Source: a virus | DNA length: 13,591 nt | UHGV virus genome: UHGV-1770993 | Reading direction: 5' to 3' (one strand) | Notes under the pieces: generated by a model | The model's input: the letters and a program-made list of their open reading frames with translations, nothing else | The model's database searches: none | Told to the model about the DNA's origin: nothing | Shown here: piece after piece, positions 1 through 13,591 of the stretch | Numbering within the stretch: the stretch's first letter is position 1 | Layout: every line of letters begins with the position of its first letter | Made by a program: the position numbers and the translations under genes

Positions 1-86
1 TGTGAGTCATATTCGCCCTGACTTTCCAGAACCATACGGACTGCCCGTTGACGGACTTCAGGGGAAAAACGAGTATTTTTAGTCAT
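1..86 (-). CDS. IS3-family transposase OrfA, N-terminal fragment (runs off the window)
   Basis: ATG at 86-84 on the minus strand; translation MTKNTRFSPEVRQRAVRMVLESQGEYDSQ matches my recollection of the IS629/IS1203 OrfA N-terminus. Confidence 0.75.
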   Translation of the reverse strand, partial: MTKNTRFSPEVRQRAVRMVLESQGEYDS

Positions 87-140
87 CCTGTTTACCTCTT
101 TCTCAGGAAGTTTAGTCTCCAGGATTCCCGGGGCGGTTCA
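1..140 (-). mobile_element. Left end of an IS3-family insertion sequence (IS629/IS1203-like), reading out of the window
   Basis: Terminal TGAACCGCCCCGGG inverted-repeat end at 140; bases 1-140 are the exact reverse complement of 13452-13591; encodes the OrfA N-terminus MTKNTRFSPEVRQRAVRMVLESQGEYDSQ on the minus strand. Confidence 0.8.
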
Positions 141-171
141 ACCCTTCTTCAGGGCTTAATTTTTAAGAGCG
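141..171 (-). promoter_or_regulatory. nutL: nutL-like N-utilisation site (boxA CGCTCTTA and boxB GCCCTGAAGAAGGGT), directly abutting the IS end
   Basis: Minus strand reads CGCTCTTAAAAATTAAGCCCTGAAGAAGGGT, matching lambda nutL boxA/boxB from memory; the last boxB base is T rather than C at the IS junction. Confidence 0.7.
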
Positions 172-214
172 TCACCTTCATGGTGGTCAGTGCGTCCTGC
201 TGATGGCCTAAAAT

Positions 215-300
215 ATACCTACAGGTAAAACAGCTGTCTATACCTGTAGGTAAATAAAATTGATGTAAGAGTTTACCTGCTTGAATTTTCAGGTAATTAA
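215..300 (-). promoter_or_regulatory. OL/PL-like operator-promoter region with repeated TACC-N4-GGTA repressor sites
   Basis: Palindromic TACCTACAGGTA at 216-227 and TACCTGTAGGTA at 241-252, plus a TTACCTG...CAGGTAA element at 273-297; same motif family as the sites between the repressor and cro. Confidence 0.6.
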
Positions 301-311
301 TTTTTTGGATT

Positions 312-339
312 GATATAAAAAAGCCCGCTTTGCGGGCTG
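312..339 (-). terminator. Rho-independent terminator ending the leftward repressor operon
   Basis: Minus strand reads AGCCCGCAAAGCGGGCTTTTTTATATCA: GC-rich 7-bp stem with 3-nt loop followed by a T-run, just after the stop of the 350-664 gene. Confidence 0.65.
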
Positions 340-349
340 AAAGGAGATG

Positions 350-664
350 TCAGAAGCTATTTGGATTGCTTGGCCATTGCGGCAATTTTGATTCTACTGG
401 GGTGTGTTTGGGTTTGAGTCCGTTTAAGTAGTCAAGACGCTCAATGGCGCATTTATACATAGCAATCTGCTCTGATGACATGTCGTCGTATGACATGCCT
501 TTGAACTTTTTAATTATCGATTCTGCCTCATGTATAAGATGCTTCTTCTTCATGAGTTCAGCTGTATGCTTAGAGCTTACAGGAGATAACTTTGCCCATA
601 TGAAGCAGATGATTACAACAGCGACTACTATGCCGGGTATAAACACTTGCTGCTTTATCCTCAA
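350..664 (-). CDS. Small membrane-anchored protein (104 aa) in the rexAB position downstream of the repressor; function unknown
   Basis: ORF with N-terminal hydrophobic segment VFIPGIVVAVVIICFIWAKL; TTG start overlaps the cI stop (TTGA) with AGGA about 12 nt upstream; followed by the terminator. Confidence 0.55.
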   Translation of the reverse strand: MRIKQQVFIPGIVVAVVIICFIWAKLSPVSSKHTAELMKKKHLIHEAESIIKKFKGMSYDDMSSEQIAMYKCAIERLDYLNGLKPKHTPVESKLPQWPSNPNSF

Positions 665-1347
665 ACTTTTGGCAGATCGTCCTGGTCTACGTACCTGGTG
701 TGTTTCACAATAGCTGAAACAAAATGCATTTTATCAACTTCTTCAACAGGAAGAGTGATTGGGCGGTGATCACTGTTTATGCTACTAAACTGATAATCAC
801 CGTCTCTTGTTTTGTTCATGATCTTTATCATGTTGTGACCGTCTTTGGTCCTTACAAAGACTTCATCACCTGGATGTACTGGCGTATTTGGTTCAATAAC
901 AACATATTCTCCTGACTGAATCCTTGGCCACATGCTGTCACCCTTAACCTTCAGACCGTAAGCATCTTTATCGCCGCTGTAGATGCTTAACCAACCGGAT
1001 CTGAATTCAATCATATCCACTGAGCCATCAACTCCCAAAACGGCTTCACCAATTACCGGAACAAAACCCGCACGAACGTTACCCGCAAACTCAAGATGGT
1101 CTGTAGCTCCAGCTTTACCATCTGCAAGCATGTCCATCCATCCGCGTGGGAGATTAAAAGATTTTTCAATTAGTTCCATCATATCGTCAGCAATGCGTTT
1201 TTTTCCGCTTTTTCCTTCCGGATACAGCATTCTGGAAACGTATGATGGTTCCCTTTCTATTCGACGAGCCAACTCTGAGGCCTTTCCATTACAGAATCGG
1301 TCTCTTATCTCTATCAGCCTTAGTCGTCTTTGTTCGTATTTATCCAT
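661..1347 (-). CDS. cI: cI-type prophage repressor, LexA-like (N-terminal HTH, C-terminal S24 peptidase autocleavage domain)
   Basis: 228-aa ORF divergent from cro; C-terminal GDSM serine motif and downstream lysine typical of S24/LexA-like repressors; flanked by operator arrays on both sides. Confidence 0.85.
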   Translation of the reverse strand: MDKYEQRRLRLIEIRDRFCNGKASELARRIEREPSYVSRMLYPEGKSGKKRIADDMMELIEKSFNLPRGWMDMLADGKAGATDHLEFAGNVRAGFVPVIGEAVLGVDGSVDMIEFRSGWLSIYSGDKDAYGLKVKGDSMWPRIQSGEYVVIEPNTPVHPGDEVFVRTKDGHNMIKIMNKTRDGDYQFSSINSDHRPITLPVEEVDKMHFVSAIVKHTRYVDQDDLPKV

Positions 1348-1364
1348 GATTTAATTCTATCTTT

Positions 1365-1425
1365 GATTACCTGCCGGTAAATAACCTATGGGTATTGATT
1401 TGCTTTTTACCTACAGGTAAACTCA
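1365..1425. promoter_or_regulatory. OR-like operator region with divergent PRM/PR promoters
   Basis: Three TACC-N4-GGTA sites: TTACCTGCCGGTAA 1366-1379, AACCTATGGGTA 1382-1393, TACCTACAGGTA 1408-1419, between the divergent repressor and cro starts. Confidence 0.7.
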
Positions 1426-1455
1426 TCTTATTCAACAACGGGAAGGAGATAGCAA

Positions 1456-1686
1456 ATGGAAGAACTCCGCTTGTATCTGAACTCCCTTTCACTGGAAGAG
1501 CAGAGAGAATTTGCCACCAAGTGCGGAACTTCTATCGGCTATTTGAGGAAAGCACTTAGCCGTAATCATGAATTGGGCGCAGCACTTTGTGTTCTGATTG
1601 AGAAGTTCAGCAATGGTGAAGTGACTCGCAAAGACCTTCATCCGGTTGATTGGGAAAGCATCTGGCCTGAATTAATGGCCGCTTAA
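1456..1686 (+). CDS. cro: Cro-like early regulator (76 aa, HTH)
   Basis: First gene rightward from OR; AGGAG ribosome-binding site at 1444-1448; small HTH-like protein. Confidence 0.7.
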   Translation: MEELRLYLNSLSLEEQREFATKCGTSIGYLRKALSRNHELGAALCVLIEKFSNGEVTRKDLHPVDWESIWPELMAA

Positions 1687-1694
1687 GTTATTAA

Positions 1695-1726
1695 CGCTCT
1701 TACACATCACCGCCCTGAAAAAGGGC
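1695..1726 (+). promoter_or_regulatory. nutR: nutR (boxA CGCTCTTA 1695-1702, boxB GCCCTGAAAAAGGGC 1712-1726)
   Basis: Matches lambda nutR boxA/boxB from memory; boxB is a perfect 5-bp stem hairpin; lies between cro and cII. Confidence 0.8.
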
Positions 1727-1802
1727 ATTACCAGAAACAAATCTCTATGGTTTTGCGTTTCTTTGCGAAGCCAACTCTATCTAATCATTAAGGAAATTAT
1801 CT

Positions 1803-2084
1803 ATGGGTACTATTGCAACTAAAAGCAAGAAAGCGGCTCGCATCGAGTCGGCCTTGCTGAACAAACTGGCACTGATGGGGCAGAAGACATTCGCTCGCGC
1901 GATGGGGGTTCCTGAATACCAGGTAAGCCGATGGAAGAATGGTTTCTTCTCGCAGGTAAGCATGATGCTGGCTGTTCTGGAATACGGAATCGAAGACGAT
2001 GAAATGGCTGAATTGACTAAGCGGCTTGCCGATTACCTGACAAAAGAAAAAGCCCCGAAGAACGGCGAATTCTTCGAGGCCTGA
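1803..2084 (+). CDS. cII: CII transcriptional activator homolog
   Basis: Translation ...[14 protein letters not shown]...SRWK...[17 protein letters not shown] closely resembles lambda CII ([14 protein letters not shown]...SRWK...SMLLAVLEWGVVDDDMA, from memory). Confidence 0.9.
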
Positions 2085-2119
2085 TTGTAGAAAGACTGGA
2101 TCAATCCACAGGAGTCATT

Positions 2120-2266
2120 ATGACAAAACAACTCAGTCCTTACCAGGACAAAATTCACAAACACATACTACGTGATCGCTTCCTGTCCAGCTTCAAGCAG
2201 CCTGGTCGATTCCGGGCTGAGTTGGAAAAAGTGAAGCTGATGCAGAAGGAGAAAGGTCATGAGTAA
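2120..2266 (+). CDS. Small basic protein (48 aa), hypothetical; not in the supplied ORF track
   Basis: ATG 2120 preceded by GGAG at 2111-2114; stop TAA 2264-2266 overlaps the O-like start (ATGAGTAA); [48 protein letters not shown]. Confidence 0.4.
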
Positions 2267-3119
2267 TCTTGCAACCGTAACACATTTAAGGCCTTCACAA
2301 CGGCCTGTGGAGCGTCGTGTGGCAGAAGTTGAAGATGGTTATACCCGTCTTGCAAATGCCCTGTATGAAGAGCTTATCGGCGCAGATTTAACGAAAAATC
2401 AGAGCAAGGTTGCCCACGCCATATGCCGTAAAACATACGGCTACGGTAAAAAGATGGATCGCATCTCTGATAGTCAGTTAGCTCAAATTACCAGGCTGCC
2501 AAGACAGAAGGTAAACAAGGCCAAGAATGAGCTTATCGCGATGAAGGTTATCCTTCGCGAAGGCCAGCAAATCGGGCCTAACAAGAACATCGAGGAATGG
2601 CAAATCGAAGGGTGTCACTACTCTGGTGATAATGTCACTGCATTGGTGACAAAAAGTGTCACCAAAACGGTGACAGCGCTGTCACCAAAACAGGGACACA
2701 CAAAAGAAACTATTACAAAAGAAAAAAGAAATAATAAAAACACTATGTCCGAAAGTGTTCGGACGGAGTGTGAAAAATCACCTGACCGTCACGAAGAAAC
2801 CGACAAGGCATTCGAGGAAATATTCTGGTGTGCAGGCATGCGGAAGGCCGGGAAGAAAAACGCAGCTTCGGCATTCAGAACACAGTTCAGGGAATGGCGT
2901 AAAACTACCAGGGGTACGGCAAGCGAGTTTGCCACGATGCTGGCAGAAGACATCGCATGCAGGAATGGTAAGCAGTTCGGATTCGACAGGTTGTTACCAT
3001 CGAGCTACCTGAACGGTCAGCGCTGGAACGACGAGAAGCCAGAAACTATTCAACCACAATCCAAACCATCATCCGCAATCACCGTATCGAAAACTGGCTA
3101 CGTGTTTTTCGACAGGTGA
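2259..3119 (+). CDS. O: Replication initiator, lambda O-like (N-terminal iteron-binding domain)
   Basis: N-terminal region (...[13 protein letters not shown]...[41 protein letters not shown]...GPNKNIEEW) resembles lambda O from memory; contains internal iterons and an AT-rich tract like ori-lambda. Confidence 0.85.
2620..2745 (+). repeat. Putative replication origin inside the O-like gene: iterons followed by an AT-rich tract
   Basis: Repeated GTGACA/TGTCAC palindromic units (TGTCACTGCATTGGTGACA, GTGTCACCAAAACGGTGACA, GCTGTCACCAAAAC) at about 2627-2691, then the A-rich stretch AAAAGAAACTATTACAAAAGAAAAAAGAAATAATAAAAAC. Confidence 0.65.
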
Positions 3120-3226
3120 ACCATGAAATCAAAAATCAAATCGCTACTGGTCGCTGGTTATAACCACGGCTGGTTAAGTATTTCGTTTGTCGATTTCTGG
3201 TTTAAAAATCTCAATCTGAGGGAATC

Positions 3227-5107
3227 ATGACGCCAAGTGAACTCAGTGACCTGCTTTGGGCGCAGGTTGACAGGGTGGCTCCGCACCTGTTGCCAAACGG
3301 CAAGAAAGAGGGGCATGAGTGGGTTGCCGGTAACGTCAACGGTGACAAGGGAAACAGCCTTAAGGTCAACCTTAGCGGCAAGAAAAAATGGGCTGATTTC
3401 GCTGAGGGAGACGGCGGTGACATGCTTGATTTGTGGATGGCATGTCGTGGAATTAACCTGCATCAGGCTATGCAGGAAGCGAAAGCCTTTCTCGGAATCA
3501 AGGATGACGATCACCATTTCGATGCCAAACGTGAGAAGAAATTCTCCAGACCTGACCGCAAGAAAATCGCCCGCTACGTTACCAGAACAGAATCCCATCT
3601 TGAGTACCTGCAATCGCGTGGCATATCGCCAGAAGTCGTAAAGCGCTACGAGGTTGTCAGCGGCAAGGTGTGGAATGGAGAACGAGAACTTGATGCACTG
3701 GTGCTTCCGTACAAACGCGATGGTGAGTTGTTGCAGGTCAAGCGAATCAGCACTGAGCGACCGGACGGGAAGAAAGTCATTATGGCAGAAGGTGATTGCG
3801 AACCTTGTCTGTTTGGATGGCAGGCTCTGGACGCTGGCGTGAGGGCGGTTGTACTTTGCGAAGGCGAAATTGATTGTATGAGCTATGCGCAATATGGCAT
3901 CTCGGCGTTATCCGTGCCGTTTGGTGGCGGGAAAGGCGCTAAACAGCAGTGGATTGAGTTTGAGTATCACAACCTCGACAGGTTTGAGGAAATATTCATC
4001 TCGATGGACGTTGATGATGTTGGTCGTGAAGCCGCAAGGGAAATCGCAAGCCGACTCGGTGAACATCGTTGCCGTCTTGTTACTCTGCCGTACAAAGACA
4101 TCAACGAATGCCTGATGAACGGTGTTACCGAGGATGAAATCTGGCAGTACATCGGCACGGCATCCTACTTCGATCCTGAAGAACTCTACAGCGCGCGAGA
4201 GTTTTACCAGGACACTATCAACGCTTTCTACGGCAAGCAGCAGTATCTGTTTAATCCACCGTGGGAATCTCTGGCAGATAAATTCCAGTTCCGTGAGGCA
4301 GAGTTGACGCTGGTCAATGGTGTGAACGGTCACGGAAAAACGGAGGTTGTCGGGCATATGGCACTTGAGGCAATGCGTCAGGGTGTGAAGACGTGCATCG
4401 CGTCACTTGAGCTGAAGCCAGGCATTCTCCTTAAGCGACTTACCCGTCAGGCGACGTGCTGCAAGATGCCGCCAGTGCTGGAAATTGACTCTGCATTTAA
4501 ATTTTATGACGAAAGACTTTGGGTGTTTGGCCTGACCGGAACGGCGAAAGCCGACAGGCTGATCGAAATATTCGACTACGCTCGCCGCCGATACGGGATC
4601 CAGTTATTCATCATCGACAGCCTGATGAAATGTGGCATAGGCGACGATGACTATAACGGGCAGAAGGCGTTTGTTGACTCGATTTGCGACTTCAAAAACA
4701 AAACAAACTCCCACGTCATTCTCGTTACTCACTCGCGAAAAGGAGACAGCGAAGAAAAACCAACCGGGAAAATGGACGTAAAAGGCTCTGGAGCGATAAC
4801 AGACCTGACAGACAACCTTTTCATCATCTGGCGTAACAAGGCTCGCGAGAGAGCGTTACAGAGAGTTCAGAGTGGTGAAAAGATGTCAGAGAAGGACGAA
4901 CAGCTACTGGCATCTCCGGCATCTGTTTTGATGCTTGAAAAACAACGTAACGGCGAAGGTTGGGAAGGTGGTGTCCCGTTGTTCCTTGACGAGCAATCGC
5001 ACCAGTTCCTGCAACTTGAATCAGGATCGCCATATAGCTACATCGCCAATATGCCGAAATCGGAATATGACGAGGCGTGGCGACAGGAAAACGTGACGGA
5101 GTATTAA
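3227..5107 (+). CDS. Replicative primase-helicase (Toprim domain fused to a DnaB/RecA-fold SF4 helicase domain)
   Basis: 626-aa ORF; Toprim-like CEGEID and DVDD motifs; Walker A GVNGHGKTE and Walker B LFIIDSLMK in the C-terminal half; occupies the position of lambda P. Confidence 0.8.
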   Translation: MTPSELSDLLWAQVDRVAPHLLPNGKKEGHEWVAGNVNGDKGNSLKVNLSGKKKWADFAEGDGGDMLDLWMACRGINLHQAMQEAKAFLGIKDDDHHFDAKREKKFSRPDRKKIARYVTRTESHLEYLQSRGISPEVVKRYEVVSGKVWNGERELDALVLPYKRDGELLQVKRISTERPDGKKVIMAEGDCEPCLFGWQALDAGVRAVVLCEGEIDCMSYAQYGISALSVPFGGGKGAKQQWIEFEYHNLDRFEEIFISMDVDDVGREAAREIASRLGEHRCRLVTLPYKDINECLMNGVTEDEIWQYIGTASYFDPEELYSAREFYQDTINAFYGKQQYLFNPPWESLADKFQFREAELTLVNGVNGHGKTEVVGHMALEAMRQGVKTCIASLELKPGILLKRLTRQATCCKMPPVLEIDSAFKFYDERLWVFGLTGTAKADRLIEIFDYARRRYGIQLFIIDSLMKCGIGDDDYNGQKAFVDSICDFKNKTNSHVILVTHSRKGDSEEKPTGKMDVKGSGAITDLTDNLFIIWRNKARERALQRVQSGEKMSEKDEQLLASPASVLMLEKQRNGEGWEGGVPLFLDEQSHQFLQLESGSPYSYIANMPKSEYDEAWRQENVTEY

Positions 5108-5191
5108 ATGACCATCTACATCAGTGAGCTTGTAACAGGCCTGCTGGTAATCGCAGGCCTTTTTATTTGGGGGAGAGTAAATCGTGGCTGA
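5108..5191 (+). CDS. Possible 27-aa hydrophobic micropeptide (MTIYISELVTGLLVIAGLFIWGRVNRG)
   Basis: ATG directly abuts the helicase stop (TAAATG); its stop overlaps the GTG start of the next gene; single hydrophobic stretch; too short to be sure. Confidence 0.25.
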   Translation: MTIYISELVTGLLVIAGLFIWGRVNRG

Positions 5192-5390
5192 GTTAATTTT
5201 CTCTGCATTGAGGATTCTCGGTGCTATGTGGATGGTGTCGACGTTCATTGTGGTTGTCGGAAGTTTTGTCCGGTTGGTAGGCGAAGGTAAAGACCTGGTG
5301 GGTGTGCTTTTCGGTAGCATTTTCCTGTGGGTGATTATCGGTGTTATGCCTGTTGTCGTTGCAAAAGTGGCGTGGCGTTTTGTGAGTTGA
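5184..5390 (+). CDS. Small membrane protein with two predicted transmembrane segments (68 aa)
   Basis: GTG start with GGGAGAG ribosome-binding site at 5171-5177; hydrophobic MWMVSTFIVVVGSFV and VLFGSIFLWVIIGVMPVVVA. Confidence 0.5.
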   Translation: MAELIFSALRILGAMWMVSTFIVVVGSFVRLVGEGKDLVGVLFGSIFLWVIIGVMPVVVAKVAWRFVS

Positions 5391-5407
5391 ACTGAGGGTA
5401 AGTACCG

Positions 5408-5764
5408 ATGGACGAATCAAGAAAGAAGTTTGAGGAATACGTTGCCAAAAAATTGAGATTACCATTCGAGATGATAACCGAGGCAAGAAATGGTGATAGG
5501 TACTTCGCATTTTCAAGCATGGATATTCGTCACTCCTTAAATGAGTGGTGGACTTTATGGCAGGCATCGCGAGCAGCTATTGAACTGGATATCGACTGGC
5601 CAGAATCGAATGACGACTTTTGGAAAGATGGTGAAGAAGGTGCTTATGCGATGGGTTATGAGGATGGGCGTGACAAAACGGTAATTGCAGTAATGAAAGC
5701 TATCAGAGCCGCTGGAATTAAAGAGAAGAATTTCGATGAAGCAAACAATATTCCTCCGAACTAA
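5408..5764 (+). CDS. Hypothetical acidic protein (118 aa) in the ren/nin position
   Basis: ORF with GAGGG upstream of the ATG; 29-nt overlap with the ninB start; no family recognised. Confidence 0.55.
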   Translation: MDESRKKFEEYVAKKLRLPFEMITEARNGDRYFAFSSMDIRHSLNEWWTLWQASRAAIELDIDWPESNDDFWKDGEEGAYAMGYEDGRDKTVIAVMKAIRAAGIKEKNFDEANNIPPN

Positions 5765-6146
5765 GCAACAACAGCAAGCCGCAATCAACGCCATCCTCGC
5801 AACACCACTCGATAAAGACAAGCCAGTCACCATCCGCATTACTGACTACAAGCGCAACCTTGACCAGAACGCAAAATTTCACGCGATGCTGGCGGATATC
5901 GCTCGTCAGGTTCAATGGTGCGATAAATGGCTAAAACCAGAACAATGGAAGGTTTTGTTGATCAGCGGTCATGCAGTGGCAACATAACAGGAAGCTGATG
6001 TTTTGCCCGGGCTTGAAGGCGAATACGTCAACATTCGCGAAAGTAGCGCGCAGATGAGTGTGAAGCGTATGGCAAGTCTGATTGAGTACACGACAGCATG
6101 GGCTATTGGTCAGGGTGTCAGATTTACCGACAGGAGGTACGAATGA
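5736..6146 (+). pseudogene. ninB: ninB (Orf-family recombination mediator) interrupted by an in-frame TAA at 5985-5987
   Basis: N-terminal 83 aa resemble lambda NinB (...LDQN.KF.A.L.D..RQV.W...WL); homology continues in the same frame after the TAA ([34 protein letters not shown]...) to the stop at 6144-6146. Confidence 0.7.
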
Positions 6147-6325
6147 GACGACAGCGACGAAGCATCACCGACATCATCTGCGAAAACTGCAAATACCTTC
6201 CAACGAAACGCTCCAGAAATAAACGTAAGCCAATCCCAAAAGAATCTGACGTAAAAACCTTCAATTACACAGCTCACCTGTGGGATATCCGGTGGCTTAG
6301 AGAACGTGCGAGGAAAACAAGGTGA
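6143..6325 (+). CDS. ninE: NinE-like small protein (60 aa)
   Basis: ATG 6143 with GGAGG ribosome-binding site at 6134-6138; [60 protein letters not shown] matches my recollection of lambda NinE. Confidence 0.65.
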
Positions 6326-6492
6326 TTGACCCAAATCGAAGTTACGAACAAGAAAGCGTCGAGCGGGCTTTAACGTGCGCTAACTGCGGTCAGAAGCTGC
6401 ATGTGCTGGAAGTTCACATGTGTGAGCACTGCTGCGCAGAACTGATGAGCGATCCGAATAGCTCAATGTACGAGGAAGAAGACGATGAGTGA
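6322..6492 (+). CDS. ninF: NinF-like small cysteine-rich protein (56 aa); not in the supplied ORF track
   Basis: GTG start overlapping the ninE stop; [56 protein letters not shown] is nearly identical to lambda NinF as I remember it. Confidence 0.65.
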
Positions 6493-6754
6493 TTTCTCTG
6501 AGCTTATTTCCTTCAAAAAAGACAGAGAAGAAATGCGGACTGAATCTGTCTATTACGTTCAACACCGGAATAAACGCTCGGTGCTTGATCAGGAGTTGGT
6601 TATTACCGGAGACCTGGCATTCAGAACATATAAGGCCAGCATGGAAATGAAGGATTTCCCTAAATGTGGTTCTGAAAGAGAAGCCGCGTTAAAGCTGGCT
6701 GAGTGGATGCAGAGAATGGCTGCTGCAATTGAGAATTACTGGAGCGAACCATAA
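6485..6754 (+). CDS. Hypothetical protein (89 aa) in the nin region
   Basis: ORF translationally coupled to its neighbours (start overlaps the ninF stop; its stop overlaps the next start); no family recognised. Confidence 0.5.
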   Translation: MSDFSELISFKKDREEMRTESVYYVQHRNKRSVLDQELVITGDLAFRTYKASMEMKDFPKCGSEREAALKLAEWMQRMAAAIENYWSEP

Positions 6755-7044
6755 TGGCTAACCTACGCAAAGAAGCACGCGGCAGAGAATGCTAGGTACG
6801 TATTTACGGCATATGCAATGGCAATCCTGAAACTACAGTTCTGGCACATTACCGGATGGCTGGAATTTGCGGAACTGGAATGAAGCCTGACGACCTGATC
6901 GGCGCATGGGCTTGTAGTGACTGCCACGCGGAGATCGACCGACGCACCCGGATTCTCGACAACAAAGACGCCAGACTTTACCACCTCGAAGGCGTGATCA
7001 GGACGCAGGCGATACTGCTGAGGGAGGGGAAGATTAAGCCATGA
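6754..7044 (+). pseudogene. ybcO: ybcO-like (DUF1364) gene with an in-frame amber codon at codon 14 (TAG 6793-6795)
   Basis: Reading through the TAG gives MANLRKEARGREC*VRIYGICNGNPETTVLAHYRMAGICGTG...CSDCHAEIDRRT..., collinear with DLP12 YbcO (MADLRKAARGRECQVRIPGVCNGNPETSVLAH..., from memory), where the stop aligns to a Gln. Confidence 0.7.
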
Positions 7045-7403
7045 ACGAATATCAGTTTGTGCTTCCATACCCGCCGTCGGTGAATACCTACTGGCGAAGA
7101 CGGGGAAGCCAATACTACATCAGCGATAAAGGCCAGAAATACCGAAAAGACGTTCAGCAAATCATCCGCCAACTTAAGTTAGACATTTTCACCAAATCAC
7201 GACTCCGCATCAAAGTCATCGTAGACGTTCCGGACTCCCGCCGTCGCGACCTCGACAACATCCTGAAAGGTTTACTCGACTCCCTTATCCACGCCGGATT
7301 TGCGGAAGACGACGAGCAATTCGATGACATTCGCGTAATTCGTGGCGTGAAAGTACCAGGCGGAAGGCTTGGAATAAAAATCACCGAACTGGAGAACGCA
7401 TGA
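7041..7403 (+). CDS. rusA: RusA Holliday-junction resolvase
   Basis: 120-aa ORF with the RusA-like motif PDSRRRDLDNILKGLLDSL and C-terminal GGRLGIKITE; ATGA overlaps with both neighbours. Confidence 0.85.
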   Translation: MNEYQFVLPYPPSVNTYWRRRGSQYYISDKGQKYRKDVQQIIRQLKLDIFTKSRLRIKVIVDVPDSRRRDLDNILKGLLDSLIHAGFAEDDEQFDDIRVIRGVKVPGGRLGIKITELENA

Positions 7404-7588
7404 ACGCCACAATTCAAACGATACCAGAGCTTCTTATCCAGACACGAGGCAATCAGACCGAAGTGGCAAGGATGCTTTCCTGCGCAAGAGGAACAGTGCT
7501 CAAGTACAACCGAGACAGCAAAGGCGAGCGTCACGTAATAGTTAACGGCGTCCTGATGGTCAAACAGGGCAAAAGGGGAAGGCCATGA
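7400..7588 (+). CDS. ninH: NinH-like protein (62 aa)
   Basis: ...TIPELLIQTRGNQTEVARMLSCARGTVLKYNRDSKGERHVIVNGVLMV resembles lambda NinH (...TIPDMLVEAYGNQTEVARRLKCSRGTVRKY..., from memory); its stop overlaps the Q start. Confidence 0.7.
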   Translation: MNATIQTIPELLIQTRGNQTEVARMLSCARGTVLKYNRDSKGERHVIVNGVLMVKQGKRGRP

Positions 7589-8208
7589 GACTCGAAAGCG
7601 CAGCTAAATTTCATTCGCCAAAAAGCCCGATGATGAGCGACTCACCACGGGCTACGGCTTCTGACTCTCTTTCCGGTACTGATGTGATGGCTGCTATGGG
7701 GATGGCGCAATCACAAGCCGGATTCGGAATGGCTGCATTCTGTGGTAAGCACGAACTCAGCCAGAACGACAAACAAAAGGCTATCAACTATCTGATGCAA
7801 TTTGCACACAAGGTATCGGGGAAATACCGTGGCGTTGCAAAGCTTGAAGGAAATACTAAGGCAAAGGTACTGCAAGTGCTCGCAACATTCGCTTATGCGG
7901 ATTATTGCCGTAGTGCCGCGACGCCGGGCGCAAGATGCAGAGATTGCCACGGTACAGGCCGTGCGGTTGATATAGCCAAAACAGAGCAGTGGGGGAGAGT
8001 TGTTGAGAAAGAGTGCGGAAGATGCAAAGGTGTCGGCTATTCAAGAATGCCAGCAAGCGCCGCATATCGCGCTGTAACGATGCTAATCCCAAACCTTACT
8101 CAACCCACCTGGTCACGCACTGTTAAGCCGCTGTATGACGCTCTGGTGGTGCAATGCCACAAAGAAGAGTCAATCGCAGACAACATTTTGAATGCGGTCA
8201 CACGTTAA
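7585..8208 (+). CDS. Q: Late-gene antiterminator Q, lambda type
   Basis: 207-aa translation (MRLESAAKFHSPKSPMMSDSPRATASDSLSG...CRDCHGTGRAVD...) is essentially identical to lambda Q as I remember it; followed by PR'/qut. Confidence 0.92.
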   Translation: MRLESAAKFHSPKSPMMSDSPRATASDSLSGTDVMAAMGMAQSQAGFGMAAFCGKHELSQNDKQKAINYLMQFAHKVSGKYRGVAKLEGNTKAKVLQVLATFAYADYCRSAATPGARCRDCHGTGRAVDIAKTEQWGRVVEKECGRCKGVGYSRMPASAAYRAVTMLIPNLTQPTWSRTVKPLYDALVVQCHKEESIADNILNAVTR

Positions 8209-8250
8209 CAGCATGATTGCCACGGATGGCAACATATTAACGGCATAATA

Positions 8251-8290
8251 TTGACTTTTTGAATAAAGTTGGGTAAATTTGACCCAACGA
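8251..8290 (+). promoter_or_regulatory. Late promoter PR' with overlapping qut site
   Basis: -35 TTGACT at 8251-8256, 17-bp spacer, -10 TAAATT at 8274-8279; the sequence is near-identical to the lambda PR' region from memory. Confidence 0.8.
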
Positions 8291-8480
8291 TGGGTTAATT
8301 CGCTCGTTGTGGTAGTGAGATGAAAAGAGGCGGCGCTTACTACCGATTCCGCCTAGTTGGTCACTTCGACGTATCGTCTGGAACTCCAACCATCGCAGGC
8401 TGAGAGGTCTGCAAAATGCAATCCCGAAACAGTTCGCAGGTAATAGTTAGAGCCTGCACAACGGTTTCGGGATTTTTTAT
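8286..8480 (+). ncRNA. 6S-like PR' leader RNA ending at the tR' intrinsic terminator (hairpin 8422-8471 plus T-run 8473-8479)
   Basis: Region matches the lambda 6S RNA/tR' sequence from memory; CCCGAAAC...GGTTTCGGG stem followed by TTTTTTAT. Confidence 0.7.
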
Positions 8481-8482
8481 TT

Positions 8483-8557
8483 GGGTCAGTCGTATAAAGG
8501 TCATTACGGAAGGCTGTTAACCTTCTTATCGTGGTTCGAGTCCACGCTGTCCCGCCA
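8483..8557 (+). tRNA. tRNA-like gene, anticodon GTT (Asn) by manual folding
   Basis: Cloverleaf by eye: acceptor GGGTCAG/CTGTCCC (6 of 7 pairs), anticodon stem GAAGG/CCTTC with loop CTGTTAA, T-arm CGTGG-TTCGAGT-CCACG, discriminator G and encoded CCA; the D-arm is irregular. Confidence 0.45.
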
Positions 8558-8562
8558 AATAT

Positions 8563-8638
8563 GCTGGTTTAGCTCCAATGGTAGAGCGGTCGCCTTGTAA
8601 GCGAATGGGTAGCGGTTCAAGTCCGTTAACCAGCACCA
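8563..8638 (+). tRNA. tRNA gene, anticodon TGT (Thr) by manual folding, 76 nt with encoded CCA
   Basis: Acceptor GCTGGTT/AACCAGC (7 pairs), D-arm GCTC-CAATGGTA-GAGC, anticodon loop CTTGTAA, T-arm AGCGG-TTCAAGT-CCGTT, discriminator A, CCA. Confidence 0.65.
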
Positions 8639-8880
8639 TAACTGAGCCGTAGCCACTGGCTATCCTGAACTCATCAGTGATAGTTACGCTGCGGCCTTCT
8701 ACACATGACCTTCGTGAAAGCGGGTGGCAAGAGGCTGCGCTAACAACCTCCTGCCGTTTTGCCCGTGCATATCGGTCACGAACAAATCTGATTACTAAAC
8801 ACAGTAGCCTGGATTTGTTCTATCAGTAATAGACCTTATTCCTAATTAAATAGAGCAAATCCCCTTATTGGGGGTAAGAC

Positions 8881-9204
8881 ATGAAGATGCCAGAAAAACA
8901 TGACCTGTTAGCCGCCATTCTCGCGGCAAAGGAACAAGGCATCGGGGCAATCCTTGCGTTTGCAATGGCGTACCTTCGCGGCAGATATAATGGCGGTGCG
9001 TTTACAAAAACAGTAATCGACGCAACGATGTGCGCCATTATCGCCTGGTTCATTCGTGACCTTCTCGACTTCGCCGGACTAAGTAGCAATCTCGCTTATA
9101 TAACGAGCGTGTTCATCGGCTACATCGGTACTGACTCGATTGGTTCGCTTATCAAACGCTTCGCTGCTAAAAAAGCCGGAGTAGAAGATGGTGGAAATCA
9201 ATAA
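8881..9204 (+). CDS. S: Holin/antiholin S (class I holin, dual-start motif MKM)
   Basis: 107-aa translation [41 protein letters not shown]... matches lambda S from memory; dual start codons Met1/Met3 are present. Confidence 0.92.
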
Positions 9205-9664
9205 TCAACGTAAGGCGTTCCTCGATATGCTGGCGTGGTCAGAAGGAACAGATAACGGACGGCAGAAAACCAGAAATCACGGTTATGACGTCATTGTAGG
9301 CGGAGAGCTATTCACTGATTACTCCGATCACCCTCGCAAACTTGTCACGCTAAACCCCAAACTCAAATCAACAGCAGCCGGACGTTACCAGCTTCTTTCC
9401 CGTTGGTGGGATGCCTATCGTAAGCAGCTTGGCCTGAAAGACTTCTCTCCCAAAAGCCAGGACGCTGTTGCGCTGCAGCAGATTAAGGAACGTGGCGCTT
9501 TGCCGATGATTGATCGCGGTGATATCCGTCAGGCTATCGACCGTTGCAGCAACATCTGGGCTTCACTGCCGGGGGCTGGTTATGGTCAGTTCGAGCATAA
9601 GGCTGACAGCCTGATTGCAAAATTCAAAGAGGCTGGCGGAACGGTCAGAGAGATTGAGGTATGA
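9188..9664 (+). CDS. R: Endolysin R (lytic transglycosylase)
   Basis: 158-aa translation [42 protein letters not shown]... is near-identical to lambda R from memory. Confidence 0.92.
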
Positions 9665-10128
9665 GCAGAGTCACCGCGATTATCTCTGCTCTGGTTATCT
9701 GCATCATCGTCTGCCTGTCATGGGCTGTTAATCATTACCGTGATAACGCCATCGCCTACAAAGAACAGCGTGATAAAAAAGTCAGTGAGCTGAAGCAGGC
9801 GGCCGCCACCATTACTGACATGCAGCGACGCCAGCGTGCTGCTGATGCACTCGATGCTAAATACACGAAGGAGTTAGCTGATGCGAAAGCTGAAAATGAT
9901 GCTCTTCGGCGCAAGCTTGATAATGGTGGCAGGGTGCTCGTCAAAGGAAAATGCCCTGTGCCATCCTCAGCCGAAACCTCCGGCGCCTCCGGCATGGGCA
10001 ATGATGCCACCGTCGAACTCTCTCCAGTTGCTGGACGAAACGTTCTCGGTGTCCGGGACGGAATTATCCGCGACCAAACAGCACTGAGAACGCTTCAGGA
10101 ATACATCAGGACGCAATGCCTTCGATGA
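9661..10128 (+). CDS. Rz: Inner-membrane spanin Rz
   Basis: N-terminal [31 protein letters not shown] is identical to lambda Rz from memory; the C-terminal half is diverged but still coiled-coil-like. Confidence 0.85.
9881..10087 (+). CDS. Rz1: Outer-membrane lipoprotein spanin Rz1, embedded in the +1 frame of Rz
   Basis: [21 protein letters not shown]... has a signal peptide with lipobox VAGC and a proline-rich [11 protein letters not shown] segment like lambda Rz1. Confidence 0.75.
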
Positions 10129-10303
10129 TAGCGATAATTTTACTCATCATCCTTCACATCTGGCTCTGTAGACAGGGTGATGATCACTTCTGGAGTGAAT
10201 CCAGATTAAACATCTCATTGCTGATGCTTGATATTGAGCATCTTGCGCGCAGTAAGGGGCTGCGTTGAGATAAGAGCCAGTTCATTACAAATACCAGGAT
10301 TTA

Positions 10304-10328
10304 GCCTCGCATTCGCGGGGCTTTTTAT
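10304..10328 (+). terminator. Rho-independent terminator downstream of the lysis cassette
   Basis: GCCTCGC-ATTC-GCGGGGC hairpin followed by TTTTTAT. Confidence 0.6.
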
Positions 10329-10470
10329 ATCTGAATTTCACAGCGCATCTCACGCGCATATTAACGAGAGCCTTTCAGTAAGCGAGCCTGAGAAATGCCG
10401 TTATAGGTGGCGACCTCTCTCGGGCGGCTTTTCTGTGAGACAGGCTCACTTTCTAAAAGGTAAAGACGCT

Positions 10471-10995
10471 ATGAATAATCATTCAGTTATTCCAGCCTTC
10501 GACTTCCGAGAAATGGTGCAAGCCAAAAACGGAGAGGTCGTTACCACATCCAGAAAAATTGCCAAGTACTTCGGCAAGCGACACGGTGATGTTCTCAGGA
10601 AAATCGAGCAGGTTAAGGCTGATTGCTCGCGTGAGTTTAGCCAACGCAATTTTGCGTCGGCTGATTATATCGATGAGCAGGGCAAGGTTCGCCCGATGTA
10701 CAGCCTGACGAAAGATGGCTGGATCATGGTTGTGATGGGGTTCACCGGGAAAGCTGCTGCGGCAATCAAGGAGAGCTATATCGCAGCATTCAACTGGATG
10801 GCAGAGCAACTGAGCCGCCGCATGGCAATTGGCGAAGAAATGCAGCACCGCTACGCCATCAAAGAAACACGCTCAAAGCTGAAAGGTACGATCGGCAGTC
10901 GGTTAATGAACGAACGGAAGAAAGAGAAGCGTGTCCTGGCTGTCGAGCATGAATACATCTTGCAGGTGACACAGCCTGAACTGCTGATTAATTGA
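10471..10995 (+). CDS. rha: Rha-family phage regulatory protein
   Basis: From ATG 10471: MNNHSVIPAFDFREMVQAKNGEVVTTSRKIAKYFGKRHGDVLRKIEQ... fits the Rha N-terminal domain pattern; the upstream in-frame extension to 10228 spans a terminator hairpin and was rejected. Confidence 0.7.
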   Translation: MNNHSVIPAFDFREMVQAKNGEVVTTSRKIAKYFGKRHGDVLRKIEQVKADCSREFSQRNFASADYIDEQGKVRPMYSLTKDGWIMVVMGFTGKAAAAIKESYIAAFNWMAEQLSRRMAIGEEMQHRYAIKETRSKLKGTIGSRLMNERKKEKRVLAVEHEYILQVTQPELLIN

Positions 10996-11295
10996 AGATG
11001 TCATTACAAAGCCTATCTACGGGTGGGCTTGATAATGAAACCGGAGTTAATTTCTGGTCACTAATTAACGGCAGTACAGCGAAACAACCCAAGCCAGTAA
11101 GTGGGGAAATAACACTGGCAGCCACTGAAAGATGAACCTCCTGCCTTATGGCAAAAAAGATTCTTTGTGGTGGCGGACTGATGGAAAGACATCGGTTATT
11201 GCAGAGACCATTCAATGAGTGGTCTCGACAATGGCTTATACCCTACACGGGATAACTTAACTGATATCCCTTTTAACGGATAAACGGAGCCAACA

Positions 11296-11538
11296 ATGGC
11301 AGAGATTATTCCCATGACTGAAGAACAGAAATTCCAGTTAGAGATTTACAAGCTGGTCATGAACCAGAACGCAGCCGCAGAAGAAGCATTTCAATTCATC
11401 GGCACTGACGAGTTGAAGCTTGAGCTATTCAAAATTCACTTCCAGTCAGGCGGCGCTAATTCAGATATCACTACCCGCACTATCGAAGCGGTGCGTAAAT
11501 CGAAGGAAGCGTTATACCTGTTCACCACCGGAGCATAA
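11296..11538 (+). CDS. Hypothetical protein (80 aa) immediately upstream of the terminase genes
   Basis: ORF with GGAG upstream (11283-11286); stop 3 nt before the terS start; no family recognised. Confidence 0.5.
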   Translation: MAEIIPMTEEQKFQLEIYKLVMNQNAAAEEAFQFIGTDELKLELFKIHFQSGGANSDITTRTIEAVRKSKEALYLFTTGA

Positions 11539-11540
11539 AC

Positions 11541-11981
11541 ATGGCGCGCCCAACAAAGTATCAAGAGGCGTATGCCGAACAGGCACGCAAACTGTGCTTG
11601 CTGGGCTACACCGATGCAGAGCTTGCTGATTTCTTCGAAGTCAGTGAGTCAACTATTAACAAGTGGAAGCTTGATTATCCTGAGTTTTCGGAGTCCATAA
11701 AAAAGGGTAAGGCCGTCGCTGATGCAGAAGTTAGTGACCGTCTTTATCAACGCGCTATGGGCTTCGTGGCTCCAGACATCGATATTCGTGTTATTGAAAA
11801 CAGAATTGTCGAAACTCCGCTTGAGAAGTATTACCCGCCTGATACAACTGCCGCCATCTTCTGGCTTAAGAACCGACAGAAGGATAAATGGCGCGACAAG
11901 GTTGATCACGAGCTAACAGGCAAAGACGGCGGCGCAATTCAGATTGAAACATCACCGATGAGCACTCTGTTCGGAAAATGA
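11541..11981 (+). CDS. terS: Terminase small subunit (HTH-containing)
   Basis: 146-aa ORF immediately upstream of and overlapping (ATGA) the large-terminase gene; N-terminal HTH-like segment LGYTDAELADFFEVSESTINKWK. Confidence 0.75.
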   Translation: MARPTKYQEAYAEQARKLCLLGYTDAELADFFEVSESTINKWKLDYPEFSESIKKGKAVADAEVSDRLYQRAMGFVAPDIDIRVIENRIVETPLEKYYPPDTTAAIFWLKNRQKDKWRDKVDHELTGKDGGAIQIETSPMSTLFGK

Positions 11982-13393
11982 CCTCGATTAATCCTATCTT
12001 TGAACCGTTCATTGAGGCGCATCGCTACAAAGTCGCCAAAGGCGGTCGAGGTAGCGGTAAATCATGGGCAATTGCGAGGCTGCTTGTTGAAGCGGCGCGT
12101 CGTCAGCCAGTGCGTATTCTTTGCGCTCGTGAACTGCAAAACAGTATCAGCGATTCGGTAATCCGGCTGCTTGAAGACACCATCGAGCGTGAAGGATATT
12201 CGGCTGAGTTTGAAATTCAGCGTTCAATGATTCGTCATCTCGGAACGAATGCTGAATTCATGTTCTACGGCATCAAAAACAACCCGACGAAGATTAAATC
12301 GCTCGAAGGTATTGATATCTGCTGGGTGGAAGAAGCGGAAGCGGTAACGAAGGAATCATGGGATATCCTGATACCAACCATCCGTAAGCCGTTCTCTGAA
12401 ATATGGGTGAGCTTTAACCCGAAGAACATACTCGACGATACCTATCAGCGATTCGTCGTAAATCCTCCTGATGATATTTGCCTGTTGACGGTGAACTACA
12501 CCGACAACCCGCACTTTCCTGAAGTTCTCCGTCTGGAGATGGAAGAGTGTAAACGCAGAAATCCGACACTGTATCGTCACATCTGGCTTGGTGAGCCAGT
12601 GAGCGCAAGTGATATGGCAATTATCAAACGTGAATGGCTTGAAGCCGCAACCGATGCGCACAAGAAACTCGGATGGAAAGCGAAAGGCGCTGTTGTCTCT
12701 GCGCATGACCCATCAGATACAGGGCCAGATGCTAAAGGTTATGCATCGCGTCACGGTTCGGTAGTTAAGCGCATTGCCGAAGGTCTGCTGATGGACATCA
12801 ACGAGGGTGCTGACTGGGCTACTTCGCTGGCGATTGAAGACGGCGCTGACCATTACCTGTGGGATGGTGATGGTGTTGGTGCCGGGCTACGCAGACAGAC
12901 AACGGAAGCGTTTTCCGGCAAGAAAATCACCGCCACGATGTTCAAGGGCAGCGAATCGCCATTCGATGAAGATGCACCGTATCAAGCCGGAGCATGGGCT
13001 GATGAAGTCGTACAGGGTGACAACGTTCGCACTATTGGCGATGTGTTCCGCAATAAGCGAGCACAATTCTATTACGCGCTGGCTGACAGGCTGTATCTGA
13101 CATATCGGGCGGTTGTCTACGGTGAGTATGCAGACCCCGACGACATGCTGAGCTTCGACAAAGAAGCGATAGGCGAGAAGATGCTGGAGAAGCTGTTTGC
13201 AGAATTGACGCAGATTCAGCGCAAATTCAATAACAACGGGAAGCTGGAGCTAATGACTAAGGTCGAAATGAAGCAGAAGCTCGGTATTCCATCTCCTAAC
13301 CTGGCTGATGCGCTGATGATGTGTATGCATTGCCCGGAGTCGGCTGCGCAACCCGACTATTCCAGTTACTCAATTCCTTGTGGTGTAGGTTGA
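11978..13393 (+). CDS. terL: Terminase large subunit, PBSX-family (pac-type) ATPase/nuclease
   Basis: 471-aa ORF with Walker A KGGRGSGKSWA, Walker B-like ICWVEEAEA, and C-terminal acidic nuclease-like residues. Confidence 0.88.
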   Translation: MTSINPIFEPFIEAHRYKVAKGGRGSGKSWAIARLLVEAARRQPVRILCARELQNSISDSVIRLLEDTIEREGYSAEFEIQRSMIRHLGTNAEFMFYGIKNNPTKIKSLEGIDICWVEEAEAVTKESWDILIPTIRKPFSEIWVSFNPKNILDDTYQRFVVNPPDDICLLTVNYTDNPHFPEVLRLEMEECKRRNPTLYRHIWLGEPVSASDMAIIKREWLEAATDAHKKLGWKAKGAVVSAHDPSDTGPDAKGYASRHGSVVKRIAEGLLMDINEGADWATSLAIEDGADHYLWDGDGVGAGLRRQTTEAFSGKKITATMFKGSESPFDEDAPYQAGAWADEVVQGDNVRTIGDVFRNKRAQFYYALADRLYLTYRAVVYGEYADPDDMLSFDKEAIGEKMLEKLFAELTQIQRKFNNNGKLELMTKVEMKQKLGIPSPNLADALMMCMHCPESAAQPDYSSYSIPCGVG

Positions 13394-13395
13394 TA

Positions 13396-13451
13396 TGGCA
13401 GAAAAAAAGATGACTGACTGGCATCGCAAGGTGCTGTGCAACTTTGATAAT
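13396..13451 (+). pseudogene. First 18 codons of the gene after terL (presumably portal), truncated by IS insertion
   Basis: ATG 13396 three nt after the terL stop, MAEKKMTDWHRKVLCNFDN, then the IS end begins at 13452. Confidence 0.35.
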
Positions 13452-13591
13452 TGAACCGCCCCGGGAATCCTGGAGACTAAACTTCCTGAGAAAGAGGTAA
13501 ACAGGATGACTAAAAATACTCGTTTTTCCCCTGAAGTCCGTCAACGGGCAGTCCGTATGGTTCTGGAAAGTCAGGGCGAATATGACTCACA
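13452..13591 (+). mobile_element. Left end of an IS3-family insertion sequence (IS629/IS1203-like), reading out of the window
   Basis: TGAACCGCCCCGGGAATCCTGGAGACTAAAC... terminal repeat; exact reverse complement of 1-140; OrfA start at 13506. Confidence 0.8.
13506..13591 (+). CDS. IS3-family transposase OrfA, N-terminal fragment (runs off the window)
   Basis: GGT/AGG ribosome-binding site then ATG 13506; MTKNTRFSPEVRQRAVRMVLESQGEYDSQ. Confidence 0.75.
   Translation, partial: MTKNTRFSPEVRQRAVRMVLESQGEYDS

Follow-up and report, generated by a model that had tools for sequence, protein, structure and literature searches.

Two inverted IS629 left ends bound a 13.3-kb segment of a P22-like Escherichia coli prophage in a k = 141 contig

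Introduction

The insertion sequence IS629 has been reported to favour the prophages of Escherichia coli O157:H7 as a location, with duplications of 3–4 bp and with many strain-specific sites (PMC3271280); its insertions in the lambdoid prophages of O157:H7 have already been catalogued (PMC3271280; Ooka et al. 2009 as cited there). Pairs of inverted copies of one IS around a cargo are also found in composite transposons of the Tn10/Tn5 type, and chromosomal inversions mediated by IS elements or prophages have been described in E. coli O157 (bioRxiv 10.1101/2020.12.02.407981). On the computational side, de Bruijn graph assembly yields contigs that end in multi-copy repeats, as in the case of MEGAHIT unitigs, which overlap their neighbours by k.

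The window studied here, a stretch of 13,591 nt entered as UHGV virus genome UHGV-1770993, resembles each of these systems in part. It shares with the IS629 insertions of O157:H7 an identical left end (140 nt), a prophage location and precise junctions at the TG terminus; however, the host element is a P22-like prophage whose other observed copies, in E. coli isolates of human bloodstream, clinical and UPEC-named origin, are uninterrupted, and the two positions occupied here (3' of the nutL boxB and at portal codon 19) were found occupied in none of 5,426 complete genomes. Its geometry, two inverted copies of one IS around a cargo, is that of Tn10/Tn5-type transposons, whereas the IS629–segment–IS629 arrangement is seen at no second location and its cargo is contiguous prophage DNA that occupies its native position in relatives; a composite transposon would be expected at more than one location, flanked by one duplication, whereas the junctions are absent from 5,426 complete E. 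coli genomes and from viral, JGI metagenome and GTDB collections, and nothing indicates that the unit moves. With the O157 inversions it has in common inverted homologous repeats in a prophage region, which are substrates for RecA-dependent inversion, but here the repeats would measure 1.3 kb and the segment 13.3 kb, and no inversion is observed. Finally, it displays the terminal identity of length k, located within a multi-copy repeat, that typifies repeat-bounded de Bruijn contigs, the one unusual point being that a single repeat is entered from its left end at either side of the contig, whose terminal k-mer is thus met again in inverted form. The window is very likely a k = 141 contig that IS629 bounds on both sides, with left-end junctions in inverted orientation around a prophage segment.

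Results

The matching inverted ends of the window are IS629 left ends

Positions 1–141 are the exact reverse complement of positions 13451–13591 (141 nt, 100% complementary, by both repeat search and direct reading); because the second-best inverted pair that the repeat search detects in the window extends over 29 nt at 72%, a chance origin of this match is ruled out. The arms, which the preliminary description had correctly recognized as the pair 1–140 and 13452–13591, are thus one base longer than proposed. In each of them, 140 nt belong to the left end of IS629 and the 141st base (141/13451) belongs to the phage flank, as indicated by a match to uninterrupted prophages that spans 141..13451; this base is alike at both junctions by coincidence, which lengthens the inverted identity to 141 nt.

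At both ends of the window, arm nucleotides 1–140 are identical (140/140) to positions 1–140 of a 1310-bp IS629 copy in AP019704.1 (locus extract 2002–3311), used here as reference. Queried against a plasmid collection, the arm matched 2,923 plasmid records, 774 of them at an identity of at least 99%, and the best match, 100% identical, lies beneath genes annotated "IS629 transposase OrfA/OrfB" (AP019704.1). The reference copy starts with TGAACCGCCCCGGGAATCCTGGAGA and ends with ...CCGGGGCGGTTCA (...GGTTCA), so that its termini are TG...CA; over the first 25 positions, its IRL and IRR agree at 22, including an unbroken run across positions 1–13. Its orfA carries an HTH_Tnp_1 domain (PF01527, E=6e-13) and its orfB an rve integrase core (PF00665, E=1e-24), which establishes an IS3-family layout; this layout was seen in the reference copy, the window itself carrying just 28 orfA codons per end.

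The arms of the window terminate in the IRL TGAACCGCCCCGGGAATCCTGGAGA and thereby display the 5'-TG...CA-3' end feature of the IS3 family. The orfA ATG lies at IS position 55, following a 54-nt leader, and orfA accounts for 86 nt of each arm, or 28 codons and two further nucleotides; accordingly, the gene calls of the source assembly include 28-aa cut orfA products at 3..86 (−) and 13506..13589 (+). An IS3-family terminal repeat with the first 28 orfA codons reading outward had been proposed for each end, and this assignment holds, with the 140/140 nt identity specifying IS629. Likewise, the existence of two distinct left-end junctions upholds the view that inverted IS left ends, at least two in number, bracket a 13.3-kb prophage segment (Table 1).

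In both IS629 ends, orfA is co-oriented with the adjoining phage transcription, which is leftward from PL on one side and rightward in the late operon on the other; read-through from phage promoters would run into each IS629 in the sense direction.

Table 1. Coordinates of the main features of the window
Feature	Position	Strand	Details
IS629 left end	1..140	−	IRL 140..116, leader, orfA ATG 86..84; 28 codons + 2 nt, running off the contig end
nutL	141..171	−	boxB 155..141 (GCCCTGAAGAAGGGT), spacer, boxA 171..164 (CGCTCTTA); from alignment with lambda
PL promoter / OL operator region	200..290	−	TACCTACAGGTA-type palindromes; putative function, assigned by position in the alignment to lambda oL1-oL3
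Prophage repressor, S24 peptidase family	661..1347	−	PF00717, E=1.4e-17; identical gene annotated S24 family peptidase in RefSeq
ninB	5736..5987	+	truncated at codon 84 by 5985 A>T (AAA>TAA)
Terminase large subunit	11978..13393	+	intact, PF04466; no other complete phage gene lies between it and the right IS
Portal start, P22-type	13395..13454	+	19 codons (13395-13451), then in-frame TGA of the IS629 terminus (13452-13454)
IS629 left end	13452..13591	+	IRL 13452-13476, orfA ATG 13506; 28 codons + 2 nt, running off the contig end

The segment is contiguous in uninterrupted prophages

In 17 complete E. coli genomes, which derive from human bloodstream, clinical and UPEC-named isolates, the region enclosed by the two IS629 ends (141–13451; 13,311 nt) has an ungapped match to a P22-like prophage free of interruptions. 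Over the 13,311 nt, there is a single mismatch to NZ_CP147567 (13,310/13,311), in which the segment starts 198 bp ahead of gene N and reaches portal codon 19, and the prophage continues normally on both sides; in the closest complete genomes, including NZ_CP147567, no IS lies within 6 kb on either side of the segment. The sequence between the IS629 ends is the 13.3-kb immunity-replication-nin-Q-lysis-terminase block of an E. coli prophage. Its assignment to a P22-like lambdoid prophage is based on the RefSeq annotation and Pfam domains of the uninterrupted prophage, on the genes of the window and on the alignment of nutL with lambda, the defining traits being P22-type portal, coat and injection proteins past the terminase together with lambda-type PL-nutL-N, cI/cro/cII, O, nin, Q and lysis modules.

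To look for the junctions elsewhere, 110-nt probes were centred on each IS/phage boundary, half consisting of IS end and half of phage flank. They matched 3,477 and 3,353 of 5,426 complete E. coli genomes, in none of which either junction was covered. A degenerate pattern for both junctions had no match in IMG/VR, JGI metagenome contigs or GTDB representative genomes, and neither of the junction-spanning ORFs (82 aa and 51 aa) is on record. The terminase was found in 5,325 blocks and, among the matches listed, occurs in long intact prophages only.

The extent of the terminal identity is set by the assembler

The window corresponds to an entire ENA contig, ERZ27234353:k141_588 (13591 nt), to which it was matched via its distinctive truncated 83-aa NinB, and the identical contig was recovered in 3 samples; a literature search for the assembly and run accessions gave no hits. 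The "k141_" prefix is how MEGAHIT names contigs when its final k is 141, and the use of MEGAHIT with --k-max 141 is described in 71 papers. A k = 141 de Bruijn unitig was simulated after placing two inverted IS629 copies at the observed sites of the intact prophage; it measured 13,591 nt, had 141-nt inverted ends and, once the single-nucleotide difference was added, equalled the window base for base; the simulated arms were 31, 99, 127 and 141 nt long for k = 31, 99, 127 and 141, respectively. Since the arm length equals k and the simulated arms track k, the extent of 141 nt is a property of the assembler and is uninformative on the length of the IS copies. A contig boundary at a repeat, which had been mentioned as an alternative to two IS copies, is therefore a correct description, given that the window is the whole of k141_588 and its arm length is k, and it is compatible with the presence of two IS. 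A genuine 140-bp IS remnant is unsupported because, in simulation, an identical contig results whenever the IS left end measures 141 nt or more.

In the sequence of events that we propose, the P22-like prophage of an E. coli strain would have gained two inverted IS629 copies, both with their left ends (IRL/orfA side) facing the 13.3-kb segment. The assembler, unable to pass the repeated IS, would then have stopped at the first k-mer common to both junctions, which would leave exactly k = 141 nt identical at the two ends.

The arrangement could also be an assembly artefact, with one IS629 located beside the segment, or junctions that derive from different strains, and an end identity that reflects graph collapse or chimerism. 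The source is a metagenome assembly and IS629 is a widespread repeat (with probe matches in 3,477 and 3,353 of the 5,426 genomes), yet one IS has a single left end, whereas here two different phage sequences abut the IRL; moreover, neither the single-IS nor the mixed-strain simulations gave the contig, which was found in identical form in 3 samples. Such an origin is thus scarcely credible. In particular, a single IS combined with repeat collapse, which the preliminary description had singled out as the scenario that would overturn its own interpretation, is incompatible with the two phage flanks, and simulation agrees in that a single IS produced no contig of the window's kind. A strain mixture was rejected by graph logic as well as by simulation: with a mix of singly inserted strains, or with a co-existing intact prophage, the unitig stops at 141 and 13451. 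The exclusion of mixtures and of a single IS implies that, within the sample, practically all copies of the segment lie between two IS629 left ends, with the proviso that MEGAHIT prunes low-depth edges, so that a minor subpopulation with an intact junction may go unseen.

IS629 abuts the nutL boxB

At the left junction, IS629 abuts the 3' end of the boxB hairpin and shares the orientation of PL transcription; the insertion point falls in the interval that has PL/nutL on one side and gene N on the other. Alignment with lambda (positions 35439-35659, where nutL is annotated at 35518-35534) indicates that, from about the transcript start through boxB, the PL leader is identical to that of lambda, bar the last base of boxB. 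This base is a T where lambda has a C, giving a G-U closing pair, and the T is also present in the intact prophage; nutL is hence essentially identical to that of lambda despite a different immunity region and P22-type structural genes. An Rfam scan of the window returned two tRNAs only, with no curated family covering nutL.

The operator-like repeat of the 200..290 region recurs at 1406-1428. Palindromic TACCTACAGGTA(A) motifs are found at 215-255 and 1400-1430, flanking the repressor gene at the positions of lambda OL and OR, and are probably the operators of this immunity type. Leftward transcripts from PL are predicted to cross nutL and to enter the left IS629 in sense orientation. As the element lies 3' of boxB, PL and nutL would be separated from N, on which the left IS629 is expected to be polar.

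From the 3–4 bp duplications reported for IS629 (PMC3271280), the predicted target-site duplication on this side is ACC(C), 141-143(144). On the + strand of the window, a simple insertion would produce the outer junction ...CTTTGAATGCTACC(C)|TGAACCGCCCCGGTTTTCC, that is, CTTTGAATGCTACC(C)TGAACCGCCCCGGTTTTCCTGGAGAG.

IS629 interrupts the portal gene

The portal CDS of the intact prophage begins at window position 13395 (19255 in the prophage locus extract), and its match stops at 13451, where the IS629 terminus takes over. The duplication predicted for this side is (T)AAT, ending at 13451, and a simple insertion would give the outer junction ...AAAACCGGGGCGGTTCA|(T)AATGCCTGGTCAGC on the + strand, that is, CCAGGAAAACCGGGGCGGTTCA(T)AATGCCTGGTCAGCAACG. 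Comparison of the two IS629 target sites by eye revealed no evident common motif.

The flanking phage genes and the orientation of the segment

Loss of the neighbouring genes (N and portal) by way of the IS copies had been suggested for this locus. This is not supported, for the contig simply ends, the first 19 codons of portal are present in the window (Table 1) and the same contig is simulated with flanks that are present, deleted or rearranged. Specifically, it was obtained with a collinear segment, with an inverted segment, with unrelated outer DNA and with IS remnants of just 400 nt. Because N and the remainder of portal are absent only as a result of the contig ending k nt into the repeat, gene loss is not demonstrated.

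We regard two simple IS629 insertions, with the outer halves of the phage still in place, as the fairly likely history of the locus. Each junction would reflect a simple copy-out/paste-in event with a 3–4 bp duplication, and beyond the IS copies the prophage would still continue, into its N side on the left and its portal side on the right.

It is unlikely that the segment is instead bounded by IS629 with the outer parts of the prophage gone or elsewhere, as in the suggested loss of neighbouring genes; deletions next to an IS, exchange with IS629 copies at other sites, or the transfer of IS629–segment–IS629 to a new site as a composite unit could have led there. Simulation with unrelated outer DNA does give an identical contig, and just 21 of 47 O157 IS629 sites kept matching duplications (PMC3271280), which implies that rearranged IS629 contexts are common. 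Nevertheless, there is no positive evidence for such events at this locus, the absence of N and portal being explained by the contig end; each junction is an exact IS terminus, located where the intact prophage is continuous; the 13,310/13,311 identity to intact prophages suggests that the events are recent; and the junctions were found at no other location, whether in complete E. coli genomes or in the viral, JGI metagenome and GTDB collections.

Even less probable is a third history, in which the same two insertions took place and the 13.3-kb segment now is inverted, or flips, via the inverted 1.3-kb IS629 copies. The geometry permits this and the simulated inverted case gives an identical contig; however, an inversion is invisible in short reads, neither orientation is favoured by the evidence, and a 1.3-kb repeat gives only low-frequency RecA-dependent inversion. 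On the two insertions with the outer halves in place, homologous recombination between the copies could invert the segment but not delete it. Of the two outcomes that had been envisaged for such recombination, inversion therefore stands, the copies being inverted, and deletion falls, since it needs direct repeats.

Disruptive changes and their significance

Relative to intact prophages, the window shows three changes, each of which is disruptive: one IS629 has entered the nutL–N interval, another the portal gene, and ninB has gained a premature stop codon. The prophage would be grounded by the separation of PL/nutL from N through the left IS, by a portal cut at codon 19 and by the ninB lesion; judging from lambda and P22 biology, both insertions together with the nonsense mutation should leave it unable to make phage. 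A P22-like prophage of a kind often met in clinical E. coli isolates from humans has thus probably been immobilised by these changes in combination, as an ordinary case of the known decay of prophages through IS insertion. That selection should have favoured a grounded prophage keeping its immunity, replication and lysis block as an IS629-bounded, invertible or mobilisable cassette, with derepression driving the IS629 transposase, is very improbable.

What the locus adds is a record of two previously unlisted IS629 insertion sites and of a ninB nonsense allele, as well as a caution for the interpretation of assemblies: identical inverted contig ends of length k mark the boundary of a repeat, not a short biological repeat, and genes missing past such k-length repeat ends of short-read contigs are no evidence of deletion.

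The ninB allele and other genes of the segment

The 5985 A>T substitution is the sole difference from NZ_CP147567 over 13,311 nt, and it shortens the NinB product, which in the intact prophage has a full length of 136 aa, to 83 aa. The TAA allele occurs in no complete E. coli genome (best match 100/101). Three further public assemblies contain it on prophage contigs that are nearly identical to the window (ERZ1743281 NODE_164, ERZ857894 NODE_577 and SRR3132450_572) but do not extend to the IS junctions.

Directly downstream of the repressor gene, at the position of lambda rex or P22 sieB, lies a 104-aa ORF (350-664, −) that has no Pfam match, is unannotated in RefSeq and was uncalled in the source assembly; its N-terminus looks hydrophobic. 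Genes for tRNA-Asn(GTT) and tRNA-Thr(TGT) are located at 8483-8638, between the Q antiterminator and the holin gene. The replication module combines a lambda O-like initiator (2259-3119) with a 626-aa fusion of a Toprim primase and a DnaB-like helicase (3227-5107), in place of which two related prophages have a lambda P or DnaB loader-helicase arrangement.

Follow-up and report, generated by a model that had tools for sequence, protein, structure and literature searches.

IS629 adjoining the nutL site of a P22-like Escherichia coli prophage in a short-read contig

The viral sequence UHGV-1770993 (13,591 bp, called the window below, over its whole length) carries the terminus of an insertion sequence (IS) directly next to a nutL site of the lambda type, and raises the question of whether this IS has uncoupled the leftward promoter PL from the antitermination gene N. 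We examined the junction itself, the prophage around it and the reason why N is not found in the window.

The nutL site and its junction with IS629

On the minus strand, the order of elements at the junction is ...ATCAGCAGGACGCACTGACCACCATGAAGGTGA-CGCTCTTA-AAAATTAA-GCCCTGAAGAAGGGT-TGAACCGCCCCGGGAATCC.... Motif scanning and alignment to lambda placed a boxA (CGCTCTTA) at 171-164, followed by a spacer of 8 nt (AAAATTAA, 163-156) that is the same as in reference lambda. The same approaches together with folding placed a boxB of the full 15 nt (GCCCTGAAGAAGGGT) at 155-141, with a stem closed by a G-U pair in comparison with the G-C pair of lambda. The inverted repeat TGAACCGCCCCGGG of an IS3-family element begins at base 140, directly 3' of the end of boxB (141), so that the IS terminus adjoins boxB as had been noted earlier. 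From the start of the PL leader to boxB, the sequence is that of reference lambda (NC_001416) save for the last base, which is T here and C in lambda, and in the alignment the homology to lambda breaks off precisely at 141/140, the IS terminus. The boxB pattern occurs twice in the 13.6-kb window (nutL downstream of PL and nutR downstream of cro) against 0.00 occurrences expected by chance; boxA likewise has two occurrences, both preceding a boxB. The junction is confirmed as genuine and not a chance match.

The predicted fold of GCCCTGAAGAAGGGT is (((((.....))))), i.e. a stem of 5 bp with a GAAGA pentaloop, at −6.5 kcal/mol compared to −7.9 kcal/mol for the lambda boxB. The hairpin persists in the predicted fold of the chimeric leader::IS629 RNA, in which the IS terminus adds one A-U pair. 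In its boxA, spacer, boxB and place after PL, the site has the sequence and structure of a lambda-type nutL; the cognate N of such a site has no homologue in the window. The IS had been described as inserted at the boxB hairpin, which needs correction: it does not lie inside the hairpin but immediately 3' of a complete 15-nt boxB that still folds. Comparison with near-identical prophages free of the IS (PA45B, SCU-123) shows that nutL is whole and not cut, the IS having been placed ahead of the N leader.

The 5' part of the PL leader (172-204, minus strand) was recognized by its identity to the lambda pL leader (NC_001416), with a transcript start at base 204 (ATCAGCAGG...), a position that we take over from established knowledge of lambda pL. 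The promoter scan gave PL at 212-240 on the minus strand (−35 TAGACA at 240-235, 17 bp, −10 TATATT at 217-212), which is the putative PL in the annotation of phage mEp043. These hexamers face the IS, and the earlier claim that the PL transcript runs into it holds. This transcript would consist of a 64-nt leader with an intact nutL, followed by the IS629 transposase genes in the sense direction.

The IS can be assigned to IS629 by its inverted repeat, which starts with TG, and by sequence identity. Both ends of the window match, at 100% identity, the initial 140 bp of a complete element of 1,310 bp in E. coli 4/2-1: the left end of copy A at 1-140 (minus strand, with the IRL terminus TGAACCGCCCCGGG from base 140) and the left end of copy B, inverted with respect to copy A, at 13452-13591 (plus strand, same 140 bp). 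The window holds 140 bp of each copy, and the complete structure is seen only in the reference copy, which contains orfA and orfB with a programmed frameshift, has the termini TGAACCGCCCCGGG...CCCGGGGCGGTTCA and shows a duplication of 3 bp (CTG). This reference element shares 99.9% identity with copies that Stx phage records annotate as 'IS3 family IS629'; IS629 is carried by 174 phage records, and the NCBI label for relatives of the element is IS1203 family. The orfA ATG of copy A is at 86-84 on the minus strand, in the same direction as PL, and its open reading frame leaves the contig. On the IS629 sense strand no convincing intrinsic terminator was detected, the lone weak candidate being within chance expectation.

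The empty site is given by the prophage of strain PA45B, which is 100% identical to window 141-1400 (1,260 bp). Without the IS, PA45B reads ...GAAGAAGGGT|AGCATTCAAAGCAG..., i.e. GGGT|AGCATTC, and a lambda-type N starts 199 bp after its boxB. The terminal T of boxB is not a product of the insertion but native to this prophage lineage, since IS-free PA45B has T at this position too. The same T is common to at least 16 complete genomes that retain N, while mEp043 and others have C. Among the complete E. coli genomes with this immunity region (n = 52), the nutL::IS629 junction was present in 0 of 52.

Control region and lesions of the prophage

The colinearity with the P22-like prophage of PA45B, located there between intS and torI/dsdC, extends over window 141-13451 (13,311 bp) with only two substitutions. 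The gene order cI-cro-cII-O-replication-nin-Q-lysis-terminase together with the lambda-type sites, established from gene calls, Pfam families and this colinearity, identifies the window as part of a lambdoid (P22-like) prophage. In sequence, it is essentially identical to the prophages of PA45B and SCU-123.

Around PL, operator-like palindromes of OL are found at 216-227 (TACCTACAGGTA), 241-252 (TACCTGTAGGTA) and 273-296 (TTACCTGCTTGAATTTTCAGGTAA), a region (216-296) that is the same in PA45B, and a strong intrinsic terminator at 322-338 (minus strand) ends the cI operon upstream of PL. The cI repressor gene (661-1347, minus strand) encodes an intact protein of 228 aa of the S24 peptidase family. 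It is followed by the OR palindromes (1368-1379 and 1408-1419, spanning 1368-1419), by an intact cro-like repressor gene (1456-1686, plus strand) and by an intact nutR (1695-1726, plus strand), in which motif scans located boxA CGCTCTTA at 1695-1702 and boxB GCCCTGAAAAAGGGC at 1712-1726. The intrinsic terminator tR2 (5137-5168, plus strand), between the replication genes and nin/Q, is base for base the hairpin of the lambda ren-ninB interval. The lambda-type Q antiterminator gene (7585-8208, plus strand) is of full length and matched the lambda Q structures 7UBM and 4MO1 over residues 1-207 with E = 7e-138. The interval from Q to the holin gene contains, like that of PA45B, genes for tRNA-Asn(GTT) (8483-8557) and tRNA-Thr(TGT) (8563-8638), both on the plus strand. 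The genes cII and O, the primase-helicase gene, the lysis genes and those of both terminase subunits are also intact. The identity to PA45B, the motif scans and the Q match thus agree with the earlier statement that the operators, cI, nutR and a lambda-type Q are preserved. Considering that tR2 is conserved upstream of nin/Q, late expression should need N.

Downstream of cI, at the position of rex in lambda, an ORF of 98 aa (350-646, minus strand) belongs to phrog_10450 (no known function; E = 3.5e-55) and corresponds to a hypothetical protein in mEp043. The N-terminus of its product looks hydrophobic. The ORF could be an exclusion gene expressed in the lysogen.

The two substitutions that separate the 13.3 kb from PA45B (5985 and 6793) are both nonsense changes. 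At base 5985, K84 of ninB (5736-6146, plus strand) is changed from AAA to TAA, as determined by comparison with PA45B, which makes the gene a pseudogene; this stop allele is private to the lineage and absent from all complete E. coli genomes searched. At base 6793, Q14 of a DUF1364/YbcO-like gene (6754-7044, plus strand) is changed from CAG to TAG in the same comparison. The latter stop is common to about 10 complete genomes, including SCU-123, whose prophage thus has one of the two differences of the window from PA45B and where the gene is annotated from a downstream start; it is a polymorphism of the lineage. A reading of the two nonsense changes as a two-out-of-two signal was rejected, because only ninB K84* is private. 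The ninB stop is the sole base that sets the window apart from its closest complete genomes.

The third lesion is at the other IS629 copy. From the reading of the junction and from the relatives, the portal gene is reduced to a stub at 13395-13454 (plus strand), with 19 codons followed by a TGA that is contributed by the IS629 terminus, and the late operon reads in sense into orfA of copy B. By its sequence, the portal truncation alone should make virion formation impossible, whatever the state of N. Because the portal truncation and the ninB nonsense change would leave no virions regardless of N, a mitomycin C induction test would not isolate the effect of the insertion at nutL. The element appears to be a cI-immune, non-producing and decaying prophage with its immunity functions intact.

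The portal junction also bears on whether IS629 could have recognized the boxB hairpin or its sequence. The nutL junction does fall exactly at the 3' base of the hairpin, and a T directly precedes the TG terminus at both junctions. However, the portal target has no comparable hairpin and no evident motif in common with the nutL target, and a common T has a 1 in 4 chance. In addition, none of 5,426 complete E. coli genomes has an IS629 at the 3' edge of the nutL boxB. A survey that covered 47 IS629 sites in O157 genomes showed no target hot spot or sequence specificity (PMC3271280). We consider an insertion directed by boxB very improbable. In the O157 genomes, 62% of the IS629 copies are located in prophages (PMC3271280).

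Two further contigs from other samples, assembled with SPAdes, have the same ninB stop (L018, ERZ1743281 NODE_164; L019, ERZ857894 NODE_577). Both contigs break in the operators between cI and cro, at window 1349 and 1379, no more than 30 bp apart, which suggests a repeated or variable cI-PL segment in these samples.

The contig boundary and the place of N

The earlier note had reported that the N gene is absent, and no N homologue was indeed detected anywhere in the window. This absence, though, is a contig boundary at a repeat and not a deletion. By an exact look-up of the truncated NinB protein, the window could be matched to an entire MEGAHIT contig, k141_588 (13,591 bp), of ENA assembly ERZ27234353, to which it is byte-identical. 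The 'k141' in the contig name stands for the final k-mer size of MEGAHIT. The left end of IS629 is present at both contig ends with exactly k−1 = 140 bp each. The contig stops at IS629 because this element is repeated, and a unitig that enters a repeat retains k−1 = 140 bases, as seen at both ends. The case matters mainly as a caution: where a short-read contig ends in a repeat, the lack of a gene at that edge is no evidence of its deletion.

The origin of the contig from a short-read, metagenome-style assembly, and its end in a repeat, could also speak for phage-IS joins that are chimeric and exist in no real genome. Against this, both joins are located precisely where the IS629 inverted repeat begins, which is expected of transposition and not of a chimera; the 140 IS bases stand on an unbranched unitig at k = 141; and the contig is recorded in 3 samples. 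We hold such an artefact to be extremely improbable, and both assembly chimerism and, for the reasons given above, hairpin-directed targeting were rejected. The lack of a branch at 140/141 points to the IS-joined allele as the only one with good coverage in that sample. Both IS junctions are probably on one molecule, as the unbranched unitig suggests, although assemblers can drop minor alleles.

We consider it quite likely that the window is a short-read contig of a P22-like E. coli prophage with lambda-type N/nut and Q regulation, which two copies of IS629 entered in ordinary transposition events, with copy A landing directly after boxB, ahead of the N leader; that this prophage is a decaying non-producer; and that N is absent from the window because the assembly stopped at the repeat. 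Either N would now stand at least 1.31 kb further from PL, or a later rearrangement mediated by the IS would have removed or relocated it. The proposal that PL is uncoupled from N is thus real in some form, while the absence of N that was offered as its basis is an assembly boundary. As this absence is that of a contig end, the loss of delayed-early antitermination is plausible only.

For the state of N, two readings have to be weighed. The left arm from N onward may have been deleted or moved by an IS629-associated rearrangement, by which delayed-early antitermination would be abolished in cis. Only 21 of 47 O157 IS629 copies keep a matching duplication of 3-4 bp, IS629 being often associated with rearrangements (PMC3271280), so that secondary rearrangements are common. 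The inverted copies 13.3 kb apart are, moreover, a substrate for inversion, the prophage has other signs of decay (the nonsense changes and the portal stub), and one prophage remnant shares this cI but lacks N. Nevertheless, the sole evidence offered for the loss of N is the contig end at a repeat, and both junctions are exact at the IS terminus with unchanged flanks, which simple insertions predict as well. A loss of N in this manner has, in our estimate, a chance that comes close to even at best.

The other reading is that of two simple insertions, with N intact behind a full 1,310-bp IS629 and a GGT duplication. Read-through from PL would then give lower or later N, which would bootstrap its own expression via nutL, and antitermination would be weakened and not lost. 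The precision of both junctions at the terminus is in favor of this, as are the 3-bp duplication of the reference copy, the lack of a convincing intrinsic terminator on the sense strand of IS629 and a nutL that is whole and folds. We also counted for it the classical genetics of lambda, in which the polarity of IS insertions is suppressed by N-modified polymerase. In the O157 genomes, about 45% of the IS629 copies retain the duplication (PMC3271280). On the other side, the earliest N transcripts could still be halted by Rho-dependent polarity where orfB is untranslated, and the reciprocal junction was found in no searched collection, an argument that is weak since the window's own junction is absent there too. 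We give two simple insertions that leave N in place slightly less than an even chance.

These searches covered several collections. The exact nutL::IS629 junction was not found in the GTDB representative genomes or in IMG/VR. A degenerate pattern, which stands for the observed junction or the reciprocal one (IS629 end, a duplication of 0-5 bp, N leader) and which matches the window itself, had no match in JGI metagenomes, GTDB genomes and IMG/VR, and the portal junction patterns had no match in the same scanned collections. The predicted reciprocal junctions are ...CCCGGGGCGGTTCA + GGT + AGCATTCAAAGCAGAAGG at nutL and ...GGTTCA + AAT + GCCTGGTCAGC at the portal gene; synthetic queries made from reciprocal junctions gave no place that covered more than 58% of the query in the 5,426 complete E. 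coli genomes. The other assemblies with the private ninB stop (L018-L020) end short of both junctions. An IS3-family element in the portal gene of strain 98224 was rejected as the same insertion, its position being different.

Whichever of the two readings applies, the expected effects can be stated by analogy with lambda. Without N, RNA polymerase would be expected to stop at tR2, and Q and the late genes would remain silent. With N behind the IS, its expression from PL would be cut by polarity across a poorly translated orfB (about 0.9 kb), probably subject to Rho. The cut could be partial, given that IS629 offers no convincing intrinsic terminator and that N, once produced, would act at the intact nutL upstream. 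Such N could relieve the polarity via nutL, and the phenotype would be leaky or delayed and not null. On three points we argue from the known behavior of lambda: how polar IS629 is in this orientation, whether this phage depends on N, and how a boxB closed by G-U functions.

The two inverted copies, whose left ends face inward at 140 and 13452 and bracket 13.3 kb, are similar to a composite transposon only in their form. At both copies, transcription from the phage runs into the transposase gene in the sense direction (from PL leftward and from the late operon rightward), an arrangement with a 1 in 4 chance, and this sense entry might link transposase expression to induction. One could extend this to a model in which each inverted copy is entered in sense by an antiterminated operon (PL-nutL and the late operon under Q). 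A burst of IS629 transposase would then follow prophage induction or the supply of N in trans from a further prophage of the lambda type, and the 13.3-kb block of immunity, replication, lysis and terminase genes might act as an invertible or composite-transposon-like unit. We regard this model as very improbable.

Relation to known prophages and IS insertions

The case is one of ordinary IS-driven prophage decay. The erosion of lambdoid prophages by IS629 is already well documented, and only the site is new. The element itself is the IS629 (IS3 family; isoform IS1203) of O157:H7 and Stx prophages, whereas its host here is a P22-like prophage of the PA45B/SCU-123 type and not an Stx phage. The relatives PA45B, SCU-123 and mEp043, the last with an immunity region 99.4% identical to that of the window, have an uninterrupted nutL-N segment, a whole portal gene and a whole ninB, in contrast to the window, which has none of these.

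The immunity region (cI, operators and nut sites) outlasts the erosion by IS629, and remnants of this kind can confer superinfection immunity and recombine with incoming phages. Another remnant prophage (L009; GCA_900448675.1, UGAU01000003.1, 3799-11600) has the same cI, 98-aa ORF and nutL and has no N. In this remnant, chromosomal genes follow soon after the N leader, and the nin-Q region is replaced by an IS3-family element. The immunity module thus survives in independently degraded prophages. This remnant was rejected as the same event, since its deletion endpoint is further downstream and not at boxB.

In comparison with the PL-nutL-N arrangement of lambda, the leader, nutR, tR2 and Q of the window are of the lambda type and its relatives encode a lambda N. 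The differences are that boxB ends in T, with a G-U closing pair, and that the N leader and N are replaced by IS629 from base 140. The repressor and operators are moreover of the mEp043 type, and the structural genes are P22-like.

A parallel is found in the classical polar IS insertions in the early operons of lambda, the polarity of which is suppressed by N. There too, an antiterminated operon has the IS inserted beyond its nut site, and N-modified polymerase is expected to read through it. Here, however, N itself would lie beyond the IS, and the first synthesis of N must cross the element without antitermination. Should N still be located behind the IS, this locus would offer a natural test, of modest specialist interest, of the amount of unassisted read-through across an IS that suffices to start N-dependent antitermination.

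Follow-up and report, generated by a model that had tools for sequence, protein, structure and literature searches.

Known prophage exclusion genes and an uncharacterised candidate

The genes that a prophage expresses together with its repressor decide which other phages can infect the lysogen, and they are of relevance to phage therapy, to horizontal transfer in E. coli, Shigella and Salmonella and to the search for defence systems. In particular, the cI-N interval is a documented hotspot for prophage defence genes sharing the promoter of the repressor, e.g. rexAB and bstA (PMC8585504). In lambda (rexA and rexB) and in Salmonella phage BTP1 (bstA), these genes lie downstream of cI, presumably under the control of its promoter, and end before OL/PL. 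Both systems cause abortive infection; RexAB is a two-gene system with a membrane component, RexB, that is a reported ion channel, and BstA acts at sites of phage DNA replication rather than at the membrane. P22 SieA is an inner-membrane blocker of DNA injection (PMC10883804) of 162-164 residues, with at least three transmembrane helices and a FxRYPxEAxxFNK motif, and its gene sits in immI near mnt, antisense to the late operon and flanked by gene 16 and the tailspike gene. HK97 gp15, a YebO-like protein of 62 residues encoded by a moron, is made by the prophage and stops genomes from entering at the inner membrane; the gene lies in the tail operon, where it has a promoter and a terminator of its own, and chromosomal relatives (YebO) exist.

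Exclusion is already established as a concept. The gene dealt with here, orf98, belongs to a family that is uncharacterised and unrelated to known exclusion proteins. Neither Pfam nor PADLOC includes this family and RefSeq leaves it out at this locus, yet it is found in two classic exclusion loci. orf98 is a true accessory gene, or 'moron', within the immunity module of mEp043 type. The distribution of its homologs over two slots, as well as a phage carrying two paralogs, are new observations.

The immunity region and its surroundings

The window (the whole stretch of 13,591 nt that was analysed, UHGV virus genome UHGV-1770993) is the early-right, late-regulatory, lysis and packaging portion of a lambdoid prophage. 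Its positions 150-1450, cI included, share 99.3% DNA identity with the immunity region of mEp043 (Table 1). The first-pass annotation had placed the gene of interest directly downstream of a cI-type repressor and ahead of an intrinsic terminator that precedes OL/PL, and both statements hold. The repressor matches PHROG families annotated 'transcriptional repressor' and 'CI-like repressor' in addition to its Pfam domain, and the terminator, which has a 7-bp stem with six GC pairs followed by a T6 run (dG -12.6 kcal/mol, z = -3.9 against shuffles), is followed by operators and the PL-like promoter. A 14-bp operator repeat, TACCTNNNGGTAAA at 216-229 and 241-254 in OL, matches 1368-1381 and 1408-1421 in OR, and the operators, PL and CII box are all placed as in lambda. 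The CII-box pattern has three matches in the window against about one expected by chance.

Table 1. Features of the cI-orf98 region, with positions in the window
Feature	Position	Strand	Basis
OL operators: 216-229, 241-254; further half-sites 273-298	212..298	.	Repeat search
PL-like promoter	240..212	-	Promoter scan
Rho-independent terminator AGCCCGCAAAGCGGGC plus T run, predicted end of the cI-orf98 unit	312..338 (stem 338..322)	-	Terminator scan
orf98 CDS, GTG start 646-644, stop 352-350	350..646	-	ORF list; PHROG 10450
W91-P92, C-terminal tail	371..376	-	Invariant columns
C-A-I-E-R-L motif, residues 66-71, second cytoplasmic helix (predicted)	434..451	-	C66, A67, L71 invariant; R70 at least 90% (19 sequences)
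Transmembrane helix (predicted), residues 2-20	587..643	-	Mean Kyte-Doolittle 2.53 over 19 residues
Six in-frame codons from TTG, probably untranslated	647..664	-	Extension not conserved in the family, impossible in L010
cI-type repressor, 228 aa, S24 autoprotease domain	661..1347	-	Pfam PF00717 (Peptidase_S24), E 1.4e-17
PRM-like promoter TTTACC-16-TAGAAT	1354..1381	-	Promoter scan; putative function
OR operators: TACCTGCCGGTAAA at 1368-1381, TACCTACAGGTAAA at 1408-1421	1368..1421	.	Repeat family D1
CII box TTGC-N6-TTGC, PRE-like, within the start of cII	1815..1828	-	Motif search; same site annotated in mEp043

This arrangement bears on how orf98 would be expressed. The -10 hexamer of the PRM-like promoter ends 7 nt before the cI ATG (a spacing read from the sequence), which probably makes the cI message leaderless like that of lambda. 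Since this promoter and the CII box both lie upstream of cI, and a scan of the cI-orf98 junction found neither promoter-like nor terminator-like sites, co-transcription of the two genes is likely. In the lysogen, orf98 would be transcribed with cI from PRM, while during establishment the CII box would drive transcription from PRE through cI and orf98, the transcript presumably ending at the terminator before OL. An Rfam scan of the region found no RNA family. The prophage sRNA svsR (PMC12803456), which lies near a cI 3' end, was also considered and set aside: its location is within cI of another prophage, one integrated in icd, and no link to the orf98 locus emerged.

To the right of cI lie cro, cII (Phage_CII, E 4e-30) and genes for replication, which in mEp043 are annotated as O and primase/helicase. 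These are followed by what we take, from the ORF translations, to be nin-region genes, Q and lambda-type S/R/Rz/Rz1, the ORF at 9661-10128 and the one embedded in it at 9881-10087, which has a lipoprotein-like signal start, presumably being Rz and Rz1. Q (7585-8208) is separated from the lambda-type holin gene (8881-9204) by two tRNA genes, tRNA-Asn(GTT) at 8483-8557 and tRNA-Thr(TGT) at 8563-8638. The terminase genes are of the type found in P22-like phages, their region being 100% identical to phage phiv205-1 and ~97% identical to CUS-3.

The window has the look of an assembly contig that ends in IS repeats on both sides. The same IS3-family terminus (TGAACCGCCCCGGGAATCCTGG, orfA start MTKNTRFSPEV...) occupies positions 1-150 and 13453-13591 in inverted orientation. 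The left copy abuts a nutL boxB-like sequence (152-166) and separates PL from N, while the right copy lies some 19 codons past the ATG (13397) of the portal gene, which it interrupts. None of 5,426 complete E. coli genomes contains the left junction. These interruptions imply that the prophage is defective, yet cI-orf98 has been kept intact.

A 98-codon gene under purifying selection

The reading frame had first been described as encoding 104 residues from a TTG start that overlaps the cI stop. That ORF (350..664, minus strand) does exist and the TTGA overlap is present at 664-661, but the TTG is probably not the start, and 104 residues is probably the wrong length, because several lines of evidence converge on a conserved GTG/ATG start downstream. 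PHROG 10450 aligns to residues 7-104 only of the longer version; the corresponding gene in GenBank (mEp043_049) starts at the same, seventh, codon; the consensus of 13 alleles has ATG where the window has GTG; and the homologs all begin with M-[YFW]-I-[PS]. In the L010 homolog (42% identical), an in-frame stop two codons upstream of the ATG rules out an N-terminal extension. A Shine-Dalgarno motif (GAGGA, 662-658) lies 11 nt upstream of the GTG and overlaps the cI stop (TGA, 663-661). The product is thus most likely a protein of 98 residues encoded at 646..350 and beginning with MFIP (MFIPGIVVAVVIICFIWAKL), which would be translated from its own GAGGA/GTG signals 14 nt past the cI stop.

The possibility that orf98 is no gene, merely a chance reading frame in the 3' untranslated region of cI, deserves consideration. 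The locus is matched by 52 complete E. coli genomes, every match covering the ORF together with the 3' end of cI. For the 30 of these genomes that were listed, RefSeq/PGAP has no CDS at orf98, only the S24 peptidase being annotated. In three genomes inspected in detail (L003, L004 and L005), the cI-N interval is without annotated CDS, whereas GenBank records of mEp043 do annotate orf98. Furthermore, an exhaustive HMMER search of 1.84 billion representative proteins retrieved only 10 matches at E <= 1e-3. However, homologs at 30-49% identity retain the length, helix, motifs and start of the protein, the start codon switches between GTG and ATG, and the P22-type copies described below have a strong Shine-Dalgarno motif, AAGGAGG. 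In 34/34 copies the ORF is free of stops and frameshifts, and synonymous changes are in excess: pairwise pN/pS is 0.08-0.17 (0.12-0.13 for the adjacent cI), and the 10 synonymous and 10 nonsynonymous changes segregating among the 13 alleles of these 34 copies give a site-normalised ratio of 0.25 (0.11 for cI). A chance frame is therefore very improbable indeed and close to refuted; orf98 is a coding gene under purifying selection. The antisense ORF at 444..713 (plus strand) was rejected as a gene, with four synonymous and six nonsynonymous differences and a pN/pS of ~0.4, against 0.08-0.17 for orf98.

A small phage family with one membrane helix

The first-pass annotation recognised no family for the protein. 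The searches matched nothing of known function and assign it to PHROG 10450, a profile of unknown function to which residues 1-98 align over positions 1-98 of 98 (E 3.5e-55). 19/19 aligned homologs match it as well; PHROG 10450 is orf98's own family, a very small one of enterobacterial phages that is devoid of functional annotation. A word-indexed search with the single sequence reached only near-identical copies, the exhaustive HMMER search being needed to find the family, and a profile search yielded 26 family clusters at 90% identity. Two long matches of the HMMER search (P0007 and P0011) were discarded as probably spurious because only short stretches of these ~1,300-residue proteins match. 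Members have 97-114 residues, 27-49% identity and one N-terminal helix, and the 19-sequence alignment has six invariant residues, M56, C66, A67, L71, W91 and P92.

Other profile and structure searches all returned without an informative match. Scans of Pfam and NCBIfam gave nothing above noise; no family among the PADLOC-DB v2 defence models matched at E <= 1; a profile search of PDB sequences retrieved only designed helical filaments (E > 1); and fold searches with the orf98 models found only generic helical hairpins. A literature search with mEp043, the locus tags and the PHROG identifier found neither functional work on the family nor mention of it.

The single N-terminal transmembrane helix claimed at the outset is borne out by one markedly hydrophobic segment (Table 1), which is helical in both AF2 models. 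Its likely orientation can be read from the charges around it. orf98 has no K/R before the helix and four in the next 15 residues, and full-length members of the family likewise have none before it (bar one member whose annotation extends the N-terminus) and usually 2-6 (range 1-6) after it. Under the positive-inside rule, the topology predicted from this pattern is N-out/C-in, which would place the conserved domain, predicted to be a small helical hairpin, on the cytoplasmic side and close to the membrane. The choice of start codon matters here: the 104-residue form (MRIKQQ...) would predict the opposite topology, dropping the TTG extension having removed two N-terminal positive charges. The same charge distribution is at odds with an i-spanin (Rz-like) identity, a candidate that was rejected because the domain is predicted to be cytoplasmic instead of periplasmic and because orf98 lies in the immunity region, not in the lysis cassette.

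Two slots, both associated with exclusion

Homologs of orf98 occupy only two places, either after this type of cI or beside the ejection-protein gene 16. Loci were retrieved with two subgroup alignments, since the alignment of the whole family has no sufficiently conserved stretch. The first slot, immediately after this cI type, accounts for 31/31 IMG/VR loci and for L010, L011 and L014, and it is also the one found in the three inspected E. coli genomes among the 52 matches; its carriers comprise the lambda-like siphophage mEp043 and P22-like podophages, the prophage of the window included. The positional argument originally made from the rex slot thus not only holds but is stronger than first claimed, the gene being fixed behind this cI type in every locus examined and a second exclusion slot coming in addition. 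That second slot is found in P22-like prophages (25/25 IMG/VR loci, as well as phage N7, L007, L009 and L012), where the gene runs antisense to the late operon and converges on the 3' end of gene 16. Frequently it comes last behind mnt; in some cases it is the sole gene between gene 16 and that of the tailspike. P22 has sieA at this position. In the family loci, tblastn with P22 SieA found no SieA homolog, no chromosomal (non-prophage) copy of the family was found among the ~70 loci examined, and a simple scan for a sigma-70 consensus upstream of a stand-alone P22-type copy found none.

Both paralogs are present on one 38.1-kb P22-like contig (IMGVR_UViG_2563366933_000009; L015 and L041), where one follows cI and the other adjoins gene 16. 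They are ~37% identical, and their coexistence suggests that their roles are not redundant.

This distribution also bears on the idea that orf98 serves the phage's own life cycle at the membrane, influencing the lysis-lysogeny decision or induction (through FtsH/HflKC as CIII does, or through proteolysis as RexB does) or protecting the induced cell. Expression from PRE and PRM together with cI, as predicted above, would fit such a role, and so would the tight bond between the gene and one cI type. The gene 16-tailspike paralogs, however, lie far from immC, some of them (L018, L027, L031 and L039) without mnt, arc or ant nearby, an observation that sits badly with a function bound to any one repressor circuit. 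Of the functional readings weighed here, this is the most improbable.

Several features of these loci can be noted in their own right. The mnt-led string of P22-like loci (L009, 2196-2886; L006, i.e. phage N7, 3008-3848), in which the family gene is often last, also encodes two uncharacterised proteins that may be its functional partners: a Cys-rich, zinc-ribbon-like protein of 115-121 residues and a coiled-coil protein of 110-169 residues with a hydrophobic, likely transmembrane segment (C-terminal in L009, central in N7). Across L015-L039, the subtype of the family gene tracks the allele of the adjacent gene 16: copies 98-100% identical to that of N7 are found beside 99-100% (in one case 91%) identical N7-type gp16, copies at 65-66% beside gp16 at 85-87%, and a 49% copy beside a gp16 closer to that of P22. 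This could reflect simple linkage or co-adaptation with the ejection protein. Finally, the cI-orf98 module of L059 (IMGVR_UViG_2513237219_000004) has a single-base indel and only a partial match to the cI protein (~residues 46-228), suggesting that the repressor is frameshifted; the orf98 copy of this module gives a full-length tblastn match at 97% identity.

Divergence faster than that of the repressor

The family diverges much faster than the gene it follows. Protein identity is 41-49% where the adjacent cI proteins are 84-88% identical, and DNA identity drops from ~78% in cI to ~50% inside orf98 before returning to ~75% in OL. Such divergence could stem from diversifying pressure or allele replacement, or else from weaker constraint. 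With a pN/pS about twice that of cI for orf98, relaxed constraint rather than an arms race could lie behind it.

Divergence is also pertinent to the view that orf98, like the small regulators AcrZ, MgrB or SgrT, acts on an inner-membrane protein of the host (transporter, protease or sensor) and would alter the physiology or fitness of the lysogen, any effect on phages being indirect or absent. The size of the protein and its single N-terminal helix are typical of such regulators, both slots are lysogen-expressed, and morons are known to have diverse non-defence roles (PMC3594210). Nevertheless, the confinement of the family to prophage immunity and sieA slots, none of the ~70 loci being chromosomal, is difficult to reconcile with this view, and rapid diversification relative to cI would be unexpected in the partner of a conserved host protein. 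A host regulator is consequently an unlikely reading, if one that has to be taken seriously.

A possible role in superinfection exclusion

For a small inner-membrane family that is restricted to the cI-N and SieA slots, the simplest reading is a lysogen-expressed exclusion or defence factor. In the model that we favour, the orf98 product would insert in the inner membrane by its single N-terminal helix with a minimal periplasmic N-terminus, exposing on the cytoplasmic face a helical hairpin of ~75 residues and a conserved aromatic Trp-Pro tail. From there, acting at the inner membrane, it would hinder incoming phages in delivering their genomes. That orf98 excludes superinfecting phages by blocking DNA entry in this way is a tentative proposal, which we hold at somewhat less than an even chance. 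HK97 gp15 and P22 SieA, two unrelated small inner-membrane proteins, fulfil such a role and provide precedents, gp15 also for the architecture. Slot occupancy is guilt by association, these slots also holding genes with other functions (mnt and nun), and it is less obvious how a domain predicted to be cytoplasmic would block a conduit in the periplasm or membrane.

The resemblance to SieA lies in location rather than in sequence. Both are inner-membrane proteins of prophages (in the case of orf98, by prediction), paralogs of orf98 fill the sieA slot, and the most conserved motif of SieA is also predicted to be cytoplasmic (PMC10883804). However, orf98 has one hydrophobic segment in 98 residues where a SieA-like protein would have at least three helices in ~160-200, its motifs are CAIERL and WP, and comparison with SieA (P22 type A) gave an hhalign probability of 0.7%, the FxRYPxEAxxFNK motif being absent from the alignment. 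Moreover, whereas the paralogous subgroup lies between gene 16 and gene 9 in 25/25 cases, the window copy is found after cI, in immC and not in immI. With gp15, it is the architecture alone that is similar, both proteins being small, with a single N-terminal helix that no positive charge precedes and a charged helix thereafter. hhalign gave a probability of 0.5% for homology to gp15/YebO, and orf98 differs from gp15 in its length and genomic setting as well as in having no chromosomal relatives among the loci examined.

Sharing its interval with rexAB and bstA, orf98 might alternatively be a single-component abortive-infection effector, whose hairpin would sense a phage product, whereupon the protein would oligomerise and depolarise the membrane (an outcome similar to that of RexB), killing the infected cell. 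A membrane anchor and a conserved domain predicted to be cytoplasmic would suit such a function. One short helix, however, makes for a minimal pore former, and there is no homology to RexB or to any Abi model of PADLOC. What is found between cI and the terminator is a single gene for a small one-helix protein, which shares with the two-gene RexAB system its position alone; BstA, for its part, acts away from the membrane. In addition, the paralogs take the place of sieA, and SieA acts by blocking entry and not by abortive infection. An abortive-infection effector is for these reasons improbable.

The exclusion model can be extended to both slots. In this more speculative form, which is rather doubtful as a whole, orf98 would found a new family of single-pass inner-membrane exclusion proteins recruited to both lysogenic units of lambdoid phages (PRM-cI of immC and the sieA/mnt slot of immI), replacing SieA in P22-like phages that have ejection proteins of the N7/CUS-3 type and blocking delivery from the cytoplasmic face, with paralogs that differ in their target range. 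Differing target ranges would, if real, explain both the presence of two copies in one phage and an evolution several times faster than that of the repressor.

If orf98 does exclude phages, it would represent a third, unrelated way of blocking DNA entry at the inner membrane, beside SieA and gp15, and its natural pairs of paralogs and rapidly evolving alleles would help to map what proteins of this kind recognise. Should there be no phage phenotype, it would be one more small membrane protein of prophages. The rex position itself has other unexplored occupants, since the cI-N interval of HK97 (L071, 18910-19814) encodes two uncharacterised proteins, gp49 (88 residues) and gp48 (216 residues, with a hydrophobic helix near its C-terminus).

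Follow-up and report, generated by a model that had tools for sequence, protein, structure and literature searches.

Introduction

The closest described counterpart of the interval analysed here is the spacer between ren and ninB of phage lambda (at 40.6 kb on the lambda genome), which holds the intrinsic terminator tR2. The short NinA frame, which is named in lambda, P22 and HK620, has its start 30 nt ahead of the GGCC in the tR2 stem and runs from the stop of the upstream gene to the start codon of the next gene. Lambda NinA has been discussed in PMC4824070, where Li et al. found the NinA initiation site to be 'not weak' in a reporter. Mutation of the ribosome-binding site or of the AUG of NinA restored upstream reporter expression, and translation of NinA lowered the efficiency of tR2 by only about 10% in the reporter, while ribosomes halting a few bp upstream of tR2 almost abolished termination (PMC4824070). 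The nin genes of lambda are linked to each other by ATGA junctions (PMC8022706; Kroger & Hobom 1982), and the ninR region has been called a 'chain of interlinked genes' for its tight stop/start overlaps (Kroger & Hobom 1982, as cited in PMC4824070 and PMC8022706).

The DNA analysed here is the whole 13,591-nucleotide stretch of UHGV virus genome UHGV-1770993 (the window). Positions 5108–5764 of its plus strand contain three open reading frames, of 27 aa (5108–5191), 68 aa (5184–5390) and 118 aa (5408–5764). The first-pass annotation had located and described these frames correctly, and had read them as small membrane genes, none of them recognised, in the position that ren occupies in lambda. 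We consider it likely that the interval represents the junction between tR2 and ninB in an early-right (pR) operon of the lambda type, composed of tR2, a NinA bridge and optional cargo genes.

Genomic context of the interval

The window, a lambdoid E. coli prophage, shares 99.98% identity across 11.8 kb with prophages in DLL557, PA45B, UPEC129 and others. Its genes run from a cI-like repressor through cro, cII, an O-type initiator and a 626-aa primase/helicase to the interval, and continue with ninB, ninE, ninF, rusA, ninH, a Q-like antiterminator, two tRNAs and a lysis cassette. A nutR site is present at 1695–1726 (plus strand), with a boxA (CGCTCTTA) and a boxB (GCCCTGAAAAAGGGC) that are both identical to the lambda motifs; the pattern match was exact, with 0 matches expected by chance. 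In one of the 99.98%-identical prophages (L001) the N gene is annotated just upstream, to the left of the window. As far as sequence can tell, the nutR context shows an operon that would use N antitermination.

The upstream replication gene (3227–5107, plus strand) encodes the 626-aa primase/helicase with Toprim and DnaB_C domains (Pfam matches to Toprim_2, E=3e-12, AAA_25 and DnaB_C), which PGAP names 'toprim domain-containing protein'. Its TAA stop (5105–5107) abuts the ATG of the 27-aa frame. At the other end of the interval, ninB (5736–6146, plus strand; Pfam NinB, E=1e-30, residues 1–83) is broken in the window by a nonsense codon, TAA at 5985–5987, where otherwise identical prophages have AAA (SNP comparison with L001). 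The lysis cassette (8881–10128) lies 3.5 kb downstream of the interval and consists of a holin (8881–9204), a GH24 lysozyme and an Rz-like protein. The Rfam scan of the window returned nothing beyond the two tRNAs, and a consensus scan of the plus strand between 4800 and 6200 found no promoter-like site. Two ORFs on the minus strand cross the interval (5021–5320 and 5193–5567); the substitution patterns back only the plus-strand frame of the 68-aa gene. Taken alone, the 27-aa ORF is within chance expectation, since positions 4000–6800 are overlapped by 50 ORFs with a length of 20 aa or more.

The tR2 terminator and NinA

A terminator scan and folding identified an intrinsic terminator at 5137–5168 (plus strand). 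It consists of an 8-bp stem (5137–5144 paired with 5153–5160, with 6 GC pairs), an 8-nt loop (5145–5152) and a U-run (5161–5168; TTTTATTT), and the hairpin has a folding energy of −15.7 kcal/mol. The exact sequence of tR2, that is the hairpin GGCCUGC-UGGUAAUC-GCAGGCC followed by UUUUUAUUU, is found at these positions. Hairpin and U-run are identical to those of the lambda ren-ninB spacer, and near-identity to that spacer extends over all of the segment between the ATG at 5108 and GGGGGAGAG at 5177. The location corresponds as well: the element lies in the pR operon, after O and the helicase and before ninB, with nutR and an N gene in the same prophage. A terminator is annotated at the matching place in HK620 ('terminator tR2'), Lahn3 ('tR2, early terminator') and mEp235 ('rho-independent terminator'). 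By these sequence matches, positions 5137–5168 are the lambda tR2 intrinsic terminator. From the sequence identity with lambda tR2 and the established biology of lambda we infer that it would halt unmodified RNA polymerase past the replication genes, and that polymerase modified by N at nutR would read through. The NinA/tR2 block of about 70 nt is present in 405 phage records at at least 88% identity; the renD-emrE interval of E. coli K-12 DLP12 contains no tR2/NinA. YlcH was considered as a relative of NinA, and the two proved to be unrelated. The first-pass annotation had not listed an intrinsic terminator at 5137–5168.

A GGAG at 5172–5175 (plus strand) is the Shine-Dalgarno sequence serving the gene after tR2; here it precedes the GTG start of the 68-aa gene by 8 nt. 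The alignment shows the same GGGGGAGAG in lambda, where it is used by ninB, and the annotation of MG40 places an RBS at the position of this GGAG.

The 27-aa ORF that spans tR2 (MTIYISELVTGLLVIAGLFIWGRVNRG; 5108–5191, plus strand) has a GGAG 6 nt upstream of its ATG and matches the profile phrog_5907 (E=1e-17, residues 1–26 of 27). It has the defining features of NinA, namely a length in the range of about 24–30 codons, a start 30 nt upstream of the tR2 stem and the peptide MTIYITEL(I/V)TGLLVIAGLFIWGR.... A single residue (T6S) distinguishes it from the NinA of HK620, which the reference genome gives as a 27-aa CDS, 'ninA, similar to P22 NinA', with the terminator tR2 inside; NinA is annotated also in Lahn3 ('ninA') and in HK630. 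The first of the frames that had been listed as unrecognised is thus NinA with tR2 inside, and is so annotated in related phages. The window and lambda share the hairpin, the loop, the U-run, the GGGGGAGAG that follows, the distance between ATG and stem, and an ORF that connects the upstream stop to the next start codon. They differ in the genes on both sides: the upstream gene is a Toprim-DnaB primase/helicase in the window, whereas it is ren or P in the known tR2/NinA systems, and the 68-aa gene is found downstream instead of ninB. Because of the different downstream gene, the C-terminus of NinA reads RVNRG in the window and RGKS in lambda.

The hydrophobicity of NinA arises because the GC stem and the U-tract are read in frame; they yield GLLVIAGLFIW in the NinA frame, and stops or polar residues in the other two. 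A short hydrophobic ORF right after a lambdoid replication gene should be read first as tR2/NinA and not as a new membrane peptide.

Comparison of NinA/tR2 loci

Two samples of viral contigs were compared, one of 80 loci seeded on the 68-aa protein and one of 120 loci seeded on the exact hairpin alone. In most loci the homology to the window starts exactly at the ATG of NinA, and this ATG is found exactly 30 nt upstream of the stem in 111 of the 116 usable exact-hairpin loci. Seven different upstream gene ends are represented in these 111 loci (ren, two helicase types, primase/helicase and others), each with GGAG, GGAGG, GAGG or GGGG 5–9 nt before the NinA ATG. Downstream, the conserved block stops at GGGGGAGAG, past which the sequence varies with the next gene. 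In nearly every case (106 of 108 loci) the NinA stop either overlaps the start of an ORF of 60 aa or more or directly adjoins it, with eight different genes in the downstream position. The junctions are of the types ATGA (ninB and three others), GTGA (the 933W L0091 type), TAAATG (a DUF4752 gene), GTGGCTGA (the 68-aa gene and a 108-aa gene) and ATGGTTAA (the Salmonella allele of the 68-aa gene). The overlap of the 27-aa and 68-aa frames noted in the first-pass annotation (8 nt) is real, and it is one instance of a conserved coupling design.

Variation within NinA is small. The divergent Salmonella copies carry three synonymous changes (ACC>ACT, ATC>ATT and CTA>TTG) and one I>V replacement, and about 8 synonymous versus about 11 non-synonymous changes were counted by eye. 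Because every change in the hairpin is also compatible with pairing, selection on the peptide and selection on the RNA are inseparable. Five HK022-type loci keep the hairpin without a NinA start, the upstream gene stopping just before the stem, which indicates that NinA is dispensable. In two loci (L028 and L006) variants in the length of the G-run break the NinA frame.

Overall, the conserved arrangement and the published lambda reporter suggest that NinA is most likely translated and would serve as a bridge, coupling whichever gene comes after tR2 to the gene upstream. The core element is probably tR2, and the NinA peptide itself is probably not the point. By termination-reinitiation, NinA would hand ribosomes leaving the replication gene on to the first gene past tR2. 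The block of about 70 nt can then be regarded as a universal linker with its own ribosome hand-over, consisting of an SD-like motif and a stop placed on the next start, and this hand-over could explain the varied cargo at the tR2-ninB junction. A portable ribosome bridge over tR2 is an extension of the 1982 observation on the lambda genes and no surprise to a lambda specialist.

The 68-aa gene

The gene that follows tR2, here p68 (5184–5390, plus strand), starts with GTG within the end of NinA and encodes a basic protein (pI 10) of 68 aa. The protein has two hydrophobic segments (about residues 3–29 and 38–60), both rich in Gly, Ala and Ser, and a basic C-terminus. It matches phrog_1165 over the full length (E=6.9e-35, residues 1–68 on profile 1–68) and is called by PGAP as WP_000818846.1. 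No match was obtained in Pfam (E≤1), NCBIfam or PADLOC-DB (E≤1). A total of 235 clusters was found, all of them from Escherichia, Shigella or Salmonella, and the length is 68 aa in nearly all; the family is confined to lambdoid phages of the Escherichia/Salmonella group. The start keeps its position, with GTG as the codon in E. coli phages and ATG in the Salmonella allele; the invariant motifs are LV-x-x-GKD in the loop and AK-x-AWRF at the C-terminus. The dN/dS ratio lay in the range 0.2–0.35 (0.23–0.34) in comparisons with the HK620-type (56–60% identical) and Salmonella (41% identical) alleles. In the p68 frame alone pS (0.55) exceeded pN (0.27), and the two were about equal in the other two frames.

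The members of phrog_1165 in HK022, HK75, HK630, mEp235, mEpX1 and Stx2 phage 86 have the same length as p68 of the window and the same place right after tR2; in HK620 the gene is present and unannotated. The window protein is 81–100% identical to most members, as against 41–60% to the HK620 and Salmonella alleles. We conclude that p68 is a real, selected gene, for a protein that its sequence predicts to be a two-segment membrane protein. Of the 'small membrane genes' proposed earlier, its product is the sole convincing independent membrane protein; the designation does not hold for the 27-aa frame, which is NinA/tR2.

The 118-aa gene

The third gene, p118 (5408–5764, plus strand), starts with ATG after a gap of 17 nt from p68, with its own GAGGG, and its last 29 nt overlap ninB (start at 5736). 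It encodes an acidic protein (pI 4.8; D+E 24 versus K+R 17) that matches phrog_343 (E=3.8e-30). There are 187 close clusters, and among the homologues listed all, including the 99%-identical P0001, carry a precomputed PF26207 tag; since local copies of Pfam and NCBIfam gave no match, the assignment to PF26207 rests on these precomputed tags. PGAP names the identical gene 'phiTE_015 family protein', and phage phiTE was found by tblastn with the family member P0283. The family (phrog_343/PF26207/phiTE_015) includes Sf6 gene 48-like proteins, 933W L0091 and HK022_59. It comprises 772 representatives at 50% identity, all of them stand-alone proteins of about 85–135 aa, from lambdoid and P22-like phages, virulent Pseudomonas PAK_P1-like phages, phages of Klebsiella, Yersinia and Hafnia, and Pectobacterium phage phiTE. 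The homology of p118 is thus to families without known function, and not to a nin-region family with a defined one.

The N-terminal motif M-D/N-ES-R-x-QFE (MDESRxQFE) is conserved across the family, which supports the start at 5408; the 81-aa gene called by PGAP (5519–5764) is therefore truncated. The broad consensus reads SREQFEAW ... W-x-AWQASRAAIEIELP ... AIRAAGIKVK. The protein of the window resembles the family in M-x-ES-R-x-QFE-x-W, a central W-x-x-WQASR and a C-terminal AIRAAGIK-x-K, and in being a small stand-alone protein. It differs in an acidic, aromatic insert (DIDWPESNDDFWKDGEEGAYAMGYEDGRDK) where a segment of the type IEIELP... is common, and in an 11-residue tail that overlaps ninB. 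The pLDDT of the AlphaFold2 models was 70 when the close alignment was used and 80 when the broad one was. Helices make up most of the model, which has a short two-strand element past the second of them and lower confidence around residues 70–90. No recognisable fold emerged; the search for fold relatives was empty, and the comparison of the p118 profile with PDB sequences gave nothing meaningful (best E=1.2, an MBP fusion). Pairwise pN/pS values of 0.6–0.8 are uninformative in this family, which is mosaic, the middle segment being replaced rather than diverged. Overall, p118 is a real acidic soluble protein of a broad phage family. Searches with all three products matched 0 PADLOC-DB families at E≤1, and PHROGs without assigned function were the sole matches; literature searches on phiTE_015, PF26207, the WP accessions and the phrog numbers gave nothing relevant.

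The tR2-ninB junction as a variable site

The order in lambda and H-19B is ren first, then NinA/tR2, and in H-19B the p68/p118 block follows tR2. The assignment of the interval to the ren position is contradicted by this order, as p68 and p118 are downstream of tR2. Lambda-type ren accompanies p68 in 25 of the 80 loci seeded on p68 and in 7 of the 28 p68 loci seeded on the hairpin, so that ren and p68 are not alternatives. The window gave no match to lambda Ren in tblastn at E≤1e-5. Lambda Ren is like p68 and p118 in being the product of an early-right operon accessory gene beside the replication genes; it is unlike them in being a soluble protein of 96 aa encoded upstream of tR2, without sequence similarity to either and co-occurring with both elsewhere.

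The contents of the junction differ between loci. ninB follows p68 after 11 nt in 27 of 89 loci, and most of the others have a phrog_343 member (31–100% identity), sometimes with more genes. The p118 family is also found without p68, for example in 933W, where L0091 is coupled directly to NinA. In lambda itself the junction holds neither p68 nor p118, unlike that of the window. The cargo at the tR2-ninB junction varies, and p68 and p118 are optional parts of it. As in the ninR chain, genes of the window overlap closely at NinA and p68 (8 nt) and at p118 and ninB (29 nt); unlike the chain, p68 and p118 do not overlap.

Discussion

Two other explanations of NinA have to be weighed against a ribosome bridge. 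The 27-codon frame could be no gene at all and simply an accident of a conserved terminator and its linker, the RNA hairpin alone being functional. Hairpin and U-run are indeed the invariant core, they are retained in HK022-type loci that lack the NinA ATG, and length variants of the G-run shift the frame in two loci; moreover, an ORF of 27 aa is unremarkable by chance, and its hydrophobicity is explained by the stem and U-tract being read in frame. What makes an accident unlikely is the presence of an SD-like motif at the right spacing in seven different upstream contexts, the tie between the stop and the start codon that follows, kept in 106 of 108 loci and eight downstream contexts, the synonymous substitutions in the Salmonella copies, and the initiation of translation at the lambda site in a reporter (PMC4824070). 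NinA might also be a leader-peptide-like attenuator, in which a ribosome close behind the polymerase blocks the tR2 hairpin; in that case translation of the replication genes would set, without involvement of N, how often transcription ends at tR2 and hence how strongly p68, p118 and the nin genes are expressed. We regard such a role as rather improbable, given that translation of NinA reduces the efficiency of tR2 by only about 10%, that the first 100 nt of an ORF are argued to be too short for a ribosome to catch up with the polymerase (both PMC4824070), and that N already solves read-through in lambda and nutR is present in the window. The geometry would suit attenuation, as the hairpin begins 29 nt past the NinA AUG and lies wholly within the ORF, the upstream stop abuts the NinA start, and ribosomes stopped a few bp upstream of tR2 nearly abolish termination (PMC4824070).

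As to the cargo, the original proposal was that three unrecognised small membrane genes in the ren slot may act in superinfection exclusion or in protection against exclusion of the Rex type, by analogy with ren. Small inner-membrane phage proteins do mediate exclusion (P22 SieA/SieB, HK97 gp15, T4 Imm), p68 is a genuine small membrane protein encoded in the early operon, and the window is without a ren homologue. The analogy is nonetheless a doubtful one and the proposal has a low probability: p68 and p118 are downstream of tR2 whereas ren is upstream, ren co-occurs with p68 (25 of 80 and 7 of 28 loci), the 27-aa ORF is NinA/tR2, the 118-aa protein is soluble and acidic, and PADLOC gave no match. 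Furthermore, genes located behind tR2, without a promoter-like site of their own, in a CI-repressed and N-dependent operon would be expressed in lytic development only and be silent in the lysogen, which is where classical exclusion acts; this predicted silence argues against classical prophage-mediated exclusion by p68 and p118. Neither exclusion, anti-exclusion nor takeover was supported by searches of the products in PADLOC, Pfam and NCBIfam or by the fold searches. It is very unlikely that p68 is a membrane-damaging toxin, a holin-like lysis-timing factor or a prophage-expressed moron that alters host physiology. The window carries a complete lysis cassette of its own, with the holin at 8881–9204, a GH24 lysozyme and an Rz-like protein, and p68 lies 3.5 kb away from it and matched no holin family in Pfam at E≤1. 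The promoter-like site and own terminator that are usual in morons are absent from p68. Its properties in favour are its small size, the two Gly/Ala/Ser-rich hydrophobic segments and the basic C-terminus; the pinholin of phage 21 also has 68 aa.

Under the tR2-to-ninB junction reading, the products of the cargo genes past tR2 would be p68, an inner-membrane protein of 68 aa containing two hydrophobic segments, and p118, an acidic protein of 118 aa in the cytoplasm. Both genes would be delayed-early ones, with products made solely in N-driven lytic development. As a low-confidence guess, p68 and p118 could be lytic-phase accessory effectors. p68 would then act on the envelope, for instance by blocking secondary DNA entry or by countering a membrane-acting host defence, and p118 might bind a host or defence protein. 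The more specific combination, in which p68 blocks secondary DNA entry or neutralises membrane-acting abortive infection while the phage grows lytically, p118 is a new anti-defence or takeover protein and NinA is a general 'ribosome bridge', seems quite unlikely. If it were true, the acidic aromatic insert of p118 would be a binding surface, and the NinA bridge would make any gene placed behind tR2 translatable, explaining the build-up of cargo at the junction.

The interval is largely ordinary and already catalogued, consisting of tR2 in NinA and two conserved phage genes. The p68 and p118 families are common in prophages of pathogenic E. coli and Salmonella, including Stx phages, and the p118 family, with more than 700 clusters, extends to virulent Pseudomonas and Pectobacterium myoviruses. 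For screens of accessory genes in phages, both genes are reasonable candidates without being exceptional. A relative of p118 in phage Gally carries the annotation 'similar to P22 EaD'.

p68 and p118 at the tR2 to ninB junction

An unannotated homologue of p68, the membrane-protein gene of the window (5184–5390), was found in the HK620 reference genome (locus L088, NC_002730) at 1198–1404; it is 68 aa long, shows 60% identity and lies between the annotated ninA/tR2 and ninB. In the old H-19B record (locus L002, AF034975; about 3080–3130), the p68 homologue ends after 14 codons (VAEFMLVALKCVGV followed by a stop), which is probably due to a sequence error or frameshift in that record. The start of the acidic-protein gene p118 was also reassessed. 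The RefSeq/PGAP model, named 'phiTE_015 family protein', comprises 81 aa only (5519–5764); conservation of the family N-terminus MDESRxQFE shows that the real ORF is the longer, 118-aa version (5408–5764).

The cryptic prophage DLP12 of E. coli K-12 (locus L091, 2036–4429) likewise carries membrane-protein cargo at the ren-to-nin-genes junction, since renD is directly followed there by emrE, which encodes an SMR membrane transporter, and then by ylcJ, ybcK and the ninB-like ybcN. The tR2/NinA sequence is absent from this DLP12 junction.

Viral contigs L184, L203, L141 and L150 have a different gene, of 108 aa, directly 3' of tR2. This gene shares the GTGGCTGA junction with p68 and diverges thereafter (GTGGCTGACTGGCAAAT...), and the mosaic break point therefore lies inside the first three codons. 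In IMGVR_UViG_2713896773_000006 (locus L053), an 18-nt tandem duplication within the tR2 hairpin repeats GGCCTGCTGGTAATCGCA; the NinA frame is preserved and extended by 6 aa, and alternative hairpins arise.

Other genes of the window

The ninB gene (5736–6146) contains a premature TAA at 5985–5987. The window copy is either a recent pseudogene or the product of a sequencing error, because otherwise identical prophages have AAA (Lys84) at this position and the NinB frame downstream of the stop remains open to 6146. Besides this codon, the only mismatch to prophage L001 (NZ_CM126350), compared over 11.8 kb, is at 6793 (T in the window, C in L001).

The replication module consists of a lambda O-type initiator and, 107 nt further on (gap 3120–3226), a 626-aa Toprim+DnaB_C primase/helicase (3227–5107), which replaces the P-type loader of lambda. 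Two tRNA genes, tRNA-Asn(GTT) at 8483–8557 and tRNA-Thr(TGT) at 8563–8638, are located between the Q-like antiterminator (7585–8208) and the holin (8881–9204).

Follow-up and report, generated by a model that had tools for sequence, protein, structure and literature searches.

A rare inherited ochre allele of ninB in a lambdoid prophage of Escherichia coli

The ninB gene of a lambdoid prophage carried by E. coli runs into an ochre codon well before its natural stop, inside a stretch of conserved homology. This raises the question of whether the codon is genuine and, if so, whether the interrupted gene reflects ordinary loss of function, a bypassed or tolerated stop, or an inactivation favoured by selection. 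We addressed this question for one stretch of DNA of 13,591 nucleotides, analysed here as a whole and referred to as the window. The ninB (= orf) product is a RecFOR-like recombination mediator, of a family expected to bind ssDNA and SSB and to stand in for RecFOR. The window represents part of an E. coli lambdoid prophage whose packaging module is of the P22 type; its gene order and principal features are collected in Table 1. Stx phages carry tRNA genes at the same place as the two tRNA genes of the window.

Table 1. Features of the window, with coordinates counted from its first nucleotide
Feature	Coordinates	Strand	Description or basis
IS629 left end (IRL + orfA start), facing inward	1..140	-	reverse complement of 13452-13591
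Probable oL/pL	212..254	-	two operator palindromes (TACCTACAGGTA-like) and a leftward sigma-70-like promoter
Prophage gene order, early part			S24-peptidase repressor, cro-like, cII, replication protein O, toprim primase-helicase
Prophage gene order, nin part			ninB, ninE, ninF, DUF1364/ybcO-like, rusA, ninH, Q
Prophage gene order, late part			tRNA-Asn, tRNA-Thr, holin, lysozyme, Rz, Rha, large terminase, portal start
Truncated ninB/orf frame	5736..5987	+	83 codons and premature TAA; ORF list, translation, Pfam NinB
Ochre TAA, from AAA (Lys84) by A>T at 5985	5985..5987	+	comparison with intact prophages
3' part of ninB, now untranslated	5988..6146	+	52 codons and natural TGA; beta3-beta4 hairpin, helix 4, C-terminal tail
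ninE	6143..6325	+	sequence, translation; NinE family protein in identical prophages
DUF1364/ybcO-like gene	6754..7044	+	amber TAG 6793-6795 (Q14*); C>T at the second C of CCAGG
tRNA-Asn(GTT) and tRNA-Thr(TGT)	8483-8557 and 8563-8638		between Q and the holin gene
Second IS629 left end, inverted relative to the first	13452..13591	+	inserted after codon 19 of the portal gene (ATG 13395)

The interrupted reading frame and its intact relatives

Translation of positions 5736-6146 bore out every coordinate that an earlier note on this DNA had given for ninB. The frame opens at the ATG at 5736, meets the TAA at 5985-5987 in frame and continues past it to the natural TGA at 6144-6146; the "about 52" further codons of that note are exactly 52. 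The homology on the far side of the stop is likewise real and far above chance, since each half of the frame matches the Pfam NinB profile (PF05772) separately. Read through the stop, the protein spans all 131 profile positions with a score of 180.6 bits (cut-off 23.8); taken singly, the N-terminal half covers positions 1-83 (E 1.2e-30) and the half beyond the stop covers positions 85-131 (E 1.7e-16). Immediately upstream, a phiTE_015 family gene overlaps the ninB start by 29 nt under either of its two start calls, the metagenome annotation giving it 118 aa (5408-5764) and RefSeq 81 aa (corresponding to 5519-5764).

Comparison with the structure of lambda Orf (1PC6_A) gave an E value of 6.6e-21 for the read-through protein, with residues 2-133 aligned to residues 3-130. 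In this alignment the lysine of codon 84 corresponds to Lys81 of lambda Orf/NinB, followed by Gln82 (PDB 1PC6), in agreement with the Lys/Gln position that had been proposed for the stop. Across the homologue alignment this position holds Lys in nearly all enterobacterial members and Asn in some Pasteurellaceae. The window also encodes R40, Q44, N45, K47 and H49, which are equivalent to the lambda Orf channel residues R41, Q45, N46, K48 and W50, whose roles are taken from PMC4118853; R40, Q44, N45 and H49 are invariant in the homologue alignment.

An uninterrupted frame of about 133-149 codons is expected for the NinB fold, full-length homologues being 133-149 aa long, and the window gene fails to provide it, with TAA at codon 84 and a product of 83 of 136 aa. 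A naturally short form of NinB was considered and rejected: the homologue entries of 80-120 aa are fragments labelled partial or N-terminally truncated.

Among complete E. coli genomes, 17 have this same prophage, most of them from human extraintestinal or gut isolates. Sixteen of these show only 1-4 mismatches over window positions 141-13451, and the remaining one (HH97) is 98.7% identical. Codon 84 of ninB is AAA throughout the 17 genomes, and AAA was read in 5/5 complete-genome copies that were fetched (PA45B, GN02100, SCU-123, UPEC129 and AH20I049). A base-by-base comparison of the window with E. coli PA45B over 141-13146 gave two differences and zero indels, namely T versus A at 5985 (TAA versus AAA, Lys) and T versus C at 6793 (TAG versus CAG, Gln). 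The interruption is thus a point nonsense change, AAA to TAA by a single A>T, and not a frameshift, as the earlier note had proposed. Both comparisons which that note had suggested point the same way: alignment of intact ninB homologues gives Lys (AAA) as the ancestral codon, and the same prophage in related strains has AAA where the window has TAA. With an intact orthologue at the same locus, near-identical relatives and a single base making the stop, the window ninB is a pseudogene of the NinB family and not a functional member of it.

Authenticity and prevalence of the ochre allele

The comparisons above presuppose that the T at position 5985 is real. The window is an ENA metagenome contig (ERZ27234353:k141_588) assembled with MEGAHIT, and in such a contig a TAA could arise by sequencing or assembly error, or as the consensus artefact of a strain mixture, with ninB really intact. 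The rarity of the allele would fit such an origin. The 31-mer carrying the TAA and centred on the T, for which a hit requires 28 consecutive identical bases that include the T, had no match in 5,426 complete E. coli genomes, and exact-pattern scans found the TAA allele neither in GTDB species representatives nor in JGI metagenome contigs. The corresponding AAA 31-mer was found at 218 places in 214 complete E. coli genomes, with TAA at 0/218 of these ninB sites. However, the same T occurs in three further, separately assembled contigs (ERZ1743281 NODE_164, here L004; ERZ857894 NODE_577, here L005; and Logan SRR3132450_572, here L006), which come from other accessions and assemblers and differ from the window elsewhere; the four contigs could in principle stem from related samples. 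Moreover, the window contig is known from 3 samples, and the sequence context (GCAACAAAACAGG) is no error-prone homopolymer indel site, the change being a substitution. The objection of a base-call error, raised in the earlier note as a possible refutation, is thereby answered as far as assembled sequences allow, and we regard an artefactual TAA as extremely improbable.

The TAA contigs, between which 1-3 further sites vary, also carry a record of descent. A SNP in the toprim gene, T437P (window 4535, Thr>Pro), is common to L004 and L005 and marks a sub-branch of the ochre lineage, and L004 has two further SNPs in the holin gene. Because L004 and L005 share the extra SNP and L004 has two more, the ochre allele, judged from these contigs, is inherited and diversifying. 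It is a rare allele, vertically inherited in a rare sublineage.

Exact look-up of the 83-aa product returned "36 blocks", a figure that we rejected as a measure of allele prevalence: the six NCBI contigs listed (L007-L012) are wild-type and cut by the contig end. These draft assemblies, of which there are six or more, end at the base equivalent to window position 5986 (...ACAAA), and the partial ninB product of their last 251 nt equals the truncated protein by accident. Their common end suggests a fork in the assembly graph, where ninB copies diverge in genomes with multiple prophages. More generally, exact-sequence look-ups of truncated products can return counts swollen by genes that are merely cut at contig ends.

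Predicted consequences for NinB and for ninE

An AlphaFold2 model of the intact protein (monomer; pLDDT 76, medium confidence) places helices at residues 10-22, 41-58, 68-82 and 109-125 and strands at 89-91 and 97-99. In this model the stop falls directly past helix 3, and the lost part consists of the beta3-beta4 hairpin and helix 4; the 83-aa product retains the RAGNYA part and the helix-2 channel residues. Most invariant residues of the NinB family in the homologue alignment fall in the lost segment, where P91, G92, E94-E96, V98-S103, A105, M107, V109, R111, M112 and L115 are invariant or nearly so. In lambda Orf, the alpha3-beta3-beta4 region contributes to the dimer interface, the R103E substitution abolishes DNA binding, and V106E, at a residue thought to stabilise the packing of helix 2 against helix 4, leads to impaired binding and aggregation (PMC4118853). 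Because the conserved beta-hairpin and helix 4, which serve the dimer interface and DNA binding in lambda Orf, are lost, the K84* allele is very probably null.

Function could nonetheless persist if the stop were bypassed or compensated, through ochre suppression, read-through, or re-initiation at the TTG at 6003 with reassembly of a split protein. This TTG is in frame and has AGGAAG upstream at 5989-5994 (AGGA 10 nt upstream), an ORF of 6003-6146 exists, and the codons past the stop are still the same as in the intact allele. That downstream identity, however, is accounted for by a recent mutation, the carriers of TAA being only 0-3 SNPs apart in 13 kb, and a break at this point costs residues 84-89 and separates helix 3 from the hairpin of the dimer interface. 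A phage-borne suppressor tRNA was rejected: the two tRNAs of the window, Asn(GTT) and Thr(TGT), have ordinary anticodons and are no suppressors. Likewise, an Rfam search of the window gave no recoding RNA element and nothing beyond these two tRNAs. UAA is also an efficient terminator in E. coli. We attach next to no credence to bypass or compensation, and K84* remains best read as a probable null allele.

Effects beyond ninB itself are also conceivable. The ATG of ninE overlaps the natural ninB stop (ATGA, 6143-6146) and has GGAGG upstream; this overlap suggests that translation of the two genes would be coupled. With ninB translation now ending 158 nt short of this overlap, the coupling to ninE may be weakened.

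Prophage decay, selection and known systems

The earlier note had paired the ochre with an amber codon in the DUF1364/ybcO-like gene about 800 bp further on. This amber is real and lies 808 bp downstream of the ninB stop (translation MANLRKEARGREC*VRIYGIC...). The codon at 6793 is CAG in PA45B and UPEC129, and its context changes from GCCAGGT in PA45B to GCTAGGT in the window, that is, CCAGG>CTAGG at a Dcm site with a methylated C. An ancestral CCWGG with C>T at the second C identifies position 6793 as a Dcm hotspot. Amber hotspots at Dcm (CCWGG) sites in lacI were reportedly described by Coulondre et al. in 1978, and the DUF1364 amber shows the same chemistry, CAG to TAG by CCAGG>CTAGG, whereas the ninB ochre is an A>T transversion without hotspot context. 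The amber hotspot by 5-methylcytosine deamination was first described in lacI (PMC12606429).

The 31-mer with the TAG was found in 17 complete genomes, and that with the CAG at 747 places in 678 genomes. In 10/17 of the TAG genomes the prophage is the same, with the other genes of the 13.3-kb stretch all intact; the remaining TAG genomes represent at least two other lambdoid backgrounds, including the phage-like plasmid pSM107_MCR and the FORC_042 prophage. Three DUF1364 alleles that have diverged and are preceded by different genes carry TAG, a pattern in which recurrent mutation and spread by recombination are indistinguishable. The segment has 21 Dcm sites, and 8 possible deaminations would give a stop, the other seven of them in cI, cII, DUF2740, the primase-helicase, Q, holin and lysozyme genes. 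Because most of the other seven genes are needed by a viable phage, the DUF1364 amber may be the most easily tolerated of the eight. PGAP annotates DUF1364 as an 80-aa protein from an ATT at 6802, with the first conserved Cys dropped; this start call is an annotation choice and not evidence of function, and the proper label for the gene is amber-interrupted, not rescued from the ATT. The two stops thus differ in origin, a private transversion in ninB versus a Dcm deamination hotspot in DUF1364.

The prophage is also interrupted by IS629. Of each copy the window contains just the initial 140 nt; for the right-hand one, 140/140 nt agree with records annotated "IS3 family IS629", and window positions 1-140 have no match in the intact prophage. 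As 140 nt is k-1 of the k141 assembly, the contig ends where the IS repeat begins. The 13.3-kb segment is bracketed by two IS629 copies, either through two insertions or through an IS-mediated inversion or deletion. Neither the left nor the right IS629-prophage junction is present in any of the complete E. coli genomes, and the TAA contigs L004-L006 stop short of the junctions. The left junction (140/141) lies 198 nt upstream of the N start codon, as placed in intact relatives, and about 65 nt downstream of the probable pL.

The control region on this side is found between the IS629 junction and the repressor gene. A palindromic motif of 12-14 nt (TACCTACAGGTA-like) occurs in four copies, two to the left of the repressor gene (216-229 and 241-254) and two between the repressor and cro (1368-1381 and 1408-1421). 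A promoter-like TAGACA-17-TATATT on the minus strand (240>212), with 10/12 positions matched, overlaps the left palindrome pair. Going by motif and position, the palindromes are probably the oL and oR operators, and the leftward site is probably pL.

The alleles at the two interrupted codons are nested, from CAG/AAA (PA45B, UPEC129) through TAG/AAA (GN02100, SCU-123 and others) to TAG/TAA (window, L004 and L006); L005 ends at window position 6273, short of the amber site. This nesting and the IS629 copies on both sides support the suggestion of the earlier note that the nin region is decaying. That suggestion needs qualifying in one respect, the amber being no private companion of the ochre but a change found in 17 complete genomes at a Dcm hotspot. 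Decay is at a very early stage, because beyond the two bases the nin region is the same as in intact relatives.

Whether drift alone produced these stops can be judged from the variation among close relatives. The window and eight relatives have 10 variable sites, comprising 2 nonsense, 4 non-synonymous, 3 synonymous and 1 intergenic change, a spectrum that is roughly that of unselected mutation. It could still be argued that inactivation of ninB and DUF1364 was positively selected in the host lineage, silencing recombination and nuclease functions of the prophage. A random substitution in the segment has a 3.0-3.6% chance of being nonsense, and the sole difference from the nearest relatives is one; both PA45B differences create stops, an outcome with a probability of about 0.001 for independent, unselected changes, and nonsense makes up 2/10 of the variable sites in the prophage family. 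The ochre as the only difference from the nearest relatives is mildly unusual and leaves some room for selection. Nevertheless, ascertainment bias is strong, as the window was flagged for its stops, a Dcm hotspot accounts for the amber, which is also found in other backgrounds, and the remaining SNPs look neutral. The allele is also very rare among the ninB sites of complete genomes, and by established lambda biology a prophage-borne null in a repressed pR operon would have no obvious phenotype. Given the ascertainment bias, the Dcm hotspot and the neutral-looking polymorphisms, we consider positive selection for the two inactivations quite improbable.

We find it highly likely, instead, that the ochre is a real, inherited A>T nonsense mutation reflecting the ordinary pseudogenisation of a dispensable ninB. 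A single A>T turned Lys84 (AAA) into an ochre codon in a lambdoid prophage, and translation ends after 83 of 136 residues, directly past helix 3. Loss of the hairpin and helix 4, which in lambda Orf provide part of the dimer interface, packing on helix 2 and DNA-binding residues, would leave a null allele. The nin genes lie in the pR operon; because this region is repressed in the lysogen and dispensable for lambda lytic growth, the mutation is probably effectively neutral, and the ochre marks the early pseudogenisation of a prophage also interrupted by IS629. Lambda can form plaques without its nin genes (PMC10695390). A broader pair of exceptions, that the ochre is selected as loss of the mediator benefits a domesticating host lineage, or tolerated through an active 83-aa fragment, possibly together with a re-initiated C-terminal fragment, appears very unlikely.

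Ordinary pseudogenisation of this sort is an event of a kind already known, a nonsense pseudogene of a well-known family in an early-decaying lambdoid prophage. Its importance is mainly one of annotation, in that the window ninB should be labelled a pseudogene (K84*). Beyond this, the locus illustrates neatly, on a small scale, how prophage decay begins, with point nonsense in the nin region and IS629, and all else unchanged relative to relatives.

Three known systems place the allele in context. The first comprises the prophages with the intact allele WP_000814611.1 ("recombination protein NinB"; PA45B, GN02100, SCU-123, UPEC129 and others), which is the same as the window at 410/411 nt and whose 13.3-kb neighbourhood differs by just 1-4 SNPs; they differ from the window in having AAA (Lys) at codon 84 and no IS629 at either junction. 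Lambda Orf (NinB; 1PC6, PF05772) belongs to the same family, sits at the corresponding position of the nin region, with the replication genes on one side and Q on the other, and shares its channel residues with the window NinB, whereas the window allele stops at codon 84 (lambda K81), after 83 of 136 residues; the long C-terminal helix 5 of lambda Orf is absent from the window NinB subfamily. Finally, cryptic or defective lambdoid prophages of E. coli, DLP12 and Rac among them, accumulate IS insertions and pseudogenes, and the window resembles them in carrying nonsense codons in dispensable nin genes and IS copies in the early-left operon and a head gene. In contrast to such prophages, decay in the window is at a much earlier stage, and all other genes of its 13.3-kb segment are the same as in apparently intact relatives.

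Follow-up and report, generated by a model that had tools for sequence, protein, structure and literature searches.

We found that the ybcO-family gene of a lambdoid prophage carried by Escherichia coli is interrupted by an amber codon at codon 14. We conclude, with a probability of roughly 0.87, that this Q14amber allele represents a C-to-T change at a mutational hotspot that has been inherited clonally and constitutes an early step of ordinary prophage decay. The gene (positions 6754–7044, plus strand) was identified through Pfam, PDB 3g27, and homologs as a member of the DUF1364/PF07102 family of predicted His-Me finger nucleases. Its amber codon (TAG 6793–6795, plus strand) contains a T at 6793 that derives from C, as judged from near-identical prophages. 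We propose a model in which the inner C of a Dcm site (CCAGG) would have been methylated and then deaminated to T, escaping very-short-patch repair. The C-to-T change at 6793 converted the CAG codon for Gln14 to TAG; translation would end immediately beyond the conserved Cys13, at a length of 13 residues, leaving the gene effectively off. The TAG allele was then inherited clonally with the prophage. Later steps in the source of the DNA analyzed here were an ochre mutation in ninB, followed by insertions of IS3-family elements into the portal gene and the leader between pL and N. With this lesion, ybcO is a nonsense pseudogene of an ordinary kind, one that already exists in sequenced genomes and whose mutational origin is familiar from textbooks.

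The entire stretch of DNA that was analyzed, referred to here as the window, comprises 13,591 bp and is identical to MEGAHIT contig ENA ERZ27234353:k141_588. Positions 141–13451 belong to a mosaic, P22-like lambdoid prophage and cover its early-right, nin, Q, lysis, and terminase regions. The left part contains cI (661–1347, minus strand), a cro-like gene, cII, O, a gene for a toprim primase-helicase, ninB, ninE, and ninF. These genes are followed by an ORF of 89 amino acids, ybcO, rusA, ninH, Q, genes for tRNA-Asn and tRNA-Thr, and genes for holin, endolysin, and Rz; next come Rha, terS, and terL and then codons 1–19 of the portal gene. The nearest sequenced phages are vB_EcoP-720R6, mEp043, phiv205-1, Sf101, and HK620, with coverage of 49–69% and identity of 95–99%. 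Carriers of the prophage are human extraintestinal E. coli. One of these, PA45B, carries the intact ybcO allele and is a urosepsis isolate of ST95 and phylogroup B2 (PMC5654933); the sources of the others are human blood, urine, or gut. The prophage copy in HH97 (NZ_CP116409.1) is 98.7% identical to that in the window, and its annotation includes frameshifts in cI and the toprim primase-helicase gene as well as truncated cII and DUF2740. The frameshifted genes may reflect either real decay or indel errors of long-read sequencing.

The amber codon lies in the frame that extends from ATG 6754 to TGA 7042–7044, and window ybcO therefore does not contain an uninterrupted frame of ~96 codons. If codon 14 is translated as Gln, the 96-residue product matches PF07102 (YbcO) with an E value of 2e-43 over model positions 2–91 of 92; the score of 146.8 bits lies well above the Pfam gathering threshold of 29.9. 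PDB 3g27, which contains Gln at position 14, aligns with window YbcO from residues 1–95 to 1–95 (E = 4.9e-37). Judged from these alignments, the collinearity of window YbcO with the family is far above chance. Of the 1251 homologs in the database, the best 120 were examined, and 93 of these have a length of exactly 96 residues. Among the 117 members of this set with a residue at the position, 116 carry Cys13 and 112 carry Gln14; L4, K6, A8, R11, and R16 are likewise conserved within the set. The frame in the window encodes the complete set of Cys13, Cys21, His32, and Cys54-x2-Cys57-His58, all of which are invariant or nearly so in the 120 homologs as well as in an alignment of 42 YbcO sequences; Cys13 is invariant in the latter. 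The N-terminal conservation indicates that the N-terminus of YbcO is part of the domain and that homologs do not start downstream of the lesion. These results bear out a preliminary description of this DNA, which had proposed a full-length 96-residue ybcO-like frame in which TAG at codon 14 replaces a Gln found in homologs. They also dispose of the objection, raised in the same description, that homologs might naturally begin downstream of this point. Window ybcO is a member of PF07102 by descent but a nonsense pseudogene.

YbcO has been described as a treble-clef zinc finger of the His-Me finger (HNH-like) class, whose nuclease activity is predicted only (PMC4999995, PMC5714182). The assignment of window YbcO to the His-Me finger class rests on these published analyses of 3g27; an AlphaFold2 model built from the 42-sequence alignment was poor, with a mean pLDDT of 59. 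In prophages, YbcO typically adjoins rusA and Q (PMC5714182). This neighborhood is retained in the window, in which ybcO lies beside rusA (7041–7403, plus strand), encoding a Holliday-junction resolvase, and Q (7585–8208, plus strand), encoding a Q-type late antiterminator.

We next consider the direction of the change. The prophage segment of 16 complete E. coli genomes differs from the window at four or fewer positions over 13,311 bp. Direct comparison of the window with eight complete genomes revealed C at 6793 (CAG) in PA45B and UPEC129, and T in the window, GN02100, SCU-123, MS21324, AH19E045, AH21H025, and AH20I049. Across positions 141–13451 (13.3 kb), these nine sequences vary at only seven sites, of which two are nonsense, two are missense (cI D16N and Q H10Q), two are synonymous, and one is intergenic. 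The variable sites form a perfectly nested phylogeny in which CAG gives way to TAG, after which either ninB AAA changes to TAA (the window) or Q acquires H10Q. C was also read directly in two more distant relatives, O111 11128 and GCA_031897625.1, and its presence in HH97 is implied by the intact 96-residue annotation of that copy. The nesting of these sites, together with the presence of C in more distant relatives, indicates that CAG is ancestral and that TAG arose once in the lineage of the window. This agrees with the CAG-to-TAG change that had been postulated in the preliminary description. The small number of variable sites also shows that the prophage persisted with hardly any change during a clonal expansion.

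The T at 6793 is not an error of sequencing. Ten closed genomes, determined in different laboratories and countries, are identical to the window over positions 6400–7450 and include this T, which also occurs in three contigs of IMG/VR and in two assemblies made independently. The IMG/VR scan yielded nine matches to the TAG pattern, six of which were removed by identity to ybcO as chance matches in unrelated DNA; the count of IMG/VR contigs with the CAG allele is a lower bound. In a collection of 15 billion proteins, the exact truncated products of 80 and 62 residues occur on 465 and 109 contigs, respectively, and the exact intact 96-residue protein on 421. At least 11 of the 426 complete genomes that match a ybcO 61-mer carry TAG. 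TAG is clonally inherited and, by the protein counts, now makes up close to one half of the occurrences of this ybcO allele.

Alignment of intact alleles revealed that the sequence surrounding the lesion, CTAGG (6792–6796, plus strand), is the remnant of the Dcm site CCAGG and that the mutated base is the inner C, the target of Dcm methylation. The intact alleles of PA45B and O111 11128 read GCCAGGT; the TAG alleles of the window and FORC_042 read GCTAGGT. Deamination of 5-methylcytosine yields T, and changes of CCAGG to CTAGG correspond to the amber hotspots in lacI reported by Coulondre, Miller, Farabaugh, and Gilbert in 1978, as recounted in PMC12606429. One TAG carrier, MS21324, possesses both a dcm gene (1419 nt) and a vsr gene that are intact according to their annotation.

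The ybcO allele of E. coli FORC_042 (NZ_CP025318.1) has the same TAG at codon 14 yet departs from the window allele at nine further positions. This gene (392–682 of the extracted locus) resides in a different prophage, where it is preceded by NinX, NinF, and an ORF of 70 amino acids. The closest intact allele, present in O111:H- 11128 and at least 28 others, is 99.7% identical and differs only at the C in question; the TAG haplotype of FORC_042 is unique among 5426 complete genomes. The nine differences between the FORC_042 allele and the window include markers that flank the mutated base at distances of 16 nt on the upstream side and 18 nt on the downstream side. Because of these markers, gene conversion would require a tract shorter than 34 nt, and independent recurrence appears to be much the simpler reading of the two alleles. 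We consider deamination at the Dcm hotspot to be the probable origin of the amber codon, although two events constitute a small sample. Coincidence or selection, in place of the hotspot, could also account for two independent TAG events.

The amber codon is accompanied by further decay of the prophage. The gene ninB (5736–6146, plus strand), which encodes an orf-family recombination mediator, contains an ochre codon, TAA 5985–5987, in place of AAA for Lys84. This mutation is private to the sub-lineage of the window. It lies 808 nt upstream of the ybcO amber, which accounts for the second nonsense lesion within 1 kb that had been recorded previously. AAA is present at 5985–5987 in eight of eight near-identical complete-genome prophages compared and TAA in none. 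Four independent assemblies contain the ninB TAA, and wherever they cover the ybcO site, it is accompanied by the TAG. Its absence from the eight complete genomes and its presence in four independent assemblies indicate that the ochre mutation is real and occurred later than the amber mutation. In terms of sequence change, the ochre is an A-to-T transversion that does not fall on a hotspot.

Each end of the window is formed by the left terminus of an element of the IS3 family. The copy at 13452–13591 (plus strand) cuts the portal gene after codon 19, and its inverted counterpart at 1–140 (minus strand) lies between a pL-like promoter and N. Only 19 codons of the portal gene (13395–13451) are contained in the window; the gene is intact (2.2 kb) in 16 complete genomes. 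Each IS end measures exactly 140 nt; this length equals k-1 for the MEGAHIT assembly at k=141 and suggests that the phage–IS junctions were the only paths in the assembly graph. The same IS end faces the phage on both sides of the window, representing either two inverted insertions or one IS-mediated rearrangement. The element, which we take to resemble IS629/IS1203, is annotated as IS1203 family in one matching record. The pL-like promoter (TAGACA-17-TATATT; 240–212, minus strand) is flanked by the operator-like palindromes ACCTACAGGT and ACCTGTAGGT (141–260). The left IS junction lies ~65 nt downstream of this promoter and, according to the complete genomes, 198 nt upstream of the start of N, which is located outside the window; this arrangement probably uncouples N from pL. 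The copy of the prophage in the window is defective, and the ybcO amber is an early step in its decay. The preliminary description included neither these IS junctions nor the probable Dcm origin and the clonal spread of the TAG allele.

The position of ybcO within a chain of overlapping genes raises the possibility, suggested in the preliminary description, that the amber codon is polar on rusA and ninH. The 89-residue ORF upstream (6485–6754, plus strand), which has no Pfam match, ends in a TAA that overlaps the ATG of ybcO (TAATG, 6752–6756); among related phages, this slot is variable and contains roi/antirepressor or other genes. Downstream, ATGA overlaps join ybcO to rusA (7041–7044) and rusA to ninH (7400–7588, plus strand; overlap at 7400–7403), as described previously, and ninH is joined in the same manner to Q (7585–7588). 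These stop/start overlaps would permit translational coupling. The Shine-Dalgarno (SD) sequence of rusA, GGGAGGGG (7022–7029, plus strand), lies within the 3′ end of ybcO and has a calculated energy of -11.5 kcal/mol with the anti-SD, although its spacing of 12–13 nt before the ATG is long and suboptimal. Because rusA has a strong SD sequence of its own, polarity on this gene is probably partial; a partial reduction of RusA is plausible and strong polarity that extends to Q appears unlikely. The 246 untranslated nt that follow the amber codon show a modest skew of C over G. Rho-dependent polarity was also considered on the basis of composition, but a mild C-rich stretch at 6920–6999 was the only feature of this kind and is not decisive. 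Transcription modified by N in lambdoid phages resists Rho-dependent polarity.

RefSeq annotates an 80-residue DUF1364 CDS, with no pseudogene label, in all TAG genomes examined. This CDS (WP_231527203.1, RefSeq/PGAP; 6802–7044, plus strand) starts at an ATT codon and does not include Cys13. The ATT at 6802 is preceded by a weak and poorly spaced SD sequence (AGGU, -3.7 kcal/mol, 4-nt spacing), and ATG 6856 has essentially none (-1.5 kcal/mol). PGAP selects the same ATT in an unrelated allele that has lost its start codon (GCA_031897625.1), and the 80-residue, ATT-initiated products annotated by RefSeq/PGAP on disrupted ybcO alleles include WP_231527203.1 and WP_249825038.1. The choice of the same ATT in the unrelated allele points to homology-driven annotation, and the 80-residue CDS is most likely an artifact of this kind. 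Databases hold hundreds of copies of this probably non-existent "DUF1364 domain-containing protein". The 80-residue protein of GCA_031897625.1 was itself suspected of representing a second TAG allele. This candidate was rejected; the lesion is an ATG-to-ACG change at the start codon, and the gene, which lies in a related prophage (2950–3243 of the extracted locus), retains CAG and encodes Cys13 with TGT, hence it contains no Dcm site.

We considered three ways in which a functional YbcO might persist in TAG carriers. A sequencing or assembly error that conceals an intact gene would be conceivable for the window itself, which is a MEGAHIT contig. The chance of this is negligible, however, given that the same T is found in all of the closed genomes, assemblies, and IMG/VR contigs enumerated above and is implied by hundreds of deposited truncated proteins. 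The amber codon might also be decoded by a suppressor tRNA of host or phage, or by efficient programmed read-through, so that the gene is expressed conditionally. Near-cognate tRNA-Gln misreads UAG at a low level, and such misreading would restore the wild-type residue. However, ARAGORN identified no suppressor among the phage-borne tRNAs of the window, which are only tRNA-Asn(gtt) (8483–8557) and tRNA-Thr(tgt) (8563–8638), located between Q and the holin gene. In MS21324, the one TAG carrier that was checked, glnV, glnX, and serU have the wild-type anticodons ctg, ctg, and cga with no supE-type change. The supE-type host that the preliminary description raised as a possibility finds no support at these three loci in this carrier. 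A query for the supE-type (CTA) allele found it in 155 of 5424 genomes, and among the 60 matches listed all were K-12 laboratory strains, whose recovery served as a positive control. Moreover, the TAG allele is derived and recent and is unaccompanied by a compensating change in context. We regard suppression as highly improbable. Only slightly less improbable is a functional, N-terminally shortened YbcO that starts at ATT 6802 (80 residues), ATG 6856 (62 residues), or ATG 6880 (54 residues). The RefSeq annotation would favor this explanation, as would the score of the 80-residue fragment against PF07102 (117 bits) and the location of the ATT only 6 nt past the stop, where post-termination re-initiation is conceivable. 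Against it, ATT is a very poor initiator, the SD sequences are weak or essentially absent, and the recurrent choice of this ATT by PGAP extends to an allele with an unrelated lesion. All three products would be devoid of L4, K6, A8, R11, and the Cys13 that is invariant among the 42 aligned sequences, and the 62-residue form would also be devoid of Cys21 and His32. None of the best 120 of 1251 homologs begins naturally at these starts. From the conservation of the residues that are lost, we infer that the TAG allele is effectively off and would yield only traces of read-through or weakly re-initiated products.

A different question is whether the TAG allele was favored by selection, because silencing a nuclease that is costly or toxic would be adaptive, rather than carried along neutrally. 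The same nonsense change arose twice, but the recurrence falls on a known mutational hotspot and the second event, in FORC_042, is a singleton among complete genomes. Other lesions of ybcO exist, such as the loss of the start codon in GCA_031897625.1 and database entries with aberrant N- or C-termini; nevertheless, lesions are rare overall, as illustrated by the small number of genomes matching the 61-mer that carry TAG. The share of TAG in sightings of the allele, about half, is explained by clonal expansion within the nested phylogeny. Of all coding substitutions that could occur in the window, approximately 4.4% would introduce a stop codon; two of the six coding SNPs are nonsense (P ~0.026). 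This excess was not taken to indicate selection, since the lesions were the reason for choosing the window and the statistic is biased accordingly. In the lysogen, ybcO is part of a repressed operon, leaving little for selection to act on. Selection is therefore unlikely, and a neutral hotspot mutation combined with clonal expansion would be sufficient for the data. It is tempting to view the in-frame Dcm site at the CAG codon as a mutational fuse, a recurrent and favored off-switch that silences ybcO and in part rusA in lysogens; we consider this idea more doubtful still than selection in general.

The preferred reading, hotspot mutation followed by clonal inheritance and decay, carries little biological weight, and its practical value lies in an annotation caveat and a lineage marker. 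The SNP at 6793 marks a sub-clade of the prophage in ST95-type extraintestinal E. coli and could be used as such a marker. The locus also provides a clean case from nature in which the textbook Dcm amber hotspot has probably acted on an accessory gene of a prophage, and it illustrates stepwise prophage decay through amber, ochre, and IS insertions.

The amber codon of ybcO resembles the Dcm amber hotspots of lacI (1978) in that a G:C-to-A:T transition at the second C of CCAGG gives CTAGG, the product is an in-frame amber, and the event recurs independently. The two cases differ in that the lacI mutants belong to a laboratory collection, whereas the present lesion occurs in a prophage gene in natural populations, where methylation of the Dcm site is predicted from its sequence. 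YbcO of DLP12/phage 82 (PDB 3g27) shares with window YbcO its length of 96 residues, its set of Cys and His residues, and its location just upstream of rusA and Q (PMC5714182); unlike that protein, the window copy is an amber pseudogene in a P22-like mosaic prophage. By profile comparison, the closest characterized relative of YbcO is Ref of phage P1 (PDB 3plw), a RecA-dependent nuclease of the HNH family (PMC4999995). Ref and YbcO are both small His-Me finger proteins of phages with roles linked to recombination; their similarity in the published profile comparison is remote, and the activity of YbcO is predicted only (PMC4999995). The intact ybcO genes of HK620 (HkbD), mEp235, ECP1, phiv205-1, HK97, and HK022, labeled "HNH endonuclease" or DUF1364 in RefSeq, reside in ninF-ybcO-rusA-ninH blocks with the same gene order and 95.7–97.5% nucleotide identity to the window. 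In the collection of phage records, no entry exceeded 97.5% identity to this block and the exact TAG haplotype was absent; all sightings of this haplotype come from prophages or from viral contigs of metagenomic or genomic origin. The nin region of lambda (nin5; orf/ninB, rap/ninG) can be removed without abolishing phage growth. The lesions in the window fall within the same accessory recombination block, between the replication genes and Q, and the orf homolog ninB is also mutated; the silent rusA of DLP12 is a comparable case. Unlike lambda nin5, which is a deletion, the window contains point nonsense mutations, and its phage has ybcO and rusA in place of rap.

Follow-up and report, generated by a model that had tools for sequence, protein, structure and literature searches.

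Which genes lie between the late terminator tR′ and the holin gene of this lambdoid prophage, and what would a temperate phage gain from carrying them there? The DNA that was analysed, referred to below as the window, is a stretch of 13,591 nucleotides (UHGV virus genome UHGV-1770993). The original prediction, made from the sequence alone, had placed two tRNA-like genes in this interval and had suspected the first of them of being a degenerate copy.

Two tRNA genes occupy the interval between tR′ and the holin gene

In the 13.6 kb of the window, ARAGORN called two tRNA genes and no more, both on the + strand. They lie at the coordinates of the original prediction, with the predicted anticodons and encoded CCA ends, and neither was a no-call or a pseudogene call. 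The pair consists of the following elements:

8483-8557, + strand: tRNA-Asn, anticodon GTT (GUU in the RNA), 75 nt, encoded CCA, discriminator G73 (ARAGORN, Rfam, covariation)
8558-8562, + strand: 5-nt spacer AATAT in the interval between the Asn and Thr genes (sequence)
8563-8638, + strand: tRNA-Thr, anticodon TGT (UGU in the RNA), 76 nt, encoded CCA (ARAGORN, Rfam)

Against the Rfam model RF00005, the gathering score of which is 29 bits, tRNA-Asn scored 55.3 bits (E 7e-10) and tRNA-Thr 61.2 bits (E 2e-11). Both genes have the canonical features of elongator tRNAs, that is a 7-nt anticodon loop (CUGUUAA in Asn, CUUGUAA in Thr), U33, a purine at position 37, U8, A14, G18-G19 (GG being found in both D-loops), a UUCRA T-loop (UUCGAGU in Asn, UUCAAGU in Thr) and a 3′ CCA. 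The identity set recognised by AsnRS is composed of G34, U35, U36 and the discriminator G73, and that recognised by ThrRS of G1-C72, C2-G71, G35 and U36. All of the AsnRS elements are present in the tRNA-Asn of the window (anticodon GUU; G before CCA), as are all of the ThrRS elements in its tRNA-Thr (GCUGGUU...AACCAGC-A-CCA; anticodon UGU). Across 92 related loci, G73 of tRNA-Asn is retained in 90, and the spacer between the two genes reads AATAT in 44 of these and AACAT in another 37. It is near-certain that the pair are real tRNA genes belonging to a known cassette.

The window corresponds to the right arm of a P22-like (Lederbergvirus-type) lambdoid prophage, in which the genes are ordered as CI-like repressor, O-like initiator, primase/helicase, nin region with RusA, Q, holin S, endolysin, Rz, Rha-like, small and large terminase subunits. 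Around the tRNA genes, the locus is organised as follows:

7585-8208, + strand: Q antiterminator gene, 207 aa (PHROG 127, anti-termination protein Q-like, E 2e-82)
8251-8279, + strand: pR′ late promoter, with −35 TTGACT at 8251-8256, a 17-nt spacer and −10 TAAATT at 8274-8279 (promoter scan, near-identity to lambda)
8421-8482, + strand: tR′ intrinsic terminator, with the hairpin at 8421-8473 and the T-run TTTTTT-A-TTT at 8473-8482 (near-identity to lambda, MFE fold)
8639-8706, + strand: conserved 3′ flank of the cassette, about 67 bp, start of the late-mRNA leader 5′ of S (comparison with lambda and phage 21)
8881-9204, + strand: S holin/antiholin gene (PHROG 126, holin/anti-holin, E 1e-40)

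Q is annotated as such in Kapi1 and phiv205-1, and the pR′ stretch carries a promoter or qut annotation in HK446 and HK630. The terminator tR′ differs from that of lambda by one mismatch. It was left unreported on the + strand by the consensus terminator scan, the 3-8 nt limit of which is exceeded by the hairpin loop, and was established by its near-identity to lambda together with MFE folding.

The promoter pR′, the 6S/qut leader, the tR′ hairpin and the region upstream of S are all near-identical to lambda. The start region of S, the first late protein gene after the tRNAs, is identical to that of lambda S. In the alignment, homology to lambda breaks off at about 8480-8482, after the tR′ T-run, and restarts at 8640. 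The 157 bp at window 8483-8639, which are essentially the two tRNAs and the 5-nt spacer, stand in place of the 161 bp at lambda 44784-44944. The alignment thus supports the predicted insertion between tR′ and the holin gene, in the Q-antiterminated late transcript, and shows a tRNA cassette where an ordinary lambda-like spacer might have been. Of the predicted exchange of about 200 bp for about 160 bp, the size of the insert was correct, but the lambda side is 161 bp and not about 200.

The cassette belongs to a widespread and already described family

Over its 156 bp, the pair is 100% identical to that of Shigella phage SfI and 98-99% identical to those of Sf6 (98.7%), BTP1 (98.7%), HK446, Kapi1, SPN9CC and others, including phage 21. 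The 651 bp around the pair are 100% identical to phiv205-1 and 98.9% identical to HK446, mEp506 and Kapi1. In Sf6, SfI, BTP1, HK446, mEp506, Kapi1 and phiv205-1, the pair (98-100% identical over 156 bp) lies between Q and the holin gene as in the window, and nothing material differs in the cassette. The replication module of phiv205-1 differs from that of the window, which makes the window another mosaic member.

Phage 21 (OL657228) has the same order of terminator, Asn, 5-nt spacer, Thr and holin as the window. Its Asn gene is identical at 75 of 75 positions, the anticodon arm of its Thr gene is identical, and the flank of about 67 bp follows. However, its Q, pR′, terminator and holin are of the phage 21 type, whereas those of the window are of the lambda type. 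The 3′ flank is common to the window, lambda and phage 21 despite the unrelated Q, promoter and holin of the latter. An identical 30-nt stretch comes after tRNA-Thr in about 95 of the 120 viral loci among the matches listed.

The genes are annotated as tRNA-Asn and tRNA-Thr in mEp506 and Kapi1, and the cassette is found in 369 of 5,426 complete E. coli genomes, where the PGAP annotation gives tRNA-Thr and tRNA-Asn. The SfI paper (2013, PMC3636060) described the pair and gave this set for the corresponding site of phage 21, Sf6, SfI and ST64T; the epsilon34 paper noted the pair in P22-like prophages (PMC2629481). The Asn-Thr cassette is thus already known, being annotated in GenBank/RefSeq in hundreds of records and published from phage 21 and Sf6 onwards. 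By analogy, its Thr gene may be regarded as functionally characterised through a relative that differs by one base, tRNAThr21 of phage 21.

More generally, the interval between tR′ and S is a mosaic hot spot, and other phages have different inserts here. Stx phages of the 933W type carry ileZ-argN-argO, tRNA genes in the late leader after Q and pR′ that are usually explained by the supply of rare codons. That set comprises Ile (CAU-derived) and Arg (UCU, UCG) species, in contrast with GUU and UGU in the window. It had been correctly predicted that the anticodons differ from those of the Stx set; the set found here has itself long been known from this site in phage 21, Sf6, SfI and ST64T.

The mismatched stems are conserved and the other stems covary

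The imperfect acceptor stem and D-arm attributed to the first gene are confirmed: in tRNA-Asn, the acceptor stem is interrupted by the mismatch U4.U69 and the D stem by U13.U22. Likewise, the anticodon arm of tRNA-Thr (GUCGC-CUUGUAA-GCGAA) carries a G27.A43 mismatch and contains zero CNG motifs. One reading of such defects is that one or both genes are decaying pseudo-tRNAs, hitch-hiking in the recombination hot spot between tR′ and S without a current function. The mismatches in the Asn acceptor and D stems and in the Thr anticodon stem would agree with decay, and so would the varied inserts of this mosaic site. In ST64T and PS3, moreover, the anticodon loop of the second gene is 4 nt long, and the gene receives no ARAGORN call.

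Against decay, both genes of the window score far above the Rfam threshold, and the variation among copies is nearly all compensatory or in loops. Seven differences separate the Asn gene of the window from the Klebsiella-phage copies, six of them forming three compensatory pairs and the seventh lying at a loop position. For the Thr gene, the same comparison gave two compensatory pairs and one change from G-C to G.U, the rest being at unpaired positions. At least four compensated versions of the Thr acceptor stem occur among 120 viral contigs, within the matches listed.

We also aligned five members of the Asn lineage, from lambdoid phages, Klebsiella phages, the T4-like phage WFK, an Erwinia jumbo phage and Morganella MP1. 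In this alignment (n=5), 93% of the cells are paired and 10 of 21 pairs changed on both sides. None of 500 shuffles gave covariation as high, and slid controls gave 35-47% pairing. U13.U22 is invariant in all five members, which makes it a trait of the lineage and not a sign of decay, and of 92 related viral loci, 87 retain U4.U69. The mismatches are shared across phages of E. coli, Salmonella and Klebsiella. In addition, the near-identical tRNAThr21 works in vivo, where it rescues ACA decoding, and this rescue needs the UGU anticodon (PMC12445682).

Overall, covariation and conserved mismatches led us to reject the idea of a degenerate copy for tRNA-Asn. Its mismatches are conserved features of the lineage, its other stems compensate and its identity elements are intact, and the suspicion raised in the original prediction was not borne out. 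The pseudo-tRNA reading as a whole is disfavoured, and we find it hardly credible.

The cassette is fused to tR′ and lies downstream of the late promoter

A promoter scan of positions 8150-8950 gave pR′ as the sole sigma-70-like promoter and found none private to the cassette. The T-run of tR′ adjoins G1 of tRNA-Asn without a spacer. The same junction, T6-7-A-TTT/G1, is found directly 5′ of Asn in 84 of 92 related viral loci, and it lies behind at least two unrelated types of terminator, the phage 21/ST64T type (about 65 loci) and the lambda type (about 15). In the phage 21 record, the annotated terminator ends 1 nt 5′ of tRNA-Asn. Because the cassette has no detectable promoter of its own and abuts the tR′ T-run, it should depend on pR′ and on Q read-through, barring leakage at tR′.

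Judged from this anatomy, the cassette would be transcribed from pR′, mainly upon Q antitermination, at the 5′ end of the late transcript. If standard E. coli tRNA processing applies, RNase P and 3′ trimming would release two CCA-ended tRNAs. The RNase P cut at G1 of Asn would regenerate a 6S-like leader, and the 5-nt spacer together with the encoded CCA would make for a simple exonucleolytic 3′ maturation.

It may be asked whether the cloverleaves act mainly in cis. In that case, cleavage by RNase P or RNase E would split the 6S-like leader from the S-R-Rz message and would set the 5′ end of this mRNA, hence its stability or translation, the tRNAs being by-products. The exact coincidence of the tRNA start with the end of the tR′ T-run, by which an RNase P cut would yield a 6S-like RNA, agrees with such a role. 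So do the flank of about 67 nt that travels with the cassette into the unrelated late region of phage 21 and the existence in E. coli of tRNA-mRNA co-transcripts such as thrU-tyrU-glyT-thrT-tufB. However, the same lysis genes are expressed in lambda and P22, which have no tRNA at this site, and conserved anticodons, identity elements and an encoded CCA are unneeded for processing signals. GUU and UGU are invariant even across lineages with Asn genes that are only 58% identical. A mainly cis-acting role is, in our judgement, very unlikely.

The threonine gene carries the features of resistance to P2 Old

P2 Old, the effector of P2-lambda interference, kills lambda-infected cells by cutting the host tRNA-Thr(UGU) (Govande et al. 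2025, PMC12445682). In host tRNA-ThrU, where nt 28-30 and 40-42 form paired CNG motifs, the cut is made after the C, and host tRNA-Asn(GUU) is also cleaved, more slowly (PMC12445682). Phage tRNA-Thr(UGU) genes rescue from P2 Old; resistance requires alteration of CNG plus loss of the 27:43 pair (PMC12445682). The resistant tRNAs include tRNAThr6 and tRNAThr21, the latter from phage 21; tRNAThr21, which has a UGU anticodon, the substitutions C28U/G42A and a shorter stem, protects against P2-OLD (PMC12445682). For this experiment tRNAThr21 was expressed constitutively on a plasmid and not in its native late position, and the rescue was partial (PMC12445682).

Judged against the phage 21 genome record OL657228, the Thr gene of the window is identical to that of phage 21 at 75 of 76 positions. 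The sole difference, at nt 26 (G here, A in phage 21), lies outside the anticodon arm. In place of the CUG/CAG of host thrU (nt 28-30, 40-42), the window has UCG/CGA, which corresponds to the C28U/G42A of tRNAThr21. Both published features of Old resistance, the altered CNG and the lost 27:43 pair (G27.A43), are thus present in the window Thr.

Viral contigs were scanned with a pattern in which nt 26 and both stem strands were left free, a pattern that confines the sample to fairly close relatives; at least 120 loci with 16 distinct sequences were obtained. Among the matches listed, the Thr anticodon arm with its unrepaired G27.A43 is identical in 118 of 120 contigs. The G26 variant, which is that of the window, SfI and Oslo, accounts for 26 of the 120 listed contigs, A26 being the variant assayed in the tRNAThr21 work.

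Since tRNAThr21 shares its anticodon arm, an anti-Old role of the Thr gene would, by analogy, come close to having been shown. In the case of tRNA-Asn, the host gene has CGG/CCG, with CNG on both strands, as compared to AAG/CUU in the phage gene, and this sequence comparison suggests that the Asn gene may have an anti-nuclease role too. Timing is awkward for an anti-Old role, as Old is triggered early, by RecBCD inhibition, while the cassette needs Q, and the Q gene of the window itself contains 4 ACA codons.

The host counterparts of both tRNAs are also targets of PARIS AriB

A second nuclease, AriB of the PARIS system, cleaves host Lys(UUU), Thr(UGU) and Asn(GUU) tRNAs (Belukhina et al. 2025, PMC12409363). 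It cuts at the 40/41 junction beside U36-A-A-U39; the substitution U39A abolishes cleavage and A41C reduces it (PMC12409363). The Lys, Thr and Asn variants of phage T5 jointly neutralise PARIS (PMC12409363). At this site, the window has UAAGCG in Thr and UAACCU in Asn, as compared to UAAUCA and UAAUCC in the host, so that positions 39 and 41 are altered in both. As evidence of AriB evasion these differences would be weak, since the phage tRNAs are only 62-69% identical to those of the host and such differences are expected by chance. A systematic avoidance of U39 among the lineages of phage tRNA-Asn, which was also considered, is contradicted by P1 and Morganella MP1, whose tRNA-Asn keeps U39; the Klebsiella Asn copies carry CNG motifs.

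T5 resembles the window in having Thr(UGU) and Asn(GUU) species with substitutions at positions 39/41, beside the 40/41 cut (PMC11464382, PMC12409363). Unlike the window it has a tRNA-Lys(UUU), and it is a virulent phage with more than 20 tRNAs whereas the window represents a temperate phage with 2. ARAGORN found no tRNA-Lys(UUU), the prime AriB target, a resistant form of which is needed for rescue (PMC12409363), in the 13.6-kb window, and phiv205-1 is likewise without one: the calls there are Asn, Thr and an Arg(cct) at 1009-1083 beside the annotated attL (1069-1085). With no tRNA-Lys(UUU), the Asn-Thr pair alone should not fully neutralise PARIS from strain B185. An AriB-related role of the cassette may be proposed from its sequence.

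Codon supply may account for part of the pattern

A role that is unrelated to host defences must also be weighed, in which the cassette would purely boost the decoding of late genes. Its premise is that ACA (and AAU) are commoner in the phage and that the host tRNA-Thr(UGU) is single-copy and of low abundance. The enrichment of ACA is real. In the long ORFs of the window and of phiv205-1, ACA makes up 24-30% of the Thr codons (11.7-16.5 per 1000), as compared to 7-16% (5-9 per 1000) in the E. coli samples. The peak, 16.5 per 1000, is reached in the late operon of a carrier, and a position in the late operon fits a need during bulk synthesis of structural proteins. The same ACA bias was reported in the SfI paper (17.3 vs 7.1; PMC3636060).

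However, the same load is found in two relatives that carry no tRNA genes and grow without the cassette. Over whole genomes, ACA is used at 13.0 per 1000 in lambda and 13.3 in P22, as compared to 11.7-13.9 in the carriers, and this makes codon supply weaker as a specific driver. The Asn gene is not accounted for either. The Asn codons AAC/AAU show no clear bias (38-44 per 1000 in phage vs 35-41 in E. coli), and E. coli K-12 has four Asn tRNA genes. The Asn test was also negative in the SfI paper, but the codon used there was CAA, whereas GUU reads AAC/AAU (PMC3636060); our recount with the correct codons agrees with that negative result. Codon supply further leaves unexplained why the destabilising G27.A43 mismatch and the lost CNG motifs are held constant in 118 of the 120 listed copies while other stems drift with compensation, and why both species match the targets of Toprim nucleases. 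Given the real enrichment of ACA, plain codon supply is a viable explanation, though we think it rather unlikely to be the whole one.

Other Asn-Thr combinations and the probable role of the cassette

Asn and Thr genes are also found together outside the close relatives of the window. P1 and Cyrano carry an Asn-then-Thr tandem, theirs with a 2-nt spacer, the Thr gene of which is 79-81% identical to that of the window. Their Asn gene belongs to another lineage, 58-63% identical to the lambdoid Asn, and their tandem lies outside the late leader. In contrast with the window, the Thr gene of P1 has a full 5-bp anticodon stem with CUG/CAG and is predicted from this motif to be Old-sensitive. That the Asn genes of the lambdoid and P1/Cyrano tandems have diverged while the Thr genes are alike hints that the combination itself may be selected.

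The Klebsiella arrays Asn-Phe-Thr-Arg (Mulock, ST16-OXA48phi5.2) are closer. They lie in the interval between Q/terminator and holin, with Asn and Thr genes that are 87-93% identical to those of the window and with an identical Thr anticodon arm, including G27.A43. They differ from the window by the additional Phe(GAA) and Arg(UCU) genes, by a CNG regained in the Asn stem and by an Asn gene without an abutting T-run.

Taking these data together, we consider it probable that the cassette provides a Q-dependent late supply of nuclease-resistant replacement tRNAs, the supply of ACA decoding being secondary. Replacement tRNAs serving late-protein synthesis would escape the Toprim-family anticodon-stem nucleases of competing prophages and satellites. 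Extra decoding of ACA, the use of which in these phages is 2-3 times that of the host, would be a compatible secondary benefit.

A broader proposal, which we advance tentatively as a possibility, is that the whole Asn(GUU)-Thr(UGU) cassette serves temperate enterobacterial phages as a module of two tRNAs, timed by tR′ and dedicated to counter-defence against Toprim anticodon-stem nucleases (P2 Old, PARIS AriB and relatives). In such a module, tRNA-Asn would also be resistant to cleavage, its CNG motifs and U39 being lost, and the unrepaired G27.A43 of tRNA-Thr would be held by selection for resistance. Being fused to the tR′ T-run, the cassette would deliver its tRNAs during the synthesis of late structural proteins, once a resident P2/P4-type element has destroyed the tRNAs of the host. 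Under the same proposal, the second gene of ST64T and PS3, with its 4-nt anticodon loop, could be a non-decoding decoy and not a dead gene. If true, the two-tRNA module would extend the work of 2025 and would not be a new kind of system.

As a genome feature, the cassette is ordinary. It may serve as a clean natural example of a current idea, in which temperate phages retain one or two tRNAs as substitutes for those of the host that rival mobile elements have destroyed, and not as a remedy for codon bias. Phages of the lambda type suit this replacement idea, P2 interference being a classic phenotype there. With its fixed anticodon arm, the targets that it shares with P2 Old and PARIS AriB, and lambda and P22 as controls for ACA usage, the cassette would offer a convenient and genetically tractable test of the replacement-tRNA idea.

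Lineage and codon usage of the tRNA-Asn gene

To place the tRNA-Asn gene of the window (8483-8557, + strand), it was compared with those of Erwinia phage pEa_SNUABM_47, E. coli phage WFK and Morganella phage MP1. T4-like and jumbo phages also carry tRNA-Asn genes of the lambdoid kind, and together these form a phage-specific lineage. Its hallmark is an invariant D-arm, GUAU-AAAGGUYA-UUAC, in which U13.U22 is mismatched. Identity of the lambdoid gene is 62% with host asnT and 58% with the tRNA-Asn of P1, the host gene being no closer than that of P1.

The GUU anticodon decodes AAC and AAU, and CAA is a Gln codon. In the genome paper of SfI, codon 'CAA' was used as the test for this anticodon, and the statement on tRNA-Asn codon bias made there is therefore founded on the wrong codon (PMC3636060). 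When the count was repeated with AAC and AAU, no clear Asn codon bias was found.

Variants of the cassette

In Klebsiella lambdoid phages, the cassette is enlarged to Asn-Phe(GAA)-Thr-Arg(UCU), in some with an additional Gly gene. These expanded arrays, located between Q or a terminator and the holin gene, were present in 9 of the 120 viral loci among the matches listed, and their Asn gene lacks the fusion to the T-run.

Expanded Klebsiella arrays
Mulock, 1201-1520
Klebsiella phage L013, 539-855

A cassette version about 88% identical is carried by Salmonella phage ST64T and by PS3. Its second tRNA gene (ST64T 1281-1349) has a tRNA model score of 42 bits, and ARAGORN returned no tRNA call for it. 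The anticodon loop of this gene has only 4 nucleotides (CCUUC-CUAA-GAAGG). The variant is common to PS3, SW-70, ST-29 and Salfasec13b. Two readings of this second gene are offered: a Thr gene that is dead, or a tRNA-like RNA that does not decode and may serve as a decoy.

Surroundings of the tRNA genes

About 67 bp directly 3′ to tRNA-Thr are conserved in the window, lambda and phage 21.

Conserved flank of about 67 bp
window, 8639-8706
phage 21, 1277-about 1345
lambda, 44945-about 45010

Lambda has this flank but not the tRNAs, and phage 21 has it although its Q, pR' and holin are unrelated. The flank behaves as a putative component of the mobile unit, or as a candidate conserved late-leader element.

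RNA-seq of Kapi1 lysogens is reported to give a clear antisense signal over both tRNAs, on what is the minus strand of 8483-8638 in the window; the same study cites a similar signal in BTP1, between the tRNAs and the holin gene (PMC12922286). A consensus scan of the minus strand at 8150-8950 found no sigma-70-like promoter. A minus-strand ORF overlaps the tRNAs, and some records list it as 'hypothetical'. Further upstream, the replication module is not the O/P pair found in phiv205-1, whose region around the tRNAs is otherwise identical. This difference is ordinary lambdoid mosaicism.

Other features of the window
8504-8656, minus strand, 50-aa ORF
2259-5107, replication module: O-like initiator (286 aa) and 626-aa primase/helicase

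Timing and nuclease specificity

The Q gene (7585-8208) contains four ACA codons, and making the antiterminator that activates the cassette therefore relies on host tRNA-Thr(UGU). This reliance is a timing problem for a model in which the phage tRNA-Thr replaces host tRNA-Thr(UGU) cut by P2 Old, unless tR' read-through pre-loads the cell.

P1-type tRNA-Thr(UGU) genes
P1, 703-778
Cyrano, 650-725

The P1-type tRNA-Thr has kept all 5 bp of its anticodon stem, CUG/CAG motifs included, and should, by the published rules (PMC12445682), be sensitive to P2 Old. Yet it carries G39 in place of U39, the determinant for AriB (PMC12409363). Separate phage tRNA-Thr lineages may be tuned to separate nucleases.
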